Origin: a virus | Lineage: Duplodnaviria > Heunggongvirae > Uroviricota > Caudoviricetes | Reading direction: 5' to 3' (one strand) | DNA: 10,552 nucleotides | Virus record (IMG/VR): IMGVR_UViG_2684622669_000011 | Part shown: piece by piece, positions 1 to 10,552 of the stretch | Numbering within the stretch: the stretch's first letter is position 1 | How the letters are laid out: every line of letters begins with the position of its first letter | Program-made: the position numbers and the translations under genes | Notes under the pieces: generated by a model | Databases searched by the model: none | The model's input: only the letters and a program-made list of their open reading frames with translations | Told to the model about the DNA's origin: nothing

Positions 1-50
1 ATAATTTCTTAACTTTCCATGCAGAAGCAACGCCTGACGGCGTAAACATC

Positions 51-599
51 ATGTATCGCAGCAACGATGGCATGACAGAACGCGTTGAGGCCGTCTCATA
101 TATTGATGCCGTAAATCGTCTGGATGCCGGGGATTATGACGATAAACCAGATGAAGGTATGTCAATACATCTCGCTATTGCCGATGGCGGCAACCAGGGA
201 TATTTCGATTACACATCACATCATAACGTCATTATGTGGAGATGGCTGATCGCAACAGTATTCATGCTGGAAATGAGAGAGGAAAACGGCACTGTCAGTA
301 TCATTGATGATACTGGCAATCCTTCCGAAGTGGCTGTTTATTCCAACGGCATCGTCGCCATGCCGCTGTATCCAGTAGCAGAGCGCCTCGCTATGGCAAA
401 CAACATTGAGGGCGCGATGATAGAACGTTTTGGCATCGAGTCTGGCACAGAACGCGCCATCATTTTCTACAGAGCCATGATGGATGTGGAACAAGGAGCA
501 CTGACTCCATTTGGTCGTGAAACGCTTGCTGAACTTCACAACAGCTTTATAGCTGAACTGAATGAAAACGGCATGCCAGCGGAACCAGTGACGCACTGA
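51..599 (+). CDS. Hypothetical protein, 182 aa from the first ATG; may be 5'-truncated because the frame is open back to the window start. First gene of the operon that ends in the primase.
   Basis: ORF track; no in-frame stop between base 3 and the ATG at 51 and no clear SD before 51; stop TGA 597-599 overlaps the GAGGA SD (598-602) of the next gene; same strand and tight spacing with the downstream genes. No motif recognised. Confidence 0.55.
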   Translation: MYRSNDGMTERVEAVSYIDAVNRLDAGDYDDKPDEGMSIHLAIADGGNQGYFDYTSHHNVIMWRWLIATVFMLEMREENGTVSIIDDTGNPSEVAVYSNGIVAMPLYPVAERLAMANNIEGAMIERFGIESGTERAIIFYRAMMDVEQGALTPFGRETLAELHNSFIAELNENGMPAEPVTH

Positions 600-609
600 G
601 GATGGAACC

Positions 610-951
610 ATGATTACTAAAAATTTCCGACTGAATGCGCTGGCAAATAAGTATGCGTCGGCACTGTATAACCACATTACCTCCACCAGCGGCGGGGACT
701 ATTTCATGGTTGATGCGGACGGCGAGGCCGTACGTGTGGAAATCGTCAATGGAGTAAAAGGCGTTCGCAGCCTGATCGATAGCTACACACTGGCAGCCAT
801 GAAAGTGTTCTACCCGCAGTGGGAAACCGTGGGGATCGAGCTTCTTGAGCGTTGCGTCACTAAGGACGAATTGACTGACGTCGGGAGTGAGATATGGCAA
901 AGCATGGTTAATGACATGGGCGCAACTGTAGCGGGAGGTTCTCATGCGTGA
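610..951 (+). CDS. Hypothetical small protein, 113 aa, in the position held by small regulatory genes (epsilon/orf151-like) in P4-type elements.
   Basis: ATG at 610 preceded by GAGGA (598-602) at 7-nt spacing; 3' end overlaps the next ORF by 8 nt (944-951). No motif recognised. Confidence 0.65.
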   Translation: MITKNFRLNALANKYASALYNHITSTSGGDYFMVDADGEAVRVEIVNGVKGVRSLIDSYTLAAMKVFYPQWETVGIELLERCVTKDELTDVGSEIWQSMVNDMGATVAGGSHA

Positions 952-1315
952 AAATGCAGAAATGGCGCTTAGCTCCGCAATCGGAGAGCAGGTGGCAAAG
1001 ATTGCTGGTGCTGTGTGGATTCATAACCTTCATTCTACTGGTGAAGAGAAAATGGCAATTCAGACGCCAGAGGGACGCACCATTACTACATCTCTGAAGC
1101 CGTCAGATGTTTGTGATCTGATTTGCGCATTCATGTACCCAGCAATGAGGACTGTCCACGGCGATAAGTGGAAACTTGCGACAACCGCTGAATTTGATAT
1201 GTGGCTAAACAATGATGGCATGCTGACTGATTACGGAATAACCAAGTGGCAGATGCTGGTTAGCCATATCGCAAACGCTATAGACCACGTGGGGTACGGT
1301 GATGCGAAACATTGA
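944..1315 (+). CDS. Hypothetical small protein, 123 aa.
   Basis: ATG at 944 preceded by GGGAGG; stop TGA 1313-1315 overlaps the primase start, indicating translational coupling. No motif recognised. Confidence 0.65.
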   Translation: MRENAEMALSSAIGEQVAKIAGAVWIHNLHSTGEEKMAIQTPEGRTITTSLKPSDVCDLICAFMYPAMRTVHGDKWKLATTAEFDMWLNNDGMLTDYGITKWQMLVSHIANAIDHVGYGDAKH

Positions 1316-3569
1316 TCTTATCCGTCAGGTTATCAGTGCGTCTGAAAACAACTGGCCTCATGTGCTGGGCTGCCTGAACATAAATGTCCCTGACTCTCCG
1401 CGCCGTCATGCTCCCTGCCCTGCATGTGGGGGCAAAGATCGATTCCGGTTCGATGACAACGGGCGCGGTAGCTTCATCTGTAATCAGTGCGGCGCTGGTG
1501 ATGGGCTGGATTTAATTAAACGCGTAAATAACTGCGACACAACAGAGGCGGCGCTTCTTGCCGCTGATGTTCTGGGTATTGATTACCGGACAACGGAAAC
1601 ACCAGAAGCCACCAGCCAGAAACGGGAACAACTGGAATTTGATGACATGCGCAGAAAGGCTGTAAACGGCAAATCTGATTATCTGGTTGCGAAAGGGGTA
1701 GGTGATTTTACATTCCCCGTGTTGCCAGATGGATCTCTATTGCTGGCGCTGGTGGATAAATCCGGCGCAGTCACCGCAGCACAGACTATTACCTCACATG
1801 GTGAAAAAAGACTCCTGACAGGTTCGGCAAAGCGGGGGGCATATCACGCCATAAACGCACAGAAACGACCTCACAGCATCATAATTGCTGAGGGGGTGGC
1901 TACCGCCCTGTCGTGCCATTTAATTCGCCCTGACGCAATGACAGTGGCAGCAATCGACGCTGGCAACCTGTTGCCAGTAGCGGAAGTCATGCGCAGAACA
2001 TATCCACAGGCACAAATCATCATTGCCGCAGATAACGATCACCAGCAAGGAAACTCCGAAAGTGGAGGGATCAACACGGGGAAAGATGCCGCAGAGAGGG
2101 CCGCTATTTCCGTAGCTGGCTGGGTGTCTCTGCCACCGACTGACTATAAAGCCGACTGGAACGACTATCACCAACAACACGGGCTGGCGGCAGCCACAGC
2201 AGCATTTAAAGATTCGATGTACCAGCCACGGGGGAAAGGGGCGCAGGTGAAAAATCACAAACAGTCAGTCGGGGCGCTGAATGAGATCAGTTCTGGCGAG
2301 GTGTTAAGCGTTGATGAAATTGCTGTCCTCGAAGAAATCAACCGGACGTTTACGCATGTCACCATCGGCGGGAAACACAAGGTGGTGTCGCTAAAGCCTT
2401 CTCAAACCGGCGGTGTATCGCACGTTTTCGAGGATTTATCACAATTTCAGCATTATTTTCATCATAAACCGAGAGTCGCCAGAAAGCTGGCGGGATCGGC
2501 GTGGCTGTCATGGAGTGGGAAGAACTACAAGCCAGGAGGCGTAGGATTTTATCCAGTACCAGACAAATGCCCTGACGATGTTTTTAATCTGTATGAGGGG
2601 CTGGCACTGGAACCAATTGAAGGAGATTGCACGGTATACCTTAATCACCTGTTGCAGGTTGTCTGTGCCGGTAATGAGGAGGCATACCAATATCTTATCC
2701 AGTGGATGGCGCACATTATCCAAAAGCCTGATGAAAAACCGTCCGTGGCAATCGTGATGAAATCTGTCCCGGGCACAGGGAAAGGCACAACGGTTAAACC
2801 GCTGCTGCAAATACTGGGGCAGTACGCCGCCCACATTAACGGGGCGGGACATATTTCAGGGCGCTTCAATTCAATACTTGCTAACAAGCTACTGGTATTT
2901 GCTGACGAAGTGACGATCCACAAGCCGTCTGAAGCTGACAGACTTAAAGCGATTATTAGCGAACCGACGTTTAACCTTGAGCGCAAGGGAATTGATGCTG
3001 AACCAATGCCGAATTTTGCCCGGTTGATATTTGCCAGTAACAGCACACAGGTATTACAGGCAGGGATAAGAGAGCGTCGCTATCTCGTGCTTGAGCCATC
3101 TCCTGAAAAAGCACAGAGTCGGGAGTATTTTGATCGGCTGTACAGTTGGCTTAATGATGGCGGTGCCGCAAAGTTGCTTTGGCATCTTAAAGGGGTGGAT
3201 CTCTCAGGTTTTGACCCTCAACGAGCGCCACAGACCGATGCCTTACGTGAAGAAATCTTGCTGGGGCTGTCTGGCGTTGAATTGTTTCTTTATGGCGAGC
3301 TAATCAATGAACCTCCGTTTAATGGCGAAGTCCGTTTGTTTGCAAAGGATATGGTTAGTCGATTTGTAGCGTGGTCGCTTGAGCGTGGGGAAAAGCTTAA
3401 AGAGCCAGCAGCCAGATCACTACTGGGTAAATCACTTGCACAAATGGGGCTGGTGAAGCATGGAAGACCAGACCGAGGGAATGGCGTGTTCTACGAACTA
3501 CCAGAGGTCGGAGTTCTACAGGCTGCGTTTGCCCGTCTGATCGGTATGGGGGGTTATGATGTTTTTTAA
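1302..3569 (+). CDS. Primase-helicase of the phage/plasmid P4-alpha family (zinc-ribbon + Toprim primase + D5-like SF3 helicase), about 755 aa.
   Basis: Seen in the translation: zinc-ribbon CPACGG-KDRFRFDD-x9-CNQCG near the N-terminus; Toprim-like IIIAEGVATAL and IIIAADNDHQ acidic motifs; P-loop VMKSVPGTGKGT and Walker-B-like LLVFADEV. Start is either GTG 1299 (track) or ATG 1302; ATG 1302 is preferred because GGGG (1291-1294) sits 7 nt upstream. Followed immediately by iterons. Confidence 0.9.
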   Translation: MRNIDLIRQVISASENNWPHVLGCLNINVPDSPRRHAPCPACGGKDRFRFDDNGRGSFICNQCGAGDGLDLIKRVNNCDTTEAALLAADVLGIDYRTTETPEATSQKREQLEFDDMRRKAVNGKSDYLVAKGVGDFTFPVLPDGSLLLALVDKSGAVTAAQTITSHGEKRLLTGSAKRGAYHAINAQKRPHSIIIAEGVATALSCHLIRPDAMTVAAIDAGNLLPVAEVMRRTYPQAQIIIAADNDHQQGNSESGGINTGKDAAERAAISVAGWVSLPPTDYKADWNDYHQQHGLAAATAAFKDSMYQPRGKGAQVKNHKQSVGALNEISSGEVLSVDEIAVLEEINRTFTHVTIGGKHKVVSLKPSQTGGVSHVFEDLSQFQHYFHHKPRVARKLAGSAWLSWSGKNYKPGGVGFYPVPDKCPDDVFNLYEGLALEPIEGDCTVYLNHLLQVVCAGNEEAYQYLIQWMAHIIQKPDEKPSVAIVMKSVPGTGKGTTVKPLLQILGQYAAHINGAGHISGRFNSILANKLLVFADEVTIHKPSEADRLKAIISEPTFNLERKGIDAEPMPNFARLIFASNSTQVLQAGIRERRYLVLEPSPEKAQSREYFDRLYSWLNDGGAAKLLWHLKGVDLSGFDPQRAPQTDALREEILLGLSGVELFLYGELINEPPFNGEVRLFAKDMVSRFVAWSLERGEKLKEPAARSLLGKSLAQMGLVKHGRPDRGNGVFYELPEVGVLQAAFARLIGMGGYDVF

Positions 3570-3598
3570 TATAGTCTTTTTACAAGAAGATCGTTTTT

Positions 3599-3703
3599 AC
3601 CTGTACCACCTATACCACTTTGCTAATTCAGTATTAAAAACAGTGCGTTATAGTGGTACAGGTCAATATCTTACCTATACCAGACCTGTACCACCTATAC
3701 CAT
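3599..3703. repeat. Iteron-type replication origin: two near-identical 20-bp direct repeats flanking an AT-rich spacer that carries an inverted partial copy.
   Basis: ACCTGTACCACCTATACCAC at 3599-3618 and ACCTGTACCACCTATACCAT at 3684-3703 (19/20 identical); inverted GACCTGTACCAC on the minus strand at 3653-3664; partial ACCTATACCA at 3673-3682; AT-rich tract ttgctaattcagtattaaaaacag between them. Position directly 3' of the primase gene matches P4 ori/crr and PICI ori architecture. Confidence 0.6.
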
Positions 3704-3745
3704 TAACAAACGCATTTCTTCTGGCTGGCTGAGAGGAAACAACCA

Positions 3746-3976
3746 ATGATGAGCACACCATTTTACAAAGTGCGCCAGTTAGCTTCTTCCTCTGGCTGGC
3801 AGCTACGGTTTGAGGGGCGTTCAGACTGGCTACCCATTGCGGCATGGGCGAATGTTGAAATGTGTATTGACGGCGATACCGTTGAAATCATTATTCCCTG
3901 CGTGGCAAGTCGGGACGGCTGTATAGAGCCAACAGATATGGCAGCAGAAATCAGAGAGGTAAAACATGAACAATAA
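3746..3976 (+). CDS. Hypothetical small protein, 76 aa.
   Basis: ATG at 3746 preceded by GAGAGGA; stop TAA 3974-3976 overlaps the start of the next ORF (3966). Contains three Cys (C-x11-C-x6-C) but no recognisable Ogr/Delta-type zinc finger. Confidence 0.6.
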   Translation: MMSTPFYKVRQLASSSGWQLRFEGRSDWLPIAAWANVEMCIDGDTVEIIIPCVASRDGCIEPTDMAAEIREVKHEQ

Positions 3977-4703
3977 CTATTGCATACTGCAGGGAATGAC
4001 CAGAACGGAGCGCGAAGAATTAAAAAGTTTCGCTACACAGTGCGGGAATGCTGGCGACATCCAAAGTCTGGAACGCACTTTAATTATGATTGCGCACTGG
4101 ATGCGCCAGGGGCAAAGAGTTTCATTTACTGAATATGCCAGCCAGTGGACAGAGGCACAGCGCGAACGGAGCGACGGTAATCACTCAACACCCGAAATGG
4201 CGAAGCAATGGCCTTTCAGTGGTAAAAGCTGTATCAGTCCCGGTGGTTCAGATTATTACCCTGCTGGTGTGGGAGATGAGCCATGTTGTGACGAAACTGA
4301 AATCCGCCACGCAGTGACAGTAATTACCGCTGAATACCCACAATTTAACCTTGACGGACTGGCGCTCCACAACCGGAATGCGGACTGGGAAAACCCGCTT
4401 GATAACCCGTCATTTATCGTATCGGCGAAAAGCTGCCTGAGATGGATCAGAGACAACGGGATGAGTAATGCCCAGATTGAGAGCTTCCCGCAGGATAACC
4501 CCACATCTGACACGTTGAAGCATGAAGTGGAGCGATATAACCAGATAAACCACCAGCACAGTGATCACCCGCACTATATCCCCAACGGAGCATTTATTGC
4601 GGCGATGGTGGCAAGCGGCTACAAGGTTAAGCCAGCGGGAAGAATGAACGCATTTTTCAATATTTCAAAAAAGGGATTATGTGCTGCTATGGGTAAAAAT
4701 TAA
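3966..4703 (+). CDS. Hypothetical protein, 245 aa, Cys/His/Trp-containing, between the two iteron clusters.
   Basis: ATG at 3966 with an AGAGAGGT SD; translationally coupled to the 76-aa ORF; no ATPase or nuclease motif recognised; contains CCDETE and HQHSDHPHY stretches. Spurious internal ORFs on both strands (4090-4317 +, 4256-4513 -) ignored. Confidence 0.7.
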   Translation: MNNNYCILQGMTRTEREELKSFATQCGNAGDIQSLERTLIMIAHWMRQGQRVSFTEYASQWTEAQRERSDGNHSTPEMAKQWPFSGKSCISPGGSDYYPAGVGDEPCCDETEIRHAVTVITAEYPQFNLDGLALHNRNADWENPLDNPSFIVSAKSCLRWIRDNGMSNAQIESFPQDNPTSDTLKHEVERYNQINHQHSDHPHYIPNGAFIAAMVASGYKVKPAGRMNAFFNISKKGLCAAMGKN

Positions 4704-4709
4704 ATAAAT

Positions 4710-4812
4710 GGTACAGGTCTGTACAGGTGGGGAGAGGTCATTTTTACCCACCTGTACCACCTGCAGGCCGCGCCACACAAGGGTTTGTGACATGGTGGTA
4801 CAGGTGGTACAG
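4710..4812. repeat. Second iteron cluster (crr-like): the same CCTGTACCACC core in both orientations.
   Basis: GGTACAGGTCTGTACAGGTGG at 4710-4730 (inverted copies), CACCTGTACCACC at 4749-4761 (forward), GGTGGTACAGGTGGTACAG at 4794-4812 (inverted tandem). Lies about 1.1 kb from the first cluster, directly after the stop of the 245-aa gene. Confidence 0.6.
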
Positions 4813-5177
4813 CAAAAACAGCGATTTTCTTTATAAGGTATGTTTTGCTCATCTGGCAGACGGAGGTATTCGCTGCGGTTTGGCACATAGCCCAGAACAG
4901 CAAAGAGTTTTACGAGACTTTTGTAAAATCCAGTGTACAAGGGCGTGACGTTTTTGAAGGTGAGCACTACGAAATTTTCGTAGTTCAAAAAATAGCCTCT
5001 GAGATGTTGTTATGCCTGTTCAGCAAACCATCCGCATAGCTGATCGCGAATCAAATTACCAATGGAGCCAGAAGCAAGGGCAGAACTGGAAAGCGCCTGC
5101 CGTGAAGAGTAATGCGACTCCATAAATATAGTTTTTAGAGTCCATAAAAAAACTGTCAAAACCTGACATACAGAACG

Positions 5178-5210
5178 ATGCCACCAGCTACTGAACGGTG
5201 GCATTTTTTT
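5178..5210 (+). terminator. Rho-independent terminator on the + strand.
   Basis: Perfect 8-bp stem ATGCCACC (5178-5185) / GGTGGCAT (5197-5204) with an 11-nt loop, followed by a T7 run (5204-5210). On the minus strand no U-run follows the hairpin, so it is unidirectional. Confidence 0.6.
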
Positions 5211-5239
5211 GTGCTATTTGTTTCATATTTTGCAATCAC

Positions 5240-5280
5240 AATGATGAATGTTGCGTTTTATGAAACTATAATGACTGTTG
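5240..5280 (+). promoter_or_regulatory. Candidate sigma70-type promoter for the accessory operon: consensus -10 with a weak -35, possibly activator-dependent.
   Basis: Perfect TATAAT at 5267-5272, about 34 nt upstream of the ATG at 5306; the best -35 candidates (ATGAAT/GATGAA around 5243-5249) are poor. Direct repeats TGTTGCGTTTTAT (5249-5261) and TGTTGTTTTAT (5276-5286) flank the -10. No TGT-N12-ACA Ogr/Delta-type site found upstream. Confidence 0.3.
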
Positions 5281-5305
5281 TTTTATACAGTTATAAGGGG
5301 GCGTT

Positions 5306-5479
5306 ATGGCTATTTCAGTAAAGCCAGTATTGATAAGTGAGAAGCAAATGGAAGCGATAAAGAAAATTCAGGAGGAGCAGCGTAAAAAATCAGAGGTAGG
5401 AGTTGCGCCAACGATCCACGAAATTGCTCGGGGATTAATGGATAAGGCGCTGGCTTACACTTTAACTGGACGTGGGTAA
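5306..5479 (+). CDS. Small hypothetical protein, 57 aa, possibly a DNA-binding regulator; first gene of the accessory operon. Absent from the ORF track (below its length cutoff).
   Basis: ATG 5306 preceded by AGGGGG (5295-5300) at 5-nt spacing; stop TAA 5477-5479 lies 4 nt before the ATG of the next gene. Translation MAISVKPVLISEKQMEAIKKIQEEQRKKSEVGVAPTIHEIARGLMDKALAYTLTGRG has a short beta-like N-terminus followed by two predicted helices. Confidence 0.5.
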   Translation: MAISVKPVLISEKQMEAIKKIQEEQRKKSEVGVAPTIHEIARGLMDKALAYTLTGRG

Positions 5480-5483
5480 ATTT

Positions 5484-6827
5484 ATGGCTACGTGGCAACA
5501 GGGTATTAATTCTGGTGGTTTTCTGGCTGGCATCGGTACGCAAAATGAGAATGCGCCAAAGGCAAGCGACATTAACGCAACGCTTGGTCTGATCCGCGAA
5601 AACAATGAACTGGCTCGCTCAGGTGCAAATAACGTTGCTCTGACAGGTCTTCGTGGTCTGGCTGGAGTTGCTGACATTTATAAGCAGCAGCAACAGCAGG
5701 AACGTAAAGCGGCATTCCAGAAAGGTTATGCAGATGCTTATGCGTACGGTGACAGGGAGCAGATGCGTAATCTTATTACAGCATTCCCAGAAGAGTTTGA
5801 GGAAGTCCGTAAAGGGATGAGTTATGTCGATGATGCTCAAAGGGATGATTATGGCAATCTGGCGCTCAAAGCACAGGTAGCCTCATCGCTTGGTCAGGGC
5901 GCATTTGGCAGGTTCATGATGGATAATGAGCAGGAGATGCGTCGTTTAGGTATCCCTCCAGAAACTATTGCTGAAATGCAGGTTAATGACCCGCAGGGCT
6001 TCCAGCATTTCGCAGGTAATCTGGCGCTGTTTTCTCTCGGTCATGAGAAGTATTTCGATATCAAAGATCAAATGGAAGGTCGTCGACTTGAGCAAGGGCG
6101 ACTGGATGAAAGCATCCGTCAGGCTGACATGGAGAACGCGAGAGGATGGGCAAATATCCAGAACGCTCAACTAGACAGGGCTCAGCGAGCACAAATTCAC
6201 TCAGATGAGATGGGATTGAAGCTAATGGAGCTGGGGCAAAAAGGTAAGCCGTCAGCAGACTTAATTAAGGGATTAAATTCTGACATTACCAATTTTGGCA
6301 AAAATTATAACTCTGTCAGAGCGGCGGCAAACTCTCTGCAAGCCCTTAGCAAGGTAAATACTGGCGCTGCCCAACTTGGGATTATCTTCAACTACATGAA
6401 ATCTCTTGACCCGCAGTCAGTCGTTCGTGAAGGCGAACAGGTTCAGGTAATGCGGTCTGATGGCATATGGGGACAAATCAAAGGATACATAGACCAGCTT
6501 AATGCTGGAAACGGCCTGTCGCAGGAGGCAAAGGATAACATTGTTAACGCCGCAAAAATCAACGCCAATGCTATGGGGCAGCAGTTTAACCAGCAGGTTG
6601 ACGAGTATCTCGATACATATGGAGAAACTATTCCTCAGGGGCTAAGAAAAAGCCTTGAAAGAAGGAAAGCGAAGCTATTTGACGATGTTTCCGGGCAGCC
6701 TACATCACAGGCTGGCACTGGACAGGCAAAAGCGGCAACCGGAGGAATATCAGAAGGCGCAACGGCAACCAACCCTAAAACTGGTCAGAAAATCATTTAC
6801 AGGAACGGAAAATGGCAGCAAATGTAA
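5484..6827 (+). CDS. Hypothetical low-complexity protein, about 447 aa, Gln/Asn/Ala/Gly-rich and predicted largely helical; the track lists it as 451 aa from GTG 5472.
   Basis: Long ORF with a biased but coding-like composition; ATG 5484 is favoured over GTG 5472 because it sits 4 nt after the upstream stop. Contains a QQQQQ run (CAG/CAA tract 5685-5699); no P-loop or catalytic motif recognised; 3' end overlaps the next gene by 16 nt. Confidence 0.8.
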   Translation: MATWQQGINSGGFLAGIGTQNENAPKASDINATLGLIRENNELARSGANNVALTGLRGLAGVADIYKQQQQQERKAAFQKGYADAYAYGDREQMRNLITAFPEEFEEVRKGMSYVDDAQRDDYGNLALKAQVASSLGQGAFGRFMMDNEQEMRRLGIPPETIAEMQVNDPQGFQHFAGNLALFSLGHEKYFDIKDQMEGRRLEQGRLDESIRQADMENARGWANIQNAQLDRAQRAQIHSDEMGLKLMELGQKGKPSADLIKGLNSDITNFGKNYNSVRAAANSLQALSKVNTGAAQLGIIFNYMKSLDPQSVVREGEQVQVMRSDGIWGQIKGYIDQLNAGNGLSQEAKDNIVNAAKINANAMGQQFNQQVDEYLDTYGETIPQGLRKSLERRKAKLFDDVSGQPTSQAGTGQAKAATGGISEGATATNPKTGQKIIYRNGKWQQM

Positions 6828-8929
6828 TCTTACCGGAAGGTTTTGTGCTCGATGAACAACCTGATAACTCACAGTTTCCTGATAGTTCACAGCTTCCTGA
6901 TGGTTTTGTGCTTGATGCCCAACCAGAACAGCAGCAATCACCTTTGGTTTCACCAGAGGAAAATTCCAGACAGGAAAATGTTGTTAATAATGCTAACGGT
7001 TTCGACCGTTTTATGTATGGCGTTCTCAGTGGATTGATGGATGTTGGTAAAGGTGTTGGCCTGTTTCAGGATATGACACCAGAAGAGCAAGCAGCAATTC
7101 AGTCTCTACAGCAGAAGTTAGCGGCAAAACCATCAACCGCACAAGATGTTGGTGAGTTCGTTGGACAAGCAGCGCCATTTGTTAGTGGTGGTGGGATTAT
7201 TTCTCAGGTTCCCAAAGGGGCGGCAAGACTGGCTGCCGCCGCAGGGCTTGGTGCTGGAGAAGGGGCTATTGTAGCCAATGGAACAAATAGCGATGTTGCT
7301 TCCGGCGCTGCTATTGGCGCTGTGGCTGGCCCTGTAGCCGAACTTGCTGGCCCTGCAATTAATAAAATAGCTGGGAAATTAACCAAGAAGAATGTTTCTT
7401 CGATTCCAGATATTGAGGGGATTACTCCTGCCGAAGAGAAAATTCGTAAGTTATCTGCACAAGGCAACCCAAATCTTGCCTCTTCGCTTGAAGGGCTAGA
7501 TCTAAAACCTCAGAAAGAAATTGTTGAGGCTGCAAATAGGCTTCATGTTGATTCAGTTCTTCCTTCTCATTTATCAGGAAATGAGCAATACCAAGCTGTA
7601 GAGCAAGCCCTAAAGTCACGGACAGGATCAGCGTTAAAAGCTCAAGAAGATAAAGCAATAAGCGAATTAGCCTCTAGTGCTGGCAAGATAATCGATGATG
7701 TTGCTGGTGCGCCAGATGCGTTAGCTATGAGCGAAAAATATATTTATCAGATAAATAGTAGAATGGAAGCACTAAAAAACCGTAGTGATCAGTTATATAA
7801 ACGTGTTGATTCCGCTCTATCACCAAGAACAAAAGTCGAAGCAAATAACACAAGCACTATGCTGGAAAAAATCGCTGATGATTTAGGAGGGTGGGATAAT
7901 CTTGACCCAATAGAAAAGCGAGTTTTTACAGCAATAAACCCCGGCCCAGATAGCATCCTAACGTATGCAAATTTAAACAGGCAAAGGCGTTTAGTTGGTG
8001 ATGCCCTAAATAAAAAGCAGGGGCCATACAAAGATGCTGATAAAGAAGCGCTATCAAGACTATATGGAGCTTTAGCTGAAGACCAAAAATCTGTCTTATC
8101 CAATACTGGATACTTGCGAGATTTCGAAGTCGCACAACGCCTTGTAGCTATGAGAAAAAACTTAGAAAGGCAAATGGTAAATCTTCGCGGGAAAACACTT
8201 AATGGGGATATAGCGTATAAAGTAACGAATTCTCTTCAATCTATGGCAAAAGGTGATGCGAGAGGGTTTCGTGAGATTATGCAAAATACTCCATCAAGAA
8301 CATTGCGAAGGGAGCTAGTAGGAACAGCATTAAGAGATATGCTTTCCTCTGGGAAGCGTGGGGCCGACTTTAATCCATCTGGCTTTGCAGATTGGTGGCA
8401 AAACTTGCAACACAGTGGACAGCTAAAGACTTTGGCTGAACATTTGCCAAAAGAAACAATGAGCGGACTATATGATGTATACAAAGTTGCCAGAGCAATA
8501 AAAAATGCTAAAGCGCATGAAATATCTACTGGTAAGCTGAATGAGTTTGTAAACAGATTTAATCGGGTAACAGCTCCATACGAACTAGCAGCAAAACACA
8601 TTCAAAAAATAGGCACGATGGTAGGCGCTCATTTTGGATCGCTTGGAGCCATTGCTGGGGCTGATATTGGAGCAAGATTGGCGAGTAAAGCTCGATTAGC
8701 TGGTGGAGCAGGGGCGGCTGATGCTGCGGATAAATTAATTGCCTCGCCAGCCTTCCAGAGCGCAGTAAAAAATCTACACGGAAAAGCGCCTGGGCACATT
8801 GTTGATTCACGTATCAGGCGCTCCCCTCAATGGAAGAGTTTTTTTAACTCTCTTCCTGAACAGGAAAAACGGACCATCGCCAGACTGGGCATCATTACTT
8901 GGCTATCTAATGATCCAGATAATGACTAG
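6812..8929 (+). CDS. Hypothetical large protein, 705 aa, with an N-terminal tandem repeat (LPEGFVLDEQ / PDNSQF / PDSSQL / PDGFVLDAQ), two Gly/Ala-rich glycine-zipper-like segments and an AT-rich central region.
   Basis: ATG 6812 with an AGGA SD (6801-6804); overlaps the stop of the upstream gene, indicating coupling. No Walker A, HExxH or other catalytic signature seen. Gly/Ala-rich stretches at residues about 118-189 (nt 7163-7378) and 599-642 (nt 8606-8737). Stop TAG 8927-8929. Confidence 0.85.
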   Translation: MAANVILPEGFVLDEQPDNSQFPDSSQLPDGFVLDAQPEQQQSPLVSPEENSRQENVVNNANGFDRFMYGVLSGLMDVGKGVGLFQDMTPEEQAAIQSLQQKLAAKPSTAQDVGEFVGQAAPFVSGGGIISQVPKGAARLAAAAGLGAGEGAIVANGTNSDVASGAAIGAVAGPVAELAGPAINKIAGKLTKKNVSSIPDIEGITPAEEKIRKLSAQGNPNLASSLEGLDLKPQKEIVEAANRLHVDSVLPSHLSGNEQYQAVEQALKSRTGSALKAQEDKAISELASSAGKIIDDVAGAPDALAMSEKYIYQINSRMEALKNRSDQLYKRVDSALSPRTKVEANNTSTMLEKIADDLGGWDNLDPIEKRVFTAINPGPDSILTYANLNRQRRLVGDALNKKQGPYKDADKEALSRLYGALAEDQKSVLSNTGYLRDFEVAQRLVAMRKNLERQMVNLRGKTLNGDIAYKVTNSLQSMAKGDARGFREIMQNTPSRTLRRELVGTALRDMLSSGKRGADFNPSGFADWWQNLQHSGQLKTLAEHLPKETMSGLYDVYKVARAIKNAKAHEISTGKLNEFVNRFNRVTAPYELAAKHIQKIGTMVGAHFGSLGAIAGADIGARLASKARLAGGAGAADAADKLIASPAFQSAVKNLHGKAPGHIVDSRIRRSPQWKSFFNSLPEQEKRTIARLGIITWLSNDPDND
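6860..6895 (+). repeat. In-frame 18-bp tandem repeat (two units plus a partial third) inside the 5' end of the 705-aa gene.
   Basis: CCTGATAACTCACAGTTT (6860-6877) followed by CCTGATAGTTCACAGCTT (6878-6895) and CCTGATGG; bracketed by the 16-bp direct repeat GGTTTTGTGCT(C/T)GATG at 6837-6852 and 6901-6916. Confidence 0.7.
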
Positions 8930-8948
8930 TGAATGGCCACGGATGGCC

Positions 8949-9374
8949 TCAATCTTTATTCTTTGAAATAGAGTCATTGATCTTTTCGAAACACCAATGA
9001 AATCCACAAAAGAGAGCTACACCAATATAACAATACAAAACTATCAACCACCTTTCAGTGTCCGAAGGGTAAAAAACATCAATTACATAAGCAACACCAA
9101 TTGGTATTAATGCTAGTAATAACATCGACACAGGACGTACAAACTTCTGAACTATATCAATTTTATAGAACCACAAGGCGGTATGTTTAATGATATAAGT
9201 AAAGATGGCTGCGCCAATAATGGCAAAAAACACCATCGATAAAGTCGGGTATAACTTTGCGACAATTAAACCCAACAAAATAATTATAACTGCCTGCCCC
9301 CTCACACCAACCCTCCCTTTAGCTTTGTTTAGAATGGCAATCATCATATATCCAAGACATGGCATTTGGTACAT
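8949..9374 (-). CDS. Small multi-pass membrane protein (141 aa from ATG 9374, or about 118 aa from GTG 9305), convergent with the 705-aa gene.
   Basis: Translation has three to four strongly hydrophobic helices (VIIILLGLIVAKL, MVFFAIIGAAIFTYII, VSMLLLALIPIGVAYVI, WLIVLYCYIGVALFCGF). No SD before ATG 9374, but a strong AAGGGAGGG (9312-9320) precedes the in-frame GTG 9305 at 6-nt spacing. Very AT-rich. Confidence 0.6.
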   Translation of the reverse strand: MYQMPCLGYMMIAILNKAKGRVGVRGQAVIIILLGLIVAKLYPTLSMVFFAIIGAAIFTYIIKHTALWFYKIDIVQKFVRPVSMLLLALIPIGVAYVIDVFYPSDTERWLIVLYCYIGVALFCGFHWCFEKINDSISKNKD

Positions 9375-9522
9375 AGCTTGGGTCGGGATTTCAAATCCGC
9401 TCCCCGTTGATGGGGCCGTTACAGTACGCGCATATCCTCTTTATGTGAAACAGGAAGATTTTTCTGATATCACTGCCACAGCAAAACACCAATTTCGTGA
9501 CCAGTACGCGCGCGAGGGGTAT

Positions 9523-9546
9523 CAGTTGCAAAAAATTTTGCAACTG
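9523..9546. promoter_or_regulatory. Candidate operator: perfect 11-bp inverted repeat with a 2-bp spacer.
   Basis: CAGTTGCAAAA (9523-9533), spacer AA, TTTTGCAACTG (9536-9546); flanked by the 11-bp direct repeats GACCAGTACGC at 9499-9509 and 9552-9562. Lies in the non-coding region upstream of the minus-strand membrane gene. Confidence 0.5.
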
Positions 9547-9828
9547 CGTCCGACCAGTACGCACACGATGGCGGGGAGCACCATAAAACTGTTCTCTACA
9601 TAAGACAGAGTGGTGGTGATGTGTTGATTATCGGCGTATATGCGCACAGGACGCGCTATGACGATGTTTTATGCGGGTACACCAATCACATGTATCTGGT
9701 GTGATCAATCGCGTTACATGACATCTCATGTTGTGCTGGTGATTATCACGACGTTCTGAATCTGGCCTTTGCCTGATATTTTGCGACAAGTACGCGCGCG
9801 TAGCATCGACAGCATACACATTGGATAT

Positions 9829-10029
9829 TCATTTTGTGACCAATGCGATAAGTAGCGGGATAAGAATTGATAAAATCAACAGGACGATGATCCACTTTTG
9901 ATTCTCGTCCATCTTATCTGCTAGGCGACGCTCCATTCCGTGCATATCACCGCGAATGGCAATCATCTCATTGCGAACATCCGAGAAGTGGTTGGCTTGA
10001 TGTTCAATGTGTGGCGTTCTGCCTTTCAT
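9829..10029 (-). CDS. Small tail-anchored membrane protein, 66 aa: charged, predicted helical N-terminus and a single C-terminal transmembrane helix (topology like XhlA-type phage membrane proteins).
   Basis: ATG 10029 preceded by GAGGA at about 6-nt spacing; translation ends in WIIVLLILSILIPLLIALVTK after a charged segment (VRNEMIAIRGDMHGMERRLADKMDENQK). Confidence 0.65.
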   Translation of the reverse strand: MKGRTPHIEHQANHFSDVRNEMIAIRGDMHGMERRLADKMDENQKWIIVLLILSILIPLLIALVTK

Positions 10030-10108
10030 GTCTGATCCTCACCTATCGTCACCACCTGCTGGTGTATAAAGGTATTAGCCCAAGCAGCTTTCCAATGGGC
10101 ACTCATGT

Positions 10109-10552
10109 TTATACGCTGACCTTACAATCAATCACCGCTTTTAACTTTTCAGCATTGCTTCCCTGACGCTTCCACGCGCTGTAAATATCTTTATCCCACG
10201 CTTTACCAGCTTTTGTTTGATAGCCTGCTTCATTGATCCGTTCAGCTATCACACGCCCATTATCAAATCCCTGTTGGATGGTATCGGCAATGATCTTTAT
10301 AACTGCCGTTTCGTTATATGGTTTTGGTGGGATGTTCGGCTTTCCGGCAATAAGCGACGCAGCGGCTTTTTCCATGCGCTCCACCAGCCCAAGCATTCGT
10401 GAATCAATAGACTTTTCCGGCTGCCCCAGCTTCATGCGAATCGCATCAACAAGCCAAGAGGTTTTATCTCCTCCAGAAGCGAGAACAGACCGATTAAACT
10501 CATCCTGCAATTCAGATGGGATGCGGAACGCGATCAGATTAGATTTGCTCAT
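10109..10552 (-). CDS. Putative DNA-binding protein, 147 aa: ribbon-helix-helix-like N-terminus plus a C-terminal motif reminiscent of the recombinase-type HTH. Its start codon coincides with the last base of the window.
   Basis: N-terminus MSKSNLIAFRIPSELQDEFNRSV fits the RHH beta-strand/helix pattern; C-terminal INEAGYQTKAGKAWDKDIYSAWKR resembles the LN-x-G-x2-T-x2-G-x-W motif of serine-recombinase DNA-binding domains (from memory, not searched). The upstream region is outside the window, so the true start cannot be confirmed. Confidence 0.65.
   Translation of the reverse strand: MSKSNLIAFRIPSELQDEFNRSVLASGGDKTSWLVDAIRMKLGQPEKSIDSRMLGLVERMEKAAASLIAGKPNIPPKPYNETAVIKIIADTIQQGFDNGRVIAERINEAGYQTKAGKAWDKDIYSAWKRQGSNAEKLKAVIDCKVSV

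Follow-up and report, generated by a model that had tools for sequence, protein, structure and literature searches.

Organization of the locus

The window (the whole stretch of DNA analysed here, 10,552 nucleotides from IMG/VR virus record IMGVR_UViG_2684622669_000011) carries a primase-helicase gene that is followed by a cluster of short repeats (module A), two smaller genes and a second cluster of the same repeats (module B). The features are as follows:

1302-3569, plus strand: primase-helicase Pri-Rep (Pfam and PHROG matches, open reading frame, sister-gene alignment)
3273-3566, plus strand: predicted C-terminal winged-helix region of Pri-Rep, the proposed iteron reader
3600-3617, plus strand: left tandem pair of module A (CCTGTACCA CCTATACCA); 12/18 positions invariant in 7 enterobacterial loci
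3618-3653, no strand: AT-rich spacer (31% GC) with a conserved AAAAACA
3654-3662, minus strand: inverted iteron of module A (CCTGTACCA); 8/9 positions invariant in the 7 loci
3674-3702, plus strand: right-hand direct iterons of module A (3674-3682, 3685-3693 and 3694-3702); 22/27 positions invariant in the 7 loci
3746-3976, plus strand: ORF76, a small conserved gene after module A in the enterobacterial TOPRIM subfamily
3966-4703, plus strand: ORF245, a conserved cassette gene confined to Enterobacterales
4709-4727, minus strand: module B, exact inverted iteron (4709-4717) and degenerate iteron (4719-4727)
4751-4813, no strand: module B core, with a plus-strand iteron (4751-4759), a GC-rich spacer and inverted iterons (4796-4804, 4805-4813)
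4814-4860, no strand: A/T-rich tract (CAAAAACAGCGATTTTCTTTAT...), found after module B in most relatives

The ORF tool places the start of Pri-Rep at GTG 1299, and ATG 1302 lines up with the starts of the sister genes. The protein combines a Zn-ribbon and Toprim_3 domain (about residues 1-313), a DUF5906 SF3-type P-loop and a C-terminal winged helix. A confident AlphaFold model was obtained for the last 142 residues (pLDDT 86.7) and has canonical winged-helix topology, which places a predicted winged-helix domain after the ATPase domain, as in initiators of the SaPI type. Searching PDB sequences with the C-terminal profile gave chance matches only (E about 0.4). Residues that are invariant in the family lie in the predicted recognition helix (A705, R706 and G710) and in the wing (G722, R723, G729 and Y732), which fits the unusually wide conservation of the repeat sequence described below.

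Among 5,426 complete E. coli genomes, 130 have chromosomal islands that match the tested stretch of the window at 100% identity. In E. coli ACN001 the island lies between yicC and dinD and encodes an integrase, an AlpA-type HTH protein, an AntA/B antirepressor, Ash, small ORFs, the primase, two P22-like ejection proteins, an Abi protein and PerC. This gene content and the collinearity with EcCIMP1 (PMC11773190) assign the window to the phage-inducible chromosomal islands (PICIs) of E. coli, as one of the EcCIMP1-like type. The island is an integrated element of about 10-20 kb that has int, alpA, pri-rep and a unidirectional operon but lacks complete sets of phage structural or lysis genes. The presence of int, alpA, a unidirectional operon and PerC, together with Pri-Rep allelic variants that have their own oris, is shared with the Gram-negative PICIs of Fillol-Salom et al. 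2018 (PMC6092414).

EcCIMP1 of E. coli MP1, whose helper phage in excision and transfer is Kapi1 (PMC11773190), likewise has AlpA, AntA/B, DUF4222, Ash, small ORFs, a TOPRIM primase, P22/Kapi1-like ejection proteins and PerC. It differs in its integration site (proA-yagU against yicC-dinD here) and in its replication cassette, which is of the DUF927 type; the sister loci L048-L050 have GTTGGTTCA iterons. PMC11773190 gives no ori for EcCIMP1.

Several observations concern the cargo and the surroundings of the island. Positions 5472-6827 and 6812-8929 encode homologues of the P22 ejection (DNA-transfer) proteins gp20 and gp16, with about 90% DNA identity to Kapi1; this phage is the best phage match to these genes (5483-7284 is 90% identical). 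P22-like ejection proteins are unusual cargo for a PICI, as already remarked on in PMC11773190. A terminator-like hairpin with a T-run (GCTACTGAACGGTGGC, 5187-5209) separates the replication cassette from the small ORF (5306-5479) located ahead of the ejection-protein genes. Outside the window, ACN001 has a gene of the reverse-transcriptase family between slmA and pyrE (L001, 5609-6568), about 3 kb from the island integrase. It may be a retron and is unrelated to the origin discussed here.

Iterons directly downstream of the primase gene

A sequence-only reading of this DNA had proposed an iteron origin directly 3' of the primase gene, with two 20-bp direct repeats (3599-3618 and 3684-3703, 19/20 identical) around an AT-rich spacer that holds an inverted partial copy. 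Direct comparison bears out this description: 3599-3617 and 3684-3702 are identical at 19/19 positions (ACCTGTACCACCTATACCA), the spacer has 31% GC, and the inverted copy at 3653-3664 is complementary at 12/12 positions to 3683-3694. The actual repeat unit is a 9-bp iteron, CCTRTACCA, and the 20-bp repeats are composed of such iterons. Six exact copies fall within 3600-3702, at 3600(+), 3609(+), 3654(-), 3674(+), 3685(+) and 3694(+). With at most one mismatch allowed, the window contains 13 matches against 2.96 expected, a number that was reached in 0 of 200 shuffles. The orientation is asymmetric (++ | - +++): two direct iterons, a 36-bp AT-rich spacer, one inverted iteron and three direct ones, of which the first lies 30 nt past the stop of the primase ORF at 3569.

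A promoter/terminator scan of 3570-3745 detected neither a sigma-70-like promoter nor an intrinsic terminator (the I3 inverted repeat has no T-run), and an Rfam scan of 3300-5400 returned just sub-threshold miRNA-type chance matches on inverted repeats. There is no DnaA box in the window, which fits initiation through a protein of the island itself. A literature search for the iteron sequence found nothing but unrelated primer sequences.

The window holds a second over-represented motif, TCTGGCTGGC, with 7 matches against 0.78 expected (7 was reached in 0 of 200 shuffles). Exact copies are located at 3720-3729, 3791-3800 and 5522-5531, and copies with one mismatch at 1611, 4137, 5657 and 7321. 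One copy lies 17 nt past the last iteron of module A, just 5' of the ribosome-binding site of ORF76, and another is close to the start of the gp20-like gene. The DUF927 sister cassette has an unrelated origin that is likewise followed by CTGGCTGGC (L048/L049 at 5924). The motif may be the site of an island regulator.

Conservation of the iterons across loci

The sequence-only reading had also suggested that related elements be searched for iteron conservation. We aligned 38 full-length homologues of Pri-Rep (44-93% identity) and used these to fetch 45 loci, with one genome per species. Enrichment was calculated on 44 loci (the window included) by comparing the first 300 nt past the stop codon (13.2 kb in total) with the remaining sequence (468 kb). 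The proteins in this set are 44-76% identical and come from Enterobacterales, Methylococcales and Alteromonadales. The core CTRTACCA has 173 matches in the first 300 nt against 91 elsewhere, a 68-fold enrichment (Poisson P about 1e-244), and 31 of the 44 loci have at least 3 copies in these first 300 nt. Most of the matches outside are found 300-1,500 nt downstream. The motif is conserved 3' of the gene across about 40 diverged loci, and in most loci it recurs 10-30 nt from the stop codon. Genera with the motif include Buttiauxella, Xenorhabdus, Pantoea, Proteus, Providencia, Moellerella, Rahnella, Hafnia, Erwinia, Methylobacter, Methylomonas, Colwellia and Alishewanella.

The layout recurs as well: two direct iterons, about 35 nt, one inverted iteron, about 15 nt, and two or three direct iterons. 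In 7 enterobacterial loci with diverged spacers, 42 of the 54 iteron positions are invariant against 22 of the 128 other positions, so that conservation leaves a footprint at the iterons. The consensus iteron of the family is A-n-C-T-R-T-A-C-C-A. About a quarter of the homologous loci have degenerate or variant motifs only. In L027, L041, L042 and L044, among others, the motifs of the helix or wing differ and the iterons are variant or not recognisable; this co-occurrence is suggestive only.

Many of the fetched loci match residues ~330-756 of the query alone and have the same iteron downstream. Proteins followed by the iteron include standalone helicases of ~436 residues, ~555-residue proteins with an unrelated N-terminus and ~800-residue Prim-Pol fusions. 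The iteron hence goes with the DUF5906 helicase and winged-helix half, whatever is attached at the N-terminus (TOPRIM, Prim-Pol, an unrelated region of ~120 residues, or nothing). All-against-all clustering of the ORFs identified the helicase as the sole family in 32 of 32 iteron-bearing loci, with the next family present in 17 of 32.

Exchange of the replication cassette between islands

Sister islands have a TOPRIM domain that is 66-76% identical to that of Pri-Rep, a different C-terminal half and, in the same position, different iterons. The upstream genes (AntA, Ash) are the same in these islands, and the E. coli sisters also share the downstream ejection-protein genes. Three types of C-terminal half were compared, each with its own iterons:

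DUF5906 and winged-helix half (this window): CCTRTACCA iterons directly 3' of the stop
DUF927 half (EcCIMP1 type, L048-L050, 5757-5900): three inverted and three direct GTTGGTTCA around an AT-rich spacer
D5_N/DUF5906/Pox_D5 half (Klebsiella, L051-L053, 5451-5720): TACGTCTAC / ACCTCTAC iterons

CYTRTACCA has no match in the DUF927 or D5_N/Pox_D5 sister loci. Alignment with L049 (DUF927 type) delimits the exchanged unit:

2240-4903, plus strand: exchangeable replication-specificity cassette, by comparison with L049

Nucleotide homology to L049 ends at 2239, the junction of TOPRIM and helicase, and restarts at 4904. The exchanged cassette therefore consists of the helicase and winged-helix half, module A, ORF76, ORF245 and module B. 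Upstream of the junction the primase gene is itself a mosaic: identity to the DUF927-type sister gene (L049 3001-4007) is 100% over window positions 1302-1637 and 79% over 1638-2239. The exact coincidence of the end of homology with the TOPRIM/helicase junction points to inter-island recombination at the domain linker.

The motif tracks the helicase and winged-helix half and changes when this half is swapped, so the specificity probably resides in the C-terminal part of Pri-Rep. On this comparative basis, the earlier suggestion that the primase recognises the repeats is supported as far as the protein is concerned and gains a probable location within it, but recognition through a P4-like domain, as originally assumed, is not supported.

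A second iteron module

A second cluster of CCTRTACCA, which had been missed before, lies at 4709-4813, just past the ORF that ends at 4703. It has four to five copies: 4709(-), 4751(+), 4796(-), 4805(-, one mismatch) and a degenerate one at 4719-4727. The spacer of this module B (4760-4795) is 36 nt long with 64% GC, and begins with a conserved CCTGCAGGCCGCGCCA (family consensus GCTGCAGGCCGCGCCA). In alignment A5, which reaches from E. coli to Methylobacter and Methylomonas, module B is kept; apart from the iterons, conservation covers the 5' part of the GC-rich spacer (GCTGCAGGCCGCGCCA), followed by GCAAAAA and a T-rich tract. The A/T-rich tract at 4814-4860 is a candidate for an alternative unwinding region. 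RNAalifold predicts pairing between the convergent iterons only (three compensatory pairs) and no structure in the conserved GC-rich spacer, for which no known site accounts either. This spacer counts as a point against the origin model, which does not explain it.

The two modules are arranged differently among lineages:

A and B contiguous, within about 250 nt: Rahnella, Hafnia, Buttiauxella massiliensis, methanotrophs
primase-A-ORF76-B-ORF245: Xenorhabdus (modules about 0.3 kb apart)
primase-A-ORF76-ORF245-B: E. coli, Raoultella, Salmonella (modules 1.05 kb apart in E. coli)
intact module A 4.6 kb upstream of the gene, decayed copy after the gene: X. ehlersii

As the spacing between A and B varies in this way, the modules are separable units with genes inserted between them. 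In the window, module A (3600-3702) and module B (4709-4813) are both part of the swapped cassette, and in many relatives they are contiguous. The split of the iterons by about 1 kb with two genes counts as another point against the origin model.

In Xenorhabdus ehlersii (L004, 3685-3790 and 8290-8340) the module A copy directly 3' of the primase gene is decayed (ctgtatcacaactgtatcc), an intact module A lies 4.6 kb upstream of the gene, and module B remains 333-428 nt downstream. Of the two genes between the modules in the window, ORF245 belongs to a small family restricted to Enterobacterales; its structure model is confident, with only weak matches to winged-helix-type folds. Judging from these weak matches, ORF245 may contain a winged helix and could bind somewhere in the region. 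As a general binder of the iterons it was rejected, being absent from most iteron loci.

Alternative explanations

Three other explanations were weighed against an origin that is read by Pri-Rep. According to the sequence-only reading, the core of the repeats resembles the type I iteron of P4, and a homologue of the origin-binding domain of P4 alpha would then read type I-like iterons in an origin of the P4 type. The N-terminal half of the protein does show a relationship: Pri-Rep and P4 alpha are 34% identical over residues 8-310 (BLASTP, E 3e-41), hhalign gives a probability of 100% over residues 5-313 (Zn-ribbon and TOPRIM), and both proteins have a DUF5906 P-loop. By inspection, TGTACCACC and TGTT-CACC agree at 7/9 positions with one gap. 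Beyond residue 313, however, neither BLASTP nor hhalign aligns the two proteins, and the D5_N and Pox_D5 Pfam domains of P4 alpha, of which Pox_D5 corresponds to its origin-binding domain (alpha 670-768), are absent from Pri-Rep, which already contradicts the homology claim. The PDB entry 1ka8 ranks only 60th, after many generic winged helices. At the DNA level, the resemblance is not supported: the type I repeats, TGTTCAC(C/A) in the annotated P4 record, correspond to TGTTCACC, which occurs at chance level in the window and not at all in 3590-3710 even with one mismatch, while CTRTACCA is absent from P4 ori and crr. Moreover, the trailing CC of the proposed core comes from the following iteron and lacks conservation within the family, and a sister protein that truly resembles P4 alpha (P0086) uses yet another iteron. 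P4 homology of iteron and reader was rejected on these grounds, and we give an origin of the P4 type next to no credence.

Pri-Rep might instead bind the iterons mainly for control, through autoregulation, a transcription roadblock, or handcuffing and copy-number control of the sort exerted by plasmid iterons or P4 crr, and replication would then start elsewhere, for instance only at module B or its A/T tract. Such a role would suit a site that is flanked by the primase gene and ORF76 within one unidirectional transcription unit and in which no terminator or promoter was detected, and it would suit the existence of two separate iteron clusters and the distance of 4.6 kb between gene and intact module A in X. 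ehlersii; in P4, too, alpha is directly followed by the crr cluster, which helps in cis and is not the start site. We nonetheless judge it improbable, given that the layout of module A is exactly that of functional PICI and SaPI origins (PMC6092414, PMC9371898) and that the loci with standalone helicases (L047, L035 and L036) show only a compact cluster like module A within 300 nt; control and origin functions are, besides, not mutually exclusive. It is less probable still, and in our opinion very improbable, that the repeats are operators for ORF245, ORF76, AlpA or a helper factor, or a packaging (pac/cos-like) signal, with a link to the primase that is positional only. ORF245 is always present in the cassette of Enterobacteriaceae and has its weak winged-helix-like fold matches, and the over-representation of TCTGGCTGGC nearby implies that other binding proteins probably act in the region. 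Against this, ORF76 and ORF245 are missing from most iteron-bearing loci (the ORF76 family is found in 7 of 32), the helicase is the only ORF family that all iteron loci have in common, and the iteron changes with the helicase and winged-helix half while the AntA, Ash and ejection-protein genes stay constant in the E. coli sisters.

A probable replication origin of the PICI/SaPI type

Taken together, the comparative evidence suggests that an EcCIMP1-like E. coli PICI very probably has its vegetative replication origin here, with module A at 3600-3702, module B at 4709-4813 and the C-terminal winged helix of Pri-Rep as the proposed reader. The motif is conserved and is swapped together with the C-terminal half, so that the iteron origin put forward by the sequence-only reading is well supported by comparison across loci, its position 3' of the primase gene being retained in about 40 of them.

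The closest precedents are known islands. In the Gram-negative PICIs of Fillol-Salom et al. 2018 (PMC6092414), the ori lies immediately 3' of pri-rep and has two iteron sets flanking an AT-rich region; a pri-ori plasmid of EcCICFT073 depends on both pri and ori, and EcCICFT073 is the only case for which autonomous replication of pri-rep plus ori is shown (PMC6092414). The supplements of PMC6092414 hold no iteron sequences; the likeness to the PICI oris refers to layout and not to iteron sequence: in both cases two sets of short iterons flank an AT-rich segment 3' of a fused pri-rep. In the window these are two iterons and four iterons around the 36-bp spacer of 31% GC, with the first iteron 30 nt past the stop. 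Allele-specific iterons appear to be a common trait as well, since the motif follows the DUF5906/winged-helix half and is replaced in the DUF927 and D5_N/Pox_D5 cassettes. In contrast to the PICI oris, there is here a second conserved iteron module with a GC-rich core, two genes away from the first.

The Reps of the S. aureus SaPIs are self-loading helicases in which a C-terminal winged helix reads iterons directly 3' of rep, with an AT-rich centre (Qiao et al. 2022, PMC9371898). Their Rep/PriRep-ori units have 6-12 iterons around this centre and a primase that is fused or adjacent, and specificity is exchanged together with the ori, as in the present islands (PMC9371898). Differences concern the length of the iterons (5-6 bp in SaPIs against 9-10 bp here), the orientation of the iteron sets (symmetric and opposed in SaPIs, asymmetric here), and the protein, which here has a TOPRIM primase and a DUF5906 P-loop and belongs to a gammaproteobacterial lineage. 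The asymmetric orientation of the iterons speaks against the origin model, as do the homologous loci in which the motif is degenerate or variant.

P4 shares with the island a Zn-ribbon and TOPRIM primase that has an SF3 helicase core of the DUF5906 type and a winged helix at its C-terminus. Both also have two iteron clusters, of which one directly follows the gene (in P4 this is crr), and their iterons occur in either orientation around A/T-rich DNA. Its clusters, however, are about 4.5 kb apart (against 1.05 kb here, and contiguous in relatives), and Pri-Rep has no D5_N or Pox_D5; the iteron here is CCTRTACCA and not TGTTCACC, the helicase and C-terminus cannot be aligned, and the island is built as a PICI. 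The ori of PICIs and SaPIs is the closer precedent. Pri-Rep and P4 alpha align in the N-terminal domain only, the repeats lack the P4 iteron, and in the annotated P4 record it is crr and not ori that comes immediately after alpha. The probable origin is of a kind already known, the PICI/SaPI-type rep-ori module, to which this window adds a member.

In the mechanism that we propose, Pri-Rep (1302-3569) would bind the 9-10-bp iterons (A-n-C-T-R-T-A-C-C-A) through its C-terminal winged helix after induction of the island, and assemble on either side of an AT-rich stretch as a hexameric helicase of the SF3 type. It would then melt this stretch and load itself without a separate loader, after which the N-terminal TOPRIM domain would lay primers for the host polymerase. 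By analogy with the oris of PICIs (PMC6092414) and SaPIs (PMC9371898), the spacer at 3618-3653 is the candidate melting site. Binding, melting, self-loading and the choice of the AT-rich stretch that is opened are what we infer from these comparisons.

A wider reading is more tentative, and we think it rather less likely to be right than wrong: the origin could be bipartite and modular, with A and B cooperating through DNA looping by Pri-Rep as in P4 ori/crr and with gene insertions tolerated between them. One cassette of helicase/winged helix and iterons might then serve as a pan-gammaproteobacterial replication module, in which the 10-bp iteron stays the same even at 44% protein identity, with free exchange of the primase domain (TOPRIM, Prim-Pol or none).

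The general picture of how PICI and SaPI origins work is unchanged by these results. Of moderate interest are the deeply conserved second module, with its GC-rich core and its separation from the first by inserted genes, and the single iteron specificity that is kept across three orders while the primase domain is exchanged. For the EcCIMP1-like satellites of E. coli, a family without a described ori, the analysis provides a precise map of the probable origin and of initiator specificity, and clusters of A-n-CTRTACCA after a DUF5906 helicase gene offer a signature for annotating related islands in Gammaproteobacteria. Overall, EcCIMP1-like islands swap replication-specificity cassettes at the TOPRIM/helicase junction, which bears on the incompatibility of satellites and on their coexistence in one cell.

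Follow-up and report, generated by a model that had tools for sequence, protein, structure and literature searches.

The iteron cluster at positions 4710 to 4813 of the window (the whole stretch of 10,552 bp analysed here) is, with a probability of about 0.7, the initiator-binding far half of a replication origin whose near half lies upstream. Judged from its gene content, the window belongs to an E. coli phage-inducible chromosomal island (PICI) of the Gram-negative kind. What is new here is the split layout of a known kind of origin, and not a new mechanism.

The window DNA occurs in 130 of 5,426 complete E. coli genomes and is chromosomal in every case. In strain ACN001 (locus L001), the island is inserted between yicC and dinD, and its genes all run rightward in the order integrase, small HTH regulator, AntA, Ash, primase-helicase and two small ORFs. 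Further downstream lie P22-type ejection-protein genes, which are late-type cargo, an Abi gene and PerC. The hallmarks of Gram-negative PICIs (GN-PICIs) are an integrase, an AlpA-type regulator and pri/rep, all with a single transcription direction, along with accessory genes such as PerC (PMC6092414). The gene content and direction of the ACN001 island are those of a GN-PICI as defined in that study. PICIs undergo burst replication on induction and are then packaged (PMC6092414). The GN-PICI origin lies immediately 3′ of pri-rep and consists of iteron sets around an AT-rich region (PMC6092414, PMC10111431, PMC9371898), and EcCICFT073's pri-rep-ori segment drives plasmid replication (Fillol-Salom et al. 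2018, ISME J, PMC6092414). In the window, the cluster next to the initiator gene (C1) has iteron sets flanking an AT-rich region, while the spacer of the second cluster (C2) is GC-rich. The features are as follows.

1299..3569, plus strand: primase-helicase initiator gene, 756 aa (Pfam)
3595-3618 and 4795-4818: left and right arms of the outer inverted repeat, 24 nt, 88% complementary
3600..3702: C1, putative near half of the origin, pattern << AT-rich > <<<
3600-3607, minus strand: C1 iteron
3609-3616, minus strand: C1 iteron, GGTATAGG variant
3617..3654: AT-rich spacer between the inverted iterons of C1, likely DNA-melting site
3655-3662, plus strand: C1 iteron
3674-3681, minus strand: C1 iteron, variant
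3685-3692, minus strand: C1 iteron
3694-3701, minus strand: C1 iteron, variant
3721..3731, plus strand: CTGGCTGGCTG motif, at the split point of the array
3746..3976, plus strand: 76-aa ORF inside the putative split origin
3966..4703, plus strand: 245-aa ORF inside the putative split origin, two-domain protein
4710..4813: C2, putative far half of the origin, start-to-start spacing > 10 > 31 < 46 > 9 >
4710-4717, plus strand: C2 iteron GGTACAGG
4720-4727, plus strand: C2 iteron TGTACAGG, which is GGTACAGG in two other E. coli copies (L037, L038)
4751-4758, minus strand: C2 iteron GGTACAGG
4767..4775, plus strand: GCCGCGCCA motif, in the GC-rich C2 spacer, after the inverted copy and before the tandem pair
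4797-4804, plus strand: C2 iteron GGTACAGG
4806-4813, plus strand: C2 iteron GGTACAGC

In 10,552 bp of sequence, 0.13 copies of the exact core GGTACAGG would be expected; the window has six, and all of them lie in the two clusters, which excludes chance. None of 200 dinucleotide-preserving shuffles of the window contained six copies. The copies are divided equally, with three in C1 (3600-3692) and three in C2 (4710-4804), and the 7-mer GGTACAG occurs seven times in the window and never outside the clusters. The first-pass annotation of this DNA had described at least five copies of a shared core in both orientations at 4705-4815, and C2 does contain five, four on the plus strand and one on the minus strand. 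Its figure of about 1.1 kb between the clusters agrees with their centre-to-centre distance, and the 76-aa (3746-3976) and 245-aa (3966-4703) ORFs are bracketed by C1 and C2 as it had proposed. C1 starts 31 bp past the initiator stop codon, and C2 starts 7 bp past the stop codon of the 245-aa ORF, which is 1.14 kb past that of the initiator.

The dyads that had been noticed in C2 are real. The arms at 4748-4761 and 4794-4807 are 14 nt long and 100% complementary, and those at 4709-4723 and 4745-4759 are 15 nt long and 87% complementary. Of the two dyad elements named at the time, CACCTGTACCACC was placed correctly at 4749-4761, while TGTACAGGTGG lies at 4720-4730 and not at 4721-4731. On a larger scale, the outer inverted repeat consists of the tandem iteron pairs at the outer edges of C1 and C2, which face each other across the intervening genes. 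The two clusters differ in base composition, with a GC fraction of 0.20-0.40 over 3560-3700 (C1) compared to 0.45-0.63 in C2, where the longest A/T stretch in the spacer is only 10 bp. Since C1 is AT-rich and C2 is not, melting would be expected at C1.

An indication of what C2 may be comes from islands in which a comparable array is contiguous. In about 12 islands with other iterons, the array forms one block of ~270-300 bp, and its canonical grammar, given as start-to-start spacing, reads '< 9 < 9 < 52 > 11 > 21 >' followed by '43 > 21 > 23 < 43 > 9 > 9 >'. The array of EcCICFT073 (L049, located in CFT073) reads '< 9 < 48 > 20 < 12 < 9 <' followed by '32 > 11 > 23 < 45 > 9 >'. The window reads '<< AT-rich > <<<' in C1, then 1007 bp, then '> 10 > 31 < 46 > 9 >' in C2, and once this 1-kb stretch is removed, all 11 iterons have the order, orientation and spacing of those in EcCICFT073. 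The contiguous arrays likewise start with <<(<) and finish with >>(>), as do C1 and C2 with their facing outer pairs. This arrangement of a near half in C1 and a far half in C2 suggests that the window carries this same origin in two pieces, with the 76-aa and 245-aa genes in between.

Two short motifs between the iterons also recur across these arrays. The spacer motif GCCGCGCCA is invariant in the window, in L003 and L037 and in EcCICFT073, and its reverse complement stands at the equivalent place in five arrays of other types (L005, L007, L008, L010 and L016); it is absent from the Xenorhabdus islands. The motif CTGGCTGGCTG, with four matches at one mismatch or fewer against 0.22 expected, is located between the halves of contiguous arrays that have other iteron types (L005, L007 and L009), and it forms the end of the array in L050.

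The island of EcCICFT073 is of the same type as that of the window, with the same gene order and an iteron array after the initiator gene, and its iteron is related (GGTAGACAG there compared to GGTACAGG in the window). However, its array is one contiguous block of ~230 bp, whereas the halves in the window are separated by 1007 bp and two genes. In addition, the EcCICFT073 initiator is a P4-alpha-type helicase plus origin-binding protein without a Toprim domain, while that of the window combines a Toprim primase with a DUF5906 helicase, and a BLASTP comparison of the two initiators found no similarity.

The initiator of the window contains, by Pfam, a zinc ribbon, a Toprim primase and a DUF5906 SF3-type helicase, followed by a C-terminal domain of ~120-150 aa that presumably binds the iterons. 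Its primase domain is 34% identical to residues 5-314 of P4 alpha (E 3e-41), and the rest of the protein has no detectable relation to alpha. A scan of one genome per species for relatives yielded 23 loci. Clusters of GGTACAGG follow the gene only in loci that share the C-terminal half (Buttiauxella L003 and Pantoea L004), and the 20 loci that have the primase domain alone in common lack such clusters. Those other loci have an iteron of their own directly past the initiator stop codon, namely TGAACCAAC, GAGACAACA, TAACCCGT, TGTGACCG or GGTAGGGAT.

Among 22 initiators compared, the iteron type tracks the clade of the C-terminal 120 aa and not that of the N-terminal 300 aa. The initiators of the window and of L050, which has the TGAACCAAC iteron, are 81% identical at the N-terminus and 22% at the C-terminus, and their iterons differ. 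Conversely, the Xenorhabdus initiators of L040 and L041 have a C-terminal identity of 95% and an N-terminal identity of 43%, and both go with the GGTACAG iteron; C-terminal identity among the five GGTACAG initiators ranges from 48% to 95%. These comparisons show C1 and C2 to be co-inherited with the C-terminal, presumably DNA-binding, half of the initiator. For the C-terminal domain, the AlphaFold model (pLDDT 49) is too poor for a fold comparison with P4 1KA8, and a profile of the C-terminal 157 aa (HMM, hhalign) found neither 1KA8 nor the C-terminus of P4 alpha. That this domain would read the iterons of both clusters is argued from covariation. Protein searches with the C-terminal 157 aa returned fragments only, and when metagenomes and IMG/VR were scanned with the C-terminal half, the only matches were near-identical copies from E. 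coli. A scan of IMG/VR for the pattern GGTACAGNTGGNACAG gave 120 loci, which were chance matches or repetitive coding runs of the motif, and none of them encodes a relative.

C2 is present in every intact island of the GGTACAG type, that is, in the 130 E. coli genomes and in Buttiauxella (L003), Raoultella (L044) and Xenorhabdus (L040 and L041), which together amount to only five intact independent lineages. Between E. coli and Buttiauxella, 33 of 35 core positions of C2 are identical (94%) compared to 41 of 76 non-core positions (54%; Fisher p = 9e-6), in an alignment that is anchored by the cores themselves. C1 is conserved in L003, L004, L026, L037 and L038. In the decayed relatives L004 and L026, C2 has been lost together with the genes, and in Raoultella the C2 cluster has two or three degenerate copies out of five. 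When E. coli islands with differing cargo are compared, homology breaks off 46-95 bp past C2, which makes C2 the last element of the replication module.

The position of the far cluster differs between islands. The Raoultella and Buttiauxella islands have initiator, C1, 76-aa gene, 245-aa gene and C2 in the same succession as the window. In the Xenorhabdus islands, which also have GGTACAG iterons, C2 is 0.3 kb from C1 and has a 73-aa gene on one side and the 245-aa homolog on the other; its layout is '> 41-42 < 44-45 > 9 >'. The far half is found at 0 kb from the near half in EcCICFT073, at 0.3 kb in Xenorhabdus and at 1.0 kb in the window. Further islands were reached through homologs of the 245-aa protein. 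One of them (L042), with a DUF927-type initiator and ACCGACAA iterons, has an array that is split too, by the 245-aa homolog alone. In islands with AAA_25 or other DUF927 initiators and various iterons, the entire array precedes the 245-aa homolog.

The first-pass annotation had called C2 crr-like, after the satellite phage P4. In P4, as in the window, one and the same iteron forms two clusters at separate places on the replicon; in the window they are ~1.0-1.1 kb apart. According to its GenBank annotation, P4 has crr directly after alpha, as a pair of 120-bp direct repeats with five type I iterons apiece, and ori 4.5 kb from crr, beyond the other end of the alpha operon. In the direction of the alpha gene, each crr repeat has the layout '> 14 < 18 < 43 > 9 >' and ori has '< 10 < 43 > 22 < 11 < 10 <'. 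An inverted copy, 43-46 bp and then a tandem pair 9-10 bp apart are thus common to P4 ori, P4 crr, the far halves of PICIs and C2, the spacings being 43 and 9-10 bp in P4 ori and crr compared to 46 and 9 bp in C2. The iterons are related as well (GGTGAACAG in P4, GGTAGACAG in EcCICFT073 and GGTACAGG in the window). Moreover, residues 324-756 of P4 alpha, which comprise the helicase and the origin-binding domain, have 41% identity with the EcCICFT073 initiator. P4 alpha therefore combines both kinds of protein, with the EcCICFT073 initiator resembling its helicase/origin-binding half and the window initiator its primase.

There are also differences from P4. The crr region, like C1 in the window, comes directly after the initiator gene. 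It consists of two 120-bp direct repeats, whereas C2 is a single five-iteron unit, and a repeat search over 4700-4900 found no long direct repeat. P4 ori and crr flank the alpha operon, whereas in the window both clusters come after the initiator gene, and they enclose two small genes. The P4 spacers are AT-rich and that of C2 is GC-rich, and no relation could be detected between the window initiator and alpha's helicase and DNA-binding half. The label crr-like thus has a real basis in layout and ancestry: C2 is conserved, has the crr layout and shares its iteron with the cluster adjacent to the primase gene. The label does not extend to the topology, the single unit or the initiator, which lacks an alpha-type binding half. 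The reading of C2 as a separate crr-type locus was rejected, since the counterpart of C2 in EcCICFT073 and ~12 other islands is the far half of one uninterrupted array.

The first-pass annotation had also described P4 ori and crr as both required in cis, and a cis requirement is annotated for P4 crr in GenBank; for C2 this is doubtful. Intact initiators of the TGAACCAAC type occur with a full array (L005, L008, L015, L021 and L023) and also with the near half only (L006, L018, L020 and L050). One of the latter, L050 in E. coli 98195, shares its downstream cargo with the window. Since intact TGAACCAAC sister islands can lack the far half, it is facultative in at least one lineage and not generally essential, and it is probably auxiliary or modulatory.

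A mechanism can be proposed from these features and from known relatives. The C-terminal domain of the primase-helicase would bind the GGTACAG iterons in both C1 and C2, and the AT-rich C1 spacer would be where melting and helicase self-loading take place, as in the model for PICI Rep proteins (PMC9371898). C2 would serve in cis as an auxiliary site for loading or assembly of the initiator and would reach C1 by looping of the 1 kb between them, so that this module would be tolerant of distance, and its effect would probably be stimulatory or modulatory, not indispensable. We infer the initiator binding, the looping and the direction of the effect on replication from sequence comparison, and a positive role through looping, taken alone, is tentative, at somewhat less than even odds. 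Such an arrangement would resemble the presumed cooperation of P4 crr with P4 ori. A broader version of this proposal has three parts: a two-module origin whose far module acts at a distance; nested genes coupled to initiator occupancy, especially that for the 245-aa protein as a possible new replication or helper-interference factor; and P4 ori/crr and PICI origins as one family that persists across swaps of helicase and DNA-binding domains. This version is considered rather unlikely as a whole.

Other readings of C2 start from different properties of the cluster. In plasmids P1 and F, the incA and incC loci are extra iterons outside the minimal origin that are proven negative regulators and act by titrating the initiator or by handcuffing. 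These iterons are dispensable, their loss raises copy number, and they flank the rep (initiator) gene itself. C2 resembles them as a second cluster of the origin's iterons that brackets genes and is probably dispensable, and it could likewise act by initiator titration, or by handcuffing with C1 of its own or of a sister molecule. The facultative occurrence of the far half within the TGAACCAAC type would suit a dispensable control element, as would the lack of an AT-rich melting region in C2, and the facing outermost tandem pairs of C1 and C2 form a geometry that permits pairing. However, the gene bracketed in P1 and F is that of the initiator, whereas C1 and C2 flank two other genes, and tight copy control would have no obvious use in an element that replicates in a burst and is then packaged (PMC6092414). 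Negative copy control is therefore judged unlikely. A role mainly as a transcriptional operator or roadblock, in which bound initiator regulates read-through into the 76-aa and 245-aa genes or the cargo, draws on the tight bracketing of the two genes (a 43-bp leader after C1, and C2 7 bp past the stop codon), on the place of C2 where the conserved replication module gives way to variable cargo, and on the one-way transcription of GN-PICI genes (PMC6092414). Yet C2 contains no promoter-like or terminator-like site, its RNA fold has a z of -2.3 and lacks a U-tract, and the far-half layout is also found in contiguous arrays that have no genes to bracket, so that bracketing is not the primary purpose of the far half. 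This role is quite improbable.

It could also be asked whether C2 functions at all, or whether it functions on its own. A non-functional relic of origin duplication or recombination would fit the clearly shuffled modules, the partly degenerate C2 of Raoultella and the X. innexi island (L041), which has foreign iterons of the ACCGACAA type after its 245-aa homolog. Cores and spacing have nevertheless been kept across Escherichia, Buttiauxella and Xenorhabdus while the spacers diverged, and the layout is that of the EcCICFT073 far half, which lies inside the region 3′ of pri-rep that was tested as ori (Fillol-Salom et al.). A relic is thus very improbable. As for an independent second origin that fires alone, the cluster after the 245-aa homolog in L042 does resemble a complete origin, with inverted triple iterons and an AT-rich spacer, and P4 ori itself has the far-half layout. 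The spacer of C2, on the other hand, is GC-rich (0.45-0.63) with only a 10-bp A/T stretch, and in contiguous arrays the far unit is always paired with an AT-rich near half, which leaves this the least probable of these readings. The far half of a single split origin thus remains the preferred reading.

The PICIs of Gram-positive bacteria (SaPIs) offer a further comparison. In SaPIs, as with C1 in the window, the origin lies immediately 3′ of rep and opposed iterons flank an AT-rich region, and the initiator is a self-loading helicase that recognises its iterons through a C-terminal winged-helix domain (PMC9371898). By contrast, SaPI origins are single compact arrays, with no far module or embedded genes described in PMC9371898 and PMC6092414, and the SaPI initiator family is unrelated in sequence to that of the window.

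Among enterobacteria, PICIs and P4-like satellites rank as major carriers of gene transfer and anti-phage defence, and very few of their origins have been dissected. The far iteron unit seems to form a separable module that tolerates distance, can in some cases be dispensed with and follows the grammar of P4 ori and crr. It may therefore provide a handle on how SF3-type self-loading initiators assemble, on the role of crr-like sites and on swaps of specificity cassettes made up of a C-terminal domain and its iterons. If this reading is true, the natural placements of the far module at 0, 0.3 and 1.0 kb amount to a built-in looping experiment. For annotation, a further iteron cluster found 1 kb away from the origin of a satellite would be assigned to that origin and not to a separate element.

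Several other functions for the C2 region were considered. An intrinsic terminator was rejected because the RNA fold (z = -2.3) has no U-tract, and an Rfam scan of the whole window at E<=1 gave no relevant RNA family. A packaging site is unsupported, as a search for a lambda-type cosN gave chance-level matches only. A coding role was likewise rejected: minus-strand and overlapping ORFs that span C2 (4677-4988, 4700-4903 and 4727-4948) are unannotated in the RefSeq copies, and the sequence downstream of C2 is not conserved in Buttiauxella. A scan of 3500-5600 for promoters and terminators found neither in C2, and the sole promoter-like site in this interval lies inside the 76-aa gene.

The two bracketed genes differ in their distribution. 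The leader between C1 and the 76-aa gene is 43 bp long, and the 76-aa ORF, which has no match in Pfam, PHROG or NCBIfam, is found only in islands with GGTACAG iterons, namely those of the window type, L003, L004 and L026 (as a fragment). A called gene of 73-76 aa occupies the same position in L040, L041 and L044, where homology is by position only. The 245-aa protein has a confidently predicted structure (pLDDT 94), whose fold has no significant match in the PDB or BFVD, only weak winged-helix-like ones for the C-terminal part. It is a rare protein, with 64 representatives among 1.8 billion, and its gene is a conserved one located at or inside such origins. It is usually encoded by the first gene past a PICI origin, and this holds with any of three unrelated initiator families.

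The initiators of these islands are mosaics: the primase domain at the N-terminus has been swapped independently of the helicase and DNA-binding half at the C-terminus. This was seen when the window gene (1299-3569) was compared with those of L050 (E. coli 98195), L040-L042 (two Xenorhabdus loci and one with a DUF927-type initiator), L002 and L049 (EcCICFT073, the prototype island). In the P4 alpha protein, a window-like primase domain is joined to a helicase and origin-binding half that resembles that of EcCICFT073.

Two short motifs accompany the iterons. In the far half of the origin, the spacer of about 45 bp from the inverted iteron to the terminal tandem iterons contains a conserved GC-rich motif (GCCGCGCCA, on either strand). 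It is common to islands that differ in their iteron and have unrelated initiators, and a factor from the host or the helper may act there. It was not found in the Xenorhabdus loci or in L009, L021, L022 and L023, and it occurs at these positions:

Window, 4767-4775
EcCICFT073 (L049), about 4189-4197
Other compared loci: L005, 9017; L007, 9000; L008, 9054; L010, 8997; L016, 4053

The second motif, CTGGC(T/A)GGCAG, lies between the near and far halves in arrays of several iteron types. With up to one mismatch it has four matches in the window, compared to 0.22 expected:

3721-3731, copy of the motif
3792-3802, copy of the motif
4135-4145, minus strand, copy of the motif
5523-5533, copy of the motif

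It is also present in L003 (Buttiauxella), L005, L007, L009, L041 (Xenorhabdus innexi), L042 and L050. In arrays with nested genes it lies 12-20 bp 5′ of the start codon of the first gene, and in L050, which has a near half only, it terminates the array.

Iterons are also found beyond the 245-aa gene in other islands. In L041, the initiator and both clusters of the island itself are of the GGTACAG type, and foreign-type iterons (ACCGACAA, as in L042) lie 3′ of the 245-aa homolog at 5795-5960. These foreign iterons are a recombination scar, and the 245-aa gene therefore travels with flanking origin DNA. L042 has a second cluster 3′ of its 245-aa homolog (5798-5965), in which inverted triple iterons flank an AT-rich spacer (< 76 < 11 < 55 > 8 > 9 >; arrowheads give orientation and numbers start-to-start spacing in bp). 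This cluster looks like a complete second origin, unlike C2, the far half of the window origin.

Several copies of the island have decayed. In E. coli 99-3165 (L036, 2291-3070), the initiator is reduced to a 259-aa C-terminal fragment and both iteron clusters are intact. Further decayed copies (L004, L026) show truncation by IS elements or deletions inside the 76-aa or 245-aa genes.

The region 5′ of the initiator (1-1300) differs from that of strain ACN001 (L001). The two versions of a 182-aa protein share only 84% identity, and the initiator start that RefSeq gives for ACN001 falls at window position 1218, from which the window has no open frame. The window therefore derives from another mosaic form of this island.

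Downstream of C2, a block of about 400 bp (4907-5305) with no annotated feature and no Rfam match is conserved in about 455 complete E. coli genomes, at an identity of 90-100%. Among these copies are some in islands whose replication module is different (L050). The block lies directly 5′ of a 57-aa ORF (5306-5479) that is itself widely conserved. The cargo includes, at 5472-8929, genes for DNA ejection or an injectosome of the P22 type, with matches to Pfam Inj_translocase and to the PHROG class "DNA transfer protein". Ejection proteins are unusual satellite cargo. PICIs have been reported to capture late genes from their helpers, and the ejection genes of the window fit this pattern.

Follow-up and report, generated by a model that had tools for sequence, protein, structure and literature searches.

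Phage satellites are known to alter capsid size, packaging specificity and capsid production. The capsid-forming PICIs (cf-PICIs) among them encode homologues of helper virion proteins, not regulators alone; they build their own capsids and steal tails. The island studied here resembles them in encoding homologues of helper virion proteins, but would differ in contributing internal conduit proteins only, the rest being stolen.

The closest described element is EcCIMP1, the PICI of E. coli MP1, which is mobilised by vB_EcoP_Kapi1 (Pick, Stadel & Raivio, ISME J 2025, PMC11773190). This P22-like phage was shown experimentally to excise and transduce EcCIMP1, at low frequency, and the authors labelled the genes 'DNA transfer/DUF2824' and proposed a packaging role for them (PMC11773190). 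In lysogens, EcCIMP1 added superinfection immunity against Kapi1, and Kapi1 titres after induction were unchanged (PMC11773190). In P22 itself, superinfection exclusion by SieA targets the ejection proteins gp16 and gp20, where escape mutations map (Leavitt et al., mBio 2024, PMC10883804). Foreign E-proteins, even very divergent ones, assemble and function in P22, and two SieA types excluded phages carrying several E-protein sets equally, with only the HK620 set escaping in part (PMC10883804).

The window, i.e. the whole stretch of 10,552 nucleotides that was analysed, is a 10.5-kb contig that covers only the primase-to-cargo part of its element (Table 1). The full gene set was seen in complete E. 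coli genomes, where islands 98–99% identical to the window are made up of int, AlpA, AntA, Ash, primase, small ORF, ejection genes and PerC; genes for capsid, tail or lysis are absent from them. We took as a PICI an island of 10–20 kb with integrase, AlpA and primase and without structural or lysis genes, and it is these complete-genome islands that display this make-up; the satellite measures ~17 kb. EcCIMP1 has the same backbone order, and the 98–99%-identical islands share with it an identical AlpA (WP_000035054.1), the integrase type and the tRNA-Thr proA/yagU site; the same terminator-like hairpin, candidate promoter and small ORF head the slot. The element is thus an EcCIMP1-like PICI, a known kind of phage satellite. 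The two differ in the primase (DUF927-type in EcCIMP1, DUF5906-type in the window), in the module, which in the window has two genes, gp20 and gp16, and lacks gp14 and gp7, in gp16 (906 aa with a lytic transglycosylase domain in EcCIMP1, 705 aa in the window) and in the gene that follows it, which encodes a lipoprotein in EcCIMP1 and a protein with four predicted transmembrane (TM) helices in the window. The demonstrated helper of EcCIMP1 is a P22-like headful-packaging podovirus, and the likeness to EcCIMP1 suggests a helper of the same type for the island of the window.

Table 1. Features of the window, with positions counted from its first nucleotide
Feature	Position	Strand	Basis or remark
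P4-alpha-type primase (Zn-ribbon, Toprim, DUF5906), satellite replication module	1299..3569	+	Pfam, PHROG
First iteron cluster (ACCTGTACC / GGTACAGGT), putative replication origin element	3595..3702	.	
Second iteron cluster	4704..4812	.	same 9-mer, ~1.1 kb from first
Intrinsic-terminator-like hairpin (GCCACC...GGTGGC) with T7	5180..5210	+	upstream of operon; near-invariant in an alignment of four islands
Perfect -10 hexamer TATAAT, poor -35; candidate activator-dependent operon promoter	5267..5272	+	conserved in the same alignment
Small ORF, 57 aa	5306..5479	+	conserved backbone marker of the PICI family; heads the cargo slot
P22-type ejection protein gp20 homologue, 447 aa, predicted periplasmic conduit protein	5484..6827	+	Pfam, PHROG, Kapi1 alignment
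P22-type ejection protein gp16 homologue, 705 aa, predicted membrane-associated DNA transfer protein	6812..8929	+	phrog_770, Kapi1 colinearity
Inverted repeat GGCCA CGGA TGGCC	8935..8948	.	between convergent gp16 and membrane-protein genes
131-aa protein, four predicted TM helices; candidate superinfection-exclusion moron	8949..9344	-	convergent, 20 nt after gp16

A sequence-only reading of this DNA had called the two large proteins of the operon unclassifiable; both match curated families strongly (PF16928, phrog_917 and phrog_770). The 447-aa protein proved, by sequence comparison, to be homologous over its full length to P22 ejection protein gp20. It matches Pfam PF16928 (Inj_translocase) with an E value of 6.6e-73 and 245.4 bits, the gathering threshold being 29.7, over an N-terminal domain (residues 16–223 of its 451-aa form), and phrog_917 with an E value of 4e-132. 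Kapi1 gp20 aligns with it without gaps over 447/447 residues (74% identity), while at the nucleotide level the comparison is mosaic, with 44–99% identity per 100 nt. An alternative GTG start at 5472 gives the 451-aa form; we took the ATG at 5484 as the start because Kapi1 gp20 also begins MATWQQG. The same kind of evidence makes the 705-aa protein a homologue of P22 ejection protein gp16. It belongs to phrog_770 ('DNA transfer protein'; E 1.2e-50, residues 113–654), as does authentic ST104 gp16 (E 1.3e-235), although direct BLASTP between the two proteins gave an E value of 0.008 only. Kapi1 gp16 is colinear with it at 41% identity, the first ~150 residues being ~97% identical; over its C-terminal 500 aa, the window protein shares 63% identity with an Sf101 protein. 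PDB sequence searches with window gp20 and gp16 gave no match.

Much of the earlier description of the operon held up: all three ORFs are present on the + strand, joined by a 4-nt gap and then a 16-nt overlap, with the hairpin and T-run and the consensus -10 hexamer upstream. The gp16 gene directly follows gp20 and is translationally coupled to it, and the 16-nt overlap layout is identical in Kapi1. The composition is also as described: A, G, Q and N abound in gp20, and gp16 carries an N-terminal tandem repeat, LP(E/D)GFVLDxQP, together with Gly/Ala-rich, moderately hydrophobic stretches (residues 121–180 and 606–645); a Walker A motif, which had been noted as missing, is indeed not present in either large protein. 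P22-like phages (P22, ST104, Kapi1 and Sf101) share with the module the protein families, gene order, translational coupling and mosaic variability of the ejection genes, as well as a membrane-protein gene that directly follows gene 16 in convergent orientation. In contrast to these phages, the satellite has no portal, scaffold, coat, gp4, gp10, gp26 or tailspike and, in the variant of the window, no gp14 or gp7.

The terminator scan placed the stem of the upstream hairpin at 5187–5202. Terminator-like sites are not enriched in the region (5 found versus 5.8 expected in shuffles), and the TATAAT hexamer is absent from the promoter-scan list because its -35 is weak; the case for both elements is thus their near-invariance across four islands and not statistics. 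The promoter may depend on an activator, and the inverted repeat after gp16 may act as a terminator. We dropped a reading of the 4690–5310 leader as a late-promoter mimic, since comparison with phage late-promoter and antitermination regions gave short unrelated matches only. Rfam and tRNA scans returned zero matches, and NCBIfam sub-threshold matches only. The small ORF has homologues of 53–61 aa in Escherichia, Salmonella, Serratia, Klebsiella, Raoultella and Erwinia. It matched nothing in a Pfam search, and its AF2 model (mean pLDDT 74) has an extended N-terminus and helices at 12–28 and 37–53. It is possibly a regulator of ribbon-helix-helix-like topology; because Foldseek found no meaningful fold match for the model, this reading is drawn from the topology itself.

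The locus had been placed in a P4-type satellite, at the position of sid-delta-psu. The satellite unit downstream of a P4-alpha-type primase is borne out by the Pfam and PHROG primase matches and by the complete-island context, and the primase, small ORF and ejection genes keep their order in the 98–99%-identical islands. The proposed helper-related module with virion-associated, membrane-interacting products would likewise fit the homology to P22 ejection proteins. The P4 assignment itself did not stand, the element being an EcCIMP1-like PICI with a P22-like helper type. With sid-delta-psu the module has in common a satellite slot that follows an alpha-type primase, as well as a helper-directed function; there is no homology, and the two differ in helper type, in the part of the virion targeted and in the mode of packaging. 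As the earlier reading had remarked, Sid, Delta, Psu and Ogr features are missing (zero Pfam or PHROG matches in ten ORFs, none annotated in the complete islands); a P2/P4 cos sequence was not found either, with up to 3 mismatches allowed. We thus rejected a P4-type late operon. A defective P22-like prophage was also rejected. Homology to ejection proteins, one half of what had been expected of a prophage remnant, was found; the adjacent structural cluster was not, and a remnant is ruled out because the complete islands hold no other structural genes. None of the complete islands examined has annotated remains of gp4, gp10, gp26, coat, portal or tailspike; as tblastn queries, Kapi1 gp4, gp10, gp26, coat and portal had no match in the PICI loci and did match a phage contig (L034). 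Both exclusions also follow from the AlpA, integrase type and attachment site held in common with EcCIMP1 and from the lack of capsid, tail and lysis genes.

The convergent 131-aa gene has the position and orientation of P22 sieA, which lies 23 nt after gene 16, and its product, with four TM-like segments, is a multi-pass membrane protein by prediction. We rejected it as a SieA homologue, since the BLASTP match to SieA is not significant (E 1.7) and the FxRYPxEAxxFNK motif of SieA was not found in it. Its AF2 model (mean pLDDT 59.6) was too poor for a fold search, and tblastn gave zero matches among 50,697 phage records. A homologue with 41% identity lies at the same position both in PICIs and in a Kapi1-like phage contig; in some related PICIs this position is taken by a true SieA homologue (E 2e-6, RYPGEA motif).

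The prevalence of the module was assessed from E. coli junction counts and an IMG/VR scan. The slot occurs in 499/5,426 complete E. coli genomes, ~95% of which hold ejection genes there; the small ORF is followed by gp20 in 217 genomes and by gp14 in 258. The two-gene layout is also found in Serratia and Leclercia islands. Island gp20 and gp16 are under purifying selection, with dN/dS values of 0.04 (gp20) and 0.11 (gp16) in Serratia islands and 0.13 for Escherichia gp16. Most cluster members have full-length ejection genes, and the sole nonsense allele seen, that of H10407 (2/96 records), differs from window gp20 in direct alignment by ~6 substitutions, one of which creates the amber stop codon. 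In a few islands the module is decayed or missing, with gp14 alone in L021 and none of it in L022. Blocks have been exchanged recently between island ejection genes and helper-type phages: 300-nt tracts of the module are 94–100% identical to Kapi1, and a 2.6–3.1-kb block (gp16 and the membrane gene) recurs at 98.8–99.5% identity in two PICI contigs and one Kapi1-like phage contig.

We consider it reasonably probable, at roughly 60%, that an EcCIMP1-like PICI, a satellite of P22-like (Lederbergvirus) phages, has its ejection-protein module at this locus and furnishes stolen virions with conduit proteins of its own. The ejection genes sit in a satellite that has no other structural gene; we infer that satellite conduit proteins are loaded into virions and change their entry and exclusion specificity. 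This reading draws on the homology, the island context, the prevalence of the module, the purifying selection, the layout in Serratia and the exchange with phages. A link to exclusion is supported by the true SieA homologues of some PICIs, by the SieA escape mutations in gp16 and gp20, by the function of foreign E-proteins in P22 and by the EcCIMP1 alleles, which are strongly unlike those of its helper. Upon helper induction, an AlpA-driven island programme would transcribe the operon from an activator-dependent promoter, and satellite gp20 and gp16 would enter helper procapsids, alongside or in place of the helper alleles; in the two-gene layout they would cooperate with helper gp14 and gp7. 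In the next cell, ejected gp20, as a periplasmic tube, and gp16, in DNA transfer at the inner membrane, would form the distal part of a trans-envelope DNA conduit. SieA-type exclusion acts on gp16 and gp20, which are also the most variable of the virion proteins. Alleles of its own would give the satellite control over the cells that the particles carrying it can enter, for example lysogens that exclude the helper, and the membrane-protein gene at the sieA position may provide the resident cell with exclusion. Satellite gp20 and gp16 cannot be confined to satellite particles because procapsids precede DNA choice, and allele swapping may buy little escape given the breadth of the two SieA types and the partial escape of the HK620 set. 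Points that run counter to this reading are the packaging proposal of the EcCIMP1 authors, the unlikeness of the 131-aa protein to SieA and the islands with a decayed or missing module.

The same genes could instead act against the phage, island gp20 and gp16 being dominant-negative or mismatched subunits that spoil the conduits of P22-like progeny or block incoming injection, and thereby shield the cell population. PICIs commonly hamper their helpers; the immunity that EcCIMP1 adds against Kapi1 in lysogens (PMC11773190), its alleles strongly unlike those of its helper (gp20 26%, gp16 24%) and the envelope-protein gene linked to the module all agree with such a role. We regard it as unlikely, however: EcCIMP1 leaves Kapi1 titres from induced lysogens unchanged (PMC11773190), P22 can work with very divergent E-proteins in place of its own (PMC10883804), poisoned conduits would also disable the satellite's own particles, and cytoplasmic E-proteins have no signal peptides with which to reach an incoming conduit. 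The anti-phage defence cargo suggested from the sequence was matched by no PADLOC model.

The exchanged tracts and blocks, together with the decayed versions in L021, L022 and H10407, might be taken to mean that the module is a prophage fragment gained by recombination with helper phages and devoid of any island role. This is improbable in view of the dN/dS values (0.04–0.13) inside islands, the retention of an E gene at the junction in ~95% of slot-bearing E. coli genomes, the full-length genes of most cluster members and the same layout in Serratia and Leclercia; moreover, other phage structural genes do not accompany the module. We judge it very improbable that the module is valuable as DNA, identity with the helper letting the replicating island recombine into helper concatemers for headful packaging without a pac site or TerS of its own. 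A TerS-like gene was not recognised in this island type by Pfam and PHROG scans, whereas relatives with other cargo bear one; the module is essentially the only DNA in common with Kapi1, apart from a 60-nt match in the MS14385 island, and the transfer of EcCIMP1 is of low frequency. A need for DNA homology leaves the strong selection at the protein level unexplained, and EcCIMP1 gp20 and gp16 have almost no DNA identity to the proven helper.

The loading of satellite conduit proteins into stolen virions, if true, would add cell-entry control to the strategies of satellites. Slot cargo seen in EcCIMP1-type PICIs includes P22 ejection proteins, tape-measure/Dit/hub sets and internal virion proteins with transglycosylase domains, and an exclusion gene is often linked to it. 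Tentatively, EcCIMP1-type PICIs may be a family whose small-ORF-led slot always holds helper-matched genome-delivery hardware, often with an exclusion gene, so that stolen virions are re-armed with the satellite's own entry machinery rather than remodelled in capsid or packaging; such a family may also serve helpers as an allele reservoir. The satellite would then decide which cells the particles can enter, and SieA-type exclusion could be evaded or imposed. This would bear on the speed at which P22-like phages change their ejection proteins and on the recipients of transduced DNA, including lysogens under superinfection exclusion and pathogens such as ETEC, of which strain H10407 carries an island of this kind.

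Both large products of the operon, which the sequence-only reading had regarded as unclassifiable, are by sequence comparison homologues of the P22-type ejection proteins gp20 and gp16. The 447-aa protein matches Pfam PF16928 ('DNA/protein translocase of phage P22 injectosome'; E = 6.6e-73) and phrog_917 (E = 4e-132), and aligns ungapped, over 447 of 447 residues, to gp20 of Lederbergvirus Kapi1 with 74% identity. The 705-aa protein matches phrog_6704 (E = 1e-174) and, over residues 113-654, phrog_770 'DNA transfer protein' (E = 1e-50), which is the authentic gp16 family as indicated by its match to ST104 gp16 (E = 1e-235). It aligns colinearly with the product of Kapi1 gene 16 (41% identity overall, ~97% over the first ~150 residues), and over its C-terminal 500 residues it shares 63% identity with its counterpart in phages Sf101 and APC_JM3.2. 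The compositional features described previously were borne out, the 447-aa protein being A/G/Q/N-rich and the 705-aa protein carrying an N-terminal tandem repeat and two Gly/Ala-rich stretches; a Walker A motif is absent, as had been noted.

The proposed coupling of the three ORFs also holds, with a 4-nt gap followed by a 16-nt overlap, the latter also being present between the gp20 and gp16 genes of Kapi1. Upstream of the operon, the hairpin with its T-run and a perfect TATAAT, earlier taken as a strong terminator and a consensus -10, are both present; the -35 is weak, and terminator-like sites in this region show no excess over shuffled sequence. The hairpin and the -10, like the small ORF, are near-invariant in an alignment of four islands, whose sequences part ways only from the last few small-ORF codons onwards. 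The small ORF is not phage-derived, and its homologues (53-61 aa) are found in islands of Escherichia, Salmonella, Serratia, Klebsiella, Raoultella and Erwinia. Its AlphaFold2 model (mean pLDDT 74), with an extended N-terminus and two helices, suggests a ribbon-helix-helix-like topology; a fold search with this model was uninformative.

Features of the window and of related loci
Feature	Locus	Position	Strand
ORFs of 113 and 123 aa	window	610-1315	
Iteron cluster	window	3595-3702	
ORF between iteron clusters	window	3746-3976	
ORF between iteron clusters	window	3966-4703	
Iteron cluster	window	4704-4812	
Hairpin and T-run, 5' of operon	window	5180-5210	
TATAAT, 5' of operon	window	5267-5272	
Small ORF, 57 aa	window	5306-5479	+
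447-aa ORF, gp20 homologue	window	5484-6827	+
Kapi1-like segment	window	6084-6383	
705-aa ORF, gp16 homologue	window	6812-8929	+
Kapi1-like segment	window	6884-7183	
Segment close to L034	window	9243-9809	
66-aa protein	window	9829-10029	-
147-aa protein	window	10109-10552	-
Site of Q331* in H10407	L001 (window)	20865 (6474)	
223-aa protein	L022	11228-11899	
Block common to phage and PICIs	L034	651-3775	
SieA homologue, 204 aa	L045	10985-11596	-
SieA homologue, 204 aa	L046	14859-15470	-

At least 80% of the window is present at 98-99% identity in 68 complete E. coli genomes. In the islands of ETEC H10407 and of E. coli MS14385, the gene order is integrase, AlpA-type HTH, AntA/B, DUF4222, Ash, small ORFs, primase and two ORFs, after which come the slot with the small ORF and the ejection genes, three minus-strand ORFs and PerC, with host genes flanking; neither island carries capsid, tail or lysis genes. 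The same architecture is found in EcCIMP1, a 19,963-bp phage-inducible chromosomal island (PICI) inserted at a tRNA-Thr site between proA and yagU, which depends on a canonical alpA and whose excision and transduction by the P22-like phage Kapi1 have been shown (PMC11773190). The AlpA proteins of the H10407 island and EcCIMP1 are identical and their integrases nearly so, and the insertion site is shared. The element thus belongs to the EcCIMP1 kind of PICI, and its genes are known ejection proteins. The earlier interpretation as a helper-directed, virion- and membrane-associated satellite module is retained, while its P4-like slot gives way to an EcCIMP1-type architecture. We found no description of PICI-encoded ejection proteins in the searchable literature.

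Upstream of the primase, the 113-aa (phrog_37628 match) and 123-aa ORFs are present in the window and MS14385 and missing from the H10407 island, and represent an indel polymorphism. The iteron GGTACAGGT/ACCTGTACC forms two clusters ~1.1 kb apart, which bracket two ORFs without known function; their pairing is reminiscent of P4 replicons, in which ori and crr form a two-site layout.

The gene content of the module varies. Four genes (DUF2824 (gp14), P22_gp7, gp20 and gp16) are present in EcCIMP1, MS14385 and a Leclercia island, while gp20 and gp16 alone directly follow the small ORF in the window, H10407, the related locus L023 and Serratia islands; one decayed island retains gp14 alone. The leader and small-ORF slot was found in 499 of 5,426 complete E. 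coli genomes, with the small ORF joined to gp20 in 217 of the genomes and to gp14 in 258, so that ejection genes occupy ~95% of E. coli slots. In one E. coli island (L022), the ejection genes are replaced by the gene for a 223-aa protein, which carries a metalloprotease-like HEAGH motif and comes immediately after the small ORF. Between EcCIMP1 and its helper, protein identity is 83% for gp14, 57% for gp7, 26% for gp20 and 24% for gp16, and the island alleles are as mosaic as those of phages.

These genes are under purifying selection. Among the Serratia islands, gp20 shows 42 synonymous versus 7 non-synonymous changes (dN/dS 0.04) and gp16 62 versus 23 (dN/dS 0.11); for Escherichia gp16 the values are 9 and 4 (dN/dS 0.13). 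The 'internal stop' of H10407 is a single C-to-T change, amber Q331* in gp20; of the 96 E. coli records with this allele, only 2 have the change, and both look like one genome. Most listed cluster members, including the most widespread, are full length, and the shorter entries mainly carry a 'partial' label.

These islands have no DNA in common with Kapi1 other than the ejection module and, in the MS14385 island, a single 60-nt match. Within the window, two segments are 94-100% identical to Kapi1, whereas neighbouring segments are at 35-50%. A metagenomic Kapi1-like phage contig (L034), with gp10 and gp26 99% and 93% identical to those of Kapi1 and followed by gp14, gp7, gp20 and gp16, has a 2.6-3.1-kb block in common with PICI contigs L035 and L036 at 98.8-99.5% nucleotide identity. 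This block spans gp16 and the downstream membrane-protein gene, and is direct evidence that helper-type phages and satellites have recently exchanged the module.

When the small-ORF alignment was used to scan IMG/VR, 60 loci were recovered, part of which were checked for absence of capsid genes. P22 ejection genes occupy the slot at 14 loci. The other classes are a transglycosylase-domain tape-measure protein accompanied by Dit-like and baseplate-hub proteins and often also by a TerS-like gene; a chaperone-like ORF with a 0.9-1.2-kaa tape measure; a trio of large proteins annotated as internal virion/structural, with a transglycosylase domain; and a baseplate-hub-like protein. All of these classes are parts of an envelope-penetrating, DNA-delivering apparatus. 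Other delivery-protein cargo was seen in Erwinia (L013/L014), Klebsiella (L015/L016), Raoultella (L010-L012) and IMG/VR loci L053-L098, the tape measures of relatives being with or without a transglycosylase domain and TerS-like genes occurring at some loci.

On the P22 map, sieA, encoding the superinfection exclusion protein, lies convergent, 23 nt past gene 16. In the window, the gene in like position and orientation, 20 nt past gp16 with a short inverted repeat between, encodes a protein of 131 aa that has four TM-like segments. No relationship of this protein to SieA was detected; a homologue (41% identity) lies at the same position in L034 and in PICIs. Other module alleles are followed by envelope-targeted proteins: secreted (L023), N-terminally TM-anchored (Serratia) or a lipoprotein (EcCIMP1). 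A true SieA homologue (BLASTP E = 2e-6 to P22 SieA, RYPGEA motif present) is convergent after gp16 in L045 and L046, both PICIs with the four-gene module; to our knowledge, earlier reports of SieA homologues were confined to P22-like prophages.

Further downstream, one window segment is 94% identical to L034. The 66-aa protein, which has a C-terminal transmembrane helix, and the 147-aa protein gave no family match, and related islands conserve both of them past the module. In the Serratia islands L006-L009, variable defence-type cargo (Abi_2, RnlA/RnlB, a DprA-like gene) lies past gp20-gp16 at 15-19 kb in locus coordinates, followed by a DUF1233 gene, a family that also occurs close to the end of other islands, at the point occupied by PerC in those of E. 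coli. The Serratia pattern suggests an accessory hotspot adjoining the ejection module.

Unchanged Kapi1 titres (PMC11773190) speak against interference with the helper, and both the purifying selection on the genes and the prevalence of the module speak against a passive relic. The module might also serve as a recombination handle for co-packaging; however, selection acts at the protein level, and EcCIMP1 gp20 and gp16 have almost no DNA identity to its helper.

We infer instead that the operon is expressed in the induced state of the island, and that island gp20 and gp16 would be incorporated into procapsids of the helper and, once ejected, would build the section of the conduit that lies in the periplasm and inner membrane. 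Very divergent ejection proteins substitute in P22 assembly and injection, and SieA blocks DNA injection, with escape mutations located in C-terminal portions of both gp16 and gp20 (PMC10883804). The two-gene layout retains exactly the two SieA targets, the most variable proteins, leaving to the helper gp14 and gp7, the latter a conserved, probably tail-proximal protein (PMC10883804). The transfer benefit is the weakest step, because two SieA types excluded several ejection-protein sets alike (PMC10883804). The greatest gain for the satellite would be entry into cells that hold a helper, which would be likeliest to exclude P22-like particles. Since the best targets would also be the likeliest excluders, the island's own gp16 and gp20 alleles could matter for its transfer.

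Follow-up and report, generated by a model that had tools for sequence, protein, structure and literature searches.

A gp20-gp16 gene pair in an E. coli island

The window, a 10,552-nt stretch of viral DNA (IMG/VR record IMGVR_UViG_2684622669_000011), represents an E. coli integrase/primase island from which capsid and tail genes are absent. Two overlapping genes within it encode ejection proteins (Table 1). The first, labelled 'phage DNA ejection protein' in RefSeq, specifies a gp20-type protein 74% identical to gp20 of the Lederbergvirus Kapi1; its mechanical ORF begins at a GTG at position 5472. Immediately downstream of this PF16928 gene lies a 705-aa ORF that matches phrog_6704 (E = 1.4e-174) and phrog_770, 'DNA transfer protein' (E = 1.2e-50). 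Many of its homologues (n = 140) carry PF26808 Phage_P22_gp16, and by sequence homology it belongs to the P22 gp16 type. The gene order is that of P22, where gp20 directly precedes gp16 and the gp16 body is homologous to the 705-aa protein; unlike in P22, the island around the pair here lacks gp7, gp14, capsid and tail genes.

Table 1. Coordinates of the gene pair and of the features at its junction
Feature	Position	Strand	Basis
gp20-type ejection protein, 447 aa from annotated ATG	5484..6827	+	PF16928 Inj_translocase, E = 6.6e-73
gp20 conserved C-terminal tail, TATNPKTGQKIIYRNGKWQQM	6762..6824	+	alignment of divergent loci
gp20 stop/gp16 start overlap, 16 nt	6812..6827	+	same 16-nt overlap in most divergent loci
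P22 gp16-type DNA-transfer/ejection protein, 705 aa	6812..8929	+	PHROG matches, PF26808 homologues, AF2 core
motif copy 1, LPEGFVLD, residues 7-14	6830..6853	+	translation, alignment, profile
spacer unit 1, PDNSQF, residues 17-22	6860..6877	+	TRF and repeat search
spacer unit 2, PDSSQL, residues 23-28 (extra relative to phage homologues)	6878..6895	+	homologue gap
motif copy 2, LPDGFVLD, residues 28-35	6893..6916	+	translation, alignment, profile

The AF2 model of the 705-aa protein has a helical core at residues ~230-700 (pLDDT mostly 80-95), with pLDDT below 50 at residues 1-85 and 103-205. Residues 1-47 score 32-40 and show no secondary structure in the model, and the 18-bp duplication and twin motif described below fall within this predicted disordered N-terminal arm. 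Foldseek comparison of the model with the PDB returned nothing below E = 0.4, and PDB sequence searches with gp20 and the gp16 family profile gave zero matches.

The surroundings of the pair resemble a phage satellite, combining an integrase, primase/replication genes and small regulators with no full virion set. Annotation of the loci L001 and L298 lists integrase, HTH, AntA/B, ash, Icd-like and DUF5906 or TOPRIM/DUF927 primase genes; it contains neither P4 sid/psu/delta nor PICI packaging-redirection genes, a statement that concerns the annotation only. The island does not hold a P22-like virion gene cluster (gp14, gp7, gp20, gp16, tailspike), and tblastn detected no gp7 or gp14 remnants in the window; the close relative P0002 lies within such a cluster. 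Two further island ORFs were considered and rejected, one of 245 aa as a gp7 homologue and a membrane ORF of 141 aa as SieA. PADLOC models matched neither gp20, gp16 nor the membrane ORF, and a promoter/terminator scan around the cassette found no signal above shuffles.

An old in-frame duplication of an 18-bp unit

The first-pass annotation had described an 18-bp unit repeated twice plus a partial third copy, bracketed by a 16-bp direct repeat. The in-frame tandem duplication is real: Tandem Repeats Finder (TRF) reports it at 6860-6901 (period 18, 2.3 copies, 87% matches, score 63), and both a repeat search and codon shuffles bear it out. Its two full units, CCTGATAACTCACAGTTT and CCTGATAGTTCACAGCTT, are identical at 15 of 18 positions. 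What had been taken for a partial third copy, 13/18 identical to unit 2, is instead the start of motif copy 2, CCTGATGGTTTTGTGCTT. The bracketing repeat also exists but extends over 32 nt (6833-6864 and 6896-6927, 26/32 identical); the 16-mers within it occupy 6839-6854 and 6902-6917, so that the coordinates first given (6837-6852 and 6901-6916) were two bases and one base off. The translation of the tract, MAANVILPEGFVLDEQ-PDNSQF-PDSSQL-PDGFVLDAQ, was correct. As a test of significance we shuffled the codons of the ORF 1000 times. The observed value of the best 18-nt tandem was attained in a single shuffle, while neither the 21/24 identity over the period-18 span nor the 32-nt direct repeat within 100 nt was reached in any.

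Alignment places the second unit as the addition. Kapi1 and all other aligned homologues show a 6-residue gap exactly at unit 2, and the start-to-start spacing of the two flanking motifs rises from 15 residues with one unit to 21 with two. Relative to the single unit of the phage homologues, CCTGATAACTCACAGCTT, unit 1 differs at one nucleotide, and unit 2 differs at two from the ancestral unit. In the one-unit sequence the unit is bracketed by the 6-bp direct repeat CCTGAT, an arrangement that fits duplication by replication slippage or microhomology.

Copy number across homologues, which the first-pass annotation had proposed to compare, does differ. One unit (PDNSQL) is found in Kapi1, E212, 43 E. 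coli prophages and 42 IMG/VR loci, and two units in the present allele and in the phage contig L094. All 96 E. coli records at least 95% identical to the present allele are full length and carry two units. The other lineage comprises 43 E. coli records at 80-90% identity, seemingly all one-unit; all 13 of those listed are 18 nt shorter than the present allele. The band between 90% and 95% identity, where an 18-nt indel allele would be expected, holds zero E. coli records, and polymorphism within a lineage appeared neither in the 96 + 43 complete E. coli genomes nor in 44 IMG/VR loci. Because neither lineage is polymorphic in copy number, the 18-bp repeat is a fixed, old in-frame duplication and not a hypervariable tract; the ongoing slipped-strand variability first suggested for it is not seen.

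The age and origin of the duplication emerge from contig L094, which carries coat, gp4, gp10, gp14, gp7, gp20 and gp16 genes. Its cassette is 84% identical over window positions 5484-8861, and its two-unit N-terminus is nucleotide-identical to the present allele. With 3 of 18 positions differing between the units, and the allele common to a cassette only 84% identical, the duplication is not very recent, contrary to the initial reading. It originated in a lineage of P22-like phages and reached this E. coli island within a complete cassette of gp20 and gp16.

The twin LPxGFxLD motif and the gp20 tail

A repeated interaction-type motif had also been proposed for this region, and that idea survives for LPxGFxLD but not for PDNSQ(F/L). 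Every twin-motif homologue in the alignment keeps the residues L, P, G, F, L and D unchanged. The arms of the outer repeat, in other phages, are only 21-23/32 identical and differ at synonymous sites, which indicates a peptide motif kept by protein-level selection. As judged from these patterns of substitution, the outer repeat is not a recent DNA duplication, as had been supposed, and comprises two peptide copies under selection; it is this ancient, selected LPxGFxLD pair that forms the functional repeat.

An exhaustive search with a profile of the N-terminus matched at least 261 protein clusters (E ≤ 1e-3). Among the 150 best matches, 97 of the 147 newly returned proteins have at least two motif copies starting within residue 12, and the bodies behind the twin motif are unrelated (DNA transfer/ejection, transglycosylase, endolysin, SLT, Hydrolase_2, LPD3, ART). 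The exhaustive search was needed, as only six short fragments came back from a word-indexed search that used the 47-column N-terminal profile. Likewise, a tblastn search of cultured phages with a 34-aa motif peptide yielded six close relatives only and is too insensitive to describe the distribution. Motif spacing has its mode at 15-16 residues and falls mostly between 11 and 23, a range that includes the present 21. Some proteins have three to seven copies, as in P0134 with seven at a period of 13. We found no Pfam model for the motif, and a text search of one literature library gave no match to GFVLD or PDGFVLD and a few to PEGFV/LPEGF in unrelated non-phage papers. The LPxGFxLD pair is a widespread and apparently undescribed tag.

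The motif gene has a characteristic upstream neighbour: across a very wide range of phages, the motif lies at the extreme N-terminus of whichever gene comes after a gp20-like one. Across 34 divergent IMG/VR loci it directly follows an ORF that phmmer recognised as gp20 in 26, and all but one of the twin-motif loci (33/34) have the gp20 tail TATNPxTG..W, the exception being L070. The tail, with the consensus (E)G.TATNP.TG.K(I/L)(I/V)(F/Y)R(G/N)G.W, is 52-88% identical in most divergent loci, where the gp20 bodies are 21-37% identical. We defined the cassette by at least two P.GF.(hydrophobic)(D/E) motifs in the first ~40 residues behind a gene ending TATNP.TG...G.W; in the window these motifs begin at residues 8 and 29, and gp20 has the expected ending.

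The association also holds in the opposite direction. A reverse search with the tail DNA pattern found at least two strict motifs downstream in 25 of 32 tail-type matches, with degenerate motif copies behind most of the others, compared with 0 of 76 chance matches. In an unbiased sample drawn through the gp20 N-terminal domain, tail and twin motif were both present in 31 loci, both absent in 45 and mixed in none. For finding these gp20 loci a 12-sequence alignment proved too divergent, and a six-sequence alignment worked. Residue covariation between tail and motif was considered and set aside: the elements are too invariant (50 unique pairs) and the few variable sites are confounded by lineage.

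The TATNPxTG..W tail is missing from every gp20 that is followed by another type of N-terminus, and alternative pairs recur in independent genomes. These include GSYTSKSGI(K/Q)FTVE with MKVTANGKTF.FPDGTS (P22, L091), ..SSLWGD with MAKAWKDVIASPQYQ (Sf6, L087, L297), and LSDD.L..KYLGG. with MAY(D/S)REQLM (L088, L296). In P22 itself gp20 ends GSYTSKSGIKFTVE and gp16 starts MKVTANGKTFNFPDGTS, a junction cassette different from the one here. The Lederbergvirus phages Kapi1 and E212, by contrast, share the twin motif and tail with the window, and the DNA for the N-terminal ~180 residues of their gp16 and for the C-terminal half of their gp20 matches it at about 90% identity; from residue ~190 their gp16 body is of another sequence type, and overall identity is 41%. 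Across the loci compared, the tail and N-terminal arm behave as one exchangeable cassette with at least four alternative types.

Proposed docking and the alternatives to it

Taken as a whole, the locus is probably best explained by a fixed duplication in a neutral spacer, combined with docking between the gp20 tail and the gp16 arm. From their joint inheritance we infer that tail and arm form a docking module. Through the two LPxGFxLD copies, acting as short linear motifs, gp16 would attach to the tails of its cognate gp20 subunits, at assembly of the trans-envelope DNA channel or possibly already inside the capsid, and this contact would determine the functional combinations of gp16 and gp20. 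P22-type phages combine gp20 and gp16 in mosaic fashion, and a pair functions only when cognate. Our working model is T7 gp16, an inner-membrane ejection protein whose extended N-terminal 'molecular tape' binds and cements the periplasmic gp15 tube (PMC8954989); it is unrelated in sequence, its segment follows an SLT domain, and the corresponding contact here is putative. Since natural spacers between motif copies span about 3 to 15 residues, the six extra residues are most likely neutral, or else adjust the reach slightly. A separate observation concerns P22, in which the published SieA-escape changes linking gp16 and gp20 map to gp20 338-350 and gp16 532-546. These positions are away from the tail and the N-terminus and count against the docking inference.

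A possible, though clearly less probable, alternative is that the twin motif and the gp20 tail each bind a third partner and stay together only by DNA adjacency. The partner could be a procapsid component (scaffold, portal barrel or coat interior), with the motif acting as a packaging signal, or a host envelope component met after ejection. Tail and arm are contiguous in DNA and non-homologous between cassette types, so homologous recombination can swap them only together, and perfect co-occurrence would be expected even with different binding partners. As a tag, the motif moreover caps the extreme N-terminus of very different cargo bodies, enzymes included; in this it would resemble the capsid-targeting sequences of internal proteins such as the T4 IPs. 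L070 has the motif without the tail. Two observations argue against a third partner. First, P22 particles still package Sf6 gp16 despite its different N-terminal type, but the protein functions there only when accompanied by Sf6 gp20 (PMC10883804), which points to a gp20-gp16 match after assembly and not to N-terminus-specific packaging. Second, in P0106 a foreign cassette has been joined to the same gp16 body and the leftover motif has decayed to PPNGFALD, which is what departure of its partner along with the old tail would predict.

It is unlikely that the spacer duplication is itself adaptive, giving a longer tether that reaches differently spaced partners or helps to escape an exclusion system. 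The two-unit allele is unchanged in a phage contig and in the island lineage, and a spacing of at least 21 belongs to the top ~9% of natural spacings. However, the spacers of homologues differ widely in both length and sequence, as for a passive linker, and the gp20 tail beside the two-unit allele is ordinary.

We give still less credence to a slippage-prone VNTR or contingency tract that diversifies ejection protein function. As in the in-frame repeats of bacterial and phage surface proteins, the unit is coding, tandem and a multiple of three; copy number does differ between the lineages, and related proteins such as P0134 have amplified motif-plus-spacer units. Such tracts consist of several near-identical units and are polymorphic among close genomes, whereas here two diverged copies are constant across the close relatives and shared with a cassette 16% diverged overall.

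That the junction is conserved as a nucleic-acid element (translational coupling, a frameshift site or RNA structure) is highly improbable despite the 16-nt overlap in most loci, as the peptide is invariant while motif copies vary freely at synonymous sites, the overlap in the remaining divergent loci is 1, 10, 19 or 34 nt or gives way to a small gap, and the conserved stretches extend from it for about 60 nt on the upstream and 100 nt on the downstream side.

Returning to docking, a wider version of it is speculative, and we put it forward tentatively. The TATNPxTG..W tail and twin LPxGFxLD arm might constitute a modular 'docking code', an inter-protein snap formed perhaps by a small shared beta-sheet, that decides channel partners across a very wide range of short-tailed phages and plugs in unrelated cargo; the satellite-like yicC-dinD island of E. 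coli, with a matched gp20-gp16 and without gp7, might then ride in or sabotage P22-like helper virions. Were such a code real, SLT, endolysin, ART and polyvalent-protein bodies could be plugged onto the channel. The strictly co-inherited tail/arm cassettes are a testable candidate specificity determinant for cognate gp16/gp20 pairs, and they offer a simple sequence criterion by which the third ejection protein could be identified in uncultured podoviruses even when its body cannot be recognised. By itself the duplication is unremarkable, a lengthening of the spacer that is tolerated; the six residues it adds (PDNSQFPDSSQL) provide a mass-spectrometry marker that tells this gp16 from the one-unit phage versions.

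Structure and copy number of the repeat

The in-frame repeat lies at the start of a 705-codon ORF encoding a P22 gp16-type "DNA transfer/ejection" protein (phrog_6704, E=1.4e-174; phrog_770, E=1.2e-50). The preceding ORF encodes a gp20-type protein (PF16928 Inj_translocase, E=6.6e-73), and the gp20 stop and gp16 start overlap by 16 nt. Tandem Repeats Finder recovers the 18-bp unit reported in the first-pass annotation, twice plus a partial third, and codon shuffles of the ORF reached the observed repeat values in 1/1000, 0/1000 and 0/1000 cases; translation likewise bears out the peptide given there, leaving coordinate offsets of 1-2 bases as the only correction to the observation itself. The "partial third" copy is where the following peptide motif begins, and it shares 13/18 positions with unit 2. 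The outer direct repeat, described as 16 bp, is present and really extends over 32 nt, with the 16-mers at 6839-6854 and 6902-6917.

Coordinates and sequences of the repeat, the cassette and neighboring features (window positions unless marked L001, the E. coli ACN001 locus)
Feature	Coordinates	Details
Spacer unit 1	6860-6877	CCTGATAACTCACAGTTT
Spacer unit 2	6878-6895	CCTGATAGTTCACAGCTT; 15/18 positions identical to unit 1
Period-18 array	6860-6901	2.3 copies, 87% matches, score 63
Flanking direct repeat	6833-6864 vs 6896-6927	32 nt, 26/32 identical
ORF holding the repeat (gp16-type)	6812-8929	705 codons
gp20-type ORF	5484-6827	from annotated ATG
gp20-gp16 cassette	5472-8929	
gp20 middle block	5697-6065	residues ~70-190
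Primase gene	1299-3569	
9-bp array, first	3599-3618	ACCTATACC, 2.2 copies
9-bp array, second	3673-3702	ACCTATACC, 2.9 copies
141-aa ORF	8949-9374 (-)	
AbiD gene	L001 23681-24643	from ~window 10180 past window end; PADLOC E=2.7e-57
ACN001 island	L001 8368-25647	integrase, small HTH protein, AntA/B, ash, DUF5906 primase, gp20-gp16 pair, small membrane protein, AbiD, PerC
Reverse transcriptase family protein gene	L001 4509-5468	outside window
P22-type tail/arm pair		gp20 tail GSYTSKSGIQFTVE; arm MKVTANGKTFTFPDG
Sf6-type tail/arm pair		gp20 tail ..FSSLWGD; arm MAKAWKDVIASPQYQ
Third-type tail/arm pair		gp20 tail LSDD.LI.KYLGG.; arm MAYSREQLMTALRNAD

The annotation's suggestion of a repeated motif applies to the outer repeat, which encodes a conserved peptide, L-P-x-G-F-x-L-D, kept twice in gp16 homologues with the same type of N-terminus while spacer sequence and length vary. 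Because the two DNA arms in other phages diverge at synonymous sites (21-23/32 identity) while the peptide is kept, selection acts on the peptide. An AlphaFold2 model (39-sequence alignment) gives a confident helical core at ~230-700 and, for residues 1-47, pLDDT of 32-40 with no secondary structure, so the motifs are short linear motifs in an arm predicted to be disordered. Together, these comparisons show that the repeat duplicates the spacer separating two copies of a motif that is ancient and under selection.

The same arm occurs on many other proteins. Its profile returned 261 clusters at E<=1e-3 from 1.84 billion representative proteins, and among the best 150 of the profile hits, 97 of the 147 newly returned proteins carry at least two motifs starting within the first 12 residues. 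Motif proteins span 390-3200 aa and have mutually unrelated bodies, with PHROG matches that include DNA transfer/ejection protein, transglycosylase, endolysin and internal virion protein, and Pfam matches that include SLT, Hydrolase_2, LPD3 and ART. The first two motifs start mostly 11-23 residues apart (mode 15-16), compared with 15 in Kapi1-type proteins and 21 in the window, and some proteins contain 3-7 motif copies. Four very large proteins (P0134, P0216, P0210 and P0256; 1200-2200 aa) start with 3-7 tandem motif-plus-spacer copies, for example LPEGFTLDEPQSG seven times with period 13, so the motif itself has been amplified in frame in other lineages. Large many-repeat hits whose best matches span just a portion of the profile were set aside; several lack the strict P.GF motif, one having PEGY in its place, and such internally repeated proteins are probably unrelated.

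The related Lederbergvirus phages Kapi1 and E212, along with three E. coli prophages, encode MAT.VGLPEGFVLD.QPDNSQLPDGFVLD, with a single PDNSQL unit. Direct reading of this one-unit sequence shows CCTGAT bounding the unit on each side. Short direct repeats of this kind are the usual substrate for slippage or microhomology duplication, and the tandem duplication is an ordinary one. Window 6760-7010 has 96 full-length matches at 95% identity or more among complete E. coli genomes and a further 43 matches at 80-90%, with 13/13 of those listed being exactly 18 nt shorter; the 90-95% band, in which indel variants of the two alleles should fall, is empty in these genomes. IMG/VR holds two units in 2 loci and one unit in 42. 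Copy number thus varies among lineages but is constant inside each, and the proposed variable region holds only for the former comparison. Nor is a recent duplication borne out, as the window's two copies lie 1 and 2 substitutions from the ancestral unit; by these sequence comparisons, the duplication is old and stable rather than a hypervariable tract.

A co-inherited junction of gp20 tail and gp16 arm

In 34/34 divergent IMG/VR loci found via the motif, the motif gene lies directly 3′ of another ORF, and the two usually overlap by 16 nt. This upstream ORF is recognised as gp20 by phmmer in 26/34 loci and, in 33/34, ends in the tail (E)G.TATNP.TG.K(I/L)(I/V)(F/Y)R(G/N)G.W(Q/V)P. Relative to the window, the tail is typically 52-88% identical, versus 21-37% for gp20 bodies and ~25% for gp16 bodies. 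The reverse test, an IMG/VR search with the TATNPxTG DNA pattern, gave 32 tail-type hits, 25 of which are followed by an ORF that begins with at least two strict motifs, with degenerate copies in most others; the motif is present at 0/76 of the out-of-context pattern hits. In an unbiased sample of 80 loci, chosen through the conserved gp20 N-terminal domain, tail and twin motif occur together in 31, neither occurs in 45, and mixed combinations in 0. The loci with neither element divide among three other recurrent tail/arm pairs (see table).

Cassettes have also been exchanged relative to a constant gp16 body. Two homologues carry an Sf6-type arm (P0113) or a MAYDREQLM-type arm (P0106) on the window's downstream ..EENARQENVVNNANGFDRF.. 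region, and the gp20 genes beside them end in matching tails; P0106 keeps only one decayed motif, PPNGFALD. These data show that the arm and gp20 tail constitute a conserved, co-inherited junction cassette.

Targeted literature searches found no description of this twin motif/tail cassette. Pfam has no family for the motif, and PF26808 is also recorded for homologues whose N-terminus is P22-type and lacks it. In a literature text search, the strings GFVLD and PDGFVLD appear in no paper among the matches listed, and PEGFV or LPEGF, among the matches listed, only in unrelated, non-phage papers. The interest lies in the junction module exposed by the repeat, rather than in the repeat itself.

Proposed docking of gp16 on gp20

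We infer that the two motifs would dock gp16 onto gp20 tails, and that this docking would set cognate gp16-gp20 pairing. This agrees with reports that gp16 and gp20 enter virions independently and function only as pairs from one phage, Sf6 gp16 being packaged in P22 particles and inactive without Sf6 gp20 (PMC10883804); with the sequential tail-hub assembly gp7* -> gp20 -> gp16 reported by an in situ study, which also describes extracytoplasmic complementation of gp16 (PMC13622523); and with the extended N-terminal "tape" of T7 gp16, which binds the gp15 tube (PMC8954989). Since P22 virions are reported to carry ~12 gp16 and ~30 gp20 molecules (PMC8402733), one might speculate that two motifs per gp16 could engage two tails. 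The main weakness of this reading is that joint inheritance has another possible source: tail and arm adjoin each other, and neither is homologous across cassette types, so recombination can only move them together, and co-occurrence alone is no proof of contact. Sequence and fold searches found no solved structure matching gp20/gp16. Because natural spacer length varies widely, the six residues added by the duplication are most probably neutral; a modest adaptive retuning is possible.

Phage origin and island setting

P22-like phage homology sets in precisely where gp20 starts (window 5474-5484), and neither gp7 nor gp14 is detectable in the window. On a metagenomic contig (L094) lies the cassette's closest full relative, inside a true P22-like virion cluster (coat, gp4, gp10, gp14, gp7, gp20, gp16). 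Its identity to the window is 84% over 5484-8861 and complete at the nucleotide level across the repeat region, so both cassette and duplication come from a phage. The gp20 middle has no nucleotide match to any compared phage and the gp20 ends are 89-95% identical to them, delimiting a sharp internal mosaic block.

The window itself is no phage: matches occur in ~140 complete E. coli chromosomes, and in ACN001 it lies within an ~18-kb island, yicC to dinD, that contains no capsid or tail genes. The EcPF7 island (L298) has the same site and cassette but differs from ACN001 in primase and cargo. In ~90-100 complete E. coli genomes, the island cargo region at yicC-dinD contains a matched cassette, which is conserved although the replication module varies by strain (DUF5906 vs TOPRIM/DUF927 primase). 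The gp16-type protein is a member of the P22 gp16 family by homology and gene order, but here lies outside a virion gene cluster. Because the island pairs exactly gp16 and gp20, the two ejection proteins that reportedly work only with a cognate partner, without the interchangeable gp7 or capsid/tail genes, its content suggests a satellite riding in or poisoning P22-like helper virions. A literature search gave no report of ejection proteins on satellites, and this matched pair inside a satellite-like island is, in passing, also of interest.

Several further features were observed in and around the island. Two short 9-bp arrays directly 3′ of the primase gene may represent iterons or the island origin. 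On the opposite strand, adjoining the gp16 end, a 141-aa ORF with many hydrophobic stretches occupies the position of the superinfection-exclusion gene sieA in P22 and locus L296; it has no detectable SieA similarity and no PHROG or PADLOC match, its sole match being a sub-threshold Bax1-I. The abortive-infection gene AbiD, 3′ of the cassette in ACN001, is missing from the EcPF7 version, and the region has the character of a variable defence/cargo hotspot. Decayed versions occur in some E. coli genomes (P0003, P0004, P0043; hits H28-H32), in which, for example, an integrase Arm-domain is joined to the C-terminal 59% of the gp16-type protein, or the gp20 N-terminus to the gp16 C-terminal part, and in some IS1 insertions adjoin the cassette. 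Finally, a few kb away from the ACN001 island, slmA and pyrE flank a "reverse transcriptase family protein" gene that, going by its annotation, may be a retron-type element.

Follow-up and report, generated by a model that had tools for sequence, protein, structure and literature searches.

The 705-aa ORF at positions 6812..8929 (plus strand) of the window, by which we mean the whole 10,552-nt stretch of DNA analysed, contains two Gly/Ala-rich (G/A-rich) segments and raises the question of what such segments do in a phage protein. An initial annotation placed them at nt 7163-7378 (residues 118-189; segment 1) and nt 8606-8737 (residues 599-642; segment 2), ascribed to both the repeated small-xxx-small spacing of glycine-zipper helices as seen in pore-forming, DNA-pilot/ejection and tape-measure proteins, and suggested a protein that contacts membranes or oligomerizes rather than acting as an enzyme. 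These coordinates are correct, and the sequence strings quoted with them were shifted by 1-2 residues: segment 1 (7163..7378, plus strand) translates to GQAAPFVSGG...KIAGK, and segment 2 (8606..8737, plus strand), 3′ of the protein's helical core, reads KIGTMVGAHFGSLGAIAGADIGARLASKARLAGGAGAADAADKL.

Gene order offered the first indication of identity. The start of the 705-aa ORF, for which RefSeq annotates the identical 2118-nt CDS, overlaps by 16 nt the stop of a gene encoding a 447-aa gp20-like ejection protein (5484..6827, plus strand; ATG at 5484, with the ORF list starting at a GTG at 5472), which matches Pfam Inj_translocase (E 7e-73) and is 54% identical to P22 gp20 over 212 aa. Convergent with the 705-aa gene is a 141-aa ORF (8949..9374, minus strand) with four strongly hydrophobic stretches (KD19, the Kyte-Doolittle 19-residue mean, 1.9-2.3). 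The local order, gp20 followed by the 705-aa ORF and a convergent membrane-protein ORF, matches that of P22, in which gene 16 follows gene 20 and precedes a convergent membrane-protein gene. Homologues 79% and 62% identical to the 705-aa protein are encoded directly 3′ of gp7 and gp20 in complete P22-type virion clusters, the nearest in the order coat-gp4-gp10-gp26-gp14-gp7-gp20-homologue, and the equivalent gene position was found in Hungariovirus, Skarprettervirus and Firingavirus.

Profile searches agreed with the gene order. The protein matched phrog_6704 (E 1e-174) and phrog_770, "DNA transfer protein" (E 1e-50), of which P22 gp16 is a member (E 2e-266). When a 63-sequence alignment of its homologues was compared by hhalign with a 15-sequence gp16 alignment, the two families matched at 99.45% (E 4e-22, 559 columns), with most of the score N-terminal and no local confidence in the segment-2 columns; the Kapi1-type N-module aligned with P22 gp16 residues 67-171 at 98.6%. 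Pairwise BLASTP between the 705-aa protein and P22 gp16 was not significant (E 0.49). Searches of Pfam and NCBIfam returned no family for the protein, and the precomputed tables that list PF26808 for P22 gp16 and many homologues have no such entry for its cluster (P0001) or for other proteins with the Kapi1-type N-module. Only chance-level matches were found among PDB sequences (a glycine-rich stretch of an OmpA-family protein, E 0.22; myosin, E 0.5), and Foldseek with the predicted model found nothing below E 0.4 in the PDB (up to April 2026); in BFVD, many podovirus internal proteins matched. We conclude from these comparisons that the ORF encodes a gene-16-class ejection (DNA transfer/injection) protein of P22-like podoviruses, a mosaic relative of the P22 gene-16 DNA-ejection protein. 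The ejection option was thus borne out by gene order, PHROGs, the gp16 profile match and the homologue clusters. The tape-measure option was rejected, because gene context and family matches speak otherwise: no Pfam or PHROG tape-measure family matched, and the homologues lie in podovirus clusters.

The protein pairs a Kapi1-type N-module with an Sf101-type core and follows an architecture common to its family: a variable N-module, a G/A-rich segment, a helical core of ~360 residues, a second G/A-rich segment and a C-terminal tail of ~60 residues. Residues 1-50 (6812..6961, plus strand) form a Q/P/D/E-rich N-terminal tail, predicted to be disordered (pLDDT <50), with a repeat motif (LPEGFVLD/LPDGFVLD) conserved in Kapi1-type homologues. 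The central domain (residues ~227-585; 7490..8566, plus strand), predicted to be all-alpha with pLDDT ~90, is 59% identical to Sf101 gp13 and constitutes the conserved family core; a search with it retrieved 1058 representative clusters at E<=1e-3. At the DNA level, the match to phage Kapi1 (90% identity) extends from 5483 to 7284, from gp20 through codon ~158. Kapi1 gp058 (Kapi1_058), in phrog_6704, is nearly identical over the N-terminal 190 residues, including segment 1 (87% by module), whereas identity drops to 28% in its core and C-terminal parts and its C-terminal G/A stretch, LTTAIGAPGAGTAGVLFSL, differs from segment 2 in register. Conversely, Sf101 gp13 and related internal virion proteins are 59-64% identical over residues ~150-701, including the glycine zipper described below. 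These relatives include C130_2 gp37, Skarpretter gp17 and RSK1 gp16, whose genes likewise follow gp7 and gp20; C130_2 has the fold of the window protein (Foldseek BFVD, E 7e-21). Unlike the window protein, in which a Pfam scan found no SLT domain, the Sf101 gp13-type proteins have an N-terminal SLT lytic transglycosylase. The proposal that the protein is not an enzyme therefore suits the 705-aa protein itself but does not extend to its family, since many close relatives bear this N-terminal lytic transglycosylase.

Both segments are 54% G+A+S, versus 29% over the full 705 residues, and nowhere else in the protein does a 30-aa window reach at least 43% G+A. Among 116 diverse representatives, 27-73% identical and selected by the central domain alone, a 25-aa window of at least 40% G+A was present upstream of the core in 93%, downstream in 78% and inside the core in 47%, the core being 3-4 times longer than the flanks in this comparison; at a threshold of 48% G+A, the corresponding values were 74%, 51% and 10%. 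It could be argued that such richness is a chance feature of composition with no biological meaning, as the chance-level periodicity of segment 1 might suggest. The conservation data contradict this: G/A windows unique to two sites recur at both in relatives down to 27% identity, and invariant glycines lie inside the segments. We regard a chance origin as extremely improbable.

The two segments differ in how their glycines are arranged. Segment 2 contains 16 small-residue pairs at i/i+4 versus 11.7 ± 1.7 in shuffled sequences (P 0.016). Its core, G601-x3-G605-x3-G609-x2-G612-x3-G616-x3-G620 (8612..8671, plus strand), stands out in the one-face test and in conservation: the six glycines fall within a 100-degree arc of the helical wheel (resultant 4.99 of 6, P about 0.001), and each is the top residue in 83-98% of the 63 homologues, while the residues between them average ~45%. 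A conserved AAxKLIxSPxF motif directly follows the segment. Segment 2 thus has a real and conserved glycine zipper on one helical face, an arrangement that suits the close packing of helices. Its exact glycine spacing occurs only within the Sf101-type C-domain subfamily; the proteins of Kapi1, C130_2, Skarpretter and RSK1, distant Sf101 gp13-type relatives among them, retain a G/A-rich stretch at the segment 2 position but not the register. In the AlphaFold2 (AF2) monomer, helices at residues 593-606 and 610-643 are predicted at low confidence, with pLDDT <50 for residues 596-612 and only 57-68 for the helix 610-643.

Segment 1 showed no comparable regularity. Its i/i+4 small pairs were not in excess of composition-preserving shuffles (18 versus 19.7 ± 2.2), its glycines had no significant one-sided face (P 0.34), and its periodicity thus did not go beyond composition (P 0.34 and 0.84). 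The initial claim of small-xxx-small spacing and glycine-zipper helices accordingly stands for segment 2, with its excess pairs and conserved one-face periodicity, but not for segment 1. The only well-conserved glycines in the segment 1 region among the 63 homologues are G114, G118, G128, G147, G151 (invariant) and G169. Two short hydrophobic stretches lie within the segment, parted by the polar loop NGTNSD. The first, residues 136-155 (7217..7276, plus strand; GAARLAAAAGLGAGEGAIVA; KD19 1.21), contains G147xxxG151 and a low-confidence AF2 helix at 136-151. The second, residues 162-180 (7295..7351, plus strand; VASGAAIGAVAGPVAELAG), is the most hydrophobic 19-mer of the protein (KD19 1.37, Hessa sum +7.4) and holds G165xxxG169xxxG173, in which G169 is glycine in 86% of the 63 homologues and position 173 is small in 90%; AF2 renders it as coil with pLDDT ~30.

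Transmembrane glycine-zipper motifs of the form (G/A/S)xxxGxxxG were reportedly described by Kim and colleagues in 2005 in channel and pore-forming proteins. The pattern occurs as G601xxxG605xxxG609 and G612xxxG616xxxG620 in segment 2 and as G165xxxG169xxxG173 in segment 1. Unlike transmembrane zippers, however, these lie in host helices below transmembrane (TM) hydropathy, and the Pfam glycine-zipper families Gly-zipper_Omp, _OmpA and _YMGG, as well as Rick_17kDa_Anti, did not match either segment or the whole protein at E<=10. In the literature searched, no paper connected glycine zippers with ejection proteins.

No segment reached the TM threshold (KD19 1.6): the best KD19 was 1.37, and summed Hessa values were at least +7 kcal/mol. 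KD19 was 1.12 for residues 603-621 and 1.37 for 162-180, with Hessa sums of +7 to +8, and residues 600-621 had an Eisenberg mean hydrophobicity of 0.56-0.61 with a low moment. Control TM helices from SieA and the 141-aa ORF gave KD19 values of 1.9-2.6 and Hessa values of -1 to +5. DeepTMHMM annotation assigns no TM helix to the Kapi1 homologue, which matches the window protein at 87% identity across the N-module, segment 1 included. Across the 116 representatives, the mean best KD19 was 1.22 upstream and 1.13 downstream versus 0.64 in the core, and values above 1.6 were found upstream in 7/116 and downstream in 4/116; the protein of a related island, L011, reached 1.79.

P22 gp16, at 609 aa versus 705 aa, also has marginally hydrophobic G/A-rich segments on either side of a helical core (residues 79-97, 132-183 and 544-562). 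Segment 1 aligns with its residues ~120-171, and the zipper core with G542...P546...G549...A553...G557, a looser GxxxG register in which P546 corresponds to zipper position G605. In vitro, P22 gp16 reportedly associates with membranes and helps DNA to enter liposomes (PMC10461980, citing Perez 2009), and its residues 476-609 proved dispensable for the in vitro membrane association (Perez et al., cited in PMC10461980); because of this dispensability, the segment-2 equivalent is not the main membrane anchor of P22. The gp16 changes G532W and P546S allow P22 to escape the inner-membrane protein SieA (PMC10461980). By in situ cryo-EM, gp16 lies in the trans-envelope channel, where it forms the end that reaches the cytoplasm (PMC13622523), and P22 is reported to inject ~12 gp16 copies (PMC8402733). 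A review attributes putative C-terminal TM helices to all gp16-like proteins (PMC8954989).

Taken together with the family assignment, these reports lead us to consider it reasonably likely, by homology with P22 gp16, that the G/A segments are conditional membrane-insertion or oligomerization parts of the ejection channel where it meets the inner membrane. Gene-16-class proteins travel in the capsid and leave through the tail at infection; ejected gp16 then joins gp7 and gp20 in a trans-envelope DNA channel, of which it forms the inner-membrane/cytoplasmic end. During capsid storage and tail threading the G/A segments may be soluble or flexible. After ejection, their helices may pack against one another in an oligomer, and the segments may enter the inner membrane or rest on its surface. 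Segment 1 is a G/A-rich hairpin-like stretch, and since it lies in an N-module inherited together with the gp20 C-half, docking onto the gp20 tube end may be a further role. The membrane or channel contacts and helix packing initially suggested are thus plausible given the reported membrane association and channel formation of the homologue P22 gp16, but the support within the sequence itself is weaker than had been implied.

The sub-threshold hydropathy and the TM-free annotation of the Kapi1 homologue would also suit a protein whose G/A stretches are flexible low-complexity linkers for unfolding, portal and tail threading and refolding, with no lipid contact or specific interface. Disordered linkers had been named from the outset as the finding that would speak against membrane contact or helical bundles, and the AF2 monomer formally gives this picture for segment 1: pLDDT is <50 across residues 117-226, with a coil of pLDDT ~30 at 152-205, and the <50 values at 596-612 in segment 2 point the same way, as does the shuffled-expectation spacing of segment 1. 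Large-scale refolding has moreover been described for ejection proteins (PMC8954989). A pure linker, however, needs no position-specific glycines, whereas six one-face glycines are 83-98% conserved here and G151 is invariant. The segments also contain few charged or polar residues, and across the 116 relatives hydrophobicity peaks in them, unlike the disordered residues 1-50; some relatives pass the TM threshold at the equivalent place, and a P22 SieA-escape change falls on the aligned position. We therefore think it unlikely that the segments serve only as linkers.

A further possibility, to which we give some but clearly less than even credence, is that the segments are assembly interfaces in the virion or in a periplasmic tube rather than membrane elements. 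Segment 1 would then dock gp16 on the C-terminal end of gp20 or serve procapsid incorporation, and segment 2 would zip gp16 subunits into a soluble tube; glycine zippers are also known to pack soluble helices. Rod-like assemblies have been reported for purified gp16 (PMC10461980). The mosaic structure of the locus is in keeping with this. Among the window, Kapi1 and a further locus, L005, the C-terminal half of gp20 is 92-100% identical and the gp16 N-module, with segment 1, 87-95% identical, but between the window and Kapi1 the identity of the gp16 core is a mere 28%; across six loci, the gp20 C-half and gp16 N-module co-vary as one mosaic block, and the gp16 core shuffles independently. Simple linkage could explain this co-variation, however, because it concerns six loci and adjacent DNA. 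Moreover, P22 and Sf101 have the gp16 N-module in common (75%) but not the gp20 C-half (36%), and an assembly role leaves the greatest hydrophobicity of these stretches unexplained. It also partly overlaps with the membrane-channel reading instead of excluding it. Returning to the latter, we propose that the two G/A stretches, a conserved feature of the family, probably help to build the inner-membrane DNA channel.

A functional parallel to such a channel part is found in T7 gp16, an ejected internal core protein that is alpha-helical and soluble when purified; two putative membrane regions flank its central part, an oligomeric inner-membrane crossing has been proposed for it, and its N-terminal lytic transglycosylase parallels that of the SLT-bearing relatives (PMC8954989). 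At 1318 aa, T7 gp16 is twice the size. Solved structures of it exist according to the same review (PMC8954989); among the PDB chains searched, no sequence or fold match to it appeared. We treat T7 gp16 as a functional analogue rather than as an established family member.

Whereas the protein belongs to an already known class, its setting is the surprise: unlike P22 gene 16, the 705-aa gene lies on a P4-like integrative chromosomal island whose only virion genes are ejection-protein genes. The island has no capsid (coat), portal, terminase, tail or lysis genes. The widespread family to which it belongs encodes an integrase, an HTH regulator, an antirepressor, Ash, an alpha-type primase, PerC and sometimes an Icd-like protein, and the P22-type ejection cassette stands where capsid-remodelling genes would, often beside a SieA-like membrane protein. 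Several percent of complete E. coli genomes contain P4-like islands of this kind, with an ejection cassette but no capsid genes. The variant in the window has gp20-gp16 only, without gp14 and gp7, while two other island variants, L007 and L011, have gp14-gp7-gp20-gp16; a 245-aa upstream ORF, considered as gp7, is not a gp7 homologue. Likewise, the 141-aa ORF occupies the position of sieA in P22 but has no similarity to P22 SieA; in L011, a true SieA homologue stands at that position. PADLOC found no defence-system match for the eight window ORFs scanned (gp20-like, gp16-like, 141-aa, a 147-aa minus-strand ORF and four small ones), Rfam gave no hit in the window, and a promoter and terminator scan returned nothing above shuffled expectation. 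A P22 pac-site sequence was unmatched in the island, which is uninformative because pac sites vary among phage types.

Given this gene content, the island gene might be an inert passenger left over from a block of P22-like prophage genes that was captured with a superinfection-exclusion gene, in which case the segments would be functionless here. The missing coat, portal, terminase, tail and lysis genes, the loss of gp14 and gp7 from the window variant and the SieA homologue beside the L011 cassette are consistent with such an origin, as are copies that contain an IS1 insertion, are truncated or have been fused to part of an integrase. Nevertheless, 84 complete E. coli genomes hold the 2118-nt ORF intact at full length, most with at least 99% identity; at two integration sites, family islands have the whole gp14-gp7-gp20-gp16 cassette, with gene 16 differing in type; and the island-cassette junctions are present in 252/5426 and 191/5426 genomes. 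On balance, an inert passenger seems to us fairly improbable. The island ORF copies are too alike to gauge purifying selection. More tentatively, the islands could be satellites that use P22-like phages as helpers and place ejection proteins of their own in the helper capsids, a reading we put forward as speculative and rather doubtful; the literature searched yielded nothing relevant on satellites with ejection proteins. Alternatively, the island proteins could poison helper progeny.

For the biology of gene-16-class proteins, these findings now permit a specific, testable statement, namely that in all of them a helical core is flanked on both sides by G/A-rich segments, and that in one subfamily a strictly conserved one-face zipper aligns with a P22 SieA-escape site. 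G601-G620 thereby offer precise residues for probing the inner-membrane end of the podovirus channel and the superinfection exclusion block. The changes by which P22 escapes SieA map to the C-terminal parts of gp16 and gp20, one of them aligning with a zipper position of segment 2; if the islands are indeed satellites, their own ejection proteins might allow entry into lysogens whose SieA blocks the gp16 and gp20 of the helper. If the cassettes are functional, they would give mobile elements a new means of exploiting P22-like phages or of resisting them.

The 705-aa protein is encoded on the plus strand at 6812-8929, an ORF call that coincides with a 2118-nt CDS annotated by RefSeq in E. coli chromosomes. 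Directly upstream lies a homolog of P22 gp20 (5484-6827, plus strand; Pfam Inj_translocase, E 7e-73), which shares 54% identity with P22 gp20 over 212 residues. In P22 the gene order is 14, 7, 20, 16, followed by sieA on the opposite strand; in the window, gp20 is followed by the 705-aa gene and then, in the slot of sieA, by a convergent ORF of 141 aa (8949-9374, minus strand) that contains four stretches of strong hydrophobicity. No similarity between this ORF and P22 SieA could be detected, and its only match, to NCBIfam CBO0543, is sub-threshold. The closest non-identical homologs of the 705-aa protein (79% and 62% identity), found on metagenomic contigs, are encoded directly behind coat, gp4, gp10, gp26, gp14 (DUF2824), gp7 and gp20. 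In Hungariovirus C130_2, Skarpretter and Ralstonia phage RSK1, more distant homologs are likewise encoded behind "DNA ejection" (gp7) and gp20 genes.

Protein family searches agree with this placement. The 705-aa protein has a full-length match to phrog_6704 (E 1e-174) and a further match to phrog_770, "DNA transfer protein" (E 1e-50), the family to which P22 gp16 belongs (E 2e-266). Pairwise BLASTP against P22 gp16 was not significant (E 0.49), which fits the published mosaicism of gp16 in P22-like phages, whose mutual identity is just 22-26% (PMC10461980). Profile-profile alignment of 63 homologs with 15 gp16-type proteins yielded 99.45% probability (E 4e-22) over 559 columns, with the N-terminal region supplying much of the score. 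Domain searches detected no SLT or other enzymatic domain in the 705-aa protein. Gene order, PHROGs and the profile match thus bear out an ejection protein, one of the protein types named in the initial annotation, and add a new member with a mosaic make-up to the known gene-16-class ejection proteins.

The mosaic make-up is evident from two sets of relatives. Kapi1_058 is near-identical to residues 1-190, and window 5483-7284 is 90% identical to phage Kapi1 DNA, whereas the central helical core is only 28% identical to its Kapi1 counterpart. Residues ~150-701 instead share 59% identity with the last two thirds of the 911-aa Sf101 gp13, which, unlike the 705-aa protein, has an SLT lytic transglycosylase at its N-terminus. 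Identity across the window, Kapi1 and locus L005 is 92-100% in the C-terminal half of gp20 and 87-95% in the N-terminal module of gene 16. Comparison of six loci (the window, L001, L003, L004, L005 and L006) showed that these two parts form one mosaic block (window 5483-7284), and that the gp20 N-terminus and gene-16 core recombine independently of it. Such block inheritance hints at an interaction between the gp20 C-terminal half and the gp16 N-module. Within residues 1-50 (window 6812-6961), a short duplicated motif (LPEGFVLDEQPDNSQ / LPDGFVLDAQPEQQQ) is kept in Kapi1-type homologs and is predicted to be disordered.

The initial annotation had proposed that two Gly/Ala-rich stretches with repeated small-xxx-small spacing, segment 1 (residues 118-189, nt 7163-7378, plus strand) and segment 2 (residues 599-642, nt 8606-8737, plus strand), resemble glycine zippers. 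Translation reproduced the coordinates and sequences to within 1-2 residues at the ends. Gly, Ala and Ser make up 54% of each segment, as compared to 29% of the whole protein, and 30-residue windows with at least 43% Gly+Ala occur only at these two places. The proposed spacing, by contrast, held for one segment and failed for the other. Segment 1 contains 18 i/i+4 small pairs, no excess over the 19.7 ± 2.2 found in shuffles of the same residues, and its glycines fall on one helical face no more than expected by chance (P 0.34). Segment 2 contains 16 such pairs versus 11.7 ± 1.7 in shuffles (P 0.016), and G601, G605, G609, G612, G616 and G620 span a 100-degree arc of the helical wheel (resultant 4.99 of 6, P 0.001). 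In the 63-sequence alignment, glycine is the leading residue at these six positions, with a frequency of 83-98%, as against an average of ~45% for the intervening residues, and G631 is invariant. Conserved glycines are found in segment 1 as well, where G151 is invariant and G114, G118, G128, G147 and G169 are Gly in 78-90% of the aligned sequences. Of the two segments, only segment 2 forms a genuine glycine zipper.

The two segments flank a conserved core. An AlphaFold2 model built with the 63-sequence alignment (mean pLDDT 68.6) contains a confident all-helical core at ~227-585 (pLDDT ~90), a helix of intermediate confidence at 610-643 (pLDDT 57-68), and pLDDT values below 50 for residues 1-50, 117-226 and 596-612. 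Foldseek found no match to the model among solved structures (best E 0.4), and phmmer against PDB sequences returned chance-level matches only. Among predicted viral structures, Foldseek matched many podovirus proteins of 600-1000 residues, 47 of them with E up to 1e-3; some bear the labels transglycosylase, peptidase M15B or "injection protein". A phmmer search with the core only recovered 1058 representative clusters at E ≤ 1e-3; the core defines a large family of internal virion proteins.

To see what lies on either side of the core, 116 representatives were picked solely for their similarity to it (27-73% identity with the query). A 25-aa window of at least 40% Gly+Ala was present within 130 residues upstream of the core in 93% of them (at least 48% Gly+Ala in 74%) and within 90 residues downstream in 78% (51%), as compared to 47% (10%) inside the core, which is 3-4 times longer. 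The mean best 19-residue Kyte-Doolittle values were 1.22, 1.13 and 0.64, respectively. P22 gp16 has the same layout, with stretches at 79-97, 132-150, 165-183 and 544-562, and the Kapi1, Sf101, C130_2, Skarpretter and RSK1 proteins are laid out alike. Given this recurrence, a helical core between two Gly/Ala-rich segments is a family trait. The strict glycine register of segment 2, in turn, characterizes the Sf101-type C-domain subfamily, since the Gly/Ala-rich hydrophobic stretch of distant relatives has another register.

The initial annotation had further suggested membrane contact or an oligomeric helix bundle, which homology to P22 gp16 makes plausible but transmembrane (TM) prediction does not support. 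The best 19-mers (162-180, 137-155 and 603-621) have Kyte-Doolittle values of 1.37, 1.21 and 1.12 and summed Hessa free energies of +7 to +8 kcal/mol, versus 1.9-2.6 and -1 to +5 for control TM helices of P22 SieA and the 141-aa ORF. Among the 116 relatives, only 7 exceed 1.6 upstream of the core and 4 downstream of it; the C-terminal segment of the gene-16 protein from L011, a related island at tRNA-Thr, reaches 1.79. The depositors' DeepTMHMM record for Kapi1_058, which shares segment 1, contains no TM helix, and no Pfam glycine-zipper family was matched. By direct prediction, the Gly/Ala segments are not classical TM segments. These negative predictions and the low AlphaFold2 confidence favor the two main rival explanations, that the segments are flexible linkers aiding threading only or soluble assembly interfaces. 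The position-specific conservation of the glycines and the hydrophobic character of the segments, however, argue against a pure linker.

Indirect evidence from related proteins, by contrast, speaks for a membrane role. As summarized in PMC10461980, P22 gp16 binds Salmonella membranes in vitro and helps DNA into liposomes, and its residues 476-609 are not needed for in vitro membrane association (Perez et al., 2009), which counts against segment 2 as the primary anchor. Purified T7 gp16 is a soluble monomer, although it has two putative TM regions, which are proposed to refold and traverse the inner membrane; putative C-terminal TM helices are described for all gp16-like proteins (PMC8954989). 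An in situ cryo-EM account describes how gp7*, gp20 and gp16 assemble one after another into a ~50 nm channel extending to the cytoplasm (PMC13622523). The gp16 substitutions G532W and P546S escape the inner-membrane protein SieA (PMC10461980), and in the profile alignment P22 G542, P546, G549, A553 and G557 correspond to G601, G605, G612, G616 and G620. Segment 2 coincides with the position at which this exclusion protein appears to act in P22.

We favor the explanation that the segments are conserved, marginally hydrophobic and conformationally plastic parts of an ejection protein that would have to stay soluble inside the capsid, traverse the tail and afterwards oligomerize at the inner membrane. 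P22 is reported to inject ~12 gp16 copies (PMC8402733), and the segment 2 zipper would suit tight helix-helix packing in a gp16 oligomer. Segment 1, judging from its location in the module co-inherited with the gp20 C-terminal half, may also dock onto the gp20 tube. The analysis establishes the identity of the protein, its architecture, and the conservation and periodicity described above, whereas insertion into the membrane, packing and docking are inferred.

The window does not represent a phage: it is part of an ~18-20 kb island that E. coli chromosomes carry between yicC and dinD, with genes for an integrase, HTH regulator, AntA/AntB antirepressor, DUF4222, Ash, alpha-type primase and PerC, plus Doc toxin in strain 41EC2. 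No coat/capsid, portal, terminase, tail or lysis genes are present in the island. The 756-aa primase-helicase-like protein (1299-3569, plus strand; Zn_Ribbon_Prim zinc ribbon, Toprim_3 and DUF5906/VapE-like domains) resembles the P4 alpha protein, and small ORFs upstream of it fall into phage PHROGs without assigned function. Between a 245-aa ORF and the small ORF preceding gp20, ~600 bp (4704-5305) lack any ORF of at least 50 aa, and have a lower GC content (0.41-0.45); neither an Rfam family nor any promoter or terminator signal beyond shuffled expectation turned up there. An overlapping stretch (~4907-5461) is 90-96% identical to many E. coli genomes, with no ejection-protein gene annotated under the match.

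P4-like integrative islands of this kind still carry P22-type ejection-protein genes (window 1-10552; L002 6221-24402; L007 6227-24304; L011 1816-19624), and members at two integration sites have complete gp14-gp7-gp20-gp16 cassettes with differing gene-16 types. At the same site as the window, the MS14385 variant (L007) has the full cassette; 443 bp in the window (5455-5896), encoding a different gp20 N-terminus, stand in place of 1531 bp (L007 17539-19068) comprising gp14 (DUF2824), gp7 and the gp20 start. With gp14 and gp7 absent, the cassette of the window variant is incomplete. The L011 island, located near proA, has a different integrase, an Icd-like gene, and gp14-gp7-gp20 with a P22-type 670-aa gene-16 protein, followed, in the slot of the 141-aa ORF, by a true SieA homolog (16151-16765, minus strand; 30% over 108 aa, E 2e-7, NRYPGEA motif) and by an Abi gene. 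Among 5426 complete E. coli genomes, 252 and 191 match at least 80% of the backbone/full-cassette junction and of the window-type junction, respectively. In 84 genomes, 80% or more of the 705-aa gene is present, and most copies among the matches listed are complete and at least 99% identical. Disrupted copies in some E. coli genomes (P0003, P0004, H82, H89 and H27) include fusions of the C-terminal 59% with the Arm DNA-binding domain of an integrase, an IS1 insertion and a truncation to 85%; in strain FORC_031, a group II intron and IS3 lie near the gene.

The conserved zipper and its alignment with the SieA-escape site offer a modest new handle on the mechanism of ejection. More unusual is the island context: our search of the literature found no description of satellites or islands with ejection-protein cassettes, and these genes may either be functional, in a satellite with its own ejection proteins or in helper-phage interference, or be passengers captured with sieA.

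Follow-up and report, generated by a model that had tools for sequence, protein, structure and literature searches.

Introduction

That a satellite can carry the packaging signal of its helper phage is an established idea, as seen in P4 and SaPIbov5. The closest described relative of the locus considered here is EcCIMP1, an island of E. coli reported by Pick, Stadel and Raivio in 2025 (PMC11773190), which is excised and then specifically transduced by the P22-like phage Kapi1 while a chromosomal marker is not transduced. Transduction by Kapi1 occurs at a very low rate, and the island also contributes to immunity against this phage (PMC11773190). EcCIMP1 encodes neither terminase nor capsid genes, and the mechanism by which it is packaged was stated to be unknown; three hypothetical proteins were named as packaging candidates, and the non-coding cassette that is the subject of the present analysis is not described in that work (PMC11773190). 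Since EcCIMP1 is specifically transduced by Kapi1 and has no terminase of its own, a cis-acting signal that is recognised by the helper must exist somewhere on the island.

Kapi1, the proven helper of EcCIMP1, is a P22-like Lederbergvirus with a genome of 39.4 kb, and its small terminase (TerS) is 100% identical to gp1 of phage Sf6. Sf6 uses headful packaging (PMC5630979). The DNA recognition of Sf6-type TerS proteins has resisted in-vitro binding studies, in which Sf6 TerS showed weak and largely sequence-independent DNA binding (review PMC9611059). Islands of the EcCIMP1 type, which encode the virulence regulator PerC, occur in about one tenth of complete E. coli genomes, and a defined cis signal makes the question of how EcCIMP1 is packaged directly testable.

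Results

The island and its genes

The window, that is, the whole stretch of DNA that was analysed (10,552 nt; IMG/VR record IMGVR_UViG_2684622669_000011), represents an EcCIMP1-type phage satellite (PICI) of E. coli. In the closest genome, the order of island genes is integrase, AlpA, antirepressor, Icd, primase, ejection genes and perC. EcCIMP1 belongs to the same island family and shares the non-coding cassette, whereas the primase, the iterons and the ejection-gene alleles of the window are not those of EcCIMP1. The main features of the window are as follows.

nt 1299-3569: P4-type primase gene
nt 5472-6827: P22-like DNA-ejection gene, homologue of gp20
nt 6812-8929: P22-like DNA-ejection gene, gp16-like
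nt 8949-9374, minus strand: gene for a membrane protein of 141 aa
nt 9380-9809, no strand: non-coding cassette of about 430 bp, conserved as a block
right of the cassette, minus strand: two small genes

Two iteron clusters (CCTGTACCACC) are present in the window, one right after the primase gene (nt 3596-3702) and the other at nt 4709-4812. In L001, a related island, and in EcCIMP1 the clusters consist of a different iteron, TGAACCAAC, and are found just after the primase gene and upstream of perC (nt 9240-9342 and 16366-16478 in L001); TGAACCAAC is the iteron of islands with the 918-aa DUF927 primase. The primases of the window and L001 are unrelated beyond their N-terminal third. Two primase-specific clusters per island is a layout comparable to the ori plus crr of P4, and the CCTGTACCACC and TGAACCAAC clusters are likely to be the replication origins of these elements.

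Homologues of the P22 ejection genes gp14/DUF2824, gp7, gp20 and gp16 are encoded by the satellite (nt 5472-8929 of the window; nt 9977-14635 of L001), the corresponding region of Kapi1 (L002) being nt 27948-32582. The gp20 and gp16 genes of the window share about 89-90% DNA identity with those of Kapi1, and those of another island are only about 71% identical to the genes of the window. These values suggest that ejection genes may be continuously exchanged between helper and satellite. A metagenome contig of 25,380 bp (L138/L318; IMG/VR contig 3300045988_004969) consists of a phage part, with Sf6-type terS, terL, portal, coat and other genes up to gp7, joined to an island part with an island-type gp16, a gene for a 130-aa membrane protein, the cassette and an alpA_1-like gene. 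Either the assembly is chimeric, joined through the ejection genes that both elements share, or the contig is a genuine recombinant of phage and satellite. A mosaic junction is present in the window at nt 9243, inside the gene for the 141-aa membrane protein: the first ~44 codons (nt 9243-9374) are common to other islands while the C-terminal part differs. This gene occupies the position of sieA in P22-like phages, but no homology was found, and comparison of the 141-aa and 66-aa proteins that flank the cassette with the Kapi1 genes in the corresponding place gave no homology either. Searches of Pfam, PHROGs, NCBIfam and PADLOC with the flanking small proteins returned nothing informative.

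A conserved, non-coding cassette

Of 5426 complete E. coli genomes, 546 (~10%) carry the cassette, always on the chromosome and at 95-99% identity. Homology to EcCIMP1 begins at nt 9380 and stops at nt 9809, with an identity of 96% even though both flanking genes differ. The right flank is exchanged at nt 9809 in many islands. Between the window and L001 the cassette is 98.5% identical, and it is found unchanged in islands at three integration sites (tRNA-Thr/proA, dinD and paoD). In one island an IS3 element interrupts the region at nt 9625, and island L004, a different element, keeps only a sub-module corresponding to nt 9692-9809. On this comparison the cassette is, whatever its role, a self-contained unit that appears to act independently of its neighbours.

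The earlier view that the region contains no credible open reading frame stands. Related islands differ by indels of 1 and 2 nt at a poly-G run (nt 9576-9580), the only protein-like frame of the cassette is broken by an in-frame TGA in EcCIMP1, and the plus-strand ORFs that the NCBI annotation pipeline places in the cassette vary from genome to genome. A tblastn search with the protein-like plus-strand frame found no homologue among phages, and the cassette is therefore not a decayed gene either. A known family of structured RNA was also rejected: a permissive Rfam search (E ≤ 1) gave no match to the cassette, scanning of the window for tRNA and tmRNA genes placed none there, and the predicted folding of both strands was unremarkable (z-scores of -0.8 and -1.9). 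Scanning the cassette for promoters and terminators gave promoter-like matches at chance level, with one weak sigma-70-like match on the plus strand (nt 9718-9746), and no terminator.

Repeat structure

When extended, the repeat unit of the cassette is a box of 24-30 bp, (GAG)TTTYGNGAC(C/A)AGTACGCGCG(CGAGGG), with the core GAC(A/C)AGTACGCG. There are three clear copies in direct orientation, together with weaker ones, and a further copy is found downstream of perC, near the end of the island. The repeats and boxes are listed below.

nt 9386-9398, no strand: 6-1-6 palindrome GGATTTCAAATCC at the left edge of the cassette, conserved in 6 of 6 aligned islands
nt 9415-9431, plus strand: weak partial box (ACAGTACGCGC), repeat family D1
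nt 9492-9518, plus strand: box A, Q type, terS-like (ATTTCGTGACCAGTACGCGCGCGAGGG), of which TTTCGTGACCAGTACGCG matches a Q-type variant of Sf6-family terS at 18/18 and Kapi1 terS at 16/18
nt 9523-9546 (arms 9523-9533 and 9536-9546), no strand: perfect 11-bp inverted repeat with an A6T4 centre, family I1
nt 9545-9571, plus strand: middle box, degenerate (TGCGTCCGACCAGTACGCACACGATGG), repeat families D1 and D2, 53 bp downstream of box A and in the same orientation
nt 9640-9656, plus strand: weak partial box (ACAGGACGCGC), repeat family D1
nt 9778-9804, plus strand: box B, K type, terS-like (ATTTTGCGACAAGTACGCGCGCGTAGC), matching Kapi1 terS at 17/18 and lying inside the sub-module 9692-9809
nt 9831-9847, plus strand: possible weak box (ATTTTGTGACCAATGCG), family D3, 82% to box A and maybe a chance match

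The last of these lies outside the cassette, where it overlaps the 3' end of the oppositely oriented 66-aa gene. The direct-repeat family itself (GACCAGTACGCGCGCG) occupies nt 9499-9518, 9552-9571 and 9785-9804, with shorter copies at nt 9422-9431 and 9647-9656. Upstream of box A, the sequence GCAAAACAC resembles terS codons for AKH. In EcCIMP1, box A reads GACAAG, as in the helper Kapi1.

Most of the repeats noticed originally were recovered, namely the direct repeats at nt 9499 and 9552 around the perfect inverted repeat, the long repeat at nt 9499-9514 and 9785-9800, and its shorter variants, which correspond to the short copy at nt 9422-9431 and the family member at nt 9552-9571. The long repeat is part of a pair of 23-mers (nt 9492-9514 and 9778-9800) that agree at 20 of 23 positions, compared with about 7e-5 such pairs expected by chance in 430 bp (analytic estimate). 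The motif AGTACGC occurs four times on the plus strand within 370 bp, and five times in the 10.5-kb window where 0.75 would be expected; GACCAGTACGCGC, at up to three mismatches, gave six matches against an expectation of 1.56. Neither count was reached in any of 200 shuffles, which places the repeats far above chance. Two details required correction. The 6-1-6 palindrome exists but its coordinates had been one base off (nt 9385-9397 instead of 9386-9398), and of a motif thought to be present three times (CTGGTG..GATYAATC) a single pair was recovered, matching at 10/11 (nt 9622-9632 and 9737-9747), for which about 0.75 pairs are estimated to arise by chance; this motif was therefore left out of the repeats counted here.

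The inverted repeat separates box A from the middle box and could bend the DNA intrinsically or serve as the binding site of a dimeric protein. Among islands its centre reads either AAAAAATTTT or AAAATTTTTT, which are exact reverse complements of each other, while the arms are conserved. Such a flip is what inversion at a hairpin or cruciform would be predicted to produce.

The box lies inside the small-terminase gene of the helper

Because the helper has to find a packaging signal on the satellite, the Kapi1 genome was searched for the box, and the sole good match was found inside terS. When cassette 18-mers were compared with both strands of the whole genome, the best was that of box B, which matches terS at 17/18 (L002, nt 18875-18892); box A meets the same spot at 16/18. 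Matches of at least 17/18 anywhere in the Kapi1 genome are estimated at ~0.03 by chance, and a further factor of ~0.0025 (also an estimate) applies if the match has to fall, in sense orientation, within the ~200 bp of terS coding for the DNA-binding domain, but a match of 17-18 nt is short and 17/18 is just one step over noise, an unrelated match of 16/18 being present in Kapi1 too. The terS box covers codons 57-64 (FRDKYAKA) on the sense strand, in the part coding for the DNA-binding domain. The pac site of Sf6 was reportedly mapped, by genetic means, to the portion of gene 1 coding for this domain (Leavitt et al. 2013), and we take this region, known by its approximate position in gene 1, to be the one in which the terS box lies. 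The cassette shares sequence with the presumed packaging-recognition region of helper terS, within the approximate location known for Sf6 pac, and we infer that the box may be the Sf6 pac site itself.

The likeness of the cassette to terS is limited to the box and a few upstream codons, with no other terS similarity. When the cassette was compared by blastn with 50,697 phage records, noise alone was returned, an 18-nt match being below the significance level of BLAST, and no other similarity to phage DNA was seen.

Constraint on the DNA sequence of the box in terS genes

Among 64 distinct Sf6-type terS sequences, GAC(A/C)AGTACGCGAAGGCA is nearly invariant inside an otherwise variable N-terminal half, and one natural variant, the Q type, is identical to box A of the window across TTTCGTGACCAGTACGCG. 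The arginine codon directly before this stretch is free to vary, and variation in the non-coding boxes falls on the matching positions. Codon choice was then compared in terS genes that had been retrieved with a fully degenerate-codon DNA pattern for the peptide F-R-D-Q-Y-A-R-A-R-E, which avoids codon-choice bias, and dereplicated at 80% amino acid identity, giving 71 genes. The same amino acids elsewhere within the same genes served as the control.

Codon usage in the box differs from that of the remaining gene at several positions: GAC is used in 96% of cases compared with 58% elsewhere (p = 2e-12), CAA in 62% compared with 34% (p = 2e-5), opposite to the GC trend, GCG at two positions in 61% and 59% compared with 28% (p = 3e-8 and 1e-7), and CGC in 71% compared with 42% (p = 4e-6), p-values that overstate independence because the terS genes are related to each other. 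The two codons after the box show no codon bias in the same 71 genes. In other conserved motifs of the 71 genes, usage is 15% for GCG and 69-78% for GAC. CGC is likewise favoured (70%) at another conserved terS arginine, and part of the codon skew is therefore not specific to the box. Judged against both controls, within the genes and at other motifs, the synonymous skew of the box in the 71 genes indicates selection on the DNA sequence that goes beyond what the peptide requires.

The original prediction had offered four kinds of cis-acting site for this region: packaging site, element boundary or att remnant, second origin, and multi-operator control region. With the repeated box matching the one in helper terS, which is under constraint at the DNA level in terS genes, the first of these is favoured and the other three are disfavoured.

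Boxes outside terS

When the box pattern was run against one genome per species, 102 loci were detected, compared with a naive expectation of about 17. About three of the loci lie in intact terS genes; the others are in short frames with unrelated flanks. Conservation across the loci reaches only GAG before the core and CGCGAGGG after it, both edges lying outside the search pattern, and then falls to zero. Two or more copies of the box are present in 40 of the 102 loci, mostly as direct repeats and in several cases spaced ~59-69 bp apart, and at least 29 loci are accompanied, at a distance of up to 8 kb, by a P4-type integrase, AlpA or a DUF927 primase. A box-bearing island of Haemophilus carries a D5-type primase and Ash, and in an island of Hymenobacter (Bacteroidota) a cluster of five boxes adjoins an integrase and a BT4734-like primase (Pfam assignments). 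Most contigs with non-coding boxes in the viral-contig collection measure 17-23 kb, roughly half of the 39.4-kb helper genome. A full-text literature search for the box sequence returned unrelated primers only.

In related islands of Lonsdalea, Shimwellia, Enterobacter, Scandinavium and Buttiauxella, a box is located upstream of icd (L063, nt 2093; L077, nt 1821; L078, nt 2680-2977; L030; L090; L110), and hence the box shifts among the non-coding slots of islands while keeping its orientation. In Shimwellia and Enterobacter it is found between a DUF4222 gene and icd, where E. coli has an annotated 'ash' pseudogene. The entries L129, with a TerS 100% identical to Sf6 gp1, and L319/L345, a cassette island with a K-type box A, share an isolate identifier (IMG isolate 2563366968), a single anecdotal case of a satellite and its predicted type of helper in one genome. 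On a viral contig of 55 kb (L234; IMG/VR contig 2687453468_000003) a box-bearing terS is accompanied, ~5 kb away, by two non-coding boxes with a spacing of 575 bp, so that extra boxes may be present in some phages or neighbouring elements too.

Discussion

Function of the cassette

The presence of the box within the terS gene of the helper makes the cassette most likely a signal for packing the satellite into helper capsids. Specifically, it would be an array of pac-site mimics that recruits the Sf6-type terminase of the helper for packaging of the satellite, which on balance we think is probably correct. Induction of the helper would lead to excision and replication of the satellite, and the ring-shaped TerS of the helper would bind the boxes, with the A/T-centred palindrome between two of them perhaps aiding the bending or wrapping of DNA. 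TerS would then recruit the large terminase, a cut would be made nearby, and satellite concatemers would be packed by the headful into helper capsids, two copies of a 20-kb satellite being close to one 39-kb helper genome. From the sequences we infer that TerS would bind and the DNA would be cleaved in this way, and that the cassette would be necessary for transduction. The boxes make up about 80 of the 430 conserved bases; the remaining ~350, including the perfect palindrome, are equally conserved and are unaccounted for by the model.

Several boxes on the satellite against a single one in the helper could also compete for the terminase. A different reading of the cassette is that of a decoy, in which the boxes bind the small terminase of the helper mainly to titrate it and to disturb packaging of the helper, as a form of superinfection immunity or of helper exploitation, and not to package the satellite. 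The sequence evidence is the same as for packaging, the number of boxes in the cassette agrees with it, and EcCIMP1 both adds immunity to Kapi1 and is transduced at a very low rate (PMC11773190). The specific transfer of EcCIMP1 by Kapi1, with the chromosomal marker not moved, nevertheless needs some packaging signal, and a role mainly as a decoy seems improbable to us. The two roles are compatible, and the present data do not separate them.

The boxes might instead be inert debris, that is, functionless fragments of terS acquired by recombination with helper phages. Satellite and helper do exchange DNA, as is seen from ejection genes ~90% identical to those of Kapi1 and from one hybrid contig, and the terS-like codons upstream of box A (AKH-QFRDQYAR; tblastn E-value of 0.02 in a tiny search space) could be relics of such an event. 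This origin is hard to reconcile with the finding that a piece of terS of ~25 nt is all that is present, several times and in a single orientation, in a cassette that remains 95-99% conserved while its flanks have been replaced. Across phyla, too, conservation ends sharply at the edges of the box and direct multi-copy arrays recur, and we consider debris unlikely.

Operators or promoters for the neighbouring genes, or a non-coding RNA, form another alternative, with the box and palindrome serving as regulator sites. The perfect 24-bp palindrome resembles the site of a dimeric protein, the cassette lies upstream of the minus-strand gene for the 141-aa membrane protein in the window, and there is the one weak sigma-70-like match on the plus strand. 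The neighbouring genes, however, differ among islands that share the cassette, and in EcCIMP1 the left neighbour is the end, not the start, of a co-directional gene. An array of operators for neighbouring regulators, originally suggested with the RHH and 57-aa proteins in mind, does not fit a cassette that remains 95-99% identical when the genes to its right are swapped and the gene to its left is a different one. Promoter-like matches at chance level, together with the lack of a terminator, an Rfam match or unusual folding, argue in the same direction, and the codon-constrained box in terS genes would be left unexplained. A control region or small RNA thus has a low probability.

Other types of site agree less well with the locus. 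An element boundary or att remnant would be expected at the end of the island, but comparison of related islands places the cassette 1.7-3.5 kb inside, separated from the end by perC and more, and this position, together with its occurrence at three integration sites, rules out an att remnant; the published att core of EcCIMP1 is TCCTATTATC (PMC11773190). A cos site, whether of the lambda or the P2/P4 type, was rejected for a P22-like helper with an Sf6-type TerS and headful packaging. A second origin, with the repeats acting as iterons for the primase-helicase of the satellite, is very improbable: ordered direct repeats in the non-coding DNA of an element with a P4-type primase would suit it, but true iteron clusters lie elsewhere and change with the type of primase, whereas the cassette, which does not adjoin the initiator gene and has no AT-rich stretch (GC 45-50%), is 98.5% identical in the window and L001 despite primases that are unrelated past the N-terminal third, and the same box occurs near primases of unrelated families in other phyla.

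If the cassette is an array of pac-site mimics, the box would be the first concrete candidate for a sequence recognised by Sf6-type small terminases. A wider proposal, which we put forward tentatively and hold to be possible, is that the box of ~24 bp (TTYCGCGACCARTACGCGCGCGCG) is the pac site of the whole family of Sf6-gp1-like TerS proteins across phyla, kept in place by synonymous selection and copied as non-coding direct arrays by integrase/primase islands that lack packaging genes. If true, this would account for the mobilisation of the abundant 'type C' PICI-like elements and provide a predictor, based on one motif, of which satellite uses which helper. Should the cross-phylum pattern hold, a short motif could flag satellites without recognisable packaging genes and predict the class of their helpers.

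Comparison with known packaging systems

The helper box resembles the terS-embedded pac sites of the headful phages P22 (gene 3) and Sf6 (gene 1) in that it lies on the sense strand of terS and is under synonymous constraint. The box of the cassette differs from these in being non-coding and multi-copy, and in being carried by a satellite that has no terminase gene. In this respect the logic is that of P4, which uses the cos of P2, of SaPIbov5 and of the cos-type PICIs of E. coli such as EcCICFT073 (cited in PMC11773190), where a satellite without a terminase copies the signal of its helper. Those elements use the cos of cos-packaging helpers, whereas here the helper packages by the headful and the signal would be a pac-type box taken from terS and arranged as an array. 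EcCICFT073 additionally redirects TerS by means of Rpp, while no redirecting protein is recognisable in the window.

The arrangement of the cassette is also similar to the pac region of phage SPP1, where pacL and pacR are placed around the cut and the DNA is bent. In both cases several TerS-type boxes are spread over a few hundred bp, and the cassette, like SPP1 pac, has an A/T-tract element between two boxes (for SPP1, see the review PMC9611059). The two are unrelated in sequence and belong with different TerS families. A pac-type box derived from terS, arrayed in a satellite and recurring in islands of several phyla, would to our knowledge be new among these systems.
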